The position numbers were made by a program, and so were the translations under genes. A DNA stretch of 64,000 nt from an uncultured Nitrososphaerales archaeon. GTDB lineage: Archaea; Thermoproteota; Nitrososphaeria; Nitrososphaerales; Nitrososphaeraceae. The notes under the pieces were generated by a model. The model had not been told where the DNA came from, did no database searches, and saw only the letters and a list, made by a program, of their open reading frames with translations. The stretch lies in the NCBI GenBank assembly GCA_963695855.1, contig CAVOHZ010000010.1, positions 1,344,001 through 1,408,000 on the forward strand. The letters are read 5' to 3'. Numbering within the stretch: the first letter of the stretch is position 1; each line of letters begins with the position of its first letter. Positions 1-64,000 of this stretch are shown here, piece after piece.

Positions 1-614
1 AGCGCTTCTATGAGAAACTGGGATTTCGCTTGGATATCGACTACGTCGCCAACCAGGACTTTCGGGTGATACAATTCACTCCTCCAGGTTCTGAGGCGTC
101 GATCATCTTCGGCAAGGGGATTACTTCCTCTCCGGCGGGCTCAATCGACCCCCCAGTCTTGGCGGTGTACGACATAGACGCCGCCCGAGACGATTTGATC
201 GCCCGAGGCGTCGACGTAAGCGAGGTTTTCCACTACGCCGGCGGCCCCTTCAATAACGCCGTGGAGAATCCACGCGTCGGAGGACACGACCCGCAAGGTC
301 GTTCTTATTACTCGTTTGCCTCCTTCGAGGATCCAGACGGGAACGGCTGGCTGCTCCAGGAGATCCAGACACGGCTTCCAGGCCGCGAGTGGAACTTGAC
401 GCGACCACAGGCCATGGACGTTGCAACCTTGGCAGGGCTCCTCCGCGAGACAGCAGAACATCACGGCCACTTCGAGAAGACACACGTCGAGCATAACTGG
501 TGGGACTGGTACGCGCCTTATCTGAGTGCTCGTCAGAGCGGCACCAATTCAGAGGAGGCAGCAGCCGTCGCTGATCGCTATATGGAGGAGGTCCTTCACG
601 TTCTTCCACGATGA
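1..614 (+). CDS. VOC/glyoxalase family protein (5' end probably outside the window)
   Basis: FRVIQFTPPGS...SFASFEDPDGNGWLLQE glyoxalase motifs; DNA is much more GC-rich than the window background. Confidence 0.85.
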   Translation, partial: RFYEKLGFRLDIDYVANQDFRVIQFTPPGSEASIIFGKGITSSPAGSIDPPVLAVYDIDAARDDLIARGVDVSEVFHYAGGPFNNAVENPRVGGHDPQGRSYYSFASFEDPDGNGWLLQEIQTRLPGREWNLTRPQAMDVATLAGLLRETAEHHGHFEKTHVEHNWWDWYAPYLSARQSGTNSEEAAAVADRYMEEVLHVLPR

Positions 615-919
615 TACCGTTCGAGTGGCACCATTATTCGAGTACGTCGGCCGCTGGGGTGGCGGCGGGGGCTTACTCGCGCTCATGCTCAGAAGCGACG
701 CACAGTTCCGAGTTGTTCTGATGGTGTGAAGTCTGCCGACTCTATCGTGCGCCGCAGAGCTGCACCATGGCCCGGAAGAAAAGAAGGAATCGAAGTGAGT
801 TTGATAGTCTAATAATTAATCGATTACCAAAAAAAGACTTTTAGATTTATTGTTCAAAAAACAAGAGGCTAATAGTTGTTTTTTGTGGTTGCTCTTTTTT
901 CCATCTTTTTTGCTAATTA

Positions 920-1005
920 TTCTTAAAGTCACCTACTGCTACCGGAGAATGGCGCATCTGCAACTGTGAAATTATTTGCAGTACCAAACGCGCCGTCAGT
1001 ATTTC
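920..1005 (-). pseudogene. FG-GAP/VCBS repeat fragment
   Basis: Manual minus-strand translation gives DGAFGTANNFTVADAPFS then, after a frameshift, VAVGDFK; no start codon. Confidence 0.45.
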
Positions 1006-1446
1006 ACAAAAGTATAGACACGTTATCATTATCCTAATTAGCACTTCATGCAGAATATAGATTAAGATTTTGATCTATATTCTACTATTTAATTAATGAC
1101 TAGTAGATTCATTTGGTATTTTACAAATATCTGAATTATCTAGCATTTGATAACAACCAATTTACCTCAAACAATTGATTTTGAAAATCAGTTTTTTATT
1201 TATTGGTTGAAAAAGTACAATTAAGTTTATCATAATTATTAGTTGTTGTAATATTAAAGAACCGGTTTTTATCTAATATTATTATCATAAAAGAATTTAA
1301 CTATGTTTTCATTGTGGAATTATTTGATGGACGTATTTCAATATTTGGATTATTTTTAAGCATTTTAGAAAGATAATTAAGATCAGTATTAATTTTATTC
1401 CGTAATAAAATTCTAGTTTTTGTTTCTTTATTGTGATTTAATAATT

Positions 1447-1660
1447 TTAATAATAATTGAAATAAGTTGGGAGATGTGTTATTTTGTCTCGAGCTGAATT
1501 ATAAGGCAAAGGAGAAACTCTCCCTGCGTAATCAGCATTTAGTCTTTCAATGAGGCCTGCTGCCTTCAGCGCATCAGGAAAAAGTTCTACTCCTGTTGGT
1601 CGTAATCCTAGAATTGAAGGGGTATCTATAATTGTAAAATGTGACGGCAATATTATCTTT
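1447..1660 (-). pseudogene. Arginase-family N-terminal fragment
   Basis: IIDTPSILGLRPTGVELFPDALKAAGLIERL resembles an arginase N-terminus; truncated and adjacent to IS5. Confidence 0.6.
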
Positions 1661-1700
1661 TTAAGAATAATTGAAGAGTTTATATAATTATAGTTAGTTG

Positions 1701-2717
1701 TGGTTTGTTGCATAACTCGTTTAACCAATCGTTCTCATTATTATATAATTGATTGATAATTATGTAACAGTTATACTTTGAAACCAGTTATACAACGATG
1801 CTTTCAACATTATCTCTCTTATCATGTTCTCTAACCTGATAGCAGTAACATATTCACCAAACATTCTCTTCATAGAGGAAAAAACAGATTCTACCATCCA
1901 TCTTTGTCCATAGCGTACACTATCTTTCCATTCTTGCAAATCATTCTTCTGCATTTTCACCATCTTGTTTCTAAGGTAATGATTGGTCTTGTTTCTGCAT
2001 CTAGAATTCTTTCTTACCTTTATTGCTGGTTGTATGCCTTTAAATGATAGAAACTGAAAGATCTTGTTGCTATCATAGGAACCATCCATGATAGCAGTAT
2101 CTATTACCTTATTCTGTTTTATTGCTATATAATCAACCAATTTTGGAAGTACTTTTACATCATGTACTTCTTCACTAGTAACATCTAATGATAGAATTCT
2201 CTTCTTTTTTATATCGACTGCTAAATGTATCTTTAGATATCCTCTTTTTACATTCCACTTGTGTCTAATCCATTCACCCCTCTTAGATACCTTTATACCG
2301 GTAGAATCAATTGCAATAACAAAATTATCATCATGCAAGTTAGATTTGGTTATATCATCAGAAATCTTGATATCCAGTCTATTTATTCTTCTGCTAATGT
2401 TACTATAATCTGGAATTGATGGCAAAGTGTTTGAAGCATGTTCTCTTACTACTCCTTCAGTTTGTCTGTAGGGTAAGTGAAAGTATGCTCTCATGTATCC
2501 CAATAACTTGACAAATGAATCTGGATATACGAATTTCCTACCTTCCTTTTCCTTATTCATCTTCTCTAGTTCAGTATTCCAGTTATCTATAACATCAAAA
2601 TCCAGTAATACCTCACCACGTTTAACAAGAGATTCGTTGTAATTTCTCCAGTTCACATAATATGACTAGAATTGGTTAGCTAAATGTGTTGAGAAGAACA
2701 AGTTGTGCAACAAGGCA
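1701..2717 (-). mobile_element. IS5-family (IS903-like) insertion sequence
   Basis: Imperfect TIRs tggtttgttgcataact (1701-1717) / agttgtgcaacaaggca (2701-2717); flanking direct repeat gttagttg at 1693-1700 and 2718-2725. Confidence 0.88.
1760..2656 (-). CDS. IS5-family DDE transposase, apparently intact
   Basis: NWRNYNESLVKRG, AIDSTGIK, MDGSYD, YGQRWMVESVFSSMKR motifs. Confidence 0.92.
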   Translation of the reverse strand: MNWRNYNESLVKRGEVLLDFDVIDNWNTELEKMNKEKEGRKFVYPDSFVKLLGYMRAYFHLPYRQTEGVVREHASNTLPSIPDYSNISRRINRLDIKISDDITKSNLHDDNFVIAIDSTGIKVSKRGEWIRHKWNVKRGYLKIHLAVDIKKKRILSLDVTSEEVHDVKVLPKLVDYIAIKQNKVIDTAIMDGSYDSNKIFQFLSFKGIQPAIKVRKNSRCRNKTNHYLRNKMVKMQKNDLQEWKDSVRYGQRWMVESVFSSMKRMFGEYVTAIRLENMIREIMLKASLYNWFQSITVT

Positions 2718-2856
2718 GTTAGTTGCTATATAATAGCGAGATCTCTTCATTCATAACCGTGATATGATTCTCTTTTTGGTTTTCTTTGATGAATTGTAAC
2801 TACTAACTATACTTTTACTCTACTTATTTTTATAATATACATAGTATAGTGAAACC

Positions 2857-3285
2857 ATGAGTAAATCAAATTTAATAGAAAAGAGAGAGAAAGAAAAGAA
2901 CGACTTTGGAGATGAAGTCCAGACAGTTATTTATCATTTTCCAAAAAAGGATCATGATAAAATGGTAGAATTTACTAAGCCATTTACTGATATATTTAGG
3001 AAACATGGTGTTCTACACTGGGGTATATTTCAGCTAAAAGATACTGAAAATATGGTAGAATTTACTAATATAGCCAAAACCCTATCAGCTAATTTAGATG
3101 AGGAAGAAGTATGGATAGAGATATTTTACTACAAAGATAAAAAACATAAAGATGAGGTTATGGAAAAAATGAAGAGTGATAAAAGTTGTGAACAGAGTTT
3201 TCAAGAATTTATGAAACTTGTAACCCCTGGATCTAGTGTGATCATTGGAGATTTTAATAGTGTCAAGGATATAGAGTTTATTTGA
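2857..3285 (+). CDS. DUF1428-like protein
   Basis: EEVWIEIFYYKDKKHKDEVMEKM...IIGDF pattern; AT-rich promoter-like region upstream. Confidence 0.7.
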   Translation: MSKSNLIEKREKEKNDFGDEVQTVIYHFPKKDHDKMVEFTKPFTDIFRKHGVLHWGIFQLKDTENMVEFTNIAKTLSANLDEEEVWIEIFYYKDKKHKDEVMEKMKSDKSCEQSFQEFMKLVTPGSSVIIGDFNSVKDIEFI

Positions 3286-3389
3286 AATTACAAGAAAATG
3301 GATGTAAATGTTATAGGCAATCAAAATAGATCCACAATTGTAATGGTGTATAACTCGTGATAAATAATAGCATAGATAGGAGTACAGCA

Positions 3390-3581
3390 ATGACTGAGGA
3401 AGTGGAAAAAGAAGTTGATAAGACTAACCAATATCAAAAATCATATGGAAGTAAATTACTACATGATAAAGTAGCTATTGCTGTACATGGAGCAGTTGGG
3501 AGTCAGATTGCTCGTAAATTTTCTAAAGGAGATAAAGGTTTTCCTTTAAGGACAACTTGTCCAATGATAGTTGAGAGTTGA
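3390..3581 (+). pseudogene. SDR oxidoreductase N-terminal remnant
   Basis: LLHDKVAIAVHGAVGSQIARKF is a degenerate Rossmann start; truncated. Confidence 0.45.
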
Positions 3582-4650
3582 AGAGTTGAATATTATGAAA
3601 AAGATAATACCATTTTCAGTTTTGACAGTATCAGTAAAGAACATATTCTTAATTTCAATAATTATAATTATTGCTATTTTTCCATTCTTTATCCAACAAC
3701 AAATGATGGCACAACAGCAACAACAACAACAGATTCTATCTAATCAAAAAGTACCAAATATAGAAAGCCCAATTAGGGGACCTGATAATGTTCCTATGTT
3801 TTCCCATCATAAAATATATGTTAATGGTATTGAGCTTCACTATGTGATAGGTGGAGATGATATGCAAGGAGACCCCATAGTCTTACTGCATGGTTTTCCA
3901 CAAACTTGGTATGAATGGCGACACATTATTCCGCAATTAATAGCCAATAACTATACAGTAATAGCTCCAGATATGAGAGGTCTAGGAGATTCAGAAAAGC
4001 CACAAACAGGATACGACAAGAAAACTGTTGCAGAAGATATTTACCAATTAGTAAAGAAGTTAGGATATAGTAAAATCTATCTTGTGGCACATGATATGGG
4101 AGGACCAGTTGCATATTCTTATGCAGCTGCACATCCTCAAGATGTACGTAAAATGGTTATACTTGATACTCTATTACCAGGCTTTGGGGTTGAAGAAGCA
4201 GCAAACTTTTCACCAAAGGGATTATGGCATCTTTCATTTCATGCAGTGAGAGATCTACCAGAGAAATTGACTGAAGGAAAAGAAGACATATATCTTAATT
4301 GGTTTTATGATCATTACTCTTACAATCAATCTGCAATAACATCAGAAGATAGAGAAGAGTACATTAAACAATATTCTAAACCTGGTGCAATGCGTGCAGG
4401 TTTTGAATACTATAGAGCAGTTTTTGAAGATGCAGAACAAAACAAAGAATATGCCAAAGAGAAACTTGATATGCCAATATTGACAATAGGTGGAGAAGCG
4501 GGAGTAGGTAACTTGACTACAACTTCATTTCAAAGAGTTGCAAACAATGTTACAGGAATAACGTTACCAAATACAGGGCATTTCATACCAGAAGAAAGAC
4601 CAAATTTCCTGACAAAACAGGTACTAGAGTTTCTCAAATATCTTTTTTAA
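3571..4650 (+). CDS. Alpha/beta hydrolase (epoxide hydrolase/haloacetate dehalogenase-like) with N-terminal membrane leader
   Basis: HGFPQ, PDMRGLGDS, AHDMGG (Asp nucleophile), GHFIPEE; real start probably the ATG at 3595. Confidence 0.9.
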   Translation: MRVEELNIMKKIIPFSVLTVSVKNIFLISIIIIIAIFPFFIQQQMMAQQQQQQQILSNQKVPNIESPIRGPDNVPMFSHHKIYVNGIELHYVIGGDDMQGDPIVLLHGFPQTWYEWRHIIPQLIANNYTVIAPDMRGLGDSEKPQTGYDKKTVAEDIYQLVKKLGYSKIYLVAHDMGGPVAYSYAAAHPQDVRKMVILDTLLPGFGVEEAANFSPKGLWHLSFHAVRDLPEKLTEGKEDIYLNWFYDHYSYNQSAITSEDREEYIKQYSKPGAMRAGFEYYRAVFEDAEQNKEYAKEKLDMPILTIGGEAGVGNLTTTSFQRVANNVTGITLPNTGHFIPEERPNFLTKQVLEFLKYLF

Positions 4651-4792
4651 TAAAATAAATTTATTTTTTTTTGTTGGAAGAGACTATATTTTAGAAATAT
4701 TATTTACCAATCTCAAACATACATAAATCTTTCACTTTTTCTTATTTAGAATCCTGTCGAAATGATGGTATGATAATATGAAAAATTATTAG

Positions 4793-5548
4793 TTAGATCT
4801 GTGCCATACCTCCATCAACGGAAAGGTCGATGCCAGTTATATAACTACTTTCATCTGATGCAAGAAATGAAACCACTTTTGCTACTTCGTCAGGACTACC
4901 CATCCTATTCATTGGCACTGCGATTATTAGGTTCTTCTTTATTTGTTCAATCTGTTCTTTATTCTGAACCAAGCCTTCAACGGCAGGTGTATCTATTGGT
5001 CCAGGACTTACAGCATTAACACGGATTTTTCTGTTTCTCAAATCAACTGTCCAAGTTCGCGCAAACGAACGAACTGCAGCTTTGGTCGCATTATAAACAC
5101 TAAATGCCTCTATTCCTTTGGATGCAGCGATAGAAGCATTCAAAATGATAGAACCTCCATCCTGAAACAGCGGAAGTGCTTTTTGTACAGTAAAGAGGAC
5201 TCCTTTTACATTAATACTAAATATTTTATCAAAGTGTTCTTCAGAGATTTCTCCTAATGGAGAAAATTCTCCAATACCTGCATTTGCAAATAGAATATCA
5301 ATATGGTCTTTCTGCTCTTTCACAGTATTGTACAATTTATCAAGATCTGCCAGATTAGATACATCACCTTGAATACCAGTTACGTTTTTACCGATCTCTG
5401 ATACTGCTGCATCAAGTTCACTTTGACGACGACCTGTTATGAAAACATATGCACCTTCTAATATGAACCTCTTTGCAGTAGCTAAACCAATACCACTGGT
5501 TCCTCCAGTAATAACCGCAATTTTTCCTTCAAGTTTATTTTCATTCAT
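4793..5548 (-). CDS. Short-chain dehydrogenase/reductase
   Basis: [25 protein letters not shown]. Confidence 0.95.
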
Positions 5549-6041
5549 CTTAAACTCACCTATTGTTATTAGATAACATAAGGTAATTATTTAAAGTAGT
5601 AAGTAATAATATAGTTATCAAGTAAATTTTTAGTAAGTTATTAAAAGAGAAAAGTGAGACACCGATTATTATTATATACATGATAAGAAATTTAGTTACC
5701 AATTAGAAATGAGAAAATTAATAATTTCAGTAGTCTAGATAAAAGTGATTGGAGTCAAGTAACCGTAACAATGATTGAAACAATTGTATCTTTATAGAGA
5801 AGTGATCTTGAAGAACACTTTACATATCTAATGTTAAGAATTCAAAAAAGATTTGATATTGAGATGTGTAATATTAGAGGTATCAAATGTTTTTCTTTTT
5901 TGAACAAGAATGAAAACTGACAACTTTTGCTAGTACTAATCAGGCCAGAGGTATAATGCTAGAACGGCAGAGTTAGACGAATAATGTCATTTTTCAACTC
6001 CGAAGTGTTTTTAACCTAACTCGGCCAGATAAAGTTGAAAA

Positions 6042-6266
6042 ATGAATGCGGAGGAAGCCAAGGCATTGTTGAAGGATAGAGGAGTTTCCGTTATGAATAT
6101 GCCTCATGGCTATATTGTAACGGTATCCAGACGGGAAGGCAGTCCGTCTCGTCGTATAGAAATGGATGAAATGGATGCCATCCTAGCACTTGGCAAGATT
6201 ACATTGCTTGCTGTTGAGGACACGGTTGGAGATATCCTTATCGAATGTTCGAAAAGGATCAAATAG
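6042..6266 (+). CDS. Small hypothetical protein
   Basis: Clean 74-aa ATG ORF; no recognisable motif. Confidence 0.5.
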   Translation: MNAEEAKALLKDRGVSVMNMPHGYIVTVSRREGSPSRRIEMDEMDAILALGKITLLAVEDTVGDILIECSKRIK

Positions 6267-6499
6267 GTCGTCAAATGAAGTCATCTTTACCAAGCATATC
6301 CTCTCCATTCTCAACAGCCATCCTTAACAATAGAGCAAATTGTTATATCTGGGATGAATAGCAACTAAACCTTTTTGATATTCAAGTAGTTGCTAAATGA
6401 TCCGATAAACCAATACCAATAATTACAGAAAATATAGTAAATAGAATGGTCACTAAATCTTCTAAAGTTTAATAAACTCTATACAGGATGCTTATAATT

Positions 6500-6963
6500 T
6501 TCCTAAAGTTGGTTATAATTAATTCCAAAATTCTTCCATGCATTTGGATATATTTCTGCTAGCTTTTCTGGATCATGTAATACATAATGCCTTCCACTAA
6601 CCGAACTAAATCTTCCCTTCCAGCTAATACTTTCGCCTCATCTACACTTAACATCTCTTTGAATCTGATTAGGTTATAATGCGTTTTTCATATTGCAATA
6701 TTATGCAATTCTTGCTTTCGCAACTTGAAGATAAGCTCTGCATAACAGGAAGAACTTGCTCTAAAATATTGATTTAAATCCTTACATTTGGATGGTGAAC
6801 TTCTTTCTTTTGTTCTTATCGGCTCACAATATGGAAACATCTGTCTATCTTCATTTTTGCCTATCAGTTTTTGCATTCTTACTTTCTTCATTAGTAGGCC
6901 TTTCAAAAAATAGTTTCGTTTGTTAAATAATAAATTAAATTTGAGAATATTTATAAACCCCAT
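6500..6963 (-). pseudogene. Tyrosine integrase C-terminal remnant
   Basis: Across frameshifts: FKLRKQ..HNI...LSVDEAKVLAGR / FSSVSGRHYVLHDPEKLAEIYPNAWKNFGI, resembling box II with the catalytic Tyr. Confidence 0.55.
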
Positions 6964-7528
6964 ATGTAAATTGTCTATGTGTCAGGCACAAACATGCAAT
7001 ATTGGTTACCATTTCATAGATTACTAGTTTGCCTAATTGGGGTCACTTTCTGAATAAGCCTAATCGTAGGTTTAGTTTCTGAGAATTCTTGGGCCCAAGA
7101 CTATAAAGCTAATAATGAACAAGGTTACTATGATTCAGTTTATCTGAGGAATTTGGATACTCATTCTATTAGATTTTCTTTAATGGCCCAACCTGAATTT
7201 GATCCTGTTGATTTTTATATAATATTTTATTGAAATTCCAGAAATAACCTTGATCATTAACACATTGAGATAGTTTCACGGCAGTAATTGAAAATAATAA
7301 TAGAAAAAATCTTTCCTTTAATCAAGAAAGAATAAGAAATGAAAAACGAAAAACTGACTTTCACTTATTATTATAGCGAGATAATGCTTATATGACTAGT
7401 TCTAGCACAAAAATAATTGTAGACATTCTACTACGGTTAAGAAACTAACAATAATGACAGTTTAATCATCAAAAAAGGAAGGATTAATTATGGTATTTTT
7501 ATTTCCGTTAAAAAAGGGATCTAAATCT

Positions 7529-8167
7529 TTACCAATAATTTGATTTGTTGTTGCTGCTGTTGTGGGGTATAATACATTCTTTATTTTCTTTGATCATTTG
7601 CTGCGATTTGAAGTACGCCATATTAAATACTAATAGATCTAACAACAAGTTATTTAGGGTGGTATTATACTTCTCGATTGTATCTACAAATTGTTTGACT
7701 CGTATAATGTCATTCTCAGTTAAACCTTTATCAAGTAGATTTCTCAAAATAATTCCTGTTGAACCCTGAGATAAAAGAATTAATCTCTTATTTTGTATTT
7801 CTTTATTTAAATCATATATCAAGTATTCAAGTCTTTTCTTTTCGTTTTCTAATGCTATATTTTTTTCATAACTTGAAAGAATTTCAAAAAATCGTTCTTT
7901 TATTTCTAGTGGATTCCTATCGTTTTCGGATGAGATCTCGTTTAAAACGTCTCGTATTTTTTTTAGATCCGGAAGACCGAAACCTAGTTTTTTTAGTTCA
8001 TCTAAACAATTTAACAATAGGGTTTTTGAGCTCAGAGAATCTGAATATTCGGAATCAATTTTCAAAGTTGTTTGAATGTCAATTTTTATCGTGTCACGTA
8101 TTCTTTTATTAGATTCAATTTGTTTGTCCAAACCTTCAAGAATCATTAATTTTTTGTAAGATTTCAA
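7529..8167 (-). CDS. Coiled-coil protein, C-terminal part of a split gene
   Basis: Overlaps the end of 8136-8906; LDELKKLGFGLPDLKKIR pattern as I recall it from thaumarchaeal coiled-coil proteins. Confidence 0.55.
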   Translation of the reverse strand: MKSYKKLMILEGLDKQIESNKRIRDTIKIDIQTTLKIDSEYSDSLSSKTLLLNCLDELKKLGFGLPDLKKIRDVLNEISSENDRNPLEIKERFFEILSSYEKNIALENEKKRLEYLIYDLNKEIQNKRLILLSQGSTGIILRNLLDKGLTENDIIRVKQFVDTIEKYNTTLNNLLLDLLVFNMAYFKSQQMIKENKECIIPHNSSNNKSNYW

Positions 8168-8906
8168 AAATATCCTTGTCCCTATATTTTTTTATTTTTT
8201 TTATAGTTGTAGCTAAAAAAGATATATCGTCGATTGGTATACCTTCCTTTTCTAAACCATCTTTAATATTCACATACCAGTCAAGTTTTGCCGATGATAT
8301 ACCAATTTTATCTTTCACCAAAGCATAATTCTCTTCTGCATCAGATTTTTCTTTTTCAAGGTTCTGAATATCCTCGGTCAAATTTTTAACTTTGTTTTCC
8401 AGTAACGCTTTCTCTTGTCTTTTTCCCTGGATAGATTCTTTCAATTGTGAAGGTGGGATCTCTTCTTTTGCTATTCTAATCATTTCCAGCAAACAATCCT
8501 GCATAACAGCCTTATTCACATCCAATTGGTTGCATAAACGATAAGCGTCTTTGAGGAAGATTTGTAGATTTTCATCATCAGATATTCCCAAATTATCAAG
8601 AATGTTTTTATATCTATATCCAAGTGCACATTCTTTTACAGTGAGATTTTCTTTTCTCAAGTGTACAACGAACTCTCTAATGGATTCAAGATCATATCCA
8701 GCTAGGGAATCTGAAAAAGTCTTGATTATGTTCGTGACAGAGCCCGTACTGATGCCACAATCTGCAGCATTTTCATCTCTAGCCATTCCCATTAGCCAGT
8801 TCTGTTTTACTTTAAATTCAATATATGATTCAATTTTTTCTGTCATATGAAAGTTATTCGAAAAAAAATTATTTAAAACTTTGAATGACGTCAAGATATC
8901 CGTCAA
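8136..8906 (-). CDS. HTH plus coiled-coil protein, N-terminal part of a probably frameshifted gene
   Basis: WLMGMARDENAADCGISTGSVTNII HTH-like segment followed by heptad-rich sequence; likely start MTEKIES at ~8846. Confidence 0.6.
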   Translation of the reverse strand: MTDILTSFKVLNNFFSNNFHMTEKIESYIEFKVKQNWLMGMARDENAADCGISTGSVTNIIKTFSDSLAGYDLESIREFVVHLRKENLTVKECALGYRYKNILDNLGISDDENLQIFLKDAYRLCNQLDVNKAVMQDCLLEMIRIAKEEIPPSQLKESIQGKRQEKALLENKVKNLTEDIQNLEKEKSDAEENYALVKDKIGISSAKLDWYVNIKDGLEKEGIPIDDISFLATTIKKIKKYRDKDIFEILQKINDS

Positions 8907-9279
8907 GTGGTCATCAAAACAGTCATTTCCGTCAAGAAATTCGTCAAGTTGTCTTGAATTGTGATCCAGGAGTTATCAATAGGCATGAAGATATAGAGGA
9001 CGATAAACTGAACAAACGTTAAGTTGTAGAGGCAAATTATGAAACTGAAATAATCGAATTATTTTATGAGCTAAAGGTCGCTAGACGTCGCTAATGAATA
9101 AATTTACCAACAAACGATAGAATAGATTATTTTAAAAAATTTAAAATTACTAAATCTTGATGAACTGATAGAGATTTATTGAGCATTCGTTCTCAATTAT
9201 TCTTATTTTAAATTTTTATAACTCGGTAAAAATATCAATTATCAATTCTCATCATCTAGTCGATTTACAAAGATATACT

Positions 9280-9450
9280 CAAGAATTACCTCACCAATCT
9301 TATGTCTCAGCGCTTTCTGTATCTCCAGAGCCTTCCTGTGGTATACAAGAGTCCTGTTATAGTAGTGTAGAGTTTGGTGGATGAGGTAAAGATATGTTCC
9401 TATATTTTCACCAATTTGTTTTCCAGTTTTCTCTTCCTCTAATATTTAAT
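9280..9450 (-). pseudogene. TPR protein fragment
   Basis: LHYYNRTLVYHRKALEIQKALRHKIGE resembles a TPR helix pair. Confidence 0.4.
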
Positions 9451-9458
9451 GCAAAATC

Positions 9459-9584
9459 TATATGTTCTAACGGTGGCAGAAGTTATTCTAGATAGATTGA
9501 TTCCTTTACAGATATTAGTTATATATGTTCTAACGCCGGTAGAAGTTGTTCTAGATAGATTGATTCCTTTACAGATATTAGTTA
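9459..9584. repeat. 63-bp tandem duplication within an IS481-like transposase 5' remnant
   Basis: Two near-identical units at 9459-9521 and 9522-9584; minus strand reads ITNICKGINLSRTT, cf. VTNICNRYHTSRKS in the IS481 transposase. Confidence 0.75.
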
Positions 9585-9713
9585 TTTTGGATTCTTCTAC
9601 TTTAGGTATGATAGACCATGGTCTAGTCTTCAGAGGATCCTACTGAGATCGAGTATCATTTATCTTATGTTATAGGATGTTATAAGATGTAACCAAAAAA
9701 TTTAAGACTTACC

Positions 9714-10067
9714 TTGTGGTTGGCAAGTCCGCTGGTTAGAAAAAAAGTTAAAGCTTATCATCTTCACGAACCAGAAGATGCTTTAGTATCAGCAATGATC
9801 AACGACAAAAAAATAACAAATGCAAAACAATCAAGATCATTTGTCATAGGAGATATGGATGAAAAGGATATCTCCTATCTACAAAAACAAGGTCTAATAG
9901 TTCAAGTAATAGAAGATGATCCAATCGTTAAGACTCCTGGGACAGATGCAAAGAAGCTTTGTAATATAGATCTTGATCAAAATCTGAATAATGAGATTCA
10001 ATTTGCAGAAAATCTAAAAATACTTTTAATCTCCTTGGGTATTGCCTTTTGTTTCTGGTGCTTTTAA
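9714..10067 (+). pseudogene. Possible N-terminal (propeptide) fragment of an S8 peptidase
   Basis: KVKAYHLHE...SFVIGDMDEKDISYLQKQGLIVQ; no catalytic domain follows. Confidence 0.35.
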
Positions 10068-10329
10068 TGCATACAAGAAATTACCTATGGCATTATTTTC
10101 TACATTGTGGTCAAACTGACTATCTGTTTGATTTTTTTGCTCTTGCTGCACCAATATTACAATATTATTATTGGTATGGGCCTAAATAAAATGACATTTT
10201 TGACACGGGCTCGGAGGTGTGTGAATTGTTTTTGACACAATATTTTTGGCCCATATGCTATCTTTGATTTATAATATCATGAGTTGATAAATAATAATAT
10301 TCTAAATAATCGTCCAAAATATTGATACG

Positions 10330-10500
10330 TTAATGGGTAGAAACAGAACAAAAACCAGAATGAGCTTCAAGCCATGCATAAAGATCCCTTATAACAGACT
10401 GCTGTATTGGGCCTATACCAGTTTGCCATTGAGATGAGGGATAGAATACATGACCAAGATTTGGATATGTGATTAGCATATGATCAGGATGTCTTACATC
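10330..10500 (-). pseudogene. Alpha/beta hydrolase C-terminal fragment
   Basis: HPDHMLITYPNLGHVF (catalytic His region); coding similarity stops at the GGCTCTG element boundary at 10501. Confidence 0.65.
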
Positions 10501-10505
10501 GGCTC

Positions 10506-10844
10506 TGACTATATGAAAATCTTTATTGGTACCAATCCCTTCTGTATTCAGGCTAGGTTCAAAGTTAACATACTCCGTACGAGAGTGAGGCTCTGACTGA
10601 ACCAATATCCGAGCGGCTATACTACTACCTCATAAAGAAGGTGAATAGATGTTTGCCGCCTGTTAGCCGACATAAAAAAAAGAAAATAAAATAAAAAAAG
10701 AATGAAAAAAAGCAAAATCAAGGGAAAGTAACAAGTATAGCATATGCTATTTTAGATAATTTTTAATATGATGAATTATAATAGAATATTACGCTTAACA
10801 GGAACATAAGGATGACCTGATACAGATAGAGATTTTCATAGATG
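10506..10844 (+). mobile_element. Non-autonomous IS1111/IS110-type mini element (RNA-only), copy 1
   Basis: TG-actat-ATGAAAATCT (10513-10522) ... AGATTTTCAT (10830-10839)-aga-TG; near-identical copy at 63616-63950 with different outer flanks; removing it restores GGCTCTGTTAA. Confidence 0.85.
10550..10670 (+). ncRNA. Predicted bridge/seekRNA of the mini element
   Basis: Two stem-internal loop-hairpin modules closed by ggcta/tagcc; loop strands match the target flanks (aagttaaca, gaggctctg) and the element right end (gaatagatg). Confidence 0.72.
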
Positions 10845-10924
10845 TTAACTTAACGAAAGATCTAACTATATGTGAAGAGTCAAGTGAATCCAAATCAGAC
10901 AGTAAGTTATGCTCTAACAGTAGT

Positions 10925-12008
10925 ATGATGTATGTAGGAATGGATCTCCATAAGAACTACTTACAGATTGGAGTAATGGATGAGAAAGGAAAAGTAATCA
11001 GCAATAGCAAAATAGAGAATGATATACAACAGATAGGGGATTTTTTGACCAGATCAATAAAATTAATAAAAATGATGATGGTAAGAACTGCTGCCACAAT
11101 CATCAAAAGATAGTAATGGAATCATCATGTGTGTATGGTATAACTATACGAATACTGGTCTGAAGAAAGAAATCTGGATGTAATACTATCAAATCCAATT
11201 AAAACAAGAGCAATTGGATCAGCAAAAAAAATAAAGACAGATAAACTTGATGCAGTAAAACTATCTAGTTTACTGAGAGGGGGATTCATATCAGAATGTT
11301 ATGTACCTAATAAAAAAACTATGGAACTACTTGATGAGCTGGTAAGACATAGAATTGCACTGGTGATGAGAATGAGAACCAGATTGAAGAACAAGATCCA
11401 TGGGATAATGCATATGAAAGGAATGCGAATTAATAGTAACAATAATAGTACTGCTCGCTTCACAATAGAGTATATCAATAAACTACAAGCATTGAACGAT
11501 TATAGAATTGATGCTTACATTCGTTTGATAGACTCATTTGATTATGAGATTAAACAGGTATCCAAGCAGATTCCTGCTGTGTATGCAAAAGAAGATATTG
11601 CAAGATTATTGGTGACAATACCTGGTATTAGATACCATATATTCTGCTCTTCTTCTTCTAATAAGTGAAATTGGCGATATTAACAGATTTACAGATTCAA
11701 ACCATCTTTGTTTGTTCGTATTCGGGATTGATACCATCCATCAACTCATAGTTCTTTCTGGTGGAATAACATATCATGGTAACATAACTAAAACAGGCAG
11801 TAGCAAATATCTAAGATGGATAATGGCTGAATGCATGCGTTCTCATATCAGCAGAACTCAACCTGACAGTAACATAACAAAATTCTGTTATAGACTGGCA
11901 AAAAAGAAGGGAAGTGCTAAAGCAACAGTTGCAGCATCATCCAAACTGTTAAAGATATATAGTCTACTGGATAATGAAAGAGAAGAGAGAATATACACAT
12001 ACAAATAA
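10925..12008 (+). pseudogene. IS110-family DEDD transposase, multiple frameshifts
   Basis: YVGMDLHK, KTDKLDA, LVTIPGI, SGGITYHGNITKTGS..YLRW spread over several frames. Confidence 0.92.
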
Positions 12009-12084
12009 CAACAATAACAATGATAAAATCGAAAGAAAGATTTAAAATTTATTATTATAGTTAAGGTGATAACAAATTATTATT

Positions 12085-12200
12085 ACAGTCACAAGACATC
12101 TATTGAGGGAAAGCCTCGTCGATCTAACTGTGGTAACTCCTTAACAAATGGATAAAGACGGTAATGAGGGAAAGCCTCGCATGGATAAGTATCCGTTTCT
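12085..12200 (+). ncRNA. Predicted bridge/seekRNA of the IS1111 element
   Basis: Two GAGG-GAAAG-CCTC hairpins (12105, 12166), each followed by a 9-mer ending in the TA core: gtcgatcTA (left flank gatcTA) and gcatggaTA (right end catggaTA). Confidence 0.65.
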
Positions 12201-12333
12201 ACAAATAATGAGGAGATGAATAAATAAAAAAATAACCATGATGAATTAAGATAAATATTTAATAATACTTCACATGGATATAGCTGTGAATGTCTTGCTT
12301 GTTTTTTATTTTATGATAGTATTCTTAAATTTA

Positions 12334-13238
12334 GAGCCTATCCCAAAAATAGATAGGAATATAGCTCGTTTGTTTCTTATCATATCTGATAATGTTTAAG
12401 AGTAAAAAGTATGTTAGAACAATTACACGCATTCCAGATGATCTATGGAATGAAATTAAAAATATTTTGCCAGATGAAAAGCCAGAGAACACTATAGGTC
12501 GTCCAATTGTTCCATATAGAAAAGTGTTTGATGGTATCATGTTTATCCTGAGGACTGGATCTCAGTGGAAAATGTTACCAATATAATATGGTTCTGGTTC
12601 TACATGCCATAGAAGATTTCAGGAATGGAGAGAATTAGGTATTTTCGATATACTATGGACTAGCTTACTAAAAATATATGATAACAAAAAAGGAATCAAA
12701 TGGTCATGGCAATCACTCGATAGTATATCTGTAAAATCGCCTTTAGGGGGGGGGGCGAAGACAGGCCATAATCCTACTGACAGAAGCAAATTAGGCAGTA
12801 AAAGACATATTCTTACAGATAAAGATGGTATTCCATTGTCTGCTGTTATAACATCTGCCAATACTCATGATGTTACTGTTGCAATTGATACAGTTGACAG
12901 CACAGTTATCAAAAGACCATCATTATTATCCAAACCAAAGCATAACCAAATGAAACAGAATCTGTGCCTTGATAAAGCATATCATTCCAAAGAAGTAGAA
13001 CAAGAAATTATCAAAAGGGGATACATACCACATATACGACACAGAAGAGAAGAAGAAGAAAGAATATTTCATAGAAAACATCCCACAAGAAGATAGGTAG
13101 TTGAGAGAACTAATTCATGGCCTAACAGATTCAGGAAATTATTTACAAGGTATGAAAAGAAGGATAAAGACTATCTTGGTCTTGTACAATTAGCAAATAG
13201 CATAATTGTTTATAGGAGGATAATTTTGGGATAGGCTC
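12334..13238 (+). mobile_element. IS5-family (IS427/IS1031-like) element with pseudogenised transposase
   Basis: TIRs gagcctatcccaaaa / ttttgggataggctc; TTA direct repeat; RTGSQWKMLP, LCLDKAY, VERTNSW motifs interrupted by stops. Confidence 0.9.
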
Positions 13239-14264
13239 TTAATTATTCTTCCAATCATTTACAAGCAAGTCCATAGCTCCATCATTTATGATTGTATTGT
13301 AATTTGAAGGATTTCGATAACCCATGTAACCACAATGGTTATCTCCCCATGTTGGAGATAAATCAAATTCTAGACAGTCCCAAAGATAATTTGCATCTGC
13401 ATCATACAAATAAGGGGGTATCTCATATCTAACGTTATACTCTGAATAATAATTTTCGGCTGGTGTTCGTATACCAGATTCACTTCCTTTTAAGCCCAAT
13501 GCCGAATCTGGTTCAGCTTCAGGATAAGATCTTTGTAACAGATTGTCTTCTGGATTATATAAATTATAGAATTTTTCCACAACTTTTTCTATAGGTTTAC
13601 CAGAACATGATAATTGAGGTTGATTAGATATACAATCTGATGCGTCAATGGATACTTGCTCATCATCAATGGCAGCACCTAAAAGATGAATCGATGAAAT
13701 TCTAAAATTTAATAGAGGCTCATTAAATAGACTGTTGATTGCTGAAAAAGTAACTCGTGAACCAAGTGAATGAGCGATAATTCTCAAATCAGTATCAGAG
13801 CATTTACCTTTGAAATCTAAAATAAATTGTGCAAGTTTCTTGCCATTTGCATTCGCTATTTTCTTACCTTCTTCCCATCCTCCAGTAAAATCAAAAAATG
13901 AAGGAGGAGCTAAATTAGAATCCCATGTGAAGCTAATAACAGGTATTAAATAGTTCTTATCTCTAAGAACTAAATTTATTCTATCAGATTCTTCTTGAGC
14001 TTGATCTTCATCACGTAAAAATCCATGAACATATATTACGGATTCACCAGGACAATTTCCTATCTGTAATCCTGGAACATTAATAGCGTTATATTCATTT
14101 ATTGTATAATCCGGTTTTAACTCTCCACTATCAAGATCAAAGTGATTACGTGTAGAAACCTTAATAGAAGATTCTTGTGAAATAGATGAATCCAAAGGCA
14201 GATTAATAAATATTGATGCGGCCATTAATATAATACATATTAAAACGATATTATTGTTTATCAT
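13239..14264 (-). CDS. Secreted alpha/beta-hydrolase-fold protein (DUF726/DUF900-like)
   Basis: Signal-like N-terminus, YVHGF, IAHSLG, HLLGAA, HCGY. Confidence 0.75.
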   Translation of the reverse strand: MINNNIVLICIILMAASIFINLPLDSSISQESSIKVSTRNHFDLDSGELKPDYTINEYNAINVPGLQIGNCPGESVIYVHGFLRDEDQAQEESDRINLVLRDKNYLIPVISFTWDSNLAPPSFFDFTGGWEEGKKIANANGKKLAQFILDFKGKCSDTDLRIIAHSLGSRVTFSAINSLFNEPLLNFRISSIHLLGAAIDDEQVSIDASDCISNQPQLSCSGKPIEKVVEKFYNLYNPEDNLLQRSYPEAEPDSALGLKGSESGIRTPAENYYSEYNVRYEIPPYLYDADANYLWDCLEFDLSPTWGDNHCGYMGYRNPSNYNTIINDGAMDLLVNDWKNN

Positions 14265-14530
14265 TATAACAAAATAATAACGGAATCATATAACTTTATT
14301 GTTCTATGTACAAGAGAAGAGAAAAGCATGGTTATCAACATGGGACCAGTGGTTTGTGAATTGTTTTTGACACAATATTTTTGGCACATCTTATAAGACA
14401 ATTAAAGTAGAACTGGAATTTGACTATAAGTGATAGTGTTAGGAATATAAGGAGTGCAAAAAAACTGAGATAACAGTTACTAATCTTTAATATTTATAAC
14501 TCTATTTGAAGATATAAAAAAGAGGGAATA

Positions 14531-14911
14531 ATGGGAAGAAAGAAGCGAGTTATTCTGATCGGCCTGAACCCTTGGGAAGTCGACTATAGCAATTGGCCTG
14601 ATCTAACTCCAGAAAAGGTCATGGCAGCATTTAAAGCGGACGAAGCGACTCTTAATTCTCTCGGCTATGATGTACAATCGTGTCTAGTTGACCCTGATGA
14701 GACGGCTGAGACTGTCGTCACCCAGAAACTGATAGAGACCACGTTTGATTGCGTCATGATTGGCGCTGGAGTCCGTACCATTCCGGATAAATTTCTTTTA
14801 TTCGAGAAACTCATCAATATCGTGCATCAGCACGCGCCGGCAGCAAGGATTTGCTTCAATACGAAACCGAGCGATACGGCTGAAGCTGTGCAGCGGTGGC
14901 TCCCACCGTAA
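14531..14911 (+). CDS. Conserved hypothetical protein of bacterial type
   Basis: FDCVMIGAGVR...FEKLINIVHQHAPAARICFNTKPSDTAEAVQRWL; raised GC. Confidence 0.75.
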   Translation: MGRKKRVILIGLNPWEVDYSNWPDLTPEKVMAAFKADEATLNSLGYDVQSCLVDPDETAETVVTQKLIETTFDCVMIGAGVRTIPDKFLLFEKLINIVHQHAPAARICFNTKPSDTAEAVQRWLPP

Positions 14912-15281
14912 GCTTGACGGTGATTTTAATTTTGTTATAATCTTTTAGTAACTTTTTTGTATATTTTTTTCAAAGTATATGTTCCTAATTGGTTAACTGG
15001 CTCTAAGGGCTTCGAGTCCAACATGTAGTTGGGATCTGTAAACTATTATTTATTAATTTAGTAACTTATTAAAATATATCCAAGCTTTAGCTGAGTATAT
15101 AATATTATGAGAAACATGGGAGAAGGATAAGCGATATATTACAGATAGGACTAATGAATATGATTACACAACTGTTAACACAGCTCTATTTTAGGATTGA
15201 AAGCAACCCAAACAAATATCTAAGAATGCATTTTCTTTTGATTTTAATCATGCTAGTGTGTCAAAAGTTGTAGTTTCAAAC

Positions 15282-15456
15282 CTATTTTAGTCAAATTCAA
15301 ACGGTGTCAAAAAATTATACTATTTTAGTCAAATTCAAACGGTGTCAAAAAATTATACTATTTTAGTCAAATTCAAACGGTGTCAAAAAATTATACTATT
15401 TTAGTCAAATTCAAACGGTGTCAAAAAATTATACTATTTTAGTCAAATTCAAACGG
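15282..15456. repeat. Perfect 38-bp tandem repeat, about 4.6 copies
   Basis: tattttagtcaaattcaaacggtgtcaaaaaattatac starts at 15283, 15321, 15359, 15397 and 15435 (partial); no spacers. Confidence 0.95.
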
Positions 15457-15665
15457 AATCGAAGGTCGCACATCCTCGAGCTCCCCAGAGACAACCACAA
15501 AGAACGGTGCCCCGGTGTCCCTGCTCATAGGACACTTCGCCACCATTCATCGCACGTATGTGTCCATGCGCTGCAATGCGAGTAAGCTGTGCTGGCGTTA
15601 ATTTCGGAAATATTTGTTCAATACGAGAGCTGATTATAGGAAGTCCCCTGCGCGTATTTGACATA
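15457..15665 (-). pseudogene. 5' fragment of a cNMP-binding/thioredoxin reductase-like gene
   Basis: MSNTRRGLPIISSRIEQIFPKLTPAQLTRIAAHGH is a close paralog of the N-terminus encoded at 27307. Confidence 0.85.
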
Positions 15666-15899
15666 TACTTCCAGTGTGGTTGCTTCTCATAAATCATCGC
15701 TTGAATATTTCTTCTGTCTTTATCTGATACGAACATAGTTAGTTCGGCTGCAAGTATATACATGCAGTCAAATCAGATTCCCATAAGAGGTTCAAACCTT
15801 TCGTTTCCTTCTTTGGAATCCCATAATAATATGACATTCATTACAGGTTCTTTTACTTCAGAATAGTTCTTATTTACTAGTTTCCGTAGCAGGATTACC

Positions 15900-16044
15900 A
15901 CTAAAGAAATTATTAAGTAATTTTACTAGAAAAACTGGCTCTGCTCTTCTGGAATCCAATGACCTGAATTTTGAACTATAATACTATGCACATTTGTAGC
16001 TAATCCTAGCTGTTGTATAGACTTTAATGTACTGTTCCCAGGAA
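15900..16044 (-). pseudogene. Alpha/beta hydrolase C-terminal fragment
   Basis: PGNSTLKSIQQL..LATNVHSIIVQNSGHWIPEEQSQF matches the C-termini of the paralogs at 18092 and 23472. Confidence 0.7.
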
Positions 16045-17364
16045 TTAACCGAAAGTAAATGTATAGAATTGAAATCCTTTTCCTTTAACATCAATTCCAA
16101 TATAATGAGCAGCGTAGTTGTTATGTATAGCTAAATTATATAGTCTTTGTCCGTCAATTCTGAAACTACCATCAGGTGATAGATCCTCTCCTAGCGATTT
16201 GTTTGATATTCTCGATGTTGACATCGCAGATGCTTCTTCTGCTCCTTTATCATTAAAAACAGCTCCTCCACCTTTTCCTCCTGCTATTATATTTACAGAT
16301 TTTGCATAATATGTCAAAACAATACGCCCAGTATCACTTTGTAATTGCATATTATCAGGGTTGTTTTTCCAAATGCCTTGAAGATATGCTATATGAGGTT
16401 TGAAATTTGTATTAGATGGGATTGAGTATGAAATTGTCTGATCTGGTTTGAAGCCCTCAGGATTTCCGATCGGGGCTCTCGCTTTATCATACCCTATGTA
16501 TATTTCTGGTGTGGTGCTCTGTCTTAAATCTACATATTGCAGACTTCCTGGTTTAATTACTGTAGTAGGTCTTGTATTGAAGCTTATCTCTTTTGCACCC
16601 ATTAGAGCAGCACGTTCTGCTAGCAGCGATTGAATTGCTTTTTCAATTTGATCATAACTACCTTCACCTATGTGATCGTATCTTATATCTCCTTGAGTAT
16701 CAATCAAGTAAAACCTAGGCCAATACTGGTTTCCATAAGCATCCCAAGTTCCATGGTCACTATCTAGTATTACAGGATAACTTATCCCAAATCTTTGGAC
16801 AGCAGCCTTCACATTGGTATAATTCTTTTCAAACGTAAATTCAGGTGAATGAAGACCAACTATGACTAAACCGTTATTAGAATATTTTTGATTCCAATCG
16901 TCAATGTAAGGCATAGGACGAATCGAGTTAATGCATGTGTATGTCCAAATGTATACTAAAACTACTTTTCCTTTAAGAGATGAAAGTGTTAGCGGATTAT
17001 TATTAGGTGTATTAATGTAGCCACTTATTTGAGCAAATTCAGGTGCCTTTTTGAGTTGTAACTTGTCAATGTGCTGGAACTGAGTCTTATTGATTTTCAT
17101 AGTTACGGTATGATTTCCTATCGTTGTATCTAATATTGCAGGATTAGTTATCCCAAATCTTTGCACAGCAGCCTTCACATTGCTATAATTCTTTTCAAAC
17201 GTAAATTCAGGTGAATGAAGACCAACTACGAGCATGTCTTTGTCTTTTTGTTGTATTGGCCATACATTATTAAGACCAGGGTTGTTAAAATATATTGTAA
17301 AACCAAAGATAACATATAGTACCGTTATTGCCACCATTAATGCACTAATATTATTTCGATTCAT
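16045..17364 (-). CDS. Membrane-anchored redoxin, DipZ C-terminal-like
   Basis: WTYTCINS, VGLHSPEFTFEK, NQYWPRFYLID, TPEIYIGY, RLYNL, YTFTFG; internal partial duplication. Confidence 0.85.
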   Translation of the reverse strand: MNRNNISALMVAITVLYVIFGFTIYFNNPGLNNVWPIQQKDKDMLVVGLHSPEFTFEKNYSNVKAAVQRFGITNPAILDTTIGNHTVTMKINKTQFQHIDKLQLKKAPEFAQISGYINTPNNNPLTLSSLKGKVVLVYIWTYTCINSIRPMPYIDDWNQKYSNNGLVIVGLHSPEFTFEKNYTNVKAAVQRFGISYPVILDSDHGTWDAYGNQYWPRFYLIDTQGDIRYDHIGEGSYDQIEKAIQSLLAERAALMGAKEISFNTRPTTVIKPGSLQYVDLRQSTTPEIYIGYDKARAPIGNPEGFKPDQTISYSIPSNTNFKPHIAYLQGIWKNNPDNMQLQSDTGRIVLTYYAKSVNIIAGGKGGGAVFNDKGAEEASAMSTSRISNKSLGEDLSPDGSFRIDGQRLYNLAIHNNYAAHYIGIDVKGKGFQFYTFTFG

Positions 17365-17579
17365 TGTTTAAGTTCCACTCCATTCTTTCTGTCTTTGATC
17401 ACACGCATATACATCGTGGCAAAAGTAAATAAGGATTCTCATTTCCATTAAAGCATTTTTATTTTCTATAAGATGTGAAAATCACAATGGCTAGCTTTGG
17501 CTTTTGTTCTTATATAGTTTAATAAAAGCAATAAAGTACTTCATAAAGGCCCAAACGCAAATGACCCTAATCCATCATT

Positions 17580-17830
17580 TAACAAGTAATGTCAGTAGCT
17601 TTTTCAGCACTACACAAGATGTTAAAATCTGATCCAAAAATGATTAACATAATTTACAAAATACTGACTACAAATGATCGTGAGCAATATAAAGATAATA
17701 ATAACAACGATATCGCTATCAAATATCTTAACCAATAATGATAACATATTAGACTTCGAAAAACATTACGAAAACCTTTTTCTATAATTCTATTGGAAAT
17801 TGTTCAGCAATATTGTAATAAGTTACTAAA
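17580..17830 (+). pseudogene. Fragment of a thaumarchaeal coiled-coil protein C-terminus
   Basis: SVAFSALHKMLKSDPKMINIIYKILTTND...EKHYENL over frameshifts; family assignment from recall only. Confidence 0.4.
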
Positions 17831-18091
17831 AATATAAAAACAAGTTTACAGATCCCAATTACATGTCATACTCGAAGCCCTCAGAACCCTTATATCAATT
17901 AAAGTTATTTTAATAATGATTCATTAATGAACCAATAATTTATTTATGAAAAAATAATTTATTATTTACTATCCTGCAATATCATTTTGACCAATAACTT
18001 TGGTTGGTTTATTTTAAAAGAAGTTCACCCTTCTTAGATAGTGAATGTACCAATCGTACAAGGTAATTGAATATTAGGATAGTTTACTACA

Positions 18092-19153
18092 ATGTTTATT
18101 ACATACTCATACATAGATTTAACAATGAATGAAAAAAGCAGTTCTTCATTTCATTTTTCATTTTATCTGGTAACAATATTTCTTACAATTCTTGTTGTAA
18201 CCGTAATAATTTTTAGCTCATTAACATTAAATATAAATCAACCCGCAATAGCAGAACAACAACCATCACCTTTTCTTGAAGACATCTCTTTTGATATTGA
18301 TAATGTTACTTTTTCTCATCATATAGCATCTGTCAATAGAATTCAAATGCACTATGTAATTGGAGGTAAAGGAGATCCTGTTGTACTGTTACATGGATTT
18401 CCGCAATCATGGTATGAATGGAGACACATAATGCCGGCATTAGCCAAAAATTATACTGTTGTAGTGCCTGATCTTAGAGGATTTGGTGATTCTTCAAAAC
18501 CTATAACGGGTTATGATGGTAAGACTACTGCTGAAGATATTTATCAATTGGTATCTCAATTAGGTTTCAATAAACCAATTTTTCTCGTAGCACATGATGT
18601 AGGCGCGCAGACAGCTTATTCATATGCTTTCTCTCACCCTGCTAATGTATCAAAATTAGTAATCATGGATTTCCCATATCCAGGTTTTCTACCTGCCGAA
18701 TTTGGTAAGAATGGACCTTGGTGGTTTGCTTTTCATCAGACACCTAATTTACCCGAATTTCTAGTAGAAGGTAAAGAACGAGAATATATATCATGGTTCT
18801 TCAAAGAGTTAGCCTACAACCCATCTGCAATTACAGAAGAAGATATAGATATATTTGCGCATCAGTTTTCATCTCCTGGTACAGCGCGTTCAGCATTTGA
18901 ATATTTTAGAGCTTTTCCAGTTGATGCAGAACAAAATATAGAATCATCCAAAACCAAGATAACAATACCTGTATTAGCATTAGGTGGTGATATTTATCCA
19001 GGGTTAGGTGGCGACATACCTGGCAACTTTGCAGCAAGCTCGTTACAATCACTAGCTACGAATGTAACTGGAGTCACTGTTCCACTTTCAGGACATTGGA
19101 TTCCTGAGGAGCGTCCAGACTTTGTAATAGACCAACTTTCAAAATTCTTTTGA
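18092..19153 (+). CDS. Alpha/beta hydrolase with membrane leader
   Basis: HGFPQ, PDLRGFGDS, AHDVG, GHWIPEE; start probably the ATG at 18125. Confidence 0.9.
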   Translation: MFITYSYIDLTMNEKSSSSFHFSFYLVTIFLTILVVTVIIFSSLTLNINQPAIAEQQPSPFLEDISFDIDNVTFSHHIASVNRIQMHYVIGGKGDPVVLLHGFPQSWYEWRHIMPALAKNYTVVVPDLRGFGDSSKPITGYDGKTTAEDIYQLVSQLGFNKPIFLVAHDVGAQTAYSYAFSHPANVSKLVIMDFPYPGFLPAEFGKNGPWWFAFHQTPNLPEFLVEGKEREYISWFFKELAYNPSAITEEDIDIFAHQFSSPGTARSAFEYFRAFPVDAEQNIESSKTKITIPVLALGGDIYPGLGGDIPGNFAASSLQSLATNVTGVTVPLSGHWIPEERPDFVIDQLSKFF

Positions 19154-19443
19154 AATAGGAATGATAACGAAAGTGAATAAAAGTAGAGTACACATATTTA
19201 CTATGGATTAACCAAGTGTGAAATATTGAAATATGGTGGTTAAATCACATGATTCACGATTCAATCATCTAAATTACAATCTTATTTTTTTATCGTTTAA
19301 TAATTTGATTATATTCTTTGTATATACTATCTGTATCGTTAACAGTTTAATACAATATTAAGAATCTATTATTGAGATTATAAATATTAGATTTTATTAT
19401 ATAATGTAATACATAAATATTAAGAATACTAAAGGAAACTTAA

Positions 19444-19614
19444 ATGGCTATCAACAAGGAGCCAAAGAGTCTAGGTATGCCTTGGGAAAAAGAATACGAT
19501 TACGCCCAGGCGGTCAAAGTTGGAGATACTATTTATCTATCGGGACAGGTAAGTCATGATGATGAGGGCAATATCATGGGTCTATTATATAGATTCACTC
19601 GAAACAAAAAATAA
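19444..19614 (+). pseudogene. RidA-family N-terminal fragment
   Basis: MPWEKEYDYAQAVKVGDTIYLSGQV, then truncated. Confidence 0.75.
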
Positions 19615-19980
19615 AATCATTAGAAGAGAAATATAAAAAAGAGATACAATCGATAAAAGAAGAGATTGAGAATAAATTCAGCTGATACTATCAAAAATAA
19701 AATTAAAAAAATTTGTCTAACAACAACTTTAATTCTTTGGATAAAGACAATTAATTGAAGATAATATATATTGAAAAAAACTTTATGAGATATAATCCCT
19801 AAATTCGAAAAGTATTTCAAATTCAAGTAAATATTTCTATATAAGAAACAAAATCAAGGTCACATTTGTTATATCTTTGTCTATTGATATTTTTTGCAAT
19901 TAAATTTTATAACTATTAAAATACAATTTGAAGGAGAAATTCAATTCCCGTTGATAGTATTCTTCTAATTGTTACTTTTA

Positions 19981-20481
19981 TTATGTAGCCTTTTTCTTTG
20001 ACATTTCTGCGCAGAAACCTTCGGCTGCTTTTTTAATCTCATCTAGAGAAAGGTCTTTCTTATGAGTTGCTATTGACCATTGATATCCAAATGGATCTTT
20101 TATCGATCCAACACGGTCTCCCCAGAATGCATCGTTGACTGGGTGTACTACAGTGGCACCTGCAGATACAGCCTGATTAAAAGTTGAATCTACATCATTG
20201 ACATATAGATAAAGCCAAACTGGATTTCCTCCAACAGATTGAGGTGAAAAAGATTTCATTTCTTGGGATTCCTCAGATAACATAATAGCAGAATCTCCTA
20301 TTATAATTTCTGCGTGCATGATAGTCTTATTATCAGGTCCATACATGCGATGACGTTCTTCCGCATTGAATGATTTTTTATAAAATTCTATTGCACGTTC
20401 TGCATCTTTTATGATTATAAAAGGTGTAATGGTATGGTAGCCATCTGGTACTGGTTTTACATTAGCTGTCATATTTGTCAT
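19981..20481 (-). CDS. VOC/PhnB-like protein
   Basis: PVPDGYHTITP, IMHAE, DAFWGDRVGSIKDPFGYQW. Confidence 0.92.
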   Translation of the reverse strand: MTNMTANVKPVPDGYHTITPFIIIKDAERAIEFYKKSFNAEERHRMYGPDNKTIMHAEIIIGDSAIMLSEESQEMKSFSPQSVGGNPVWLYLYVNDVDSTFNQAVSAGATVVHPVNDAFWGDRVGSIKDPFGYQWSIATHKKDLSLDEIKKAAEGFCAEMSKKKAT

Positions 20482-20777
20482 AATTATTATTACTTTATTT
20501 AAAAATATCCTAAAGAGACTAAATAGAAAATATTTTAAAAGAATTCTAATAATTTAGGTTTAGTATATTAGACTATACTCTCATTGTAAGGAGAATTTGT
20601 TCTGTTTGGTTTTAAACTACATATTACGAATTAATTTCACATCCATAAAACTTGGGATGGGACCAAAATTCATGTCAAATTTGTTGCACATCCCACTGGC
20701 CCCATTATATAAGTGGGTTCATTTATGGTGAGTTTGATCTTATGGATTGAAAATACAATAAGGAGAAAATAGGATAA

Positions 20778-20935
20778 ATGTAACAAACTATCTACAAGAA
20801 TAGGGAAAATTCAAAACATACCTAATATAAAGAATAAAGAGATTGTAAATGAGTTTCTTGAATATATGAGAAGTAATGGTTCCTCTGAACATCTTCAAAA
20901 TAATAAATTAAAAGTTGTTATAGCATTAGTAATTT
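20778..20935 (+). pseudogene. Tyrosine integrase N-terminal fragment
   Basis: KLSTRIGKIQNIPNIKNKEIVNEFLEYMRSNGSSEHLQNNKLKVVIA resembles the N-terminus of Nitrososphaeraceae integrases (from recall); lies just downstream of an att-like repeat. Confidence 0.65.
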
Positions 20936-20936
20936 T

Positions 20937-21323
20937 TTATTTCTCATCTATCGAACGTAATCCACTATCTTCTTGTATAACCTCATCTACATAATGTGAA
21001 TGAATATCCCAATCATCATATATGTCACCGACTTTGATATACTTTTGTCCTTCATCATCCTGTATTTCTGATACAGTAGCCATTAGATCTAAGCGAACAG
21101 GAGGGATGGTAGGTAATAATTCCTTAATAGTCAAAGGTATATCATCATCCATTTCATCTTGATAGTAATAAATATTCAAAGCAAAGGATCTACCATTAAT
21201 ATTGCCTAATTCTATTACAGTAGGTTTAGATTCTTTGGATTTTTCTAAATTAGATATAATAGAAAATATTTTGTTATAGCTTAACTCGATAGCTTTTGCT
21301 AATTTATCTTTATCTCCATCCAA
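20937..21323 (-). CDS. Hypothetical acidic protein
   Basis: 128-aa ORF; no recognisable motif. Confidence 0.55.
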   Translation of the reverse strand: MDGDKDKLAKAIELSYNKIFSIISNLEKSKESKPTVIELGNINGRSFALNIYYYQDEMDDDIPLTIKELLPTIPPVRLDLMATVSEIQDDEGQKYIKVGDIYDDWDIHSHYVDEVIQEDSGLRSIDEK

Positions 21324-21874
21324 AAACGGTTTATTTAATTTATTAGCTAAGTGTATGAATGAGTCTTATATTCTTATTATCATATATTTCTACATCTTTT
21401 TTAAACTAACGATCTATATGTATACTCTTTTTTTTACTATAATGTAATTCAGGTTACTCATCCAGATAATCCTGTATCTGAAAAATAAATAATTGTTCTC
21501 GGTTACACAGTTTTTGCTAATAAGATCATAGTCATAAAATAATCCATTCTCAGTTTGACCAATTTTTTGACCAAGTACTAGAAAAAAATATCCAGATATG
21601 ATTAATATTTCTTTCTTTTTCAATTCTTTACATATTGTCCATAAATTATAATATCAGAAAGGTTACTAAATCAATCAATAGTAAAGGGCTACGAGAAAAA
21701 TTGGTTTATTGAAACCTAATTGAGATACCAATTGATAAATATCTTCAGCAGTAGTCTTACCATCATAACCCGTTATAGGTTTTGAAGAATCACCAAATTA
21801 TTTCACATTGCTTTAACAGATTTTTCACATTATTAAAAAATTCTTAAATCTAGTTTTATAATTCTACATATATA

Positions 21875-23161
21875 ATGACTAGTACAAAAAAGCAGATTCC
21901 ACTTTATCCTCTATTACTGATTAATTTTATAGGAACTCTAGGTTTTAGTATTGTTTTACCTTTTTTGGTATTTCTAGTCATAGATTTTGGAGGGAATGCT
22001 ATAGTTTATGGAATACTAGCGGCGGTTTATCCTGCATTTCAATTAGTTGGAGCTCCAATACTAGGAAGATGGTCTGATACTTATGGACGAAAAAAAGTAC
22101 TTCTTGTCAGTCATGGAGGAACATTGATTGGTTGGATATTTTTCCTTTTTGCATTATTTTTACCTGTTGAAAATCTTTTTAGCATTGATTCTCCACTTTT
22201 TGGAACTATTGTTATAACTCTGCCATTACTTGTATTATTTTTTGCCCGAGCTATTGATGGAATTACTGGTGGTAATGTGTCTGTTGCCAATGCATATCTC
22301 GCAGATGTTTCAACAGATGTGAACAGAAGCAAAAACTTTGGTAAAATGGCAGTATCTTCTAATCTTGGTTTTATTGTTGGTCCAGCAATAGCAGGAATTT
22401 TAGGTTCAACTATTTATAAAGAAGTTTTACCTGTCTTGGCAGCTCTTATTCTCTCTCTAATAACCTTATTTGTAATAGGTTTCACTTTAAAGGAATCCAA
22501 ACCAGCAGCAATGATACAAGTTCCAGAAAAAGGAAATATTGGAAAAGTTTTTGCACAGGAATGCAAGGAATGTTACAAGATTGTCAATCCTAAAAAAATT
22601 AAATTCAAAGACGTTTTCAAGCTAAAATATGTTTCATTCTTGCTTTTCTTGTATTTTTTTATCTTTCTTGGGTTTAACATCTATTATACTTCATTTCCAA
22701 TTCATGCAGTTGGTAGTTTACATTGGTCTATAACACAGATGGGAGTATTTTATGCAATCTTAAGTGGGATGATGGTTTTGATTCAAGGTCCAGTTCTACG
22801 TAAGACATTACAAAAATTCTCTGAGGAAAAACTAGTTGTAATTGGTAGTATTATTTTAGGTACAAATTTTATTTTGTTTGTATCAAATGAAACCTTCTTA
22901 ATTTATGTGGCTGCAATTTTGTTTGCAGTTGGAAATGGACTTATGTGGCCTTCTTTCCTGTCAATACTCTCAAAGCGCGCTGGGTATGTTTATCAAGGAG
23001 CAGTACAAGGTGTTGCAAGTAGTTTTGGAAGTCTAGCAAGTATTATTGGACTAATAATAGGAGGAGTTTTGTATAATTTAATTGGTGGATTTACTTTTCT
23101 AATTAGCGCTGGAATTATATTCGTAGTTTTTATCTTGTCTTTTAAATTATTAAAACTATAA
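21875..23161 (+). CDS. MFS transporter (DHA1/TetA-like)
   Basis: GRWSDTYGRK motif A, RAIDGITGGNVSVANAYLAD, many hydrophobic helices. Confidence 0.93.
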   Translation: MTSTKKQIPLYPLLLINFIGTLGFSIVLPFLVFLVIDFGGNAIVYGILAAVYPAFQLVGAPILGRWSDTYGRKKVLLVSHGGTLIGWIFFLFALFLPVENLFSIDSPLFGTIVITLPLLVLFFARAIDGITGGNVSVANAYLADVSTDVNRSKNFGKMAVSSNLGFIVGPAIAGILGSTIYKEVLPVLAALILSLITLFVIGFTLKESKPAAMIQVPEKGNIGKVFAQECKECYKIVNPKKIKFKDVFKLKYVSFLLFLYFFIFLGFNIYYTSFPIHAVGSLHWSITQMGVFYAILSGMMVLIQGPVLRKTLQKFSEEKLVVIGSIILGTNFILFVSNETFLIYVAAILFAVGNGLMWPSFLSILSKRAGYVYQGAVQGVASSFGSLASIIGLIIGGVLYNLIGGFTFLISAGIIFVVFILSFKLLKL

Positions 23162-23471
23162 ATTTTGACTATTAATTAAGGACCTAAAGAAAATCTTACA
23201 CCTAAACTTCAGGTAGCTGAATTTCCCGGTGATAGAAAGCCATTGACTGAAATAGATTGGAAGATATTTTAAAGTAACATAAAAATATTGATTAATCTAT
23301 ACTTTTAGAAATTATCAAAAAATCTAGCAGAATTAAAACAAATTTTGAAGAGTAAATATGACTATTATTGACCTTTTTATTAACAAAAATTAACCTTTCA
23401 TTTTAGAGAAATTGTTAATTAATTGTTTCTAATATATCAACTTAAATAATAACATTCTTTATCATTATTCT

Positions 23472-24512
23472 ATGACTGAAAAAAGCAACCGTTCATTTCA
23501 GTTTCCATTTTATTTTGTAACAATATTTCTTACAATTCTTGTTGTAACCGTTATAATTTTTAGCTCATTAACATTAAACATGAATTATACTACAATAGCA
23601 CAACAACAATCACCTTATAATGAAGATATATCTTTTGATATTGATAATGTGACCTTTTTGCATCATATGGCATCTGTGAATGGTATTCAATTACACTATG
23701 TTACAGGTGGTCAAGGAGACCCTATAGTCTTGTTACACGGTTGGCCAGAAACATGGTATGAATGGAGGCATATTATGCCAGCTTTAGCTAAGAACTACAC
23801 TGTTATTGCGCCTGATCTGCGAGGCCTTGGAGACTCTTCAAAACCGTTTACGGGATATGATGGTAAAACCGTAGCTGAAGATATACATCAACTAGTTACT
23901 CAGTTAGGATTTAAAACAATTTTCCTAGTTGGTCACGATATAGGAACACAGGTAGCCTACTCTTATGCAGCTGCACATCCTACGGAAGTAAAGAGGTTAG
24001 TAGTCATGGATTTAACTATTCCTGGGTTTGAACCTCCCGGAATGATGCCAATATGGTGGCGCTCATTCCATGAAACACCTGATGTACCTGAAGCCCTTGT
24101 AAAAGGAAAAGAGATGATGTATTTATCATGGTTCTATCGTAATCTTGCGTATAATCCATCTGCAATAACGCAAACGGATATTAACGAATTTGTTAGTCAT
24201 TATTCTGCTCCAGGCGGAATGCGTGCCGGATTTGAGTATTATCGAGCCTTCCCACAGGATGCAATTCAAAATATGAATTATTCAAAGACAAAGCTTACAA
24301 TGCCAGTACTGGCGCTAGGAGCAGGATACATTCCAACATTTGGAGGTAATATTACTATGCCTACTATCGTGTATGGGATGCAGCAATTGGCTCAAAATGC
24401 TACGGGTATTACAGTTCCCAATTCGGGTCACTGGATTCCAGAAGAGCGGCCAGACTTTGTAATAAAAATGCTCGACAATTTCTTTGCTTGTAATTCTACT
24501 AAATCTAAATGA
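23472..24512 (+). CDS. Alpha/beta hydrolase with membrane leader
   Basis: HGWPE, GHDIG, GHWIPEE; leader nearly identical to that of the 18125 gene. Confidence 0.92.
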   Translation: MTEKSNRSFQFPFYFVTIFLTILVVTVIIFSSLTLNMNYTTIAQQQSPYNEDISFDIDNVTFLHHMASVNGIQLHYVTGGQGDPIVLLHGWPETWYEWRHIMPALAKNYTVIAPDLRGLGDSSKPFTGYDGKTVAEDIHQLVTQLGFKTIFLVGHDIGTQVAYSYAAAHPTEVKRLVVMDLTIPGFEPPGMMPIWWRSFHETPDVPEALVKGKEMMYLSWFYRNLAYNPSAITQTDINEFVSHYSAPGGMRAGFEYYRAFPQDAIQNMNYSKTKLTMPVLALGAGYIPTFGGNITMPTIVYGMQQLAQNATGITVPNSGHWIPEERPDFVIKMLDNFFACNSTKSK

Positions 24513-24542
24513 GAACTATTATCCCATTAATTCAAAGATACT

Positions 24543-25106
24543 GTGAATACCATATCACCAAATTACTCATGTTTAACAGCAAAAACATCCACATTGATGG
24601 AGCTTATACACATGCCTAATGGTAGTGAGCGGATTACCAGCAGTCCAAGTTCACGTGTTCGCGAGCTTGGGTTGGCTTTGCCAACGCCTCCGACCCCGTT
24701 AGGTGCTTATATTGAGTCTTCGGATGCCATGAATTTGCTTTTTCTCAGTGGCATGCTTCCATTTGCTAATGGGAAACTCGCTATTTCCGGCAGACTGGGT
24801 GACAACCTTTCGGTTGAGCAGGGCCGTGAAGCAGCTTTCATGGCTTCGCTTAACGCCCTGTCCGTAGCTAAGGAACATCTCGGCGATCTGGATCGGCTGA
24901 AAAAGTTGGTCAAGTTGACAGTGCTGATAGCATCAACGGAGCAATTTACTGAACATGCGTCCGTGGCTGATGGAGCGTCAAACTTGTTCGTTCAGATTTT
25001 TGGGCCCAATGCAGGCCATGTTCGATTGGTATATGGAGTACAAAGCTTGCCCGTTGGTGCACCTTTGATTGTTGACACCGTATTCGAAATCGAGCCGATG
25101 TCTTAA
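24543..25106 (+). CDS. RidA/YjgF-family protein
   Basis: LGLALPTPPTPLGAY, LFLSGMLP, VADGASNLF, GHVRLVYGVQSLPVGAP; start probably the ATG at 24612; raised GC. Confidence 0.88.
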   Translation: MNTISPNYSCLTAKTSTLMELIHMPNGSERITSSPSSRVRELGLALPTPPTPLGAYIESSDAMNLLFLSGMLPFANGKLAISGRLGDNLSVEQGREAAFMASLNALSVAKEHLGDLDRLKKLVKLTVLIASTEQFTEHASVADGASNLFVQIFGPNAGHVRLVYGVQSLPVGAPLIVDTVFEIEPMS

Positions 25107-25513
25107 TCAAGCACCAAATAGCACAAATACTGTGAACAATTGAACTGACACTTCCTTTACGCGGCTCTTACGTGTCAAATATCCCATTATCAGGGGACCC
25201 TTCGGGCGAGGTTCGTCGTCTGTTCAATGACATCCAAAAAAAATTTGAAAATACATCATGCAATACATAGTGAGATAATTTTGAAATTGTTACTACAAAA
25301 ACAAGGTCATAGAAAAGCTCTAGCCACGTTGCATGACGTTCTTCATTTTTATTTTTTTATCTTGATTATTATCCATTTTATCTAAATAGTATTATTCAAA
25401 TTGTTATATTGATGATATTCTGAAGAACTAATATTTCTCATATAGTCACGAAATTCATATATTTATAATATTGTCAAAGACTATGAAGATAAAATAAAAA
25501 AATAAGGGATATG

Positions 25514-26593
25514 TTATTTGTACACAAACGTACTATTTTGCAACAATGCCTGTGTAGTAGGATCTATCCTTCCAGCCTGAGACATAGCGAAGCAAAGAGT
25601 CGACATTACTTCTCGTGCACCACCTAGTTTATTTTCCCATTTTGGCAACATATCTTGTACACATTTTTCGTTGACAGCATCAATATACTTTGAAAAAATC
25701 AACCAAGGATTATCAAAACTTCCTACTTGTTTTGCAATATCGCTAAAAAGGATTTCATTGTTAGATTTTCCAGCTGCCTTTTCCAAGTCAGAGATAAATT
25801 CTTTTTGTACTATTACATCATTAATTGTTCCAAGTCTAGTAAGATGTCCCCCAACAAAGGTATCAAAATCATAATTGCTCAGAACTATGTCATGTGCTTT
25901 GATATAACCAGCTATATCTTTAGATACTGCAAGATATGGAAATGGTACCCAGCCTGGAAATATTACATCAACTAGCATGAGCACCTTTTGTTTTGGAGCA
26001 TAAATGAATATGTTTCCAGGCAAATGGTTATTGCCATAATAGTCTAGTTGAAGGGTTTGGTTTCCAATCTGCAAAGTATAATTATTTGAGAAGGTTTCAG
26101 TAGGTATTGGTGGAACCATAGAAGCATTTGTCGCCACGGTTTTAGCTCTTTGTAATTCTGCAGCAGTTTCCTGCTGAGCTATAATAATAGCATTTTCTGG
26201 AAATATTCCTGCAGCACCAATATGGTCTATATGGGCATGACTGTAAATTACATGGGTAACAGGTTTGTCAGTTACCTCTGATATAGCTTTAAGATAATTT
26301 TTACCAATGGTAGGAGGAGCATCAACTGCTACAACACCTTCGTCTGTTACTAGAAATATTGTATTATATGCACCCTCTGTTACCCAATATAGTCCATCAC
26401 GGATTTCTTCAACTAGATATCCTTTCGAAGGAATAGCAGGACCTTTTGCGGCTTCAGGTATTTGATTTTTTGTTTCTGTTTGCTTTTCTTGTGCATAAAT
26501 AGAGTTAGATAATGATATAGTAATAATAGCAAGAATTGATACTGTTGATAATAAAAATAATAGTAACAAAGGGGGATTCCTCTGTATTTTCAT
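25514..26593 (-). CDS. Secreted MBL-fold metallo-hydrolase
   Basis: YSHAHIDHIG, VDVIFPG, VGGH; signal-like N-terminus. Confidence 0.9.
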   Translation of the reverse strand: MKIQRNPPLLLLFLLSTVSILAIITISLSNSIYAQEKQTETKNQIPEAAKGPAIPSKGYLVEEIRDGLYWVTEGAYNTIFLVTDEGVVAVDAPPTIGKNYLKAISEVTDKPVTHVIYSHAHIDHIGAAGIFPENAIIIAQQETAAELQRAKTVATNASMVPPIPTETFSNNYTLQIGNQTLQLDYYGNNHLPGNIFIYAPKQKVLMLVDVIFPGWVPFPYLAVSKDIAGYIKAHDIVLSNYDFDTFVGGHLTRLGTINDVIVQKEFISDLEKAAGKSNNEILFSDIAKQVGSFDNPWLIFSKYIDAVNEKCVQDMLPKWENKLGGAREVMSTLCFAMSQAGRIDPTTQALLQNSTFVYK

Positions 26594-26814
26594 TGATTAT
26601 AGGTAAAAAACATAGTATTTTAACTTTTAATTTACAATCTCATTACCAGGTTCTTGTTACCATAGAACCATTAAGATACAAATAATATGTTTAAGGAACA
26701 TAAACGAATTATTAAATGAACAAAAAAAGTTAAGGTTTTGAGTCAAGATTACTGAATGGTGAATAATTATGATTCTAACATGTGTCAACAAATCTCACTA
26801 CAACTTTAATCCAT

Positions 26815-27070
26815 TTTGATTATTCCTATTTCCAAAGAATTTGGATAGTTGGTCTAGTATAAAGACTGGATGCTGATCTGAAATTCAGTGTTAAGAATAT
26901 GCAACTATTTTACATTGCACATTTTTCTGAAGCCTTTACAGAGTTTAATGTAAGACTGTCTTGCAATTCTCCTCCTAGAGCTGGATATACATCACCTGAC
27001 AAAACAAGAACTGGCATTGAAAGTATTCCCATTGTTACTGATTCCTTGTTGTCTTCTGTCTTATACAATT
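26815..27070 (-). pseudogene. Alpha/beta hydrolase C-terminal fragment
   Basis: DNKES...LSMPVLVLSGDVYPALGG...ILDQLSKFFG is paralogous to the 18092 C-terminus. Confidence 0.7.
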
Positions 27071-27115
27071 TAACATACAGTAAGCATATTAGAATGTAGA
27101 AGCATATCACAAAAT

Positions 27116-27190
27116 ATGATATCTAAAACTCTTGTTGCTATGGATGGTTCAGAGTCATCGTTAAATGTCTATCAATATACCTCTTTTAGA
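27116..27190 (+). pseudogene. Universal stress protein N-terminal scrap
   Basis: MISKTLVAMDGSESS. Confidence 0.5.
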
Positions 27191-27306
27191 GATTTTGGGC
27201 TGACTATTTGGAACAAGCTCAAAATGTCAAAACACGACTCCTTAGATTACGCTCCAAAGTTCCGAACAATGATTTGCGAAGGCCAACCGAACCGGAAACG
27301 ACCTCT

Positions 27307-28983
27307 ATGAGCAATATACGCAAGGGACTTCCCCTAACCAGCTCTCTTATTGAGAAAATATTTCCAAAATTAACTCCAGCTCAGATTCGTCGTATTGCAG
27401 CGCATGGACATATGCGTACGGTTGAGCGTGGCGAAGTGCTTGTCGAGCAGGGAGACACCTCCGTACCGTTATTTGTGGTTGTCACTGGGGAACTCGAGGT
27501 TGTGCGACCTTTGTTTCCTGTTGAGACCCTTGTCACAGTCCATGAAGCCGGCCAGTTCACTGGCGAGGTCGGTACACTCTCAGGTCGGCGGAGTCTCTTC
27601 CGCGTTCATGCCACTAAGCCAGGTAAAGTAATAGAATTAGATCGGCAACAAATGCAAGCTTTGATACAGACTGATGCGGAACTTGGTGAGATACTGATGA
27701 GGGCTTTCATCCTACGTAGAGTAGAGTTAATAGCTGCTGGTGTTGGGGATATTGTTCTAATTGGATCAATACATTCCGCCAGTACGCTTCGGATCAAAGA
27801 GTTTCTGATGCGCAATGCACATCCATATTTCTACATGGATCTAGAACGCGATCCTGATGTACAGAATCTGGTAGATAGTTTTCAAATTTCTGCTAGTGAA
27901 ATACCTGTGTTGATTTGTCGAGGCCAAATGGTACTGCGCAATCCCAGTAACCAAGAAATTGCAGACTGCCTTGGTTTCAATGAAACTATTGATCAAACAC
28001 ATGTGCGAGATCTCCTAATCATCGGTGCAGGTCCCTCAGGACTGGCTGCTGCAGTGTATGGTGCATCAGAAGGGCTTGACGTTATGGTACTGGAAACGAG
28101 TTCTCCTGGTGGTCAGGCTGGTTCAAGCTCCAAAATCGAAAATTACTTGGGATTTCCAACTGGCATATCCGGCCAGGAACTGGCAGCTAGAGCATATCTT
28201 CAAGCTCAAAAGTTCGGGGCAGATATACTCATTGCTAAGGCCACACGGCTTATCTGCGATCGTAAACCGTACGTTGTTGAACTTGGGAATGGAGCCCAAA
28301 TTTTTGCACGTACTGTTGTCATTGCCACTGGTGCTCAATATCGAAAGTTACCATTGGAAAACCTGTCCCGATTTGAAGGTGCAGGCATCTATTATGCTGC
28401 GACCTATGTCGAAAGGCAGTTGTGTGGAGGGGAGGAAGTAGTGGTAGTTGGCGGAGGGAACTCAGCTGGCCAGGCCGCTGTGTTTTTAGCACAGACTACA
28501 AAGCGTGTACATTTGCTGGCAAGATCTACCAGTTTAGTTGCTAGTATGTCACGCTACTTAATCCGTAGGATCGAAGAAAGTCCTACAATAATATTCAGAC
28601 CACAAACAGAAATTGTAGCATTAGAAGGAGGAGGTGATCACCTTGAATCCGTTTACTGGAGAAACAGTAAAACAGGACAAACTGAAAAGTATGGAATCAA
28701 GCACCTATTTGTCATGACGGGTGCCAATCCAAACACCAGTTGGCTCAATGACTGCCTCGCACTTGACGCTAAAGGTTTCATAAAGACAGGCCTTGATCTG
28801 TCCCCAGAAAATCTGAGTGATGCAGGCTGGCCTATTACACGTCCACCATATTTGCTTGAAACCAGTTTACCAGGTGTTTTTGCGGTGGGTGATGTACGAG
28901 GCGGCAATATCAAGCGTGTCGCATCCGCAGTGGGTGAAGGATCAATCGCAATCTCATTTGTTCATAAAGCACTACAGGAATAG
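27307..28983 (+). CDS. cNMP-binding domain plus thioredoxin reductase-like FAD oxidoreductase
   Basis: GQFTGEV (cNMP), IGAGPSG, GGQAGSSSKIENYLGFP, GGGNSAGQAA, FAVGDVR; start set from the paralogous fragment at 15665. Confidence 0.92.
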   Translation: MSNIRKGLPLTSSLIEKIFPKLTPAQIRRIAAHGHMRTVERGEVLVEQGDTSVPLFVVVTGELEVVRPLFPVETLVTVHEAGQFTGEVGTLSGRRSLFRVHATKPGKVIELDRQQMQALIQTDAELGEILMRAFILRRVELIAAGVGDIVLIGSIHSASTLRIKEFLMRNAHPYFYMDLERDPDVQNLVDSFQISASEIPVLICRGQMVLRNPSNQEIADCLGFNETIDQTHVRDLLIIGAGPSGLAAAVYGASEGLDVMVLETSSPGGQAGSSSKIENYLGFPTGISGQELAARAYLQAQKFGADILIAKATRLICDRKPYVVELGNGAQIFARTVVIATGAQYRKLPLENLSRFEGAGIYYAATYVERQLCGGEEVVVVGGGNSAGQAAVFLAQTTKRVHLLARSTSLVASMSRYLIRRIEESPTIIFRPQTEIVALEGGGDHLESVYWRNSKTGQTEKYGIKHLFVMTGANPNTSWLNDCLALDAKGFIKTGLDLSPENLSDAGWPITRPPYLLETSLPGVFAVGDVRGGNIKRVASAVGEGSIAISFVHKALQE

Positions 28984-29012
28984 CAAAACTACAATTAAAG
29001 TTACTCATAGAT

Positions 29013-29040
29013 AGCATAGTTACTAATGGGTAACTATGCT
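29013..29040 (+). terminator. 11-bp perfect hairpin downstream of the oxidoreductase
   Basis: agcatagttac-taatgg-gtaactatgct. Confidence 0.45.
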
Positions 29041-29088
29041 GCGATTTCTGTCTGCAAGAATAGCAAAAACATTTTGAATACAATTGAA

Positions 29089-29904
29089 GGCTCTATCTAC
29101 AAAGTTTTGCAAGACTCTATCATGTTCAAAAATTATAAACTTCAGATAAACTTCCAGTCCCAAAGAGTGCCTTAATATTATTTCTTCGCTTCTCATCTAC
29201 AAAAATTATCTCTGGTTCATACTTTACTGAACGAAGCGATCTCTGCCGAGATTCCTTGTACAGCCATACCTTTTTTGGTGGGGTAAGTACATGAAATAGA
29301 TTACAATCCTCTTTTTGCATATACGATAATAGTCATCAAAAGATCCGATTCTATCTTTCAAATATTGGTTGACTCTTTCCATCAAAATTTTTCTGAAATG
29401 GTGAGTGTAGATAATGTTTTAATTCAATTATGTTTCATGCTTTATCATACCATGTACCTGCATTATCTGTATACACGGTATGTTTTCCATATTTTGATAC
29501 AAGAGACCTTATGAACTTTTCAGCGACTATCATGTTTCTCTCTTCTGAGAGATAGACCCCAAGCACAGATTTATGAACAGGTTCAATACAAAACCATAAC
29601 CAAAGTGTTGATTACCAATCTGAATTATAGTTTTATCTATGATGAACGCTGATACTCTTTTTCTTTTATACATCTGACAGGATCCAAATCGTTGAATCCA
29701 TTTCCAAACAGCAACATAACTTCTTTTTTGGTCATTAAAAGGTTCCAATGCTTTGGATGTATCTCGTAGACTGAGACCAAGAAAATACAGATAAAGAGAA
29801 TACATTACAATAAAAGAAGATGTTTTATTTCTTTCAAATTTAATTTTCATGGAAAATTTAGAACATTCTCAGCTATAGCTTTTACTGCTTATCTGAACAG
29901 AGCC
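29089..29904 (-). mobile_element. IS6-family element, degenerate
   Basis: LYLYFLGLSLR, RSYVAVWKWIQRF, YGKHTVYTD, IERFFD remnants; end GGCTCTGTTCAG (reverse complement, ending 29904); left boundary uncertain. Confidence 0.8.
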
Positions 29905-29915
29905 GCGAAAAACAA

Positions 29916-30818
29916 TTACTTGTTATTATTTTTTGATCTTCTAACTATCAACGCTACACCTATCAAAATAACAATTGTAGCGATTATAGTTAGATATGTT
30001 ACTGATTCGTCAAGAATAGCCCATCCCAAAAAGACTGCTACAATAGGTGCTATATAAGCAAAAGTATTAGCAACCGGTGCTGTACTAACTTTGAGTAACC
30101 AATAAAATTCAGCAAGTGGTATAACAGTCCCGATAAATATTAAAAATATGTAGGATATAATCAAGTTTAAATCTATATCTGAATAAGAAGGAAGTAGATT
30201 TAGTTCTCCACTTAAAACACTAGGAATTAGTAGTAACGATCCGCCGATTAATGTAACCATTCCTGCAGATAATAAAAAATTTTGAGGCATGGAAACTTTA
30301 CTGGAATAGATAGATCCTACTGCCCAAAGCAATGAACTTATTAACAATGATGCAATTCCTACTAGACTTAACTGCTGATCTCCTCCAATCGATGGTCCAA
30401 CAAGGATGATCATGCCGCTAAAACCAAGAGCAAGACCAATCTTTGTTAAATTTGTTATTTTATTGTGGAATATCAAGAACATAAATAATGCTACCCATAA
30501 AGGAATTGTTGAATTTAGTAAAGAGGCAATTCCTGCAGAGAGGTATTGAGCTCCATATGCTATCAATCCATGTCCACCAAGTATCAAAAACGCACCAATA
30601 ATCAAAGCATTTTTCCAAAGTTTAATGTTTGTAATCTCTTGGCTTTTTCTATCAAAAATATAAGAAACTAGTATTAAAATACAGCCTGTAATCATAAATC
30701 TAATATTAAAAGAAAATAAAGGCGGTATAGAATCAAGAACAATTTTGATAGCTATGAAACTTGAACCAACAGTTAAAGATAAGGTAATGATTACTATCCA
30801 TAATTTTAACTGGTTCAT
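29916..30818 (-). CDS. EamA/DMT transporter
   Basis: About ten TM segments; GIASLLNSTIPLW, FAYIAPIVAVFLGWAILDE. Confidence 0.92.
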   Translation of the reverse strand: MNQLKLWIVIITLSLTVGSSFIAIKIVLDSIPPLFSFNIRFMITGCILILVSYIFDRKSQEITNIKLWKNALIIGAFLILGGHGLIAYGAQYLSAGIASLLNSTIPLWVALFMFLIFHNKITNLTKIGLALGFSGMIILVGPSIGGDQQLSLVGIASLLISSLLWAVGSIYSSKVSMPQNFLLSAGMVTLIGGSLLLIPSVLSGELNLLPSYSDIDLNLIISYIFLIFIGTVIPLAEFYWLLKVSTAPVANTFAYIAPIVAVFLGWAILDESVTYLTIIATIVILIGVALIVRRSKNNNK

Positions 30819-31044
30819 AGATACATATTTGCATAAATCATTTAACTTATATCTGTCTCTATTATTGCTCTAGAATTACTATTAAATAGAAACAATCTCT
30901 TTTTGTAGGATCAACTCAGTATCAAAATAATTTATAGAATAATCATCTTATCTTACTACTTAGATACTATATCTTACAATTAATAGTTACGATAGTCAAT
31001 AAGTTCTAGATTGAGCTCATTTGATCTAATTCCCTTACATACAA

Positions 31045-32073
31045 TTATTCTTCTTTTCCGACTGCTAGAGACCAGGGATGTTGCAAAAGATATTCTTTGG
31101 GCCATGGGATATCAAGTGCTTTCCAAGAAAAACCTGAATCAGTAGAGCTAAATATTCCACGGTTATTGAGAGCATAAAATTCTCCACCGATAATTGGATT
31201 TGGGCAAAGTATCATAATTATCGTTGCTTTAGATTCGGGAAGACCTTTTGAAACAGTTTTCCAGTTTTCGTTGTCATCATTTCTCCTATATACCATTGAA
31301 TTAGCATTTTCGATAGAATGTGCTTGCCAAGCCCCTAAAGAAGCTGAAACAATTACGCATTGGGGATTAATTGAATCTACAGCAAGGCCATGAAGGTAAC
31401 GATGCCTAAGCCCTGTTGTAATTCTATTCCATGAATTTCCATAATCAAAGCTTTCAAAATAACCATCACCAGCAGAACAATATAGTCTTTTAGGTGCCTT
31501 TTTATGAGTTGCCAAAGTGTAAGTATCATAAGGACCCTGCTTCACTCGATCTATCCAAGTTCTACCCCCGTCATGGCTTTTAACAAGAGCTCCTGCCTCT
31601 ATTGCAACGAAAATATAGTTAGAATTATTTATGTCTGGTTCAATCCAACGGACATGACTCGTCCAAGGCCTTGGAGGAAAGCTCCATGAACTTGATGATT
31701 CCAAATTGTTAATGCCGGTCATTCTTTCCCATGATTCACATTCATCGCTTGAAATGTATAAGGCAATAGGTTCAGTTCCAACGTATACCTTATTGAATCC
31801 ATTATTTCCTTCTTTCAAATGGCTAACTGAAACCGACGTTATATTCCGAGTGAAGATTTGATTCTTTCCGATACTATACCAACTCTGTCCATTATCATTA
31901 GTTTTCCATAAACCATCTCCAAAAGTTCCGCAATATGCTGTGCCTGTCTTCAAAGGATCGAATATTATACTTTGTGGATGACTTCCTTTCAAATTCTCGT
32001 AAGTCTTCCATCCACTCTTAGAGGATTCGAGCACAAGAACTGAATTTTGCATTCCAGCTATAAGTATCGGCAT
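31045..32073 (-). CDS. BNR/Asp-box beta-propeller protein
   Basis: Repeated S/T-x-D-x-G-x-S/T-W boxes; WSFPPRPWTSHVRWI. Confidence 0.85.
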   Translation of the reverse strand: MPILIAGMQNSVLVLESSKSGWKTYENLKGSHPQSIIFDPLKTGTAYCGTFGDGLWKTNDNGQSWYSIGKNQIFTRNITSVSVSHLKEGNNGFNKVYVGTEPIALYISSDECESWERMTGINNLESSSSWSFPPRPWTSHVRWIEPDINNSNYIFVAIEAGALVKSHDGGRTWIDRVKQGPYDTYTLATHKKAPKRLYCSAGDGYFESFDYGNSWNRITTGLRHRYLHGLAVDSINPQCVIVSASLGAWQAHSIENANSMVYRRNDDNENWKTVSKGLPESKATIIMILCPNPIIGGEFYALNNRGIFSSTDSGFSWKALDIPWPKEYLLQHPWSLAVGKEE

Positions 32074-32116
32074 TACAATGAAGAATAATTTCCCACTGCT
32101 CGGATGTCATATTGTA

Positions 32117-32680
32117 TCATCTTGAATATTTTTCAACTACTTTTTTTATTCTCTCGCGCTCTGTTCCAGATGGCCTTTCCAAATTAGTATTCATGGTCCA
32201 ATACTTGCCCCCATAATAAGCAAGCGGTAGTTTGTCAGCATTATTGGAAGCTTCGATAACGTCACCTACAAATGTGGTATGGTCACCTAGAACAATTTCT
32301 TTAGATAAAACACATTCAATATTAACTGCAGCATCTTTTACCATAATAGGCATTATTTTCTTTGCTTTATAGAATTCGAATCCAAGTTCTTTTAATGCGT
32401 TAACCTTGTCGTACTTGACACCGGTGTAACCACCTGCTACACTTGACATCACCGATTGATCCGTAGCACATAGGTTTACTCCGAATTCCTTGGTCTGTTT
32501 TATGTTCTCATGTGTTGCATCGTCTGGCCTTATACAAACAGCTATTAAACCAGGACGATAGGATATATGATGAGTCCATTCACAGGCCATTACATTTGGT
32601 CCAAAAGGACCATCGCTCGTAATCAAACCTACATTTGTTATAAATTGGTTTGATCTTTCGTCATTCCATGGTAAGTCCAA
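32117..32680 (-). CDS. Flavin reductase-like protein
   Basis: THENIKQTKEFGVN, GDHTTFVGDV. Confidence 0.88.
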   Translation of the reverse strand: MDLPWNDERSNQFITNVGLITSDGPFGPNVMACEWTHHISYRPGLIAVCIRPDDATHENIKQTKEFGVNLCATDQSVMSSVAGGYTGVKYDKVNALKELGFEFYKAKKIMPIMVKDAAVNIECVLSKEIVLGDHTTFVGDVIEASNNADKLPLAYYGGKYWTMNTNLERPSGTERERIKKVVEKYSR

Positions 32681-32692
32681 GAAATATCACCA

Positions 32693-33067
32693 CTAATTGT
32701 TTTTAGGAATTACTGTCACATTGCTTTTAATCTGAGCTTTGGGTTTGAGCTGTTCATATCTCAATCTAAATAGGTCAATTACTGTTGAAATATCTTCCTC
32801 CTCACTATTATGAAACCAATAGCTAATCCATCCTGATTGTGGCAGCACATGATGAGGTTTAACACGTCCAGAGTTAACAAGCTCATCTCGAATCTTCATA
32901 GGAAACGGTATATCAGCTAAACCTTTATTATGTATATGTCCTATTTCTCTTTTCTTTAGACGAAATTCTATACCACCAAATCTATGAGGTTCAACAGTAA
33001 CATAAGGCCAACTTAGTATCTCTTTTTCAATAGTTTCTATAATTTTATTCATAGATATTATATTCAT
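32693..33067 (-). CDS. DUF5519/luciferase-like domain protein
   Basis: HRFGGIEF..REIGHIH...PHHVLPQSGW. Confidence 0.85.
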   Translation of the reverse strand: MNIISMNKIIETIEKEILSWPYVTVEPHRFGGIEFRLKKREIGHIHNKGLADIPFPMKIRDELVNSGRVKPHHVLPQSGWISYWFHNSEEEDISTVIDLFRLRYEQLKPKAQIKSNVTVIPKNN

Positions 33068-33468
33068 TTCTAAGTTTATAAATACATAAATTTAAAAAGC
33101 ATCAACTACTGTAAATAAAAATAAATAACTTTTTCAGAAATATATATTTTCTAAGAGAATCTTTCGCAATTATATTATACTCAACTAGAATTTTTAGTAT
33201 TTCTTTTCTGTCTTTTTTAAAGTGATTCTTTGAATATTCTTTTCTGAAATTCTTATAAGATTCAGGAAATTTAAAATTAGCAGCAAAAAAAGACTTATGT
33301 TGTTCTGGATAAAAGTTTTTTAAAATACTATCTGCAATCTGCAATGTGATGATAATAATTGCTTGTTTTGAGAATTGAGGACATCTCTTTCAATATTGTT
33401 AATTGTTGTAGAGTTTAACTGTCGTCTTTCTTGAACCTCTTTTTTTCTATGCTTCTTGTATACTTAAT

Positions 33469-34518
33469 TGTTGTACTTACACAGATAGGTAACAGATTCA
33501 CTTACCAACATGGGTAACACTTTTTATCTGCTTATTTGTTTTGATATTCTTACAACTATTTAATCTTCCTTTCATAAGAAACATTTCAGATGGTGTGTGA
33601 CCATTGATTCCACCATGTTCTCTTGTTTCATTGTATGCTTTGACAAACATGGAATATCTTCTCTTTCCTTCTTCTCTGTTGGAAATATTTTCTATTGCCA
33701 AAAATTCATTTTTGACTATCTTGTTATATGCTTCAATTTTACCCTGTAGTTGTGGATATCTAGCAGGTATGGATTTATCTTTAATGTTGTTACGTTGTAG
33801 AAAACGTCTGAAGATTTTGGATGTAAGCTGTTTACCATTATCATGCAGTACCTTGAGAGGTTTACCATTCTCTACTATGTAGTCTTCCAGTACCTGTAGT
33901 ACATCTACACTTCGTTTTCTTTCAGACCAGTCACTTGTTACCTTTCTTGAACAGTCATCTTCACAACTGATAAAATAGTTCTTTTGAGTAGAATTCTCAA
34001 GGTAAAATGGTCCTAAAATGTCCATCTGTACCATTTGATTGGGTTTTTCCATTGCAAATCTTTTGTATTTTCTATTTCTGATCTTGCATCTTAGTATGTT
34101 CAGTCCATGTCTTTTCAGTATCTTGTAGATGGTTTTTGTACTGAAGGAGATATCATTCAGTCGTCTTAACCTGAACCTTATGCGATTGCAACCAAATCTT
34201 TTTGTTACACGTAAATCCAATATTTCCTGTTCTATCTCATTTGTTACTTTTCCAGGTTGTATATTATATGGTTTCCTACTTTTATCCCGTAAACCGTCTA
34301 TTCCATTCTCAAGGTACCTGTTCTTCCATTTGTAGTATGACTTTCTAGATGTATGATATCTATTACAGATATTAGTTACAGTATCTCCAGTCGACTCTTT
34401 CTCATGAATTAAATTAAATTTTGTTTGTAATTCTATTTTTGTATACACTTCCTAGCAGATTAGGAAGTGTTACCTATCTCGGTAAATGAAATTGTAACCT
34501 ATGTTGGTAAGTACAACA
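33469..34518 (-). mobile_element. IS481-family element, copy 1 (1050 bp)
   Basis: TGTTGTACTTAC...GTAAGTACAACA termini. Confidence 0.93.
33498..34448 (-). CDS. IS481-family transposase
   Basis: N-terminal HTH plus rve core (QMD, EDDCSR, HDNG, GKIE); GTG start. Confidence 0.93.
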   Translation of the reverse strand: MYTKIELQTKFNLIHEKESTGDTVTNICNRYHTSRKSYYKWKNRYLENGIDGLRDKSRKPYNIQPGKVTNEIEQEILDLRVTKRFGCNRIRFRLRRLNDISFSTKTIYKILKRHGLNILRCKIRNRKYKRFAMEKPNQMVQMDILGPFYLENSTQKNYFISCEDDCSRKVTSDWSERKRSVDVLQVLEDYIVENGKPLKVLHDNGKQLTSKIFRRFLQRNNIKDKSIPARYPQLQGKIEAYNKIVKNEFLAIENISNREEGKRRYSMFVKAYNETREHGGINGHTPSEMFLMKGRLNSCKNIKTNKQIKSVTHVGK

Positions 34519-34839
34519 ATTAAATCAAATTATTATCTTATCTTATTGCAACAGATAAGAAGAAACACACCTCTCTTCTGTGTTTTATATGGATATGATA
34601 AAAATTCCCTACAATATAATTAAGATTATATTAAAATAGGTATAAAGTAATAATAACTACCTAATAATGGTCACAGTATCTATAAATCAATCTTATATCA
34701 ATTACAAATAGATCGAAGAATATAAAAAAAATACACTTGAAATTGTATTGATACGGCTCCCAGAAGATAAGTTTTAAGGTAAACCCTAGTAACTGCATAC
34801 TGCTTGTAGAAAGATATTGAATTATACTTAATGCCTAGG

Positions 34840-35889
34840 TGTTGTACTTACACAGATAGGTAACAGATTCACTTACCAACATGGGTAACACTTTTTATCT
34901 GCTTATTTGTTTTGATATTCTTACAACTATTTAATCTTCCTTTCATAAGAAACATTTCAGATGGTGTGTGACCATTGATTCCACCATGTTCTCTTGTTTC
35001 ATTGTATGCTTTGACAAACATGGAATATCTTCTCTTTCCTTCTTCTCTGTTGGAAATATTTTCTATTGCCAAAAATTCATTTTTGACTATCTTGTTATAT
35101 GCTTCAATTTTACCCTGTAGTTGTGGATATCTAGCAGGTATGGATTTATCTTTAATGTTGTTACGTTGTAGAAAACGTCTGAATATTTTGGATGTAAGCT
35201 GTTTACCATTATCATGCAGTACCTTGAGAGGTTTACCATTCTCTACTATGTAGTCTTCCAGTACCTGTAGTACATCTACACTTCGTTTTCTTTCAGACCA
35301 GTCACTTGTTACCTTTCTTGAACAGTCATCTTCACAACTGATAAAATAGTTCTTTTGAGTAGAATTCTCAAGGTAAAATGGTCCTAAAATGTCCATCTGT
35401 ACCATTTGATTGGGTTTTTCCATTGCAAATCTTTTGTATTTTCTATTTCTGATCTTGCATCTTAGTATGTTCAGTCCATGTCTTTTCAGTATCTTGTAGA
35501 TGGTTTTTGTACTGAAGGAGATATCATTCAGTCGTCTTAACCTGAACCTTATGCGATTGCAACCAAATCTTTTTGTTACACGTAAATCCAATATTTCCTG
35601 TTCTATCTCATTTGTTACTTTTCCAGGTTGTATATTATATGGTTTCCTACTTTTATCCCGTAAACCGTCTATTCCATTCTCAAGGTACCTGTTCTTCCAT
35701 TTGTAGTATGACTTTCTAGATGTATGATATCTATTACAGATATTAGTTACAGTATCTCCAGTCGACTCTTTCTCATGAATTAAATTAAATTTTGTTTGTA
35801 ATTCTATTTTTGTATACACTTCCTAGCAGATTAGGAAGTGTTACCTATCTCGGTAAATGAAATTGTAACCTATGTTGGTAAGTACAACA
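34840..35889 (-). mobile_element. IS481-family element, copy 2 (1050 bp)
   Basis: Same termini; only one difference from copy 1 noticed. Confidence 0.93.
34869..35819 (-). CDS. IS481-family transposase
   Basis: Protein identical to 33498-34448. Confidence 0.93.
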   Translation of the reverse strand: MYTKIELQTKFNLIHEKESTGDTVTNICNRYHTSRKSYYKWKNRYLENGIDGLRDKSRKPYNIQPGKVTNEIEQEILDLRVTKRFGCNRIRFRLRRLNDISFSTKTIYKILKRHGLNILRCKIRNRKYKRFAMEKPNQMVQMDILGPFYLENSTQKNYFISCEDDCSRKVTSDWSERKRSVDVLQVLEDYIVENGKPLKVLHDNGKQLTSKIFRRFLQRNNIKDKSIPARYPQLQGKIEAYNKIVKNEFLAIENISNREEGKRRYSMFVKAYNETREHGGINGHTPSEMFLMKGRLNSCKNIKTNKQIKSVTHVGK

Positions 35890-36176
35890 TGTAACTAACC
35901 ATAATCATATCAAATTACGTATAAAAATAAGATATATTTATGAGTAAACTGGTACACCAACGTTCATCAGGAAGTTAGGCCGTTTATGTAAACACATCTT
36001 AATTTGATGTTATTCAGCTTTAAACTTGTATGAAACATTTGCCAATACGAGCGAATAAATTTCTCAAAATGGTAAATGCTAATTTACTAGAATTGTCAAT
36101 TTGTGTATTTACATAATTGTTAACCAAGTTAACTCCGCTAATTTTTGTTAAAGCGAGTAGAATGACGTTTTTACAG

Positions 36177-36548
36177 TTAGACAGCATTGATTTTCCAAGT
36201 ATCATCGACCCAAACGCCAACAACTTTGACACCTAGATTCCATGAAGAGATAACTTCAATTCCTTTTTTAATTTGAGTAATATGTTCTTCATTGGATACA
36301 GGGTTTCCTGCACAATCATAATGACCAGACACTATAATCAATTCTGATTCGTGTTTATTGATTGATATTCCTACTTTGGTTTTAATTGATTCAAGATCAG
36401 TATTGTCTGCAACTTGTTTATCAATTCCGGGTTCTGTGATGGTATCAACATAGTCTACAGAAAAATTTTCTTTAATCCAATTAGTTAAGGGAATCTGAAT
36501 TCTCCCATCAATACATGAAACAGATGTTGCAAATTTTCCTTTAGCCAT
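36177..36548 (-). CDS. Putative small beta-class-like carbonic anhydrase
   Basis: SCIDGR and GHYDCAG zinc-ligand motifs. Confidence 0.75.
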   Translation of the reverse strand: MAKGKFATSVSCIDGRIQIPLTNWIKENFSVDYVDTITEPGIDKQVADNTDLESIKTKVGISINKHESELIIVSGHYDCAGNPVSNEEHITQIKKGIEVISSWNLGVKVVGVWVDDTWKINAV

Positions 36549-36792
36549 GACTTAATAGAATCATTCTAGTTTAAAATCATTTTTGATACAAAAGACATTG
36601 TGAGGTATGATCATTTACCATAGCTATAACTTGCATTAATGCATAACATATTGCAGGTCCAACAAGAATAAATCTACGTTTTTTGAGACCCTTGCTTACC
36701 TTTTCAGAAATTTCCGCTGATGCAGACAATTGAGTTTTTTGAATTTATAGATAATTTTAGCTCAATTTGTCATCCACATGTTGTTTATTATG

Positions 36793-36925
36793 TGTTGTAC
36801 TTGCTAACATAGGTTACAATTTCATTTACTGACATGAGTAACACTTGCTAGTTCTGCTAGGAAGTGTATACAAAAATAGAATTACAAACAAGATATAATT
36901 TAATTCATGAGAAAGAATGGACTAG
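36793..36925 (+). mobile_element. IS481 left-end remnant
   Basis: tgttgtacttgctaacataggttacaat...gtgtatacaaaaatagaattacaaaca is a diverged inverted copy of the IS481 5' end. Confidence 0.85.
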
Positions 36926-37469
36926 ATCACGAAAAGATGATAATAAGGAAAAGTGAAAAAATAAGATATAAGGCTCGAATTGTGCGCGCGAATCTTTCTA
37001 AATGTAATTTTGTTGTAATTTTAAAAGATCATAATATATCTGATTTTTTCTAGATTCCAAATTGTTTCATTTTTTTAACTGAGTTATCCTAATTTTATTA
37101 AAGGTAAATCTTGTGCAGGTTTAACTTCAGTGACTACTTCTTTTTGATATAGGTTATTTTCTTTTATACTTGTAAACAATTTAAAAAATGCAAGCATATT
37201 ATCAATATAAGCTTCGGACTGATAGGATCTTGTGTTTATTTTGAAGCTTGAGATAGTCTTTGTAAATATCGATAACTTTTTCACGCTAATATTTAATTTG
37301 GCAATTTGTAAGAGTATTTTATTGTTCTATTAAAGTAGGTGGGCCCTAGAAAGCACCGGGCCCGTCGGGAGTAGTGCCCTCCATGTAGTAGGGTTCTACT
37401 ACCTTATGGATTTTATTGTTTGAAACTTAAATTGTATTGTAGTGGGAATACATTCCATTTAGATAAACC

Positions 37470-37950
37470 CCGTATTATCTACTAAGGCATAGAAGATAAA
37501 AGGTCTTTTGAATGTATTTGGTGTCTATGATCATACTAACTATACAATGTTTACTCACTCTTATAGAAACAAGACCGGTGACCAATTTATAGACTTCATA
37601 AGAAGGGTTGATTCAAGATATGATTCTAGCATTCAAACGATCTTTGTTGTATAAGATAATGACTCAATACGCTGGTAAAAAAAGACAACAAATGCAATAA
37701 GAAGACGTTACCATCCCAGAATAGTTCTTGTGTTCTGCCAACCAGATCTCCAGAACTGAACCCTATAGAAGTACGATGGATGTGGTTACAGAGAAAAGCA
37801 ATAAACAACTCTACATTTAGAAATGAATCTGATATTGGAAAAGCAGTATCTGATTGGACATGTAACTACAATAACACTCTCATCATGGCAGTATAACTAG
37901 AAACAGTTTACATAATGAACTCATGTGTTTGTTGACATGACTGTTAAGAT
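37470..37950 (+). pseudogene. IS630-family transposase fragment
   Basis: LNVFGVYD, FIDFIRRVD, LPTRSPELNPIEVRWMWLQRK. Confidence 0.85.
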
Positions 37951-38003
37951 GTTAAGGAAACTTTAAGCTGCCTTACCCCTTAGAAGGCATAAAGAATTAA
38001 CAA

Positions 38004-38294
38004 GTGGATTTTTATAGAACATCTGACTATAATTTACACTTGGATGCATATCTAGAAGAGGAATTATATGATATTTTGACATTTTGTATTACGAATTCTA
38101 ACGAAAGCGAAAAAATTATGGACCAAAAGAAAAGGTTTGTTGATATTGGACAAGAACTTTATTCTGATGGTGGAATCGATGCTTTGGAAAACATGTTTTT
38201 TGCCATCAATAATCGAATAGAAGGAGAACTAAATACGGATGCAAATAAATACAAATCATGGTGGAATGGAATAACTGAAAAATGGAACTTTTAA
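38004..38294 (+). CDS. Hypothetical protein
   Basis: IGQELYSDGGIDALENMF...WWNGI; 96 aa. Confidence 0.65.
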   Translation: MDFYRTSDYNLHLDAYLEEELYDILTFCITNSNESEKIMDQKKRFVDIGQELYSDGGIDALENMFFAINNRIEGELNTDANKYKSWWNGITEKWNF

Positions 38295-39109
38295 ACCGAA
38301 ATGGGCTTACAATGTATAATTCAATCTATTACTTCAGAATAATTTTTTTAACATCCAAAATAAATATAATTTCTAGATCAAAAACTGATTATCAACAACA
38401 AATTCATACGATAGACAATAGTTTACAAGATGGGTAAATGTTCAAAATTTAAGTTTAACGAATAAAATATCGGCTCTGACGATATGAAAATCTTTTAGTC
38501 TGTTTCATTACTGTATTCAATAAAATTTATAGATATGAAAATAAAATATGCCTCTCTAGGTCCAGAATAGTTTGCACGTGTGACGAAGACTACTGTCACA
38601 TGCAAATCGCCACATCTTTAAAACAAATTTTGTACTTTAAGAATAGAGATCATAAATAATATAATGATAGATTAGCACATGAGAAAAAATATGACATACA
38701 AAATATAGTCTCTCTCAGGGTCTAGAATAATTTCTACGTGTGACAGTCCTATGATATACAAAGAATTTGTTTTAGATAGAATGATGCAATTATTTCTAAG
38801 GATTTTAGATTTTTTACAATGCATATATCTTCAGTGGATTAAGAGATTGTACTTCGTTAATTCTAATACTTTTAGGCGCCTAAAATTTTTACTTCTTTTA
38901 ACAAGCAAGCTATTATATTCATTTATGATTATTATTATACTTTCAAATTAGCAAATTCAAAAATTAACAAAATTAAGAATTTCAATGTTGTGGATTATTA
39001 TGTAGATTATATGATTATTTATCGTTTCTATAAAAACAATAATCAATATGTATGATATTTTACAGCTATCTTAAATATTCTTTTATATGTACAATAAAAA
39101 TTATATATT

Positions 39110-39274
39110 ATGTTAAAGAAATGTTCAAAATGCGAAGAGAGTTTTGAATGTAAAGAATCTAATACATGTTGGTGTAACAAGATTGAATATATATCTATTA
39201 TGAATGGTAATAATAAAGTAGACTGTTTTTGTAAAAATTGTCTTTTAGAAAAGATTAGTAAATCAAATAGATAA
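39110..39274 (+). CDS. Cysteine-rich CWC-family small protein (54 aa, not in the ORF track)
   Basis: MLKKCSKCEESFECKESNTCWCNK...DCFCKNCL. Confidence 0.8.
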   Translation: MLKKCSKCEESFECKESNTCWCNKIEYISIMNGNNKVDCFCKNCLLEKISKSNR

Positions 39275-39355
39275 AATTTGATTATTTAGTAGTAGAAATT
39301 TTGATTGAAGAAAACAAGTTTGTGTGCTTCCTGGTTAGATAATATACAAATAGTG

Positions 39356-40297
39356 CTATATTAGATAATATACAAATAGTGCTATATAAATGCCTCCAGC
39401 AATAATCAGAGGATAATAGGGAATTAAATAATTAGATGATACAAATAAAGAATGTTTCAATTCAACTATAAATGGAACATATGTGAACATCCATAATCCA
39501 CCAAATAATACAAATCCAACAAGTTTATTTTTATTATATAAAAATGCTGGTAAAATAGTTCCTAATAATAGGTATGGAAATGTAAAGGTAATATTTGGAT
39601 TAGCAATTATAGTGGAAATTATTATTGAGAAAGCAAATACTCCTGCAATATATACTGGATTAATATTGTTGTTTACATTGCCATAATATACAATTGATAA
39701 CGATAGTATTGGCATTACAATAAAGGAAATTATCAAAGATACAAACGGAGGAGGAATAATATAAAAAGATGTATCCACAGATTTAACTGAAACTAAAGAA
39801 AACATCAACAACAGAAAAGTTATAGATAGCCACAAAACTCCAAGACTAATAGTTTGACCACAAATCTTTGAATAAGCAATAGTAGTAGTTGACGGCAATT
39901 TTTGAAAATGTTTAAAGATCATGAATGAATATAAAATTGGTATAAAAGAGAGCATCACATGTGGAAGACTTAAAAAACTATCGAAACCAAAATTATCATG
40001 CCAGAGCAAATCAAAATATCCAGATAATAGTTGACATGCAGGTATTACAGCAAACAAAAAATATTTTGGACAAATAATAGTAATAATTACACCTATTAAG
40101 AAAACAAGAAATAAGCTAGAATATATCACCAGATGTGCAGGCTGAAAGAAATTATCAACTTCATTGAGAGAATGGTAGGTAATATCCCAATATGCTCCTG
40201 TGATACCTGAAAAAAGCAAAATTATGAGTATGACAAAAAGATAATTTAGTATTTTATCTTTTTTATATTGAAAATATTCTACTAAATTATCAGCCAA
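39356..40297 (-). CDS. Polytopic membrane protein with two DxxxH-x12-H motifs
   Basis: WDITYHSLNEVDNFFQPAH and FDLLWHDNFGFDSFLSLPH; 26-bp duplication at the 3' end. Confidence 0.75.
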   Translation of the reverse strand: MADNLVEYFQYKKDKILNYLFVILIILLFSGITGAYWDITYHSLNEVDNFFQPAHLVIYSSLFLVFLIGVIITIICPKYFLFAVIPACQLLSGYFDLLWHDNFGFDSFLSLPHVMLSFIPILYSFMIFKHFQKLPSTTTIAYSKICGQTISLGVLWLSITFLLLMFSLVSVKSVDTSFYIIPPPFVSLIISFIVMPILSLSIVYYGNVNNNINPVYIAGVFAFSIIISTIIANPNITFTFPYLLLGTILPAFLYNKNKLVGFVLFGGLWMFTYVPFIVELKHSLFVSSNYLIPYYPLIIAGGIYIALFVYYLI

Positions 40298-40896
40298 TAT
40301 TCACATTCAATATTATCTATCTATATAATAAAAGTAATGATATGTGAAATATTAATCGAAATTATTTTTTATGATAAGAATAGATAATATAGTAAATAGT
40401 ATTATTATTTACATTAATTTATTTAAAATTGATGATTGTAATCAATAATAATAATGCTTTAAATTGATAATATAAAATAAGAGGATAACAAAAAACTAAA
40501 AAATATATAATAAATATTTTTTAATCCTTCTCAATGTTCTATTATTATAAAAAAAAATTAAGAAATGGTTACTTCTGAGTTCAAAATACTTTGAGTGTGA
40601 CAAAACTATATTGTCACATGCAAGTCGTTACATCTTTAAAACAAATTTGTTACTTTAAAAATGGAGAACAGAAATAATTTAATGTTAGATTAGCATATGA
40701 GGAAAAATAATGGCATACAGAATATAGTCTCTCTCTGGGTCCAAAATAGTTTTTAGGTGTGACAGTTTTCATGTGACAGTGTGACGCTAAAAGTAAATTC
40801 ACCACTGAAAGATAGAGATAAAAATATTCATATGAAAAAATATTTTATTTAGAGAAAAGAATTGTTATCTATATCTATATTATAATATAGACTATC

Positions 40897-41427
40897 ATGA
40901 GCAATTCTAATGAAAAAGATAAAAAATTAGATCTGATTAAAGAAAACTTTAATCATGCTAGACATGTAGAAAATGAAAGGTTACAGTTTGCTCAGATTTA
41001 TGGTGCAATCGTAGCGGGTTCTTTTGCTTTATCTTCAACAGGAGAGATGTCGATTCAAATATACGGTACTTTATTAATATTATTATATATTATAGGATGG
41101 TTCGGCTTTATATTAACAATCAAGCTCTCTTATGAGTTCGATAATCATATAGAAAGAAATCATAAACTTGCAATGACTGATGAAACTATCAGTAAGTATT
41201 TGGCATTCCCACTAGATAGTGGAATCTTTAAAGTGTTAAAAGCAAAATATGTGTTCTTTTTGTTTTACATTGGAATATGTGATTACTTGCTATATTTGCT
41301 AGTGCATATTTTTTTGAAGCAATATTGGTATCTTATTGTAGTAACAATAATTATGTTAATAATAGTTCTCTTGGCTGATCAAGAATTTAAAAAACATCAA
41401 AATAGATACGCAAAAGAGAAAATGTGA
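40897..41427 (+). CDS. Four-TM hypothetical membrane protein
   Basis: ENFNHARHVENER followed by hydrophobic helices. Confidence 0.7.
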   Translation: MSNSNEKDKKLDLIKENFNHARHVENERLQFAQIYGAIVAGSFALSSTGEMSIQIYGTLLILLYIIGWFGFILTIKLSYEFDNHIERNHKLAMTDETISKYLAFPLDSGIFKVLKAKYVFFLFYIGICDYLLYLLVHIFLKQYWYLIVVTIIMLIIVLLADQEFKKHQNRYAKEKM

Positions 41428-42373
41428 GATAAAAAGAAAATGACATCTTATAAGAAATTTATTAAATTAATGCATCTCTGTTTTCAAAATATTTTCAAGG
41501 TGTGACACTGTCACATGGTCATGGTTTGTCACATGCTGAAAACAAATCCACCCTCCCCAGAGGCAGACAAAAATATTTTCAATGGTAAACTAAATAATAA
41601 GTTTGTAATATAGTTTGTCAGAATATGCTGTTGACGGCATTAAAATTCAGATAAAGAAGAAAATCCAAAAGAGAATAAAAAATAACTTCTCTCTAGGTCT
41701 AAAATACTTTCTTCGTGTGACGCTGTCACATGAACATTGTCACACGCTGAAAGCAAATTTACCCCCAGAGCGGGATATAAAAATAAAATTCTTTACGATA
41801 AACTCAGTTATTGTAGATTAATAGAATTTGTTGACGATATCGCTGAAATTCGGATAAAGATAATAAAAACAAGAGAATAAAATATTGTCTCTCTCTGGGT
41901 TCAGAAAATTTTCACCTTATGACATAAGTAGATGTCACACAATATTTTAAAAAGTTTCACTGAATATAAATTGATATAACTACTAAGGTTTAAGCATTAT
42001 TGAGATAATATAAAGCTCTATTTGAAGTGGTTCAGTGGGATTTGAATCCTTCTATAAAGTGGAACCGGTTATTATTTTTTAAAATATCTTGAAATTCCTC
42101 ATACACTCATTTCCAAATTTTCTAAATTATAGTTTGAATATTGTAAGCTATTGATGTAAGTTTTCAAAATTTGTTATTATGATTTTTAATATAAGCAATA
42201 CCAATAATACCCAAGAAAAATGTGTCCATTAAAAGAAAGTGTAAATTATATTCTTTTTATCAAAATGATGAAAAGTCATGATGGTGGTGAATATAGTAAA
42301 GATATTTTGCTATATCTAATATGAAGAGGACATTTTTTCCATCACTGTTCTAATAAATCCATATAATGTTATC

Positions 42374-44398
42374 TTGGAAATGGTAATACTAACTGACTCA
42401 AGTAATATCTCTTTTATTGAACATTCAGGCCAGATTACAAAGAATAGATATAATACCAAAAACCAAACTTTCAATAGTGCCTATAATGAAAAAAGTTCCT
42501 ATTTTGTCAACGAGGAAAAGTTCAATTATACTATTGGTCCTGTATTAATTGCCAATTTGATAAAAAATACGCATATCAAATCTATCTTCTCATGTGATGT
42601 TCTTATTATAGGTAGTGGCTCTGCAGGTCTTAGATCTGCAATTGAAGCTCATGATTCCGGTGTCGACAATGTTCTCATAATTAGTCAAAGTAGGAAAGGT
42701 GATCCTCATACTGTACTTGCGAGAGGTGGCATCAATGCACCGCTAGGTACTATGGATCCTGAAGACAATTGGATGATACATGCTGCTGATACCCTACGTG
42801 AGGGCCAGTTTCTTGCGGATTATGAACGAGTTGAAGTATTATGCAAAAATGCGTCTGATGCTATAAATGAATTGGTTAACTGGGGAGCTAGATTTCATAG
42901 AGAGAAAGACGGTAGATTAACACAACGATTTTTCGGAGCCCATACTTATAGAAGAACTGTATTTTACCAAGATTGGACTGGAAAGGAAATAATTCACGTA
43001 TTAATGCAACAAATTAATCAGCGACAAATTGAAATTCTTGACGATATCTACATCCTAAAATTATTAAAAGCAGACATTGTAAATGTAAAAGGGGAAAAAG
43101 AAGAAACAAAAATTATGGGAGCATTTGGAGTAGATTTCAAAAAGAAAGAATTTGTGATATTTAAATGCAGAGCTTTAATACTTGCGTCTGGTGGATATAC
43201 TCGAGTCTACGATATTAGTAGTTCTCGAATTTTTGAAAACTTTGGAGAAGGTTTAGTTTTTGCATATGAAGCAGGAGCAGATTTAGTAGATATGGAAATG
43301 GTACAATTCCATCCTACAGGAATGGTTTGGCCAGAGAAAGCATTGGGTACCTTAGCTACTGAAGCAATACGTGGAGAAGGAGGTATTTTGTTAAATTCAA
43401 AAGGTGAAAGATACATGAAAAATTACTATCCTGAAAGAATGGAACTAGGACCTCGTGATGTAGTAGCTCGCGCTACCTATAATGAAATAGTCTCTGGAAG
43501 AGGCACTAAACATGGGGGAGTTTGGTTAGATGTAACTCATCTTCCAAAAGAAAAAATTTTGGAAAGACTTTCCACTATGTACGAACAATTCAAAAATATG
43601 AATGGAATTGATATATCCAAAGACAAAATGGAAGTTGGGCCTACGGCACATTACTCAATGGGCGGAATAGTGGTAGATATGAAATGTAGAACAAAGATTA
43701 TAGGTTTATTTGCGGTAGGAGAAATAATAAGCCAGATCCATGGTGCTAATCGTTTAGGTGGAAATAGTTTACTGGATACTATAGTTTTTGGAAAAATTGC
43801 TGGTTATGAAGCTGCAATGTTTGCAAAGGAAAATAGTGAAACGCAGAAAAGAGAAGAAAAAAAGGAAACAAGATCGTCATTGTTAAAATTTAATATAAAA
43901 GATAAAAAAAAGGAAATTGATGTCATTGATATTGGTATTGATGATGATATCTTTATAGTTAAGGAACCAATTATGTTTCTAAATGAAATACAAGAATTAA
44001 TGAATCAGAATGCTGGAATAATAAGGGAAGAGACAAAGCTCAAGAAGGGTTTAAAAAGAATTTTAGAATTAAAAAAAGAGTTTTATTCTAACGATAAAAT
44101 AATAAAAGAATTTAAAATTGATCATGAAAATATTGTTTTAACTCGGGAAGTAAAGTCATCATTGGTTATTTGTGAGGCCATAATAAAAAGTGCCCTTATG
44201 CGACAAGAGAGCAGAGGAGCTCATTACAGGTCTGATTTTCCAAATTCTGATGATGATAACTGGAAGGTAAATATTTATTGCAGAGCAGAAGGAAAGGAAA
44301 TGATTTTATTTAAACAGAATGTTAAAGAAATTAAAGGACCATTAGTAGATTTGGTCAAAAATCATACCAAATTTGAACATCATCGAGAATTTGAATAA
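42374..44398 (+). CDS. SdhA/FrdA/NadB-family flavoprotein (stand-alone)
   Basis: IGSGSAG, HTVLARGGIN, VQFHPTG, ELGPRDVV, AHYSMGG, HGANRLGGNSL, ESRGAHYRSD; true start uncertain. Confidence 0.9.
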   Translation: MEMVILTDSSNISFIEHSGQITKNRYNTKNQTFNSAYNEKSSYFVNEEKFNYTIGPVLIANLIKNTHIKSIFSCDVLIIGSGSAGLRSAIEAHDSGVDNVLIISQSRKGDPHTVLARGGINAPLGTMDPEDNWMIHAADTLREGQFLADYERVEVLCKNASDAINELVNWGARFHREKDGRLTQRFFGAHTYRRTVFYQDWTGKEIIHVLMQQINQRQIEILDDIYILKLLKADIVNVKGEKEETKIMGAFGVDFKKKEFVIFKCRALILASGGYTRVYDISSSRIFENFGEGLVFAYEAGADLVDMEMVQFHPTGMVWPEKALGTLATEAIRGEGGILLNSKGERYMKNYYPERMELGPRDVVARATYNEIVSGRGTKHGGVWLDVTHLPKEKILERLSTMYEQFKNMNGIDISKDKMEVGPTAHYSMGGIVVDMKCRTKIIGLFAVGEIISQIHGANRLGGNSLLDTIVFGKIAGYEAAMFAKENSETQKREEKKETRSSLLKFNIKDKKKEIDVIDIGIDDDIFIVKEPIMFLNEIQELMNQNAGIIREETKLKKGLKRILELKKEFYSNDKIIKEFKIDHENIVLTREVKSSLVICEAIIKSALMRQESRGAHYRSDFPNSDDDNWKVNIYCRAEGKEMILFKQNVKEIKGPLVDLVKNHTKFEHHREFE

Positions 44399-44783
44399 GT
44401 AAAATGTTCAAAGTACAAATTTAACAAATAATAAATAAATTGATTTGATTTAATTCAAATAATATTGAAAGACAATTTATCGATTAAAATTGTAACTAAT
44501 CTAGAAAAAGTAATTAAAATATTAGCGGATTAATAGATTACTACAACATAATTGAACAACTTACGTAAATTGAACTGGACATTTTTATATGCTGTTGTTT
44601 TGTCATTATACCTAGATTTATTTTACATATATTTGTAACAATCGTAGATAGAAGTCGAAGGATTTACTGCCATATATTTTAGAAACTCTATTGTTGTATT
44701 TTCCAATTCTAAGTCTGTTACTTCTTTAGGTGTAAGTAGAGATAACAAATATTTTTATATTTTCAATCAACTTAAATTATAGA

Positions 44784-46241
44784 ATGAATAGCGAAAGTGA
44801 ATATGACCTAATAGTTATAGGAACAGGATCAGCAGCGTCAGCAGCAGCTCATGAATGTCGTTCGAAAGGGTGGAGTGTAGCTATTATAGATTCATTACCA
44901 TTTGGAGGCACATGTGCCTTGCGTGGATGCGATCCTAAGAAGGTGTTAGTGGAGGCAGCCAAGATTGTTGACTCAAATCTGAGGCATGAGGATAAAGGTA
45001 TAGTTGGTTCACAGGAAATATATATAAAATGGTCTGATTTGATAAGTTTCAAACGTATTTTTACTGAACCTTTTCCTGAACATAGAGAAAATGGTTACAT
45101 CAAAGCCGGAATTGATGTATTTCATGGTCATGGCAAGTTCATTGGTAGAAATAATATTCAAGTTGAAGAAAATAATAATAATGATAATACAAATAAAATT
45201 ATTATTCTTAATGGTAGATATATTCTAATAGCTACCGGAGCAAAACCTATGAATCTAAATATTCCCGGATCTGAGAATATTATTACGAGTGATGGTTTCC
45301 TTGAGTTTAGTGAAGAACATTTACCAGATAAAATTGTATTTGTGGGAGGTGGCTATATCTCTTTTGAATTTGCACATATTGCTGCTCGTGCAGGAGTAAA
45401 GAAGATTACTATTCTACATCGAGGCAAACAACCTTTAGAGCACTTTGATCCAGACCTTGTGAATCAGTTGGTTCAACGGTCTCGAGATATTGGAATAGAC
45501 GTTCAAATTGGTAGAACAGTCAAGAAAATAGAAAAGCTGTCTGACGGTAAATTACTAGTTGTACATTCAAGTAGTAATGTTTCAGACACTTCTCTAACTA
45601 CTATTGCAGAGGAAAAAAGGAGTTCAGACGAACAAACAGAGGAAGCTTACTTGGTAGTACATGGAGCTGGCAGGATACCAAATATTGAAAGACTAAATCT
45701 GGTCGCAGGTAATATAGAACATACTGATGGTAGAGGTATAAAAGTAAATGAATATCTTCAAAGTGTTTCAAATCCATCGGTATATGCAGCAGGCGATGTT
45801 GGAGACAGTGGGGGTCTACCATTAACTCCTGTAGCAAGCTATGAAGGTGTTATAGTAGCAAATAATTTAATCAATGGAAATACTATTAAAACAAACTATA
45901 CTGGCTTGCCAAGTGTTGTATTTACTATTCCTCCTCTAACCGCAGTAGGTATGCAGGAAAAAGAAGCTACCCAAAGAGGATTGCAATTTAGAATTAAATA
46001 CGAAAAAACTGACAGCTGGGCGTCATCAAAAAGAGTAGGGGAGACTTGTTCAGGATTTAAAGTATTAATTGAGAAAGATACTGATCGAATTTTAGGGGCT
46101 CACATACTTGGTCCACATGCTGAAGAAGTCATTAACATTTTCTCTTTAGCTATTCGATTAGGACTATCTGCAAAGGATCTTAAGGATCCTCTATTGTATA
46201 CCTATCCGACTAACTCATCGGATGTTGTATATATGTTATAA
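44784..46241 (+). CDS. Class I pyridine nucleotide-disulfide oxidoreductase (glutathione reductase-like)
   Basis: GGTCALRGCDPKK, GGGYIS, YAAGD, YPT. Confidence 0.93.
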   Translation: MNSESEYDLIVIGTGSAASAAAHECRSKGWSVAIIDSLPFGGTCALRGCDPKKVLVEAAKIVDSNLRHEDKGIVGSQEIYIKWSDLISFKRIFTEPFPEHRENGYIKAGIDVFHGHGKFIGRNNIQVEENNNNDNTNKIIILNGRYILIATGAKPMNLNIPGSENIITSDGFLEFSEEHLPDKIVFVGGGYISFEFAHIAARAGVKKITILHRGKQPLEHFDPDLVNQLVQRSRDIGIDVQIGRTVKKIEKLSDGKLLVVHSSSNVSDTSLTTIAEEKRSSDEQTEEAYLVVHGAGRIPNIERLNLVAGNIEHTDGRGIKVNEYLQSVSNPSVYAAGDVGDSGGLPLTPVASYEGVIVANNLINGNTIKTNYTGLPSVVFTIPPLTAVGMQEKEATQRGLQFRIKYEKTDSWASSKRVGETCSGFKVLIEKDTDRILGAHILGPHAEEVINIFSLAIRLGLSAKDLKDPLLYTYPTNSSDVVYML

Positions 46242-46925
46242 TCAATTATCATCTAAATAATTTTTTAACTAATTATAGAAAAAAGCTACCACTGATAAAA
46301 ATTCATTACTGCAATATTGAATATCGTTTCAGAAATAAAATTTGATTGTTACAAAAATGAAATGCATAGGAACAAATAGATATATGCTTTATAAAGATAT
46401 ATGCTTTATAAAAATAAATAGAACTATAATTCGGTGAATGCTGAATATCTGCTATTATGAATATTTTTGCTATTTAGTATAAATTTAATCATAATATTGT
46501 GAAATATTAAGCAAGAAAATTATATCTATAAAATTTCTTATCAATCCAATTTTATTTATATAATAGCAGTTGATCCACGATAAAATAAAAGAAGTATTAA
46601 AAACTTTGAACAGTTCCGAGGTATCCGGACTAGCAACAGTAGATCCTGAAGAAGTAATCTTATATTGCTTTAGTAGTCTTTAATTTTGACGGTAACAATA
46701 TATTCATTCCAATAGATGATAGACCTAAGAAATCAAAAACCATTTTAAAAGAGTAAAAGAATATACAAAAAATACCAATTGTAATAGCATCATTACTCGC
46801 CGCAGTATGTGGAATTCAAATTATCCAAGATTTAAAACATCATTATAAACAATTAAACTTTTAAAATATAATATATGTTCCTAGAAAATGTATTTGTAAT
46901 AAATAAAAAAGATATGGGGGTTTTT

Positions 46926-47996
46926 CTACTTTGAGAATACTTCTTTAAGTGTATGAGAAGCCTGATCTATTGCACCTCTTGCTGCAGGAGTATCACTAAT
47001 TGGATTAAGCATCATAAAGTCATGAATAGCCCCAAGGTAACGAGTTGCAGTAGTAGGAACGCCAGCCTGCATCAGTTTATGAGCATATGCTTCACCTTCA
47101 TCACGTAGAACATCATTTTCTCCTACTATGATGAGTGTAGGTGGTAATCCACTAAGCTGTTCAACTGATGCTTGTAGTGGAGAAACAGTCGGTTCTTTTC
47201 TATTAGTATCATTTGAAAGATAATTATCCCAAAACCATTTCATATTATCACGCGTAAGAAAGTATCCTTCTTGATATGTATTATATGAAGAAGTGTTAAA
47301 GTTGGCATCTGTAACTGGATAAAATAGCATTTGGAAGATAATAGGAGGTCCGCCACGCTCTTGTGCAAGTAGTGCAACTGTAGTGGCCATGTTGCCCCCT
47401 ACACTATCACCTGCTACTACTAAACGTGAAGAATCTAAATTAAGGCTTTGACCATTCTCTGAAATCCATTTTGTAGCAGCATATGCTTCTTCTAGAGATT
47501 GTGGATATTTTGCTTCAGGAGAGAGCGTATAGTTAACAAATACAATTGCTGCATGTGCGCCATTAGCAAGTTCCCTTAACAATCTCTCATGAGTATCAAA
47601 ATTACCTAGCACCCATCCACCACCATGAGTGTACATTACAACAGGTAGAGTTTCATTGCCACTACCTGGGGGTCTGACTATCTGAATAGATATTTCGCCA
47701 TTAGGACCCACTGGAATAGTTTTGTTTTCTATTTCAGCTGGAAGTTTTTCAATCGAACCTGCCTGAAGTCCAGACAGTACATTACGAGCCTCAGTAGGCG
47801 TTAATGTATAGAGTGGAGGACCACCGCTTTGTTGTATCTTTTCTAAAAATAATTTAGTATTCTTTTCTACGGTAGAATAATTGGAATATTCGATACCATA
47901 TACTAACGGATTAATATTATTTAAGGAGAAATACAAACTTATTGTTATTATAAGAATTATAATTGCTGAAAAATATGAAGTCAGTTCGATTTTCAT
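46926..47996 (-). CDS. HSL-family esterase/lipase with N-terminal leader
   Basis: HGGGW, GDSVGG, DVLRDEG, HDF. Confidence 0.93.
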   Translation of the reverse strand: MKIELTSYFSAIIILIITISLYFSLNNINPLVYGIEYSNYSTVEKNTKLFLEKIQQSGGPPLYTLTPTEARNVLSGLQAGSIEKLPAEIENKTIPVGPNGEISIQIVRPPGSGNETLPVVMYTHGGGWVLGNFDTHERLLRELANGAHAAIVFVNYTLSPEAKYPQSLEEAYAATKWISENGQSLNLDSSRLVVAGDSVGGNMATTVALLAQERGGPPIIFQMLFYPVTDANFNTSSYNTYQEGYFLTRDNMKWFWDNYLSNDTNRKEPTVSPLQASVEQLSGLPPTLIIVGENDVLRDEGEAYAHKLMQAGVPTTATRYLGAIHDFMMLNPISDTPAARGAIDQASHTLKEVFSK

Positions 47997-48194
47997 CTTT
48001 TATCTATAATATGAATTCTTTTATTTAAGTATGTAGTCTGTTGAATAGCTTTCTATCTGGCATGAGTTATAACAAAACATTCGTAACTGTATCACATAAT
48101 CAATTCCAATTCTTTAAATCATTTCATGAGTAAGAAAATTTTAAATTATGAATTTATTAAAATTGATAATTTGATTAAGCAAAACAACAAATTA

Positions 48195-48920
48195 TCAAAA
48201 TTTAGGTCGTATTATTTCATATACATAGTCAATATGTTTGAATGATTTCATCCTTTCACTTTTCGGAATATATAATTTATTAGTAACAAATTTGTCTATA
48301 ACTAATTCATTAACTTCTTTTGAAATAATGATTTGGTTTTTATTAGCATAACCCTCAAGTCTACTACAAAAGTTAACATTCTTTCCCATTGCTGTAATTT
48401 GTACTCTTGAAGGTGAATTCCAATAACCAAAAATAACATCTCCCACATGAATAGCGCATTTTAAATCAATATTAGTATGCGGTTTAAAACCAAAATAATT
48501 ATTCCATAGTTCAAGATGCCTATTTTTTATATTTTCAAATATTTTCCTTAATTCAATGGCAGCCAGAATTGTTCTTTTAGGAACTTCATCAAATTTTATA
48601 TCTTTAATACCAAAGTAAGCAAAAATTCCATCACCTATAAATTTGTCCAAAATTCCATTATTGTTGCTGATAATTTGTGAGGCTGCATGGTAGTATTCTT
48701 TTAAAAAAAGTAAAAGTTCTTCCTTTCTTCTCTCTATGGCAAGCTCATTAGTAAGGTCTGAGAAATTGGTAATATCCCAAAATACAATGATCAGTCTACT
48801 AACTTCAATTCCATAGGAACGAAATGATCTAAGTTCATTAAATATATAGGGATCAAAAAATAAACCAAGTTTTTCTTTATCATAAGTATCATCTACATCT
48901 ATTATTTTTCCATTAGACAT
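48195..48920 (-). CDS. Class III adenylate/guanylate cyclase
   Basis: VFWDITNFS, LDKFIGDGI, VNFCSRLE. Confidence 0.9.
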   Translation of the reverse strand: MSNGKIIDVDDTYDKEKLGLFFDPYIFNELRSFRSYGIEVSRLIIVFWDITNFSDLTNELAIERRKEELLLFLKEYYHAASQIISNNNGILDKFIGDGIFAYFGIKDIKFDEVPKRTILAAIELRKIFENIKNRHLELWNNYFGFKPHTNIDLKCAIHVGDVIFGYWNSPSRVQITAMGKNVNFCSRLEGYANKNQIIISKEVNELVIDKFVTNKLYIPKSERMKSFKHIDYVYEIIRPKF

Positions 48921-48942
48921 AATCTAATTTATTCTCCAATTT

Positions 48943-49359
48943 CTATTCTCTTTCATCCAATTGACTTAGCAAATACTGATGTCGAATGTTGAATCTTTTA
49001 TTAAGATATGTTAGTTTTTCAGTATTGCTCATATCGCGATAATTTTGAATGAATATAGATATGCTGTTATGTTCTTTCATATCTTTCATAGTAGTATGTT
49101 CTTTACAAATATAATCAATTTGTGAAAAGTCATAATTAAATGTCAGTTCCTTAGATTCTCCTGGATCTATTTGTAGTTGTTGTATGATTTCAACTCTTGA
49201 AAAATCTTCTACCAGCCCAAAAAAATATAAATTATGAAAATCCTTACTCACATTTATCCATTTAACGTTATCTCCCTTTTGTATTTTAACAACCTCTGGA
49301 ATAAAACTTCTTATTTTTTCAGGTGGTATAAATTCTGGGATGATAACCGAATGATTCAT
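48943..49359 (-). CDS. Cupredoxin-like protein
   Basis: FIPEVVKIQKGDNVKWIN..FHN and YICKEHTTM. Confidence 0.65.
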   Translation of the reverse strand: MNHSVIIPEFIPPEKIRSFIPEVVKIQKGDNVKWINVSKDFHNLYFFGLVEDFSRVEIIQQLQIDPGESKELTFNYDFSQIDYICKEHTTMKDMKEHNSISIFIQNYRDMSNTEKLTYLNKRFNIRHQYLLSQLDERE

Positions 49360-49777
49360 ACTAATACTATAATGTATATTTATTAATAAAATTTTAATTT
49401 ATTTTAAAAAAATGGTAATTGAAAGAAATGAAATGAAATATAAGATATTTTAGTCTTTCTTATATTATAAGAATTTCAATTATAATATTCGTTCTTTTCA
49501 TTTAGTAAAAAATTGTATAACCTAATACTATTGTTCTGGTTACTTTTTTATTTGCTACTTGTTCTATAGAATGAACATTATTTCCTAAATAACTTTAGCA
49601 TATATAGCCAAATAAGTATTTCTGATTTATTTTTGGCATATTCTATTATTTTGTTTAACACATTTAAAACTGCTCTCTTCCATCAAGATACGTTAAATGA
49701 CAGGCCAATTGCTATTTGGACGGTTTGAGGTCAGCAATCCTAGAGTTTGTTCAGAACAAATTAGCATTCAATTTAAC

Positions 49778-50041
49778 TTAGATAAATGTTTCATCCATAT
49801 AGCACCACTTCCAATGTTCATCAGGTTCAAAAGATTGGATAATCGGGTGTTCTGTTGAATGGAAATGTTTAGTTGCATGTTTATTCTTTGACGAGTTACA
49901 ACATCCTACATGGCCACAAATAAGACAAAGACACAAATGCACCCAAGAATCACCAATTTTAAGACAATCCTCACAACCATCAGCACTAGGTTTTACGTAT
50001 TCTTGAATTAATTTAAGATGTTTACATCCTGAATCAGACAT
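49778..50041 (-). CDS. UBP-type zinc finger protein
   Basis: CEDC..W.HL.LCLICGHVGCC..SKNKHATKH. Confidence 0.92.
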   Translation of the reverse strand: MSDSGCKHLKLIQEYVKPSADGCEDCLKIGDSWVHLCLCLICGHVGCCNSSKNKHATKHFHSTEHPIIQSFEPDEHWKWCYMDETFI

Positions 50042-50159
50042 TATTTTATTTTATTGACATGTTCCTAATAAACGACATATGTTTGGAAATAGAGAGACGA
50101 AAGCGGAAGAGAAAGACGCTATACCGGGTCAGATCAATATCTTGAATCGCGCTTCTTTT

Positions 50160-50621
50160 TATTATTTTTTAGCTATTTCTTTATTAATGAATTCTTCAAA
50201 GGCAGGATCAAACCCATTTTCCTGCATCTACAGTTTTCCATATTTCTCCTAGCGTACCTTGTTCAAAAGCGCTTTTCATATATCTCAACCATCCTGTCCA
50301 TTCGCTATCGGTTATTACTCCTCTTTGCCACATATGGAATACATGTGCAAATGTGTATAGAATATAATAAGCATATGATACCTCTGGTGAAGAATAGTTT
50401 GCTGGAATATTACTTAGTACTTTAATCAGTTGTGGCCGTTCTATAGCGATCTGAGTAATTTCACGCATTCTTTCATCCAAATCATTGAGGATTTTTGTTT
50501 CTATATCTGTTGATAGGGTCTTCATTTGTTTTCTTGAAAAATATAGAACTACAAACATACTACTTATAATTCCAAGTGCCCCTCCCATACTGAAAAATTC
50601 AGCTATACCAATTTCAACCAT
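50160..50621 (-). CDS. Hypothetical membrane-anchored protein, probable frameshift near the 3' end
   Basis: ORF stops at 50208 but FDPAFEEFINKEIAKK continues in another frame to ~50163. Confidence 0.6.
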
Positions 50622-51056
50622 TACTCGTTACTTATAAAAGATATCTTCATAAGAGTTTCTTTTCAGATGTCTAATCTAAATCATACAAAATGGAAATAAA
50701 ATCATAATTACCTTTTGAAAAAATCTTTTCTAATAATGGACTGTGCCATTTTCTTTAACATCTCTTGTTTCCTTTACTAAATTGTGGAGAATAGTTATAT
50801 ATCATTAATTGATTTTAAATCACAATTTGAAACTATTTTTTTGTTTTAATACGAGTTACAAAAGAAGTTATACATATAATAAGATGTTGAAAAAAGTGGT
50901 ATAATAATTAAATTAATCACTATAAGAGGGAGAGCAGAAACTCATCTTAACTCAGCTTAATGAACAAATTCGTGTGTACTTTGAAGAAATTTGCTATTAT
51001 GTTGTAAGTATTATTACTTTGTTGTTAATTATCCTAATCAAGATAAAATAGTTCAC

Positions 51057-52325
51057 TCACTCATTCAAAATTAGCTGAGCGGCGCGCTTTGCGCTTGCAA
51101 CTGACGCATTAGACAATAATCCCTCCTTGCCTACCCAGTCTCCTACTATGTACAAATTATCTGCAATCCTTGGATCAGGTCTTCCACATAATCCGCCGTC
51201 TGCAGCAGTAACAAGAGCATTAGATACCACCATGTTGGGCAGTGGTCTCTTCTTAACAAGTACCTGTCTCCATCCCGGCTGCAGCAAATCAAGGAACTCC
51301 TCTAACTCCGGCTGATCCTCTCTTGGTTTTGGTTCAATTGAAGTACCAAGATATTTTGCGACGTGGATTAATGCCCCACCCTCAGGAGCAAGCTTTGCAT
51401 AAGCAGAATGAACCGAAAAATATAATGGACGATCTACCCCCAAAGCAAACAATGTGTCTTTGTCTGGAAGGCTGCTAAGAGCAACATCCAAACATACCAA
51501 ACGTATTGGTTTTGCTTCTTTTGCTGCCTTTGACAGTACATCTGGTCTCTCATTGTCATCGAAAAGGCTGTAGGCATCATTTGGACCTGCTGCTATTACA
51601 ACTATCTTTGCTGATACTTCAGTTTTGTCAGACAGCAAAACTTGCCACCCGAAGGAATTAGTTCTTTTCACCCTTATTGCCTTTTTTCCCATGACAATTC
51701 TTGCATTTGCGTTTTTGGCTACTGTTAGTAGTCCGTCGACGAGTGTCTGCCAGCCTCCATCTAAATACATAACTCCTGCTCGACTACCCAGATAGATTTG
51801 GTGAAGTACTGGTCCTATGCTCTGAATGTCTGGATCGTTTGCATAAGTATTTAGTCTGAAAATCGTCTTAATTATTTCAGCATCGTTTATGTCGTGAATA
51901 TTTTTGTCTAGCCATTCCTGTTCTGTAACACTTTCTAATTGTGAAAAATCCATTTTGGTAGGTGAAATAAAGAACTGACTCCCATCACTCTTCCCAGATA
52001 GCCAACTGCTATAATCACCCGCAATTTCACGTTTCTTGCCACCACTTATTAAATAACCTTTCAATGCAGGAATGCCGCCAGTATAAGTTATGCCTATCTC
52101 CTTTAAAATTGAGTCATTTGCGTCAGTGAGATATAGTGCGTGCGGTCCTTGATTAAAGTAAAAACCGTCTATTTCTGCAGTCCTTGCACGACCTCCAATT
52201 TCTCTAGATGAATGTTCAAATAATGTTACTGCCTTTCCAGAACGTGCAAGGAGAGCAGCAGTGGTAAGACCTGCAAGACCTCCTCCAATAATTACGATAT
52301 CTAAACTATCGGCTTTATTTGACAT
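51057..52325 (-). CDS. Phytoene dehydrogenase-like FAD-dependent oxidoreductase
   Basis: IIGGGLAGL, IGGRART, FNQGPHALY, YLDGGWQ, VGDWVG; start set at MSNKADS. Confidence 0.88.
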   Translation of the reverse strand: MSNKADSLDIVIIGGGLAGLTTAALLARSGKAVTLFEHSSREIGGRARTAEIDGFYFNQGPHALYLTDANDSILKEIGITYTGGIPALKGYLISGGKKREIAGDYSSWLSGKSDGSQFFISPTKMDFSQLESVTEQEWLDKNIHDINDAEIIKTIFRLNTYANDPDIQSIGPVLHQIYLGSRAGVMYLDGGWQTLVDGLLTVAKNANARIVMGKKAIRVKRTNSFGWQVLLSDKTEVSAKIVVIAAGPNDAYSLFDDNERPDVLSKAAKEAKPIRLVCLDVALSSLPDKDTLFALGVDRPLYFSVHSAYAKLAPEGGALIHVAKYLGTSIEPKPREDQPELEEFLDLLQPGWRQVLVKKRPLPNMVVSNALVTAADGGLCGRPDPRIADNLYIVGDWVGKEGLLSNASVASAKRAAQLILNE

Positions 52326-52600
52326 TATAATCCATATATCTAGAAGTATTGCTGTTAAATGTTTCTCTTCGAAGAAATAATGAACTTTAAGACATTTGAA
52401 TTTTTTTCTTTTCATCAATCTTCTCTTGAAAAGCATATTTCTATCAAATCAAATTTGGCTCCAATTCTTTTTAATTTCTTAAACAAGATCGATATAATGT
52501 CCTCAGAAACATCCTTCACTACTGTTCTCTAGTTGTAATAGTTCACACATACATCAAGTAGAACATATTTAGGTGTATGAAGATGGTTATCTCCTTAATT

Positions 52601-52719
52601 GGCTCTGTTAAGTTAACCAAAAATAATCAGGTAAATTGAAAAAATCAAATAAAATTGAGCGTAGAACATAATATAAAAGCAGAACATATCTAATATTTTA
52701 TTCTTAAGTTAATAGCACC
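52601..52719. mobile_element. IS6-like MITE; unoccupied target of the mini-IS1111
   Basis: Ends ggctctgttaagttaac and cttaagttaatagcacc (reverse complement ggtgctattaacttaag); no ORF. Confidence 0.65.
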
Positions 52720-52960
52720 GTATATACAGTCTATGTTCAAAGAGAAAGTAAGGTTTATTGTATTAATTCTGAAATATTTTATTATCCTTTTATAGTATTA
52801 CATGAATTTTATCATGACATACGGGCAAAAGGTGGAATTGATAGAAGCTCAGAGAAATATGTTAATTTGTATGCAAAAAGTTTCATTGATTCCTATAATA
52901 AAATAGTTAGAAAAATAAGATCACAAAATAATAAACAGTAAAACAAATATTTACTAAAAA

Positions 52961-53155
52961 TTATTTAGATCTTTGGTGTTTAGACCAATATAATTTATTA
53001 TTTTGTCCACATTCTTTGCATTTATATAAAGTTTCTATATCGTCTCTATTAATTCTATTTTTATTTGGTTTTGTATGTGTTTCATTTGGTTTGACAGCAA
53101 TAAATTCAGCTCCACAATAAATACAACTAAAATACTTACCTGTATTAGATGGCAT
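52961..53155 (-). CDS. Small zinc-ribbon protein
   Basis: CIYCG...CKECG. Confidence 0.7.
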   Translation of the reverse strand: MPSNTGKYFSCIYCGAEFIAVKPNETHTKPNKNRINRDDIETLYKCKECGQNNKLYWSKHQRSK

Positions 53156-53804
53156 GAGAAATTTATATCATCTTCTTTATCTAAATTTTATCCTTTAATT
53201 TTTAAAAAAAAGATATTCTATATTTGTATTATTGTTATTGATATTTTATTTGAACTTGCAAGATATCGAATATTGAAATTCTAAAATATGATAAAAATTT
53301 AGAAAGGTACTAAAAATAGGTCAAATTTGTTTCACATCCCACTGGCCCCATATTGTGTAAGGGATCAGTTGAATTAAAGTTTTATTATACAATATACAAA
53401 ATTGATATTTGAAAAAAATATCATTAATACATAATAAAAGTTTGTATTATCTCATTTATTAGAATAAAAATGTATTTTCACAATTCAAAGGGAATCTGTG
53501 GGATTTGAACCCTTCGATAAAGTGGGACGAGTAATTTTTTGAATAATATAACTTTATTAAAGATTTGTTTAGTTTAATTAAAAAAGTAGTAGTTTTAATA
53601 ATTGATAATATTATATAAATCTATTAATTGATGGGAGGATTCAAATTCTAATTATAACATAATATGGTAACATAATATTTTAAGTTTAAGATTTGAGAGT
53701 CTAATGATTGATAATTAAGAAAATAATATTCAAGTCTATAAGAAAAAAATTAAGTTTTTGAAGTTATTCCACTACTTCGCTCATTAGAACATTCCTCTGC
53801 TTCA

Positions 53805-55208
53805 TTATTTGCGCAGTGATTTAAAGCCCGCGCGAACCTCTTCTGAAAAGAGTTGCGGCTGTTCCCATGCCGCAAAATGCCCGCCTTTGTCTAGTCTGTT
53901 ATAATGGATGAGTTTGGGATAAGCCCGCTCTGCCCAGCTTCGCGGGGCCTGATATAGCTCGTCAGGAAAGATGCTCACTGCAACGGGGATCAAGACGTTT
54001 TTGACGTCGAAAAAGGGTAACTTGTTTTCCCAATAGAGACGAGCCGAAGAAATCGCCGTGTTCGTCAACCAGTAGAGCGTGATGTTGTCTAGCACATCAT
54101 CTCGTGTAAGGCCTTCAGGTTGTCCGTCAAAGACGCGTGAGATAAGCTCCAAACTACGCGCGTCGTGGTCGAGTATCCAGGCGGCTAGGCCGACGGGTGA
54201 ATCCGCAATTCCGTATAGTGTCTGTGGGCGGTTCCCCATTTCGAGCGCATAGGCCACGCCTTTCGAAAAAAAGTATTTCAGCTGCTCGCACGCGAGTCTT
54301 TCGTCGGGTGAGAGATTGGATGGCAGCGAGCCTCCGGTCTGGATCGCCTTTGAAACGTCGGGTGGAACCGTGCCAGGCATGTTGGAGTGAATGCCGAGCA
54401 ATTCTGGGGGGGCTTGTACCCCCATCATATCAACGATAAGTGCACCCCAATCACCACCTTGCGCAACAAACTTCGTGTATCCAAGGCGCTTCATGAGCTC
54501 TACCCACGCACGTGCAATACGTACGGGGCCCCAGCCGGTAGTGGTCGGCTTGCCTGAGAACCCGTAGCCCGGCAATGAAGGAATCACCACATGGAAAGCA
54601 TCCGATGCGCTTGCGCCATGTGCCGTGGGGTTGGTCAGGGGATCGATGATCTTCAGCTGCTCGATGACCGAGCCGGGCCATCCGTGCGTGACGATAAGCG
54701 GCAACGCATTCTCATGTTTCGAACGAACATGGATGAAATGAATGTCGAGCCCATCGATCTTGGTAATGAACTGCGGCAGGGAGTTCAGTTTCGCTTCGAC
54801 CTTGCGCCAATCGTGTTCTGTCACCCAATAGCGCGCGAGTTTCTGCATTGTCGCGAGCTGTACGCCTTGCGACTGATCCGTCACCGTTTCCCGGTCAGGC
54901 CACTTTGTCGCGCTTATGCGCCTACGCAATTCGATAAGTTCCGCTTCCGGAACGTTCACTTGAAAAGAACGAATATCCGAGTTGTTGATTTTATTAATAT
55001 TATTACTTGTAATATTGCTGTTATTCATAACCCCAGGCAAAACTGGTGGTGCTGTTTCTTTTATTGCTGATGCTTCTCTAATAGTCTTAAGAATGTTCGA
55101 TGTACCAAAAACACCTAACCCAAGAGATAATGATCCTGCTCCCAAAAGTTTCAGAAATTCCCGCCTTGAAAACTGCTTATCTTTCAAACTGTCTTGATCA
55201 TCAGACAT
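53805..55208 (-). CDS. Microsomal-type epoxide hydrolase with Tat signal peptide
   Basis: SRREFLK; EHN domain, THGWPGS, QGGDWG, GGHFAAWEQP. Confidence 0.93.
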   Translation of the reverse strand: MSDDQDSLKDKQFSRREFLKLLGAGSLSLGLGVFGTSNILKTIREASAIKETAPPVLPGVMNNSNITSNNINKINNSDIRSFQVNVPEAELIELRRRISATKWPDRETVTDQSQGVQLATMQKLARYWVTEHDWRKVEAKLNSLPQFITKIDGLDIHFIHVRSKHENALPLIVTHGWPGSVIEQLKIIDPLTNPTAHGASASDAFHVVIPSLPGYGFSGKPTTTGWGPVRIARAWVELMKRLGYTKFVAQGGDWGALIVDMMGVQAPPELLGIHSNMPGTVPPDVSKAIQTGGSLPSNLSPDERLACEQLKYFFSKGVAYALEMGNRPQTLYGIADSPVGLAAWILDHDARSLELISRVFDGQPEGLTRDDVLDNITLYWLTNTAISSARLYWENKLPFFDVKNVLIPVAVSIFPDELYQAPRSWAERAYPKLIHYNRLDKGGHFAAWEQPQLFSEEVRAGFKSLRK

Positions 55209-55378
55209 TCTTCATAATATAGTAACGCAAATATTAAAACTTATAATGTCTATATCAATAGACACATCAATTATGCTTAACTATAAAATAGCGATCTTCA
55301 TCAACTTTTAACGCTAAATATACTAATTTTTAATATTTAATAGATAAAAGTTATATATTTAGAATATGGTCCAAACCT

Positions 55379-55703
55379 ATGGATCTGTTTGCTAATATGT
55401 TAATGTTGATTCCAGGAGGTTACGAATGGATATTTATAATATTAATAATAGTAGTAATTATATTCGGTGCTAAGAAAATTCCTGAATTAGCTCGCTCATT
55501 TGGTAAAGCAACAAGTGAATTTGAGAAAGCACGTATACAAGCAAAAAAAGAAATTGATAAACTTCATGATGCAGATAGAGTAACTCTAGAAAAGTTAGAA
55601 TCAATTGCAGATACTTTAAGAATAGACTATAGGAAAAGATGATGAATCCTTAAAGAAGGATATAGATGCAGCAATAAAAAGAGATAAAGAATATGACATC
55701 TAA
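55379..55703 (+). CDS. tatA: TatA/E-family subunit with probable 3' frameshift
   Basis: IIFGAKKIPELARSFGKATSEF; GKDDESLKKDIDAAIKR continues in another frame after 55630. Confidence 0.8.
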
Positions 55704-55739
55704 GTAACGTTTTGATACCTTGTTTAAGTAGAGAACTTT

Positions 55740-56054
55740 AATTATAATTTCAGGAACTACATCAAAATAATGATGTATTAGGTAATAAGAAATCTTTGGA
55801 ATAAGCCAATTCTGTATTTTTCCATAGATGATGAGAATTTTCCTTACAAGGGTGTAAAAGGCAAAGGCTCAGTAACTATAGTAGAAGATCCAAATAGAAC
55901 GGTTTCAGAAGGAGAGAAAATAAGCATGAAATATCTCGGTACACTAGATCATCCAATAGCAAAAATGATAACAGAGCATTCAAAGAAGGGAGAAAATGTA
56001 GTTATTGAAATCAGTCCAAAGTTCTTTTCTACTTGGGATTATGGTAAAGAGTAG
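55740..56054 (+). pseudogene. Pyridoxamine 5'-phosphate oxidase-like fragment
   Basis: FSIDDENFPYKGVKGKG...KYLGTLDHPIA...IEISPKFFSTWDY; paralog of 58532-59008 lacking its 5' end. Confidence 0.8.
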
Positions 56055-56179
56055 CCATGACTTTAAAGTAAGTTTGATATTTTCTTTTTTCTTTACTTCT
56101 TTCACATTGAATACTAATGAATATTTTATAGATTTATTAAACAATAGTTTGAAGAAAAGTTATGGTTATACTACTACTT

Positions 56180-56570
56180 ATTCTTTAGTAGTTTTAAATA
56201 TTTTTTCTAATTCACTATAGAAACTCTTTATTTGCACCAGACTTTGACAGAGATGCTTGCCATTGTTTTGCTACTGTCTTAATAGTTAGATCTACTGTCT
56301 TAATAGTTAGATCTACTGCCTTGTCAATTGTACTTCCCCACTCTCTTTCAATCTGCTTTTTCAATTTCTCTACATGTACTTCTGTAAGTGCAGTAAAGAA
56401 TGATCTTTCTAAAAGTGATTTTGCTTCACCAATAGGGTCATCACTACAGCATGGACTACTATTACTTGTTTTATTAGTAGTCGTTTGACAATATTCATTT
56501 GCAACATTATTATTTCCTGAACTTCTTTGTGTCTCTACACATTCACAATTTGATTCACATTGATTTTATT
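56180..56570 (-). pseudogene. Cys-rich hypothetical gene remnant with an in-frame 21-bp duplication
   Basis: PCCSDDPIGEAKSLLERSFFTALTEVHVEKLKKQIEREWG...VDLTIKT-VDLTIKT; duplication at 56271-56312. Confidence 0.55.
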
Positions 56571-56720
56571 ACTAGATGATGACAACAACACGAGAAACGT
56601 CAATTTATGGTTGATGATACGAATTGCGAATGTTTTGGACGTTCGGCATGAATTCAGAATGCAAATAGAGCAAGAGATCCACAATTTCTGAGATTTGATA
56701 AAGTCAATCCTGCTATTTTT

Positions 56721-57737
56721 TTATTTTCCCGTGGTAAGTACAACTCGAAATCGGGCCCTACCACTCATCATTAGATCATAGGCCTCTGCCGCATGCTCTA
56801 GTGAAAACACTTCAGTCATTGGTCTGACACCAGAATGAACACTAAATGACAGAGTGTCTTGCGAATCAATTGATGTGCCAGAAGGCCAACCTATCAATGA
56901 TCGACGTCCTTGGATAAAAAGAAGAGGAGGCACTTCAATTGGCTCATCAGATGCTCCAATTATAACTAGTTTTCCATTGATTGCTAGACCTCCTAGAATT
57001 TCAGTCATTGCCTTACCGCTTGGGACAGTCGCAAGTATGACTTTGGCTCCTCCCAGATTAATAAGTTCTTGGGCAGCATTCTGCGAGCGGTTATCAATGT
57101 ATTGCCTTGCTCCCAACTTCTTCACCATTTCCTCTTCATCCTTTCCTCGTCCAATGGCAACAGTATTAAAACCCATCTTAGCGGCAAATTGAATTCCAAG
57201 ATGTCCAAGTCCTCCTATTCCAAGAATAGCAACTAAATCACCTACGCGTGCTCCGCTGTTTCTAAGAGCATTATACGTAGTAATACCAGCACACATAAGA
57301 GGTGCAGCTTCTATAGCTGAAAGCTGTTCAGGGATTAATGCTAGAGCTTCAGTAGGTGCAATCATATAGTCGGCATAGCCACCATCATAGGAAATACCAG
57401 GTATTTGCGCGTAGCGACAAGTAACGAAATCGCCGCGCCGACAGGATTCACAGTGTCCGCAATGACCCCCATGCCAGCCAACAGCTACTCTTTGTCCAGG
57501 CTTCCATTCATCGTTAGTACTGTCTTTGCCTACTTCGTCAATAACCCCTGCAATTTCATGGCCAGGAACCCTTGGATATTGGATGTCGGGGAATAAGCCT
57601 TCCTTAGTAAAGGAATCACTATGACATATGCCACAGGCCTGGACTTTGATTCGTACTTGACCCTTATTAGGCTCGGGAATATCTCGTTCTACTATTTCGA
57701 GTGGTCCTTTAGCCTTGGATACTTGTACTGAACGCAT
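56721..57737 (-). CDS. Zinc-dependent alcohol dehydrogenase (AdhP-like)
   Basis: CGICHSD, GHE, CGHCESCRRG..C, LMCAG, GIGGLG. Confidence 0.95.
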   Translation of the reverse strand: MRSVQVSKAKGPLEIVERDIPEPNKGQVRIKVQACGICHSDSFTKEGLFPDIQYPRVPGHEIAGVIDEVGKDSTNDEWKPGQRVAVGWHGGHCGHCESCRRGDFVTCRYAQIPGISYDGGYADYMIAPTEALALIPEQLSAIEAAPLMCAGITTYNALRNSGARVGDLVAILGIGGLGHLGIQFAAKMGFNTVAIGRGKDEEEMVKKLGARQYIDNRSQNAAQELINLGGAKVILATVPSGKAMTEILGGLAINGKLVIIGASDEPIEVPPLLFIQGRRSLIGWPSGTSIDSQDTLSFSVHSGVRPMTEVFSLEHAAEAYDLMMSGRARFRVVLTTGK

Positions 57738-58531
57738 GTTCTTTTTTTATAGTTGTATCTATTTAGTATATCTCTTGTTTTCATGAAAAACCGATTGAAA
57801 AAGTTCTCAAGATTCATGCAGGCAAATCTATCATCAAAGAATTCTTAGCATTTCTTATCTTGCTTTATGATTATTTGTCACTGATGCAGGCTGGAGTTCC
57901 AACTACTATAATTCGCTACCTTGGTACTATCCATGACTTTGCTAAATCCAATTACTGATACTCCTACAGCAAGAGATGCAATAGACCAGGCATCTCATAC
58001 ACTTAAACAAGTATTATCAAAATAGAAATTAGCTATAACTTTTAATTATTAAAATATTTTGCTAATTATTTTCATAAATAAAGTCTTGAAATCCCATTTC
58101 ATCAAAAACCAGTATTATTAACTAATATATCAAACTCATTTATTTACGATAACCTATCAAATCTTGAGGTTGAATTTGTTATCTGATTGGAATTATCTCC
58201 AACGAACTTTATTGATACTACAAAGTGACCACATTATGATATTTTCTTTATAATCAAAAATATTAGTATATACAACCTAAACATATTCTCTTAGTATAAT
58301 TAAATTCAAAATAATCTTGTTAAATTAAAACATCATAGAAATTAATTGTTTCTTTCAATAGTAAAAATTATTAGATATAATGATTTCTTCTAAGATATTA
58401 TACTTTATATTCAAAAACTATCAACCATCAAAACAAATTAGGTTTTTTAAAACCTATTATTGAAACAAAAAAGAAATAGATAGAAAATTTCTTATTTTTA
58501 AATTTGGAAAAGGATAGCTCTATGAATAGTT

Positions 58532-59008
58532 CTATCTAGATACACTATAGTCCCAAGTTGAAAAGTACTTAGGATTAATTTCTATGATTACACTATCACC
58601 GTTTTTTACAAAGGACATTAACTTTTGTGCCATAGGATGTTGTGTACTTCCTAAATATTTTGTCATTATCTTTTCTGCAATTGGGATATTGTGATTTACA
58701 TCATCATGAATTCTAGAGATACCCCTTCCTTTGACGCCTTTGTATGGCGGATTGGGGTCATCTATGCAAAAATAAAGATTCTTATTTTTTCTTAAATTAT
58801 CTGTCTTTTTTGAGAGTTTGGAGGTTTCAACATATATTTTCTTATTTGCTGAATCAAAATAATACCATGTAGGATGAACATTTGGATATCGATTATCATC
58901 TATTGTGCCGAGATGGACGTTGAGTTTGCTAGAGGTCAAAAAATCATTTATTTCTTGCTCTGTTAGCGGTTTTCCAAATTCGGGACTTGCATTAATGATT
59001 TTTGTCAC
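58532..59008 (-). CDS. Pyridoxamine 5'-phosphate oxidase-like (split barrel, FMN/F420-binding) protein
   Basis: LGTID..YPNVHPTWY, KTDNLRKN, YKGV, STWDY. Confidence 0.88.
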   Translation of the reverse strand: MTKIINASPEFGKPLTEQEINDFLTSSKLNVHLGTIDDNRYPNVHPTWYYFDSANKKIYVETSKLSKKTDNLRKNKNLYFCIDDPNPPYKGVKGRGISRIHDDVNHNIPIAEKIMTKYLGSTQHPMAQKLMSFVKNGDSVIIEINPKYFSTWDYSVSR

Positions 59009-59046
59009 GTTTATATCATGGTTATAATATAATATTAATTGTTATA

Positions 59047-60217
59047 AGTCAAGTGTCATCATGAATGTCGTTACACCATCTTCCAAATCTCTTATCCAGA
59101 TATTCTGATATTGCATCTTTTTGTTCTTCTATATTGGTATAGAATCTATTTGCACACACATCTGATTTTATCTTCTGGTTTACTTTTCTCTCATTTGGAT
59201 TAAGGTATGGCGCCCTCTTTGGAAGGTGTATTACATACAGTGAGCCAGTCTTTTTTCTGTCCATTGATATATTTTTTTGTCATCTTGCTTAGGTGAAATG
59301 AAGCGTTATCCCATACCAGTACAATTCTTTTCCAACCATTATTTTTCATTACATGTATCTTGAGATTCTCTAAATGGTTTATAGCATTGGTGGAATTTGA
59401 TCTGTCATAGAAATCATACAACAGATTCTGTTCAGGCCATAGCATGGATATGTACATTGAGAATTTCTTTCTACTACCGTTATGCCTAATTTTTTGTTGT
59501 TCACCTTCAAAACTCATTGACTTTCTTATACATGGCTTCTGTGTTACTATAGTTTCATCTTCAAAGACCAACATCACTTTCTTTTTTTGAGAGCTGATGC
59601 TACTTGTTTGTAGTTCTTTATCTGTTTCTTTCCCTCTTCATAATCAGCTCCATGTTCAAGTTCAAGCTTGGGTCTCTTACATCTGATACCCATGTCCTTC
59701 AGTATCCTTTGAAGGTGTTTGAAACTGATTGGAATGTCAAGTTCTTCTGTAAGACACTTTGCCAGTGACCTCAGACTCCAGGTGTTTCTGATGTAACCAA
59801 AAATATTGGGATTGTTAAAAAGTACAGAAAGTATAGTCTCTCTATCCTCATCTGTTATACGGAATTTTGTACCACCTGGTTTCCTTATCTCCAATCCTTT
59901 TGTTCCTATCTGGAGATATGCCGATATCCATCTTTGAACTGACCTGATACTGACACCATGTTCCTTCCTTTGCTATATCTGCAAAAGTTCTACCGTTGCT
60001 CTTCTGAAGTATTGCCATTAATCTGCGATAATGCTTCTTGTCGGTACTATATTTCATCAACGACTTTAGACTGTTCTTCTGTCCTGTGGTGAGGTTGAGT
60101 TTGGTAGTAGAACCATGGTACATAGAATTATGATATTCAGGATACCTTAAGCTTTACCTATTCAATAATTTAGACCTGTTAGTTAAAAGGATATGACATT
60201 AACCAAGCCACTTGACT
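59047..60217 (-). mobile_element. IS630-family element, transposase frameshifted
   Basis: TIRs agtcaagtg / cacttgact flanked by TA; VFEDET, WDNASFH, APYLNPNE; A7G slippery run at ~59581-59588 plus further frameshifts. Confidence 0.9.
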
Positions 60218-60682
60218 TATTCTTTATTCGACAATAATTTAAGACTTATTTAGACTTGATATATGGTTATCAATAACATCATATACTATTTTAAAAATGT
60301 CTTTTTTTGATGTCAACTCTAAATTAAGAAATAAAGCTTGTTTTAAAAAAGCGAATGTGTTGACAATTATAGAAATAATCTTGAAAAATAATGGAAATCT
60401 TTTTTATGTGGTGGAAATTCTTTAGGAATTTCAAAACAACTGGAAACACGGATACAATATTTCTCGAAGCTAGACTTACTAACTAGAATATTAATAAACA
60501 TATATATGCAAATATTCATATTCAAAGTTCCACTATGACATCATCATCATATTCTAACCAAGCTAAAAAAGGTCAAAAATTTGAATCAATGATTATAAGT
60601 TTCATCATAAATTTATTCTAGATCTAAAGAATTAAACTAACATTTTTAAATTAACAATTTTATAATTAATTCATGTAAAAGA

Positions 60683-62041
60683 TTGAATATAAATAATTAT
60701 TCTTATCCTAGTTATTTGACATTTGGAATTGTTATTCCCTTAATTTTTATTCTTTGTAATTTAGTAAATAATGATTTGAATAATGCCTTTGCGGTTGAGA
60801 AAGAACCACCAATACTCTATGACCAAAACCTACAATTAACCCAACTTACAGATAAACTAGAATTTCCAACTGGTATAGATTTTCTAGGTGAAAATGATAT
60901 TTTAGTAATTGAAAAAAATACAGGCCAGGTTAAAAGAATAATTAATGGCGAAGTTTTGTATCAGCCAGTTTTGGATGTGAATGTTGCTTCAGAAAGCGAG
61001 CGTGGATTATTAGGAATAGCCATTTTAAATACAAACCCAGATACAGCTACTAATGATGAAGCTCAACAGAATTATCCAGATAATGTGATCAAAGTATTCT
61101 TATTTTATACAGAAACTAAGGATATTGATAATGGTGATATCTTAGGAAATAGACTATACAAATATGATTTCATTAATGAAAAATTAGTTAACCCAAAACT
61201 GCTATTAGATTTACCTTTTTTACCAGGACCATCACATAATGGAGGAGTTTTAGAGTTAGGGCCAGACAATATTTTGTACCTTATAGTAGGAGATGTTAAT
61301 CGTGAAGGCAATCCAGCGTACATGACTTTAGCCCAAAATATTGAAGATAGTAAAATACCTGATGGACGTGGCGGAGTACTGCGTCTGACAGTCGATGGGG
61401 ATCCAGTTATAGATGATTTTTCATCATTAGGAGATTCTGGCCTTTTAAATTTCTATTATGGATATGGAATAAGAAACAGTTTTGGTATTGGTCTTGATCC
61501 AGTTACTGGTATTTTGTGGGAGACAGAAAATGGATCTAACTATGGAGATGAAATTAATGTAATTTTCCCAGGGTTCAATGGCGGGTGGAGACAGGTTTTG
61601 GGATTATCTATAGAATATGAAAATTTCAAAAATAAAGCATTTGATAGAAGCAAGTTAATTCTTTTTGATGGAAAAGGAAAATATTATGATCCTGTATTTA
61701 CCTGGGCAGATACTGTCGCTCCAACAGCAATCACATTTATAAATTCAAAAATATTTGGTGAAGAATATAAAAATGATCTCTTGGTAGGTTCAGTAAAACA
61801 AGGACGAATATTTCTTTTTAATTTAAATGAAACTAGAACAGGATTAGATTTACCATCAGAACAATTAGTAGATAAAATGGCAGATGTTGATGAAGAATTA
61901 GAACCAGTTACTTTAGGAAGGAATTTTGGGACAATTACCGATATAGAAATAAATCCATATGATGGGAAAATTTATGTAGTTGATGGTCAGTCAAAAAAGG
62001 GTAAGATTTATCAAATACACCCTAATGAATTAAACCAGTAG
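60683..62041 (+). CDS. PQQ-dependent sugar dehydrogenase (GSDH family), secreted
   Basis: SERGLLGIA, HNGG, YGIRNSFG, WETENG..DEIN. Confidence 0.92.
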   Translation: MNINNYSYPSYLTFGIVIPLIFILCNLVNNDLNNAFAVEKEPPILYDQNLQLTQLTDKLEFPTGIDFLGENDILVIEKNTGQVKRIINGEVLYQPVLDVNVASESERGLLGIAILNTNPDTATNDEAQQNYPDNVIKVFLFYTETKDIDNGDILGNRLYKYDFINEKLVNPKLLLDLPFLPGPSHNGGVLELGPDNILYLIVGDVNREGNPAYMTLAQNIEDSKIPDGRGGVLRLTVDGDPVIDDFSSLGDSGLLNFYYGYGIRNSFGIGLDPVTGILWETENGSNYGDEINVIFPGFNGGWRQVLGLSIEYENFKNKAFDRSKLILFDGKGKYYDPVFTWADTVAPTAITFINSKIFGEEYKNDLLVGSVKQGRIFLFNLNETRTGLDLPSEQLVDKMADVDEELEPVTLGRNFGTITDIEINPYDGKIYVVDGQSKKGKIYQIHPNELNQ

Positions 62042-62100
62042 AAAAAATAAATTAATTTTTTAATATTCTATTATTGACATTCACAACAAAATTGTAGGAA

Positions 62101-63065
62101 ATGGCACAGATCCAACTAATAATTTTTCATATTATCATACCACCATTTCGACAGGATTCTAAATAAGAAAAAGTGAAAGATTTATGTATATTTGAGATTG
62201 GTAAATAATGTTTCTGAAATATAGTCTCTTCCAACAAAAAAAAATAAATTTATTTTATTAAAAAAGTTATTTGAGAAACTCTAGTATCTGTTTTGTCAGG
62301 AAATTTGGTCTTTCCTCTGGTATGAAATGCCCTGTATTTGGTAACGTTATTCCTGTAACATTGTTTGCAACTTTTTGAAATGAAGTTGTAGTCAAGTTAC
62401 CTAAGGCTGCTTCTCCACCTATTGTGAGTATTGGCATATCTAGTTTCTCTTTGGCATATTCTTTGTTCTGTTCTGCATCTTCAAATATCGCTCTATAGTA
62501 TTCAAAACCTGCACGCATTGCACCAGGTTTGGAATATTGTTTAATGTATTCTTCTCTGGCTTCTGATGTTATTGCAGATTGATTGTAAGAGTAATGATCA
62601 TAAAACCAATTAAGATATACATTTTCTTGTCCATCAATCAATTTCTCTGGAAGATCCCTTACTGCATGAAATGAGGGATGCCATAAGCCATTTGGTGAAA
62701 AGTTTGCTGCTTCTTCAATCCCAAATCCAGGTAATAGAGTATCAAGTATAACCATTTTACGTACATCTTGAGGATGCGCAGCAGCATAAGAATATGCAAC
62801 TGGTCCTCCCCAATCATGAGCTACAAGATAGATTTTACTATATCCTAACTTTTTTACTAATTGATAGATATCTTCTGCAACAGTTTTCTTGTCATATCCA
62901 GTTTGTGGTTTTTCTGAATCTCCTAGACCTCTCATATCTGGAGCTATTACTGTATAGTTATTGGCTATTAATTGGGGAATAATGTGTCGCCATTCATACG
63001 AAGTTTCTGGCCATCCATGCAATAAAACAATAGGATCTCCTTTACCACCTATCACATAATGCATA
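62101..63065 (-). repeat. Inverted duplicate of ~3835-4807
   Basis: Hydrolase core, 3' intergenic region and last SDR codons (atggcacagatc) shared at high identity. Confidence 0.9.
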
Positions 63066-63283
63066 AGGATACCATTAACTGTAGTTTTATAATGTGTATA
63101 ATCTATTTTTTTCTCGCTATCATCGATAATGTTTTGTGCAGCAGTAGCCGGAGAAATAAATCCTAAAGAAACTACAGAACAACAACAAATGATGACTGCC
63201 AGAAAACTTAAGGTATAGGTAATATTTCTGTTTTCGACTATAGATTCAAGTTCATATTGATTTTCCATTTTTACATCATCCAT
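62267..63283 (-). CDS. Alpha/beta hydrolase, close paralog of 3571-4650 with a different leader
   Basis: HGWPE, AHDWGG, GHFIPEE. Confidence 0.92.
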   Translation of the reverse strand: MDDVKMENQYELESIVENRNITYTLSFLAVIICCCSVVSLGFISPATAAQNIIDDSEKKIDYTHYKTTVNGILMHYVIGGKGDPIVLLHGWPETSYEWRHIIPQLIANNYTVIAPDMRGLGDSEKPQTGYDKKTVAEDIYQLVKKLGYSKIYLVAHDWGGPVAYSYAAAHPQDVRKMVILDTLLPGFGIEEAANFSPNGLWHPSFHAVRDLPEKLIDGQENVYLNWFYDHYSYNQSAITSEAREEYIKQYSKPGAMRAGFEYYRAIFEDAEQNKEYAKEKLDMPILTIGGEAALGNLTTTSFQKVANNVTGITLPNTGHFIPEERPNFLTKQILEFLK

Positions 63284-63615
63284 CCTTTATTACTACATTC
63301 TATAAAATCTAGACTTTAAGGCGACTGAATTCTCCTATAGTAGTACGAGATCCAGGTGTAATAAGAGATAGATATTGTTCGTAAAGTGATTCACAATTCT
63401 TATCTTTTTCTGCTAAATGTACAAACCTAATTAGATTTTCTTTAGTAGCATTTATTTCAAATTGGGGAGAAACTAATCCCACTTTCATATTTATTATTAT
63501 ATTTTATAATATAAAAACATAATATAATCAACAATAGAAATTTCATATTGTTACGTTATTCTAAATCGTTTACTGAAAATCATGGTTTAGTAATTTACAT
63601 AAAATCATTGGGCTC

Positions 63616-63950
63616 TGACTATATGAAAATCTTTATTGGGTACCAATCCCTTCTGTATTCAGGCTAGGTTCAAAGTTAACATACTCCGTACGAGAGTGAG
63701 GCTCTGACTGGACCAATATCCGAGCGGCTATACTACTACCTCATAAAGAAGGTGAATAGATGTTTGCCGCCTGTTAGCCGACATAAAAAAAAGAAAATAA
63801 AATAAGAATGAAAAAAAGCAAAATGAAGGGAAAGTAACAAGTATAGCATATGCTATTTTAGATAATTTTTAATATGATGAATTATAATAGAATATTACGC
63901 TTAACAGGAACATAAGGATGACCTTATACAGATAGAGATTTTCATAGATG
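63616..63950 (+). mobile_element. Non-autonomous IS1111/IS110-type mini element (RNA-only), copy 2
   Basis: GGCTC-TG-actat-ATGAAAATCT (63623) ... AGATTTTCAT (63936-63945)-aga-TG-TTAAGTTAA. Confidence 0.85.
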
Positions 63951-64000
63951 TTAAGTTAAGGAAAATTTATGAAATAAATTATAAAATTCTTTTAAAATTG

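Follow-up and report, generated by a model that had tools for sequence, protein, structure and literature searches.

A short non-coding repeat in the genome of an uncultured soil archaeon of the Nitrososphaerales belongs, very probably, to the IS110 family as a non-autonomous, MITE-like element of the IS1111 type, one that arose by loss of the transposase ORF from an element of the kind of its full-length relative, here called X, and that guides itself with the X enzyme. Because the repeat lacks the transposase gene and has kept a guide RNA gene for its own ends and insertion site, it probably moves with an enzyme borrowed from full-length relatives. Two copies lie in the window (the whole stretch of 64,000 nucleotides that was analyzed) and seven in the genome, which is archaeal, as an earlier note on this DNA had supposed.

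Copies, ends and target sites

With both TG cores counted in, copy A is 339 bp long (10506-10844, plus strand) and copy B 335 bp (63616-63950, plus strand); the two are 96.9% identical across 359 aligned bases, and short elements range from 318 to 342 bp. Copy A has no ORF of its own: none of at least 50 aa is confined to it, and the sole one touching it (10330-10605, minus strand) extends into the unique left flank. The earlier note had placed two non-coding copies with unrelated outer flanks at these positions and had read both as GGCTC-TG-actat-...-aga-TG-TTAA(C/G)TTAA; re-reading of the sequence bears out the coordinates, the flanks and the reading.

On its left side, copy A consists of GGCTC (10501-10505), which is the left half of the target and lies outermost in the targeted terminal repeat, the core TG (10506-10507), and a left end (10508-10522) made up of the 5-nt extension ACTAT and the subterminal inverted repeat ATGAAAATCT (10513-10522). 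On its right side, the repeat AGATTTTCAT (10830-10839) is followed by AGA, TG (10843-10844) and the right target half TTAACTT (10845-10851), which lies farther inside that terminal repeat. With one TG core counted in the element, the extensions are thus TGACTAT (7 nt) before the left repeat and AGA (3 nt) after the right one; the subterminal repeats match perfectly over 10 nt, and at 13 of 14 positions when extended, and are kept in short and full-length copies. Copy B (63611-63957) reads like copy A, with GGCTC at 63611-63615, subterminal repeats at 63623-63632 and 63936-63945, an RNA gene at 63662-63779 and the right flank TTAAGTT at 63951-63957, and it sits in one end of a ~109-bp repeat. 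Downstream of the RNA gene of copy A, an A-rich stretch (10669-10720, plus strand), the least conserved part of the element, stands at the place of the absent transposase ORF of the full-length form, and a right non-coding end (10735-10842, plus strand) carries the hairpin ATAGCATATGCTAT (10737-10750), the repeat AGATTTTCAT and the 3-nt extension AGA.

The target GGCTC-TG-TTAAS doubles as the terminal repeat that ends further small repeat families, a point that the earlier reading had overlooked. Both other small repeats and IS4/5-like elements carry it as their terminal inverted repeat, so that landing sites are plentiful in the genome. The sequence TGTTAASTTAAS has 74 matches in the genome, eight immediately downstream of a short copy or an X copy, at its right end, and six that are unoccupied GGCTC-TG-TTAAGTTAA sites; an unoccupied GGCTC-TG-TTAA target lies in the window (52601-52611, plus strand), where it terminates a ~118-bp repeat (52601-52718). 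The element and a single TG account for the whole difference between occupied and unoccupied paralogous copies of the ~109-bp repeat; the TG flanks the element on both sides and stands once in unoccupied sites. In the IS110 family, such a flanking dinucleotide would be the shared core of recombination rather than a duplication left by a staggered cut.

Segmental duplication, which the earlier note had named in advance as an alternative, is ruled out by the unrelated left flanks of all seven genomic copies; the likeness on the right, which for copies A and B is limited to TGTTAA(C/G)TTAA(C/G)GAAA, is that of the targeted repeats, in either orientation. Tabulated flanks of the other copies, which the same note had held should fit the target, read GG(C/T)(T/C)C-TG to the left of the element and TG-TTAA(C/G/T)TT to its right. 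Four of the seven genomic copies are 97-100% identical to one another, each in a different context and each precisely at a GG(C/T)(T/C)C-TG-TTAAS site, and the older copies (E, F, G and many from other genomes) are 70-86% identical and show guide-to-flank mismatches or internal duplications.

The full-length relative X is an IS110-family element with five copies in the genome, two of which are uninterrupted and encode an intact 356-aa transposase (X1 at C10:929312 and X2 at C8:48391). Such relatives had escaped the earlier reading, which had proposed a search for an intact IS110 transposase bordered by the same repeats; X1 and X2 are what that search found. The left end of X reads GGCTCTG-ACGAT-ATGAAAATCT and its right end AGATTTTCAT-GGA-TG-TTAAGTT. 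X and the short element thus have in common the ATGAAAATCT repeats, the 7- and 3-nt extensions, a homologous two-loop RNA and the target, and the last ~125 nt of the short element align with the region that follows the X stop codon. The X1 transposase matches PF01548 (77 bits), PF02371 (79 bits) and NF033542 (223 bits, cut-off 140); its similarity to the IS621 transposase is distant (38.6 bits), and the catalytic positions (D, E, D, D and S) are retained in the alignment (residue names as given in PMC11208158). The DEDD (RuvC-like) and Tnp-domain transposase of an autonomous IS110 element is accordingly present in X1 and absent from the short element.

Directly to the right of copy A lies a frameshifted IS110-family transposase gene (10925-12008), likewise overlooked in the earlier reading. 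We rejected its ORF fragments as the short element's own gene because they belong to a different element, T, which has its own ends (ATGTGAAG and CTTCACAT), a TA core and a candidate 3' RNA of its own. T-type left ends occur at four other places without the short element, and the T and X1 proteins are 31-38% identical.

Matches to the element are present in 20 of the 24 further genomes examined from the genus and in none of the 16 examined from other families of its order, and 27 near-complete contiguous short copies were recovered from eight other genomes of the genus. A single deletion architecture is shared across nine genomes, which indicates that the short form multiplied after the deletion. 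Among 22 short copies, mean pairwise identity is 0.89 at the left end, 0.84 in the middle, 0.91 next to the right end and 0.54 in the A-rich stretch; for the RNA region it is 0.75, with sub-blocks at 0.83-0.94 except two gapped ones at 0.28 and 0.69. Conservation was rejected as proof of selection on the RNA, as it is not specific to the RNA region.

The guide RNA gene and its matches

The putative bridge/seek RNA gene (10551-10668, plus strand) is delimited, by fold and pair counts, by a closing stem of GGCTA (10551-10555) and TAGCC (10664-10668) around two modules, each a stem, an internal loop and a further stem. The target-binding module (10556-10603) has the outer stem GGTTCA/TGAACC and an inner hairpin (10572-10586). 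Its 5' strand AAGTTAACA (10562-10570) is complementary to the core and right target, being the reverse complement of TGTTAACTT (10843-10851), and its 3' strand GGCTCTG (10589-10595) is identical to the left target and core (10501-10507), an identity that continues through ACT (10596-10598), the first 3 nt of the element, to a total of 10 nt (GGCTCTGACT). This 10-nt sequence occurs four times in the window, always at the guides and flanks of copies A and B, against a chance expectation of 0.05 (0/100 shuffles reach four). The donor-binding module (10613-10659) has the outer stem GCGGC/GCCGC, the inner hairpin ACCT..AGGT (10627-10642), a 5' strand TATACTACT (10618-10626) in which TATA pairs with left-end positions 3-6, and a 3' strand GAATAGATG (10643-10651) in which ATAGATG (10645-10651) equals the right end plus core (10838-10844). 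Both modules and their matches to flanks and ends had been described in the earlier note and hold, the target identity being longer than it had seen. It had also judged the second donor-guide strand to match poorly; the 5' donor strand does pair over ~5 of 9 positions, but this is not peculiar to the short element, and the strand varies together with the left end in its first four bases. The right donor guide of IS621 is described as similarly discontinuous (PMC11208158).

Counted on 40 homologues, the five-helix structure is paired in 91.4% of cells, compared with 31-37% when partners are slid, and 45 cells show changes on both sides of a pair, a number that 0/500 shuffles reach. Compensatory changes are present in both donor-module stems, with alternations in the donor-loop stems of CG/UA (19/16), AU/GC (31/5), CG/UA (26/9) and UA/CG (23/11). 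Single-sequence folding energy is no better than that of shuffles (z of -1.15 on the plus strand and -1.79 on the minus strand) and RNAalifold alone recovers just the two outer stems, so that the case for the structure rests on the pair counts; the two-module fold put forward earlier is thus borne out by the homologues but not by folding a single sequence. A scan of 10300-12500 with Rfam identified no family, the five matches being at chance level (E 3.7-9.9) and none of them on the RNA region.

Contigs from RNA libraries cover 10565-10667 in all three metatranscriptome runs examined. This agrees with the expectation that an RNA is made, but the signal is weak and lacks strand and ends: the contig boundaries fall at variable sites or in the A-rich stretch, DNA may be present in RNA libraries, and these soils contain the element in multiple copies. 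The boundaries at 10564/10565, 10581/10587 and 10663/10667 were rejected as RNA ends since they coincide with variable positions or the A-rich stretch. Cover is absent over 10506-10539 and 10268-10403, and one RNA-library contig joins an rRNA-like stretch. An A/T-rich box, TCTTTATTGG (10520-10529), located 22-31 nt upstream of the closing stem, is a candidate archaeal promoter that carries little weight in a genome of 31% G+C.

The relation between guides and DNA was assessed on 56 parsed copies, short and full-length, with permutation tests (n=20000) in which relatedness is ignored. The predicted target-loop strands correspond to the two halves of the insertion site and vary when it varies: the guide agrees exactly with the 7-nt right target in 19/39 rows (permuted mean 9.0; 3/20000) and with the three variable nucleotides of the left target in 32/51 (permuted mean 21.9; 0/20000). 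The predicted donor-loop strands likewise correspond to, and vary with, the ends of their own element, the 5' strand pairing in part. The first base of the right-end extension fits the donor guide in 30/35 rows (permuted mean 18.6; 0/20000), and left-end position 3 fits donor guide position 4 in 43/52 (permuted mean 22.4; 0/20000), although this T/G versus A/C co-variation is essentially one event, separating the short clade from the full-length clade. Within the short copies alone, exact guide-to-flank matches are a minority, with 10/26 for the right target (496/20000; 20/26 with at most one mismatch) and 12/26 for the left (159/20000; 18/26 with at most one mismatch), and the right-end base agrees with the donor guide in 19/23 (5/20000). 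The donor loops of the short element and X differ at the two positions where their ends differ, with TATA against TATC for the ends ACTAT and ACGAT, and ATAGATG against ATGGATG for AGA and GGA. Individual copies point to independent retargeting: the guide GGTCC arose separately in short copy F and full-length copy L048, each of which has the flank GGTCC, L047 carries GGTGC and L055 GGCTG in both guide and flank, and L007 and L026 combine the guide GGCTG with the flank GACTG.

Class, proposed mobilization and alternative explanations

IS1111 elements are characterized by a 7-bp left and a 3-bp right extension and by a seekRNA whose top-strand match lies 5' of its bottom-strand match (PMC11187229). 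The short element has subterminal repeats (in IS1111 usually 11-13 bp and perfect or nearly so, here 10 nt perfect), asymmetric 7/3 extensions, and a guide order in which AAGTTAACA, complementary to the top strand, precedes GGCTCTG, identical to it. Judged from sequence, the earlier designation of the element as IS1111-type therefore appears sound for end geometry and guide order, but not for the position of the RNA gene, as the non-coding region of IS1111 lies downstream of tnp and that of X lies upstream of the transposase ORF, a location reported in few IS1111 members (PMC11187229). The label accordingly denotes ends, extensions and guide order, and the transposase profile match (NCBIfam) holds at the level of the IS110 family. 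The short element also has the features of a MITE, in that it is short and non-coding, has inverted repeats, occurs in many copies in unrelated contexts and has an autonomous relative, X.

In the mechanism that we favor, loss of the ORF would have left both non-coding ends in place and, within the left end, the bridge/seek RNA gene in full. The RNA would be transcribed from the short element and would bind DEDD transposase produced from an intact X copy at another locus; its donor loop would pair with both ends of the element that encodes it, through ATAGA-TG on the right and through TATA at positions 3-6 on the left, and its target loop with both strands of GGCTC-TG-TTAAC, and the enzyme would then recombine at the TG core via a circular form with the junction CATAGA-TG-ACTAT. 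We infer mobilization in trans, the circular intermediate, transcription with defined ends and the use of the element's own RNA rather than that of X. The earlier proposal of a non-autonomous element served by a recombinase encoded elsewhere accords with the missing ORF and the intact cognate transposases of X1 and X2, mobilization itself being a matter of inference. Cargo placed between IS ends alone is reported to move when transposase and seekRNA are provided (PMC11187229).

The short element could be mobile and yet guided by the X RNA, its own RNA gene being a passenger kept because it lies inside the left end. The target loops of the two are nearly alike (GGCTCTG; AA[C/G/A]TTAACA), the 3' donor strand in many short copies is the ATGGATG of X, all non-coding parts of the element are conserved, the RNA included but not alone, and a bridge RNA is inferred to be able to act in trans for ~800-bp recombinase-only IS110 elements (10.64898/2026.08.14.744561). 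However, the donor guide of the short clade tracks its own right end (the 19/23 agreement given above), the inner donor stem is compensatory among short copies (ACCT/AGGT versus GCCT/AGGC), TATA pairs with ACTAT in all short copies where the X RNA would mismatch, and the retargeted flanks of F, L007 and L026 fit their own guide and not that of X, which together leave guidance by the X RNA improbable.

We consider it very unlikely that the copies no longer move, as relics left behind when full-length elements suffered deletions. The older copies (E, F, G and many elsewhere), 70-86% identical and with mismatched guides or internal duplications, would suit such relics, and a comparison of RNA-library contigs yielded no joint, circle junction or empty orthologous site; against this stand the single deletion architecture in nine genomes, the four nearly identical copies placed precisely at target sites in four contexts, and the two intact transposase genes. 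A host or regulatory role with mobility secondary, for example as a decoy RNA titrating the transposase or a small RNA acting on matched repeats, would be compatible with conservation of the element across species save for the A-rich stretch, with the RNA-library contigs over the RNA region, and with the discussion of the MITE-borne Ssr9 RNA of Pseudomonas putida as possibly regulatory (PMC12288879). Yet the positions of the copies are not conserved, their left flanks are unrelated and they decay, and the co-variation of guides with flanks and ends is predicted by transposition and not required of a decoy, so that we give this role, too, very little credence. Self-guided mobilization by the X transposase remains by far the best account.

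Relation to known systems and significance

The closest parallel is MITEPpu9, related to ISPpu9 of Pseudomonas putida KT2440, an IS110-family MITE-like module with IS-like ends and a small RNA gene that is described as standing alone in the chromosome, forming its own circles and inserting into repeated sequences, with the IS transposase proposed to act in trans (PMC12288879). Its RNA is Ssr9, whereas that of the short element is a bridge/seek RNA homologue with guides for its own ends and target, and its host is P. putida rather than an archaeon (PMC12288879). ISEc11, ISKpn4 and ISPa11, IS1111 elements with a seekRNA, share subterminal repeats, 7/3 extensions, guide order, a specific target and, as reported, the lack of a target duplication beyond the shared core, but they are autonomous and carry the RNA downstream of tnp, unlike X, with its upstream RNA, and the short form, without tnp; the 10 nt perfect repeat (13/14 with one mismatch) also contrasts with the usual 11-13 of IS1111 (PMC11187229). 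The IS621 bridge RNA resembles the predicted RNA in its two pseudo-symmetric modules of stem, guide, stem-loop and guide, one for target and one for donor, in recombination at a core dinucleotide, in the discontinuous right donor guide and in a handshake-like extension of the guide into partner DNA; it differs in its reversed order of guide strands and its CT rather than TG core, and IS621 is described without subterminal repeats (PMC11208158).

A natural split of components, which would imply that one acts in trans, has also been described for ~800-bp recombinase-only IS110 elements that lack the 5' UTR; these represent the converse case, with the enzyme kept and the RNA absent; the survey that reports them was filtered for elements retaining the transposase, and RNA-only forms would therefore be unlisted there (10.64898/2026.08.14.744561). 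Insertion into repeated mobile DNA is known from IS1111 in the QMITE2 repeat of Coxiella burnetii (PMC5896051), and IS4321 and IS5075 are described as targeting the terminal repeats of Tn21-family transposons; these elements are autonomous and bacterial. In a literature search that left out most subscription journals, we found no report of a natural IS110/IS1111 element that lacks a transposase yet encodes its own bridge RNA.

Bridge/seek RNA recombinases are under development as programmable genome editors and, to our knowledge, natural systems have been described as one enzyme and one RNA per element. A natural element made of RNA plus ends would show a minimal donor form, the use of the enzyme in trans in nature, and a bridge/seek RNA system operating in archaea. 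It would also show donor- and target-loop changes tracking changes in ends and sites in a real population, and thereby supply a ready natural set of retargeted variants. In genome annotation, such repeats would score as unexplained intergenic repeats or as 'partial IS110', with an RNA for which Rfam has no model. More broadly, we lean toward the view that a guide RNA gene has here become a transposon, a ~340-bp lineage that is an independent parasite of IS1111-type transposases and has lasted and diversified across the species of an archaeal genus, with a donor loop fitted to its own ends and not to those of X. On this view the enzyme would be shared, each element would have donor and target recognition to itself, and retargeting would need no more than mutation of its own loops. 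If true, this would be a natural RNA-guided MITE and would provide natural evidence that a transposase and a bridge RNA from different loci can work together.

Anatomy of the short element and its full-length relatives

Direct reading of both sequences bears out the two copies of a transposase-less, ~340-bp IS1111-type element, and their anatomy, described in the earlier note. With its flanks, copy A (10501-10851) reads GGCTC-TG-ACTAT-ATGAAAATCT ... AGATTTTCAT-AGA-TG-TTAACTT, and copy B (63611-63957) reads the same with right flank TTAAGTT. The window contains four instances of the 10-mer GGCTCTGACT against 0.05 expected by chance, two of them at left junctions and two within the 3' strand of the target-binding loop of the RNA gene, module 1. 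As that note had it, the first loop strand of this module (AAGTTAACA) is reverse-complementary to the right-junction TGTTAACTT, and ATAGATG in module 2, the donor-binding loop, equals the element's right end plus core.

A BLAST search of the genome (3.55 Mb, 11 contigs, about 31% G+C; query 10401-12300) returned seven near-complete short copies: copy A itself (C10:1354501, 100%) and, by identity to it, copies B (C10:1407611, 96.9%), C (C10:1746456, 99.2%), D (C8:114019, 99.2%), E (C3:37679, 84.6%), F (C8:187903, 86.0%) and G (C3:465544, 79.8%). In alignments of 80-nt flanks, the right flanks start TG-TTAA(C/G)TTAA, while the seven left flanks share no kinship beyond GG(C/T)(T/C)C-TG, which rules out segmental duplication. 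Copy G (C3:465544-465923, locus L066) has a tandem duplication within its target module that doubles the 3' guide strand and outer stem, and the short copy at locus L010 has TGAAC doubled inside the same module; both resemble slippage products in RNA genes of copies that are decaying.

Weaker BLAST matches (74-79%) to the element's first ~200 nt each run on into transposase-like DNA, and tblastn with the adjoining ORF located five copies of a full-length IS110-family relative, X, with the ORF uninterrupted in X1 (C10:929522-930598) and X2 (C8:48601-49677) and broken in the remaining three. Aligned with their flanks, the five show a left end (G)GCTC-TG-ACGAT-ATGAAAATCT and an RNA region whose two modules are homologous to those of the short element; 3' of this region come a 356-aa ORF that starts at TTG and a ~170-nt non-coding tail terminating in AGATTTTCAT-GGA-TG-TTAA(G/T)TT. 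The X1 protein matches PF01548 and PF02371, both over cut-off, and NF033542 'IS110 family RNA-guided transposase' (223 bits; cut-off 140), and in alignment to IS621 (8wt6) it retains the GID, E-(S/A)-TG, D..D and E-S positions, corresponding to the IS621 catalytic residues D11, E60, D102, D105 and S241 (PMC11208158). Over its final ~125 nt the short element aligns with the post-stop tail of X, including a conserved hairpin, ATAGC-NNNN-GCTAT. Both ends being homologous to X, the short element is an X-like element minus its ORF alone. The recombinase that the earlier note placed elsewhere thus has intact cognates, X1 and X2, in the same genome, and these probably mobilise the short element in trans. 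In the right non-coding end the hairpin (10737-10750) reads ATAGC-ATAT-GCTAT and is conserved among short copies, its homologue in X (L057, ~1560) reading ATAGC-GGAG-GCTAT; no other portion of the short element is as conserved as the 36 nt proximal to the right end (mean pairwise identity 0.91). The hairpin could be part of a circle-junction promoter or a protein-binding site.

IS1111-type elements, as characterized in PMC11187229, have subterminal repeats, 7-nt left and 3-nt right extensions and a downstream non-coding region, and their seekRNA carries the top-strand match 5' of the bottom-strand match, the reverse of the IS110-type order; the 5' strand of IS621 is its left target guide (PMC11208158). 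The X/short family likewise has subterminal repeats, extensions of 7 and 3 nt and guides in the IS1111 order, but its RNA gene lies upstream of the transposase gene rather than downstream; it is best classed as an IS110-family member of IS1111 type whose RNA position is atypical. Both 3' guide strands extend beyond the core into partner DNA (GGCTC-TG-ACT equals the left junction, ATAGA-TG-TT the right junction) and resemble the handshake guides described for IS621 (PMC11208158), an observation rather than a test, as these bases are invariant here.

RNA structure and guide co-variation

Over 40 homologues (alignment A1), pairs were counted in the closing stem and in the outer and inner stems of both modules, five helices in all; 91.4% of cells pair, vs 31-37% after partners are shifted by 1-3 columns, and both sides have changed in 45 cells, a number reached by 0 of 500 shuffles. 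Compensatory alternation occurs in both donor-module stems, including ACCT/AGGT vs GCCT/AGGC among short copies; the target-module stems are nearly invariant and hence uninformative either way. Single-sequence folding energies of the region were unremarkable, and RNAalifold recovered the two outer stems and no others.

Guides and sites were compared across 56 parsed copies, of which 27 are short, 13 are full-length and 16 are either truncated at contig ends or unclassified for other reasons, by random re-pairing, with 20000 permutations and relatedness ignored. Over all rows, the 7-nt right target matches the 5' target strand in 19/39 (permuted mean 9.0, reached in 3/20000), the variable 3 nt of the left target match the 3' target strand in 32/51 (mean 21.9; 0/20000), the first base of the right-end extension (A/G) matches the 3' donor strand in 30/35 (mean 18.6; 0/20000), and left-end position 3 (T in short, G in full-length copies) matches position 4 of the 5' donor strand in 43/52 (mean 22.4; 0/20000). 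Removal of nine mis-parsed or badly decayed rows gave similar results. Among short copies alone, the right target matches exactly in 10/26 (496/20000) and within one mismatch in 20/26, the left target exactly in 12/26 (159/20000) and within one mismatch in 18/26, and the right-end base agrees with the donor guide in 19/23 (5/20000).

Several guide changes are independent on the tree, though the tests ignore relatedness. A GGTCC guide originated separately in short copy F and in the full-length copy L048, each with a GGTCC flank; guide and flank alike read GGTGC in L047 and GGCTG in L055. In L007 and L026 the guide is GGCTG and the flank GACTG, and L043, L056, L050, L003 and L049 are counter-examples. 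One copy in genome G012 (L029) has left core TA rather than TG and guide strand GGCTC-TA-AC, its right core still being TG, and here the core may have changed in guide and junction together; L030, from the same genome, has the guide of L029, a degraded left junction (parsed core AA) and a right core that is still TG.

Four of 20 sequencing runs were examined: a DNA run and three metatranscriptomes of soil that are coded as two studies. In every RNA run contigs span 10565-10667, and in two of the three they also span 10739-10853; the DNA run additionally reaches the left end and flanks, and no joints were reported in these four. The RNA-run contigs, which show neither strand nor RNA ends, are bounded by variable or low-complexity sites and come from libraries that may contain DNA, are a weak hint of transcription.

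Target sites and neighbouring elements

The sequence TGTTAASTTAAS occurs 74 times genome-wide and is the inner portion of the terminal inverted repeat in several other repeat families, where a variable GGNNC precedes it; these include a ~109-118-bp repeat, a 712-bp element with at least six copies, and IS4/5-like elements. The five variable bases beside TG in these terminal repeats are what IS110-type guides discriminate. Eight of the 74 matches have a short or X right end immediately upstream; six are unoccupied GGCTC-TG-TTAAGTTAA, and two further sites deviate in the first two bases. The unoccupied site in the window (52601-52611) is the terminus of a repeat at 52601-52718. Copies B, C, D and X1 each lie inside one end of the ~109-bp repeat, with the other end intact, and copy C owes its GGCCC flank to insertion, in opposite orientation, in the repeat's GGCCC end. 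Compared with an unoccupied ~109-bp repeat, an occupied one has the element and a single additional TG, the footprint of recombination at a shared core. The short element targets the ends of other mobile DNA, as described for IS1111 in the Coxiella QMITE2 repeat (PMC5896051). The earlier claim that the element carries guides for its own insertion site is supported, with the refinement that this site is a terminal repeat belonging to other mobile elements.

Together these repeats make up a superfamily whose terminal inverted repeat reads GGNNC-TGTTAA(C/G)TTAA(G/C), with window sites at 52601-52718, 63949-64000 and 10843-10862. The broken IS4/IS5-type transposase gene at 12392-13096 (Pfam DUF4096, 51 bits; DDE_Tnp_1, 22.8 bits, just below the cut-off of 23) has a terminal-repeat-like ...TTAAATTTAGAGCCTATCCC (12325-12345) upstream, and the right flank of X3 has a like arrangement of terminal repeat and gene.

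A second, different IS110-family element, T (10863-12280), adjoins copy A directly on its right, 20 nt inside a terminal repeat of the kind targeted by the short element. With core TA on both sides (10863-64, 12279-80), left end ACTAT-ATGTGAAG (10865-77) and right end CTTCACAT-GGA (12268-78), T has the same 7/3 geometry as the short element; its transposase is in three ORF fragments (10925-11113, 11321-11668, 11712-12008). Another broken copy lies at C3:298797-301285, and T-type left ends occur free of the short element at C10:1254619, C10:1267811 and C3:365865. A candidate 3' seekRNA of T (12095-12200), conserved in the C3 copy, has two modules with hairpin GAGGGAAAGCCTC in each; in the first module the 3' strand, GATCTAACT (12121-29), is identical to the left junction of T (10859-67), and in the second it is CATGGATA (12179-86), identical to T's right end plus core (12273-80). 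The fold energy of this candidate was not significant. Given the upstream RNA of X and the downstream candidate of T, one genome would carry IS1111-type relatives of both layouts. By tblastn, IS110-family transposase genes of two more groups, which share 33.5% and 41.7-44.8% identity with X1, lie at C10:140729, C10:267175 and C10:1598722, at C10:287645 and C10:291009, and at C8:371102; three copies of the first scored identically in tblastn, and among those of the second is a pair in inverted orientation, separated by 1.25 kb.

Source of the guide RNA, precedents and distribution

The RNA of the short element could be its own guide, used with a borrowed enzyme, or a passenger. Short and X ends differ at two guide-read positions, ACTAT vs ACGAT and AGA vs GGA (A-D subclade), and the donor loops differ at the corresponding positions, TATA vs TATC and ATAGATG vs ATGGATG. 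Were each short element recognised via its own RNA, joint switching of end and guide would be expected; mainly because right end and donor guide do switch together within the short clade, we infer that the element is self-guided and borrows its enzyme. The reading proposed earlier, a non-autonomous, self-programming element, is supported, with the refinement that the element derives by deletion from a full-length family resident in the same genome.

The closest precedent, MITEPpu9, is a MITE-like module of the IS110 family; it carries the small RNA Ssr9, circularises, and has been proposed to rely in trans on the transposase of ISPpu9, but Ssr9 is described there as dispensable for transposition and not a bridge RNA (PMC12288879). 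Engineered mini-IS cargo is reported to be mobile when transposase and seekRNA are supplied separately (PMC11187229), and ~800-bp recombinase-only IS110 elements described in a 2026 preprint as lacking a 5' UTR (10.64898/2026.08.14.744561) are the converse natural case. The literature searched holds no natural transposase-less element that itself bears a bridge/seek RNA, and none in archaea.

The host is archaeal, as the earlier note stated, by the genome's rRNA. A 360-nt query matches 20/24 other genomes of the same genus and 0/16 genomes from other families of the order. Contiguous near-complete short copies number 27 in eight other genomes (G010, seven; G012, eight; G014 and G017, three each; G019 and G022, two each; G018 and G023, one each). 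Full-length forms, found in this genome and in G010, G012, G013, G014, G018, G019 and G022, measure 1411-1437 nt from repeat to repeat, apart from L045 (1464) and the insertion-disrupted X5 (2470). In a tree of the RNA region, guide columns included, the short clade stands apart from the full-length clade. One deletion architecture is common to all short copies, which argues that the short form arose once and later multiplied. The family is genus-wide and retargeting, a refinement of the earlier reading.

Follow-up and report, generated by a model that had tools for sequence, protein, structure and literature searches.

Organization of the locus

Between two TA dinucleotides at 10863-64 and 12279-80 of the window (the whole 64,000-nt stretch analysed here, from a 3.55-Mb genome with ~31% G+C) lies an element of 1414 bp (10865-12278), in which a short left end, a disrupted transposase gene and a long non-coding right end follow one another with the TA core on both sides. 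The ends, spacers, two identical hairpins and 9-mer matches reported in a first-pass annotation of this DNA were all recovered where it had placed them. The features, all on the forward (+) strand, are as follows.

10859-10864, +: left target flank GATC plus core TA (left core copy); same junction position seen at 6 occupied genomic IS6-type repeats
10865-10869, +: left-end spacer ACTAT, from the core to the left subterminal inverted repeat; proposed partner of the loop-2 5' strand
10870-10877, +: left subterminal inverted repeat ATGTGAAG; ATGTGAA conserved among homologs
10903-10911, +: same-sense copy of the loop-2 5' strand, AGACAGTAA, within the left end; conserved and co-varying across the family
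10925-12008, +: DEDD/IS110-family transposase pseudogene; frame order 1 to 3 to 1 to 2 to 3, with in-frame stops
12059-12200, +: predicted bridge RNA (seekRNA) scaffold; covariance model R1, 94.4 bits, E 5e-20
12094-12103, +: loop 1 (putatively target-binding) 5' strand AGACATCTAT, the right-target guide; its reverse complement matches the right flank
12104-12118, +: hairpin 1, UGAGG-GAAAG-CCUCG plus a closing U.G pair (RNAalifold, R1 alignment)
12119-12128, +: loop 1 3' strand TCGATCTAAC, the left-target guide; equals GATC plus core TA plus left-end AC
12155-12164, +: loop 2 (putatively donor-binding) 5' strand AAGACGGTAA, the right-donor guide; discontiguous pairing with the left end
12165-12179, +: hairpin 2, of the same sequence as hairpin 1 (RNAalifold, R1 alignment)
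12180-12189, +: loop 2 3' strand CATGGATAAG, the left-donor guide; equals right end CATGGA plus core TA plus A
12268-12275, +: right subterminal inverted repeat CTTCACAT, from the sequence
12276-12280, +: right-end spacer GGA plus core TA (right core copy), from the sequence
12281-12293, +: right target flank TAGCTGTGAATGT, carrying on the IS6-type terminal repeat, as compared with empty genomic copies

The subterminal inverted repeats ATGTGAAG/CTTCACAT (8 bp, inset by 5 and 3 nt from the core) are conserved in homologs and fall within the 7-17 bp of the IS1111 group. The left end spans 60 nt before the ATG and the right end ~270 nt after the stop, so that the long non-coding region and its RNA lie downstream of the transposase gene, as in that group. 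The core TA is found at both junctions and in both loop 3' strands, as the common core dinucleotide of the IS110 family; right junctions of homologs carry TA in 22/24 cases and CA in 2/24.

When aligned by tblastn with an intact homolog of 346 aa (L028), the window transposase covers residues 3-340 in three frames, with several frameshifts and in-frame stops, in agreement with the earlier description of the gene as broken. The GLVPSTHSSGG region is damaged in the pseudogene, and Pfam retrieved from it a PF01548 fragment below the cut-off (E=5.3e-4, 20.2 bits) and PF02371 above it (26 bits). The intact L028 scores 88.1 bits with PF01548 and 88.5 bits with PF02371, the DEDD (RuvC-like) and Tnp domains of the IS110 family. 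Three homologs with intact transposases (335, 337 and 346 aa) contain GLVPSTHSSGG and both Pfam domains, matching the ~330-350 aa and the GL-P----S(t)G motif of the IS1111 group. Just right of the element, at 12392-13096, fragments of an IS4/IS5-type transposase are spread across several short ORFs (DUF4096, 50.9 bits; DDE_Tnp_1, 22.8 bits, just below the cut-off).

Target site and neighbouring mini element

A genome search showed that GGTGCTGTTAACTTAAGGAAAGAGCTA-TAGCTGTGAA… is present in ~20 uninterrupted copies. It forms the terminal repeat of a multi-copy element, which has an ORF of 219 aa that matches DDE_Tnp_IS240 (IS6 family, 38.5 bits). Empty sites read …GATC-TA-TAGCTGT…, and because the window right flank TAGCTGTGAATGT continues this repeat, found empty elsewhere, the boundaries proposed earlier are right. 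The copies of the element share ~22 nt left of the TA, and a longer element with its left end 22 nt further left was considered and ruled out, the ~20 empty copies showing that this segment belongs to the target repeat. Six copies of the IS6-type repeat are occupied versus ~20 empty, with one orientation throughout and an identical CTA preceding every insertion.

The repeat at the locus, CGGCTC-TG-TTAACTTAACGAAAGATC-TA-TAGCTGTGAATGT, is present in three pieces (10500-10507, 10845-10864 and 12281-12293), split by two nested insertions. The second of these is a mini element of 335 bp (10508-10842) inserted at TG, 22 nt upstream in the same repeat. Its flanks are TG, its spacers ACTAT and, on the right, AGA, and its subterminal repeats ATGAAAATC/GATTTTCAT; GGCTCTGAC, found in its left part, repeats the left junction of the mini element. 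It derives by internal deletion from a different IS110-family element with core TG, whose intact 359-aa copies are located at C8:~49k and C10:~930k and whose transposase is 37% identical to L028. Searches with the RNA covariance model R1 (see below) gave no match in the loci of this parent IS or in those of the intact IS110-family transposases. With other subterminal repeats, another core, a distant transposase and intact source copies of its own, the mini element is unlikely to have been helped by the 1414-bp element, as had been suspected. The nesting of mobile elements is thus explained by one IS6-type repeat offering two fixed positions to two differently programmed elements.

Fold and distribution of the RNA

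The 3' RNA comprises two internal loops with strands of ~10-11 nt, each closed by the hairpin GAGGGAAAGCCTC. Loop 1 follows the stem CACA/TGTG and is formed by strands AGACATCTAT and TCGATCTAAC, and loop 2 follows the stem GGATA/TATCC and is formed by AAGACGGTAA and CATGGATAAG. The hairpin sequence GAGGGAAAGCCTC occurs at 12105-12117 and 12166-12178 and nowhere else in the window, versus 0.00 copies expected from shuffles; exact copies genome-wide number 3, the third within a sister element on contig C3.

In the RNAalifold consensus of 11 homolog tails, the outer stem and stem 2 lead into loop 1 and its hairpin, and stem 3 leads into loop 2 and its hairpin. The covariance model R1 was built from the same 11 tails without the window RNA, because MAFFT misaligned the latter (a 16-nt insertion between the outer stems), and the window copy was then aligned to R1. 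The minimum free energy fold of the single sequence was a different structure with weak support (z -2.72) and was replaced by the alignment-based fold.

R1 recovered the window copy with 94.4 bits and 28 more matches among the collected loci. In the R1 alignment (28 distinct sequences), 96.6% of cells pair, versus 36-47% with the partners slid, a comparison that favours the structure in being fitted to the model, although the independent RNAalifold fold agrees. Both-side changes were observed in 13/27 pairs, and the covariation score was reached by 0/500 shuffles. These compensatory changes are spread over five helices and support the two-loop architecture proposed in the first-pass annotation; a structured RNA with internal loops in the non-coding end is characteristic of the IS110 family. 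A scan of 10000-13500 against Rfam 15 at E<=1 returned no family matches, and no curated family covers the RNA.

In a class-wide sample, R1 detected the RNA in 21/151 genomes and 5/12 families, with the largest copy numbers in a 2.0-Mb genome (22) and a 1.7-Mb genome (20). At the DNA level, 47 of the 201 genomes searched within the same family gave matches, a tally that counts one unpublished genome (G035) on which no claim depends. Among the homologs from this search, the tail region is ~80-88% conserved even where the rest of the element is at 66-70%. The SSU rRNA of the host scores 1490.8 bits on the archaeal model, and a protein-guided scan of public genomes found the nearest relatives in Nitrososphaeraceae and Nitrosopumilaceae MAGs, as anticipated from the archaeal assignment made earlier. 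Bacterial matches in the same scan were at 24-38% identity, except for one of 61% on a 1.3-kb contig in a Campylobacterales bin.

Guide matches in the window and sister copies

gtcgatcTAact, which comes after hairpin 1, agrees with the left junction GATCTAACT in 9/9 positions, and after hairpin 2, gcatggaTAa repeats the right-end CATGGATA together with the A expected next in a circle junction. The upstream strands had been said to match poorly, which did not hold once they were read in the other sense: the loop-1 5' strand ACATCTAT, reverse-complemented to ATAGATGT, agrees in 7/8 positions with ATAGCTGT, the core A followed by the right flank, and that of the sister copy matches the usual target in 8/8. 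The 5' strands of both loops are guides too when read in this sense. In one fixed register, the window right-donor guide pairs discontiguously with the core T and left-end positions 1-3, 5 and 7 (5 Watson-Crick and 1 wobble of 10).

Single-copy matching of 9-mers is weak evidence, because such 9-mers are not rare in this A+T-rich window: GATCTAACT has 7 window matches versus 0.64 expected, 5 of them unrelated, and CATGGATAA has 1 versus 1.26 expected. Part of the excess is accounted for by a 21-nt tandem duplication with GATCTAACTATTAAGACAGTA at 56284-56313, unrelated to the element. The case for the guides rests on the comparison of homologs and not on single-copy matches.

Co-variation of guides and flanks across homologs

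The tracking of flanks and ends by the loop 9-mers, which the first-pass annotation had put forward as the decisive comparison, was examined in 24 elements, several of them with intact transposases of 335-346 aa. These fall into 18 classes by distinct guide or flank type; loop strands were taken from the R1 alignment and junctions were set from the subterminal repeats plus a fixed spacer, with some hand-corrected. Permutations were performed at the class level with one representative per class and, the classes being related by descent, the resulting counts are not exact probabilities.

The left-target guide (loop-1 3' strand) matched the 5 nt left of the core with a mean of 3.71 for cognate versus 1.35 for non-cognate pairs (21 elements, 15 classes). 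For the right-target guide (reverse-complemented loop-1 5' strand), compared with the core plus right flank over 9 nt, the corresponding values were 6.71 and 3.92 (24 elements, 18 classes), with 4 registers allowed equally for the controls. The left-donor guide (loop-2 3' strand) matched the 5 nt after the right repeat at 4.88 versus 3.91 (24 elements, 18 classes). In each of the three comparisons, 0/20000 permutations reached the observed sum. Loop strands are thus complementary to both target and donor strands and co-vary with them, as in the IS110 family. Some elements fit poorly, at or near the non-cognate level, at the right flank (L052, 4/9; L044, 3/9; L069, 5/9) or at the left flank (L042, 1/5; L073, 2/5; L069, 2/5).

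Within Nitrososphaeraceae, both the loop-2 5' strand and the left end hardly vary. Contiguous pairing of this right-donor guide with left-end positions 1-5 or more occurs in the copies from Nitrosopumilaceae (AACCAT) and in L063 (GTCGTA), and the guide changes with the left-end tip (ACT/ACC/ACA/GTC). Beyond the core, the loop-1 3' strand extension AC equals left-end positions 1-2 in 20/22 elements, although the extension stays AC in L063 and AT in L069, whose left ends start with GT; the first base of the left-donor extension matches the right flank in 8/24. Extensions of 2-3 nt resembling the handshake-type guide extensions described in the accessible text of Hiraizumi et al. 2024 (PMC11208158) are therefore possible, with co-variation that we consider unconvincing.

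Multi-copy intact relatives in a complete 2.0-Mb genome (G300, C1, loci L157-L176) follow the rule as well; four RNA types, totalling 22 copies, coexist there. Type 1 comprises 12 identical RNAs, whose guides are AACTA-TA and ATGTGAAAA and whose sites, TAAC(T/C)A-TA-TGTGAATAA, are the left end of sibling IS1111 elements: right flanks read tgtgaataa in 12/12 (8/9 versus guide ATGTGAAAA), and 9 left flanks end with TAAC(T/C)A versus guide AACTA. The reverse-complemented guide of type 4 reads TAATTACAA from the core on, and its 6 right flanks (TAATTACAA, …CAT, …CAG and …TAG) score from 9/9 to 7/9. Type 1 lies ~1.3 kb from type-4 RNAs at three places in this genome.

A copy of the right-donor guide in the left end

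In every family member, the sequence of the loop-2 5' strand recurs in the same sense ~31-37 nt into the left end. This motif changes with the loop-2 5' strand across subfamilies (AGACGGTAA, AGACAGTAG, AGATGGTTGT, AGATGGCAA, AGATGGTAC, AGATAGCAT), with a cognate mean of 8.4/10 versus 6.1 for shuffled guides. By necessity it also forms an inverted repeat with the left-end tip; structure prediction yields a hairpin between the two in Nitrosopumilaceae-type copies and none in the window copy. The motif could serve donor recognition or transposase regulation, and no such same-sense left-end guide copy was found in the accessible text of the papers on IS621 and ISEc11.

The presence of one "guide" as DNA in the left end raises the question of whether the end and flank repeats act as DNA, for example as additional sites for protein binding or as remains of a duplicated end, with the hairpins serving as a terminator or 3'-UTR structure devoid of a guide role, for which the location of the region directly 3' of the transposase stop and its two G+C-rich hairpins could also be invoked. 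We regard this as highly improbable, since compensatory changes, present in five helices, point to selection for the RNA fold, and the flank-matching strands vary with each new target while the scaffold remains constant, unlike a relic or a protein site. Furthermore, one strand matches in sense and the other as its reverse complement, as expected for pairing to two DNA strands. A guide function of the RNA loops is the reading retained below.

State of the window copy

The host genome holds one other near-full copy of the element, the C3 sister (88-90% identical), and four truncated left ends. The sister copy is also decayed: it is split by a ~1 kb insertion, has 3-nt insertions in both loop-2 strands, and its right flank differs from the expected target. 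In the window copy, the right-target guide has drifted by one base from its own site. No intact enzyme of the subfamily was found in the host genome, where the intact IS110-family transposases (three types) are only 34-40% identical to the subfamily enzyme. Because the window transposase is a pseudogene and the only other near-full copy is also broken, the RNA of the window copy is without a cognate enzyme in this genome, and the window copy is probably a fossil and likely inactive.

The insertion in the sister copy (G000:C3:299143-300199, ~1 kb) has a 218-aa ORF, and its two ends hold repeated …ACATGGGTAACAC… motifs. Motifs like …ACATGGGTAACAC… flank homologs L031, L032 and L035, which suggests that these three target the ends of the ~1-kb IS seen inside the sister copy. 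Elsewhere in the genome, two identical 378-aa IS110-family transposase genes are arranged head to head, ~1.5 kb apart (G000:C10:288296-290358).

The RNA of this broken copy might still be used if the element were a guide-only, non-autonomous one that a different IS110-family transposase of the host mobilises in trans. Consistent with such use, the RNA region keeps its 94.4 bits on R1 and is ~95% conserved between the two copies, by a count from the alignment, versus 88-90% for the whole element; moreover, transposase-less mini derivatives that keep the RNA exist. One of these, L042 (G012:C18), is a 360-bp derivative in a congener, with an RNA of 124.4 bits and a right-target guide matching its flank in 9/9 positions, its left junction matching the guide in 1/5 with an uncertain left boundary; another case is the mini element next to the window copy, which belongs to a different IS type. 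Siddiquee et al. (PMC11187229) further note, in the accessible text, that a seekRNA is not necessarily restricted to very close transposases. We nevertheless judge mobilisation in trans improbable: the three candidate host enzymes are as distant as stated above, the lack of an R1 match in their loci indicates that their scaffolds differ, both genomic copies show drifting guides (the right-target mismatch in the window, the loop-2 insertions in the sister), and the genome retains no more than 2 near-full copies and 4 truncated left ends. The window copy is better regarded as a remnant that lost its enzyme.

Discussion

The interval 10865-12280 very probably represents an IS1111-type insertion sequence (IS110 family) that has decayed in a Nitrososphaeraceae-like archaeon, with a 3' non-coding end that encodes a bridge RNA (seekRNA) of ~125-140 nt with loop 1 for the target and loop 2 for the donor. 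All sequence features of the IS110 family and IS1111 group that we examined are present. The anatomy of the element, the compensatory changes in the RNA, the co-variation of guides and flanks, and the site- and orientation-specific insertion are directly established. RNA expression, protein binding, a circle intermediate and the recombination chemistry are inferred from the published work on IS621 and ISEc11, given that the guide geometry equals that published for IS1111 seekRNAs.

By analogy with those systems, a discrete RNA of ~125-140 nt would start near AGUUAAGG and end after UAUCC. In its outer stem GUUAAGG pairs with CCUUAAC, and a UGAGG...CCUCG hairpin closes each of the two internal loops. 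Loop 1 would specify the target and loop 2 the donor, formed when the ends of the excised circle are joined, and a tetramer of the DEDD/Tnp recombinase would exchange strands at the common TA core. The window copy was probably guided into the IS6-family terminal inverted repeat (…AAAGATC-TA-TAGCTGTGAA…), and its transposase was later lost to frameshifts.

On a wider and more tentative view, possible though in our opinion rather doubtful, the locus would be the fossil of an archaeal family of compact IS1111-type bridge recombinases that spans the class, still active elsewhere and set apart by four guides in two simple, near-identical loops, by habitual targeting of other IS ends (the IS6 repeat here; the subterminal repeat of sibling IS1111 elements in G300) and by the left-end guide copy. 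As a dead copy, the window locus has small direct biological importance. The RNA-guided recombination logic known since 2024 from bacterial IS110/IS1111 elements would extend to ammonia-oxidising archaea, where sequence comparison points to the same guide geometry. The family provides a comparative data set with at least 18 guide classes and genomes with ~20 copies, and the intact homologs (335-346 aa, ~125-nt RNA, simple target and donor loops) are candidate programmable recombinases from mesophilic archaea.

Comparison with known systems

Insertion into the ends of another mobile element has a parallel in the IS1111-family elements IS4321/IS5075 (Partridge and Hall 2003), which reportedly occupy one position in one orientation within the terminal inverted repeats of another transposon family. 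Unlike those Tn21-family repeats, the target here is an archaeal IS6-family terminal repeat.

Our literature search, by title and abstract, found no description of this archaeal family, although the supplementary ISfinder listings of PMC11208160 and PMC11187229 may include archaeal members. In the accessible text of Siddiquee et al. 2024 (PMC11187229), the non-coding region of IS1111 elements follows tnp, and the bottom-strand match is preceded on its 5' side by the top-strand match; the archaeal RNA has this order, its top-strand-complementary segment lying 5' of the bottom-strand-complementary one. As in the IS1111 seekRNA elements ISEc11, ISKpn4 and ISPa11, as presented there, the archaeal elements have subterminal inverted repeats with short extensions (5 nt left, 3 nt right), a long non-coding region downstream of tnp, the same segment order, insertion into repeated sequences, and a transposase (335-346 aa) with the GL-P----SG motif. 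Unlike these three, they reside in Nitrososphaeria, their transposase is distant from the bacterial ones, the family is described here from sequence, and the target and donor guides occupy two near-identical simple loops with the same closing hairpin. Durrant et al. 2024 (PMC11208160) predicted, according to the accessible text, right-end bridge RNAs in 93% of ISfinder IS1111 elements, many with donor guides in a multi-loop, whereas both archaeal guide pairs lie in simple loops.

With IS621, as described in the accessible parts of PMC11208160 and PMC11208158, the archaeal elements share a DEDD + Tnp recombinase and a first loop for the target and a second for the donor, each reading both DNA strands around a common core dinucleotide; the discontiguous right-donor guide of the window copy likewise recalls that reported for IS621 by Durrant et al. 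2024 (PMC11208160). The archaeal RNA lies in the right end and that of IS621 in the left, the core is TA versus CT, and the archaeal subterminal repeats are long (7-8 bp). The IS621 and IS1111-type geometries, so far as these sources describe them, coincide when the DNA is rotated by 180 degrees.

Follow-up and report, generated by a model that had tools for sequence, protein, structure and literature searches.

The 119 bp unit at bp 52601..52719 of the window (the whole 64,000 bp stretch analyzed here, C10:1344001-1408000 of the 3.55 Mb genome of a soil ammonia-oxidizing archaeon, with 31% G+C in 11 contigs) is very probably a non-autonomous IS6-type MITE whose left terminal repeat is an unoccupied target site for a bridge-RNA IS110 family (family A below) and its mini derivative. 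The unit, to which no strand is assigned, is bounded by IS6-type terminal inverted repeats, contains no insertion, and is overlapped by no ORF of 80 aa or more. Its left repeat, the empty target (GGCTCTGTTAAGTTAA; bp 52601..52616, + strand), is an exact match and the only exact copy in the window, where 0.05 matches are expected from shuffled sequences; a copy with two mismatches lies at bp 29889-29904 on the − strand. Within it, the left target and core, GGCTC-TG, occupy bp 52601-52607 and the right target, TTAAGTT, bp 52608-52614, and the repeat matches perfectly the guides of a full-length family A element (FL_C10_929325), namely GGCTCTG and the reverse complement of AACTTAACA. A sequence-only reading of the window had noticed that deletion of the mini element from its second copy (bp 63618-63950) leaves GGCTCTGTTAAGTTAA, that this 16-mer stands uninterrupted at bp 52601, and that it is there one end of an ORF-less 119 bp unit with a related inverted repeat opposite. 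These observations hold; the right end of the unit (bp 52704..52719, − strand, read directly) is TTAAGTTAATAGCACC, whose reverse complement GGTGCTATTAACTTAA agrees with the left arm at 12 of 16 bases. Since its core is TA, not TG, the right arm is a poor target. The interpretation built on these observations, an RNA-guided parasite of IS6-family ends, is supported overall.

The 16-mer is the terminal repeat of a numerous family of IS6 elements. With up to two mismatches it is found at 82 sites in the genome (0-5 for ten shuffled patterns) and with up to three at 165 (19-47 for the shuffled patterns), and GGCTCTGTTAA occurs at 10 sites where a composition estimate predicts about one by chance. 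The 16-mer sites form 42 inverted pairs genome-wide, half of which (21) span 716-734 bp and enclose an IS6-type transposase gene, as judged by tblastn; its 221 aa product matches PF13610, which has 32 matches in the genome, 28 of them above the cut-off. Ten other pairs span 99-128 bp, seven of them exactly 119 bp, and have no IS6 transposase gene. It had been suggested that the target is the terminal repeat of IS6 elements or MITEs, and these 82 sites and 21 IS6-size and ten MITE-size pairs confirm it. The target duplications that were to be looked for as a check are also present, in that 12 of the 42 pairs lie between perfect 8 bp direct repeats (6 of the 21 of IS6 size, 3 of the 10 of MITE size, and 3 longer ones). 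Two IS6-type pairs with perfect 8 bp duplications, C3:255295-256690 (1396 bp) and C8:260125-261527 (1403 bp), are about twice the usual IS6 length, with some 700 bp of extra DNA.

Membership in IS6 was judged by size, GG-initiated repeats, the DDE_Tnp_IS240 domain and 8 bp duplications. The resident elements encode an IS240-type DDE transposase within 716-734 bp, a size inside the ~0.7-0.9 kb of the family, and have short, GG-initial terminal inverted repeats (16-18 bp, GGNNCTGTTAANTTAA) with 8 bp duplications; we take these repeats to resemble canonical IS6 ends. The resident proteins score 93 bits on NF033587 (NCBIfam IS6), below its cut-off of 125, and thus are divergent members. The window itself holds an IS6-family remnant at bp 29288..29904 (− strand), in which fragments of a frameshifted transposase gene lie at bp 29288-29850. 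It ends with the repeat GGCTCTGTTCAGATAA at bp 29889-29904, the two-mismatch copy mentioned above, and has the same 40 nt end as intact IS6 copies (GGCTCTGTTCAGATAAGCAGTAAAAGCTATAGCTGAGAATG), so the earlier recognition of a related IS6 end at bp 29904 was correct. No partner repeat was seen for this remnant.

The 119 bp unit is not single-copy, as a blastn search of the genome with it gives 19 matches with 71-100% identity (itself counted). It has the characters of a MITE in being short, multicopy and without an ORF, in having IS-type terminal inverted repeats, and in having sister copies with duplications; three of the 119 bp sisters have perfect 8 bp duplications, and the window copy has none (CCTTAATT on one side and GTATATAC on the other). 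Its likeness to the IS6 ends is limited to the first ~18 nt. It is conceivable, but rather improbable, that the unit merely shares the IS6 terminal sequence as a decayed end pair or a regulatory repeat and was not moved by an IS6 transposase; the short extent of the resemblance and the lack of a perfect 8 bp duplication at the window copy and at seven of the ten paired copies would fit this idea. Against it, the perfect duplications at three of the ten have the length made by IS6, seven of the ten paired copies are a uniform 119 bp, and there are 19 copies in the genome. Moreover, duplications are expected to be lost where many copies recombine, as in IS6/IS26, and this counters the same idea.

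Family A belongs to the IS110 family. The full-length copy at C10:929325-930767 contains a 356 aa ORF that encodes a DEDD transposase with both characteristic domains, PF01548 (DEDD_Tnp_IS110, N-terminal; 77.3 bits) and PF02371 (Transposase_20, C-terminal; 79.3 bits), and it scores 223.3 bits (cut-off 140) on NF033542, “IS110 family RNA-guided transposase,” in agreement with the earlier assignment of the inserting element. About 215 nt of non-coding DNA, which includes the guides discussed below, precedes the transposase gene, and about 110 nt follows it. As in other IS110-family members, terminal inverted repeats and a target duplication are lacking, and the core common to target and element ends is short; the element does have sub-terminal repeats, ATGAAAATC on the left and GATTTTCAT on the right, each 5 nt away from the respective end (on the right with the core included). 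The mini element is 333-337 nt long, and its first 210 nt and last ~110 nt are 72-77% identical to the ends of these ~1.45 kb elements; because both ends match, it is an internal-deletion derivative of them. The genome has seven full-length mini copies (79-100% identity) vs three full-length copies of family A, and four mini copies that are 97-100% identical each lie in different flanks.

Three left junctions of this family lie in the window. Mini copy 2 (bp 63618..63950, + strand), which has both ends and no transposase gene, splits a MITE repeat whose outer 7 nt, GGCTCTG, lie at bp 63611..63617 (+) and whose inner part, TTAAGTTAAGG..., begins the stretch at bp 63951..64000 (+) that continues as the host MITE body to about 62 nt beyond the window; the host corresponds to a blastn match of the 119 bp unit at C10:1407949-1408058, with a partner repeat at C10:1408062. 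The layout of this insertion is GGCTCTG-ACTATATG...CATAGATG-TTAAGTTAA or, with the element ends written differently, GGCTCTG-ACTATATGAAAATC...TTTTCATAGATG-TTAAGTTAA. Mini copy 1 (bp 10508..10844, +; 97% identical to copy 2) splits an IS6-type end, of which the outer 7 nt, again GGCTCTG, lie at bp 10501..10507 (+) and bases 8-27 (TTAACTTAACGAAAGATCTA) at bp 10845..10864 (+), between the mini element and a second IS110-family element, B; TTAACTTAACGAAAGATCTA matches the intact IS6 left ends GGTGCTGTTAACTTAAGGAAAGAGCTATAGCTGTGAA. For the right terminal repeat of the host of copy 1, CTTAAATTTAGAGCC near bp 12310-12324 was considered and rejected, as GAGCC... starts another multicopy repeat there. 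The third left junction is a truncated family A left end, about 50 nt that follow GGCTCTG, at bp 38472..38530 (+). This fragment (bp 38479-38530) is cut off by a different repeat family, TCTCTC.GGGTC...GTGTGAC, which occurs four times in bp 38683-41926.

The occupied sites can be written as GGCTC-TG-[element]-TG-TTAAGTTAA, and the uninterrupted site is the left flank plus the right flank with a single TG. TG alone is common to both junctions, which is therefore an IS110-type core signature. All seven mini copies have the left flank GG[C/T/G][C/T]CTG and the right flank TTAA, so that the repeat is split after base 7 in every case; when full-length and truncated family A copies are included, the left flank is GG[C/T/G][C/T]CTG or a one-mismatch variant of it and the right flank is TTAA or TTGA.

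The upstream non-coding region contains short sequences that correspond to these flanks and to the ends of the element itself. In mini copy 2 the putative right-target guide AAAGTTAACA (bp 63672-63681) is the reverse complement of TG + TTAACTTT, the left-target guide GGCTCTG (bp 63700-63706) is identical to the left flank with the core, and the left-donor guide ATAGATG (bp 63756-63762) is identical to the mini element's own right end. The copy at C8:187906 has GGTCCTG both as guide and as flank, and the full-length copies carry AAACTTAACA and have TTAAGTT as their site. The donor guide has changed in step with the right end, ATAGATG accompanying CATAGATG in the mini element and ATGGATG accompanying CATGGATG in the full-length copies. 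The correspondence is not perfect at every copy; three of the seven mini copies are at TTAAGTT, whereas the guide that they carry calls for TTAACTT.

When one genome per species was scanned, 37 loci of this kind were found, 29 archaeal (59-93% best-segment identity) and eight bacterial (23-29%); the archaeal loci comprise 27 from Nitrososphaeraceae, Nitrososphaerales or Ca. Nitrosocosmicus, one of them identified by contig only, and one from Bathyarchaeia. Twenty-eight archaeal loci were examined, 25 of which have the left end, and they were pooled with 13 copies from the present genome. With the reservation that loci within one genome are not independent, the left guide is identical to its own left flank at 7/7 positions in 28 of 36 loci and at 6/7 or more in 34 of 36. 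Eleven left-guide variants are present, and nine of these have a perfectly matching flank (GGCTGTG, GGTCCTG, GGTGCTG, GGCCCTG, AGTTGTG, AGTTCTG, GGGTTTG, GTTAATG, and GGCTCTG). Among 16 unique pairs the mean left guide-flank identity is 6.06, vs 4.53 when permuted, a value that 0 of 10,000 permutations reach. The right guide matches its flank at 9/9 positions in 11 of 28 loci and at 8/9 or more in 19 of 28 (again 0 of 10,000 permutations), and the donor guide is identical to the right end in 23 of 28. Individual loci illustrate the same relationship; locus L021 has the guide AAAGTGAACA and the flank TTCACTT, and L024, in the Bathyarchaeia genome, has GGGTTTG as guide and flank. Four loci in Nitrososphaeraceae MAGs (L019, L030, L032, and L033), occupied by relatives of family A, have the guide AGTTGTG at the site ...GTTAACAGTTGTG-TAAATAC; IS6 repeats do not begin in this way, so these elements have been retargeted in nature to another repeated sequence.

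In a consensus fold of 23 sequences, the guides occupy both sides of internal loops that lie between stems with compensatory changes (columns 76/90, AU:13, GC:10; columns 130/188, CG:14, UA:9). The informative fold is the alignment-based one only, as a single-sequence fold of the mini left end has a stability like that of shuffled sequences (z = −0.17). No full right-donor guide complementary to TG + ACTATATG was found, and a 4 nt stretch (TATC, TATA, TGTC, or TCCT) covaries by eye with element bases 3-6, the core excluded. The two bases after the left-target guide (AC) are, also by eye, the first two bases of the element, and the two after the donor guide (TT/TA) track the first two of the right flank; such paired bases could possibly form a “handshake.” No Rfam family reaches its gathering score in the window, and with E-values up to 10 allowed, the best match of the mini element is 6A RNA (E = 0.078), so no curated bridge-RNA model recognizes it. 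Twenty of 24 sequencing runs contain part of bp 63400-64000, and one holds at least half of the sampled words; the RNA runs hold 0.09-0.15 of the sampled words of this region. Contigs from soil RNA libraries cover only bp 63673-63800, may be DNA carry-over, and speak neither for nor against expression; no circle junction was seen in them. The common stop of these contigs at bp 63675/63676 was rejected as an RNA end, since it coincides with a variable guide base at which mixed-strain contigs would break.

The covariation of guides and flanks across genomes and the conserved two-loop fold support the earlier proposal of RNA guidance, and family A insertion is thus probably directed by an RNA that is made and used, with loops predicted from the sequence to be complementary to the target and to the element ends. 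It is quite improbable that the transposase protein itself recognizes the IS6 repeat and that the matches between upstream region and flanks are chance or leftovers of sequence capture. The coverage in RNA libraries is weak and the right-target match is imperfect at many loci (9/9 in 11 of 28, as above), which leaves some room for recognition by protein; but the nine left-guide variants match their own flanks even at sites that are not IS6 ends (AGTTGTG and GTTAATG) and at the Bathyarchaeia locus, and the guides lie in the loops of a conserved fold. In addition, the curated model NF033542 names the family RNA-guided, and experiments on relatives show the same (PMC11208160 and PMC11187229).

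Under RNA guidance, family A would act through its DEDD transposase and a bridge RNA with two internal loops encoded in the 215 nt region upstream of the gene, in the second loop of which AT[A/G]GATG matches the element's own right end. Recombination at the common TG would insert family A behind the seventh base of the IS6 repeat and so part the outer 7 nt from the remainder of it. The split IS6 end may be disabled by this, and family A may gain “safe landing sites,” as the sequence-only reading supposed. The mini element retains both ends and a predicted RNA of its own, with a donor guide that has changed together with its right end, and it presumably uses the transposase of the full-length copies. 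Such mobilization in trans is no more than presumed, because this genome has no full-length partner closer than ~77%.

The DNA to the right of the insertions comes from different hosts. It is MITE body at mini copy 2, at C8:113673, at C10:930767 and at others, the right end of an IS6 element with an open 203 aa frame at C8:187906, and an IS6 left end at mini copy 1 and at C3:37347; the repeat itself, and not one host element, is therefore the target. This bears on the very improbable reading that GGCTCTG and TTAAGTTAA belong to the mini element itself, as its ends or as a duplication that it makes, the whole being a composite MITE and the sequence at bp 52601 a look-alike, to which the identical flanks at all mini copies might lend some color. 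Not only do the right-hand sequences differ in origin, but the intact 16-mer terminates 21 transposase-bearing IS6 elements and ten MITEs with 8 bp duplications of their own, and the two junctions have only TG in common. The great number of IS6 elements (32 PF13610 matches) might suggest that IS6 elements and MITEs inserted beside family A elements, but this order of events is hardly credible, since the IS6 repeat has its outer 7 nt beyond the family A element and is thus split, not abutted, and no 8 bp duplication of IS6 type surrounds family A elements.

Occupied and empty sites coexist in the genome, as the earlier reading expected from the empty site in the window. There are nine uninterrupted GGCTCTGTTAA[G/C/T]TT sites, that at bp 52601 included, and 49 under a looser pattern. 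Motif scans gave 109 left-end and 29 right-end matches, most of them chance matches in AT-rich DNA, from which 17 real left junctions and 14 real right junctions were sorted by eye. In six exact GGCTCTGTTCAGATAA ends, which belong to a second IS6 subfamily and include the window remnant, the left half of the target is perfect but the right half has mismatches; this right half is found at none of the 14 family A right junctions, which fits recognition of both halves of the repeat. None of these 14 right junctions runs on into a left end, the arrangement of a circle junction, although rare circles would escape the contigs of an assembly. Of 21 loci in other genomes, 7 have an IS6 transposase gene that begins 20-100 nt beyond the right end of family A, and two have the MITE there.

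The window contains several other repeated sequences. Two tandem IS481/IS3-like copies, 99% identical and 1371 bp apart, lie at bp 33460-35130, each with a 316 aa integrase-core transposase, and an intergenic, perfect tandem array of about 5-6 copies of a 38 bp unit lies at bp 15244-15471. Paralogous genes for alpha/beta-hydrolases/epoxide hydrolases are present at bp 3571-4650, 18092-19153, 23472-24512, 53805-55208, and 62267-63283, and a hydrolase pair forms a 942 nt inverted repeat with 93% identity (bp 3866-4807 vs 62101-63042).

Element B (bp 10865..12280, + strand; 1416 bp) represents a second IS110-family lineage, and its transposase gene is broken. Its insertion point (...GATC-TA-TAGCTG) lies 27 nt inside the IS6 left end that mini copy 1 interrupts at base 7, and its long downstream non-coding region contains GATCTA(AC), CATGGATA, and TATAGTTA, sequences that correspond to the junctions of element B itself. 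The left flank GGTGCTGTTAA[C/G]TTAA..AAAGA.CTA is common to five further copies or fragments of element B. A multicopy repeat, GAGCCTATCCCAAAA..., with about 40 copies genome-wide, begins some 45 nt beyond the right end of element B (bp 12325 onward); it directly follows a complete IS6 16-mer at C6:216834 and C10:1052426 and may be a further element with insertion sites within or next to IS6 repeats. The third IS110 lineage has a 362 aa frame (C10:140647-141948, with further copies at C10:1598639 and C10:267102) and is inserted at GGCTCTGT-AG-AAACCATC, the end of a ~690 bp repeat whose uninterrupted copies read GGCTCTGTAGAAACCATCATAGCTAGC. A fourth, with a 378 aa frame (C10:287356-288837, with an inverted twin ~1.4 kb away), has GCCTTGT-TG-CACAACT as its insertion site, close to the end of a ~730 bp IS that is highly repeated and is also present at window bp 1992-2709; the ORF of this host IS (window bp 1760-2656, −) has PF01609 and PF13737, IS5/IS4-type DDE domains.

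It is possible, although we would not favor it, that these insertions reflect a layered ecology in which at least four bridge-RNA IS110 lineages home to IS ends and disable rivals, and in which the mini elements are free-standing mobile guide-RNA modules. The sites would be base 7 (family A) and base 27 (element B) of the IS6 ends, bases 8-10 of a second IS6-like end (family D), and an IS5-like end (family C), and the splitting of IS ends would amount to a natural, RNA-guided disabling of rival transposons. If this is true, the mini elements, whose donor guide fits the end of the element itself, would be a natural two-component bridge system, and should the four nested lineages prove to be a general anti-transposon ecology, their interest would be greater.

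The known mechanism is unchanged by these findings, and it is extended to a new host group and a new class of target; the archaeal host, the IS6 target, the mixture of IS110 and IS1111 features and the three further IS110 lineages in IS ends are new. With a clear 14-16 nt target and, within a single genome, occupied and empty sites by the dozen, as well as nine naturally reprogrammed guide variants across related genomes, the family is a natural data set for archaeal bridge-RNA targeting. One transposon family is here systematically nested in the ends of another, a habit that probably spares host genes some damage and may leave IS6 ends disabled. Judging from the mini element, a guide-carrying module can apparently spread with no enzyme of its own.

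In the literature covered, which left most subscription journals, ISfinder and the supplements of the bridge-RNA and seekRNA papers outside its scope, we found no IS110-family insertion into IS6 repeats and, within the same limits, nothing on these elements in Nitrososphaeraceae. The sequence-only reading had called the inserting element an IS1111 member, which is right in part. The sub-terminal inverted repeats (ATGAAAATC and GATTTTCAT, 9 bp) are within the 7-17 bp of the IS1111 group, and the guide order, AAAGTTAACA (bp 63672-63681) 5′ of GGCTCTG (bp 63700-63706), is of IS1111 type by the description in PMC11187229. The guide region, on the other hand, precedes the transposase gene, which is the arrangement of the IS110 group, whereas the IS1111 group has a long RNA-bearing non-coding region downstream. 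Nor is family A an IS621-like member of the IS110 group as PMC11208160 defines it, its guide order being reversed and its repeats 9 bp long. Because one defining feature of each group fails, it is filed here simply as IS110 family, and this combination of upstream RNA (IS110) with IS1111-type guide order and 9 bp sub-terminal repeats bears on the relationship between the two groups.

By its habit, family A resembles IS4321 and IS5075 of the IS1111 group. According to work by Partridge and Hall in 2003, these reportedly insert in the 38 bp terminal repeats of Tn21-family transposons. Like them, family A homes in a single orientation to one fixed position within another mobile element's terminal inverted repeat, and has sub-terminal inverted repeats; unlike them, it has an archaeal host, a target in IS6-family and MITE repeats and not in Tn3-family transposons, a guide region upstream of the transposase gene, and a transposase-less derivative alongside.

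The bridge-RNA mechanism itself was described for IS621 (PMC11208160; PDB 8wt6). Family A resembles IS621 in its DEDD transposase and, by prediction, in a two-loop RNA in the upstream non-coding end, in guides that overlap on a common core dinucleotide and in recognition of both target and donor. It differs from IS621 in the reversed order of the target guides (top-strand complement first), in sub-terminal repeats of 9 bp rather than 2-3 bp, in its TG core, and in having an IS end and not a REP sequence as target. The two transposases match weakly and in the N-terminal domain only (E = 6e-9); the closest plasmid-borne proteins are haloarchaeal IS110-family transposases with ~40% identity.

The top-strand complement lies 5′ of the bottom-strand match in family A, as in the IS1111-type seekRNAs of ISEc11, ISKpn4, and ISPa11, but the RNA of those elements is downstream of the transposase gene and that of family A upstream; element B has the downstream layout of the former (PMC11187229 for the seekRNA elements). 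The nearest parallel to the mini element is the “MITE-like” ssr9 module of ISPpu9, for which the authors (PMC12288879) propose movement with the transposase in trans. Both are short, transposase-less IS110-family derivatives with a small RNA (predicted in the mini element) and flanks like element ends. Unlike ssr9, the mini element keeps its predicted bridge RNA entire, including a donor guide that fits its own end, lies in IS6 repeats and not in REP sequences, and has seven copies against three full-length ones.
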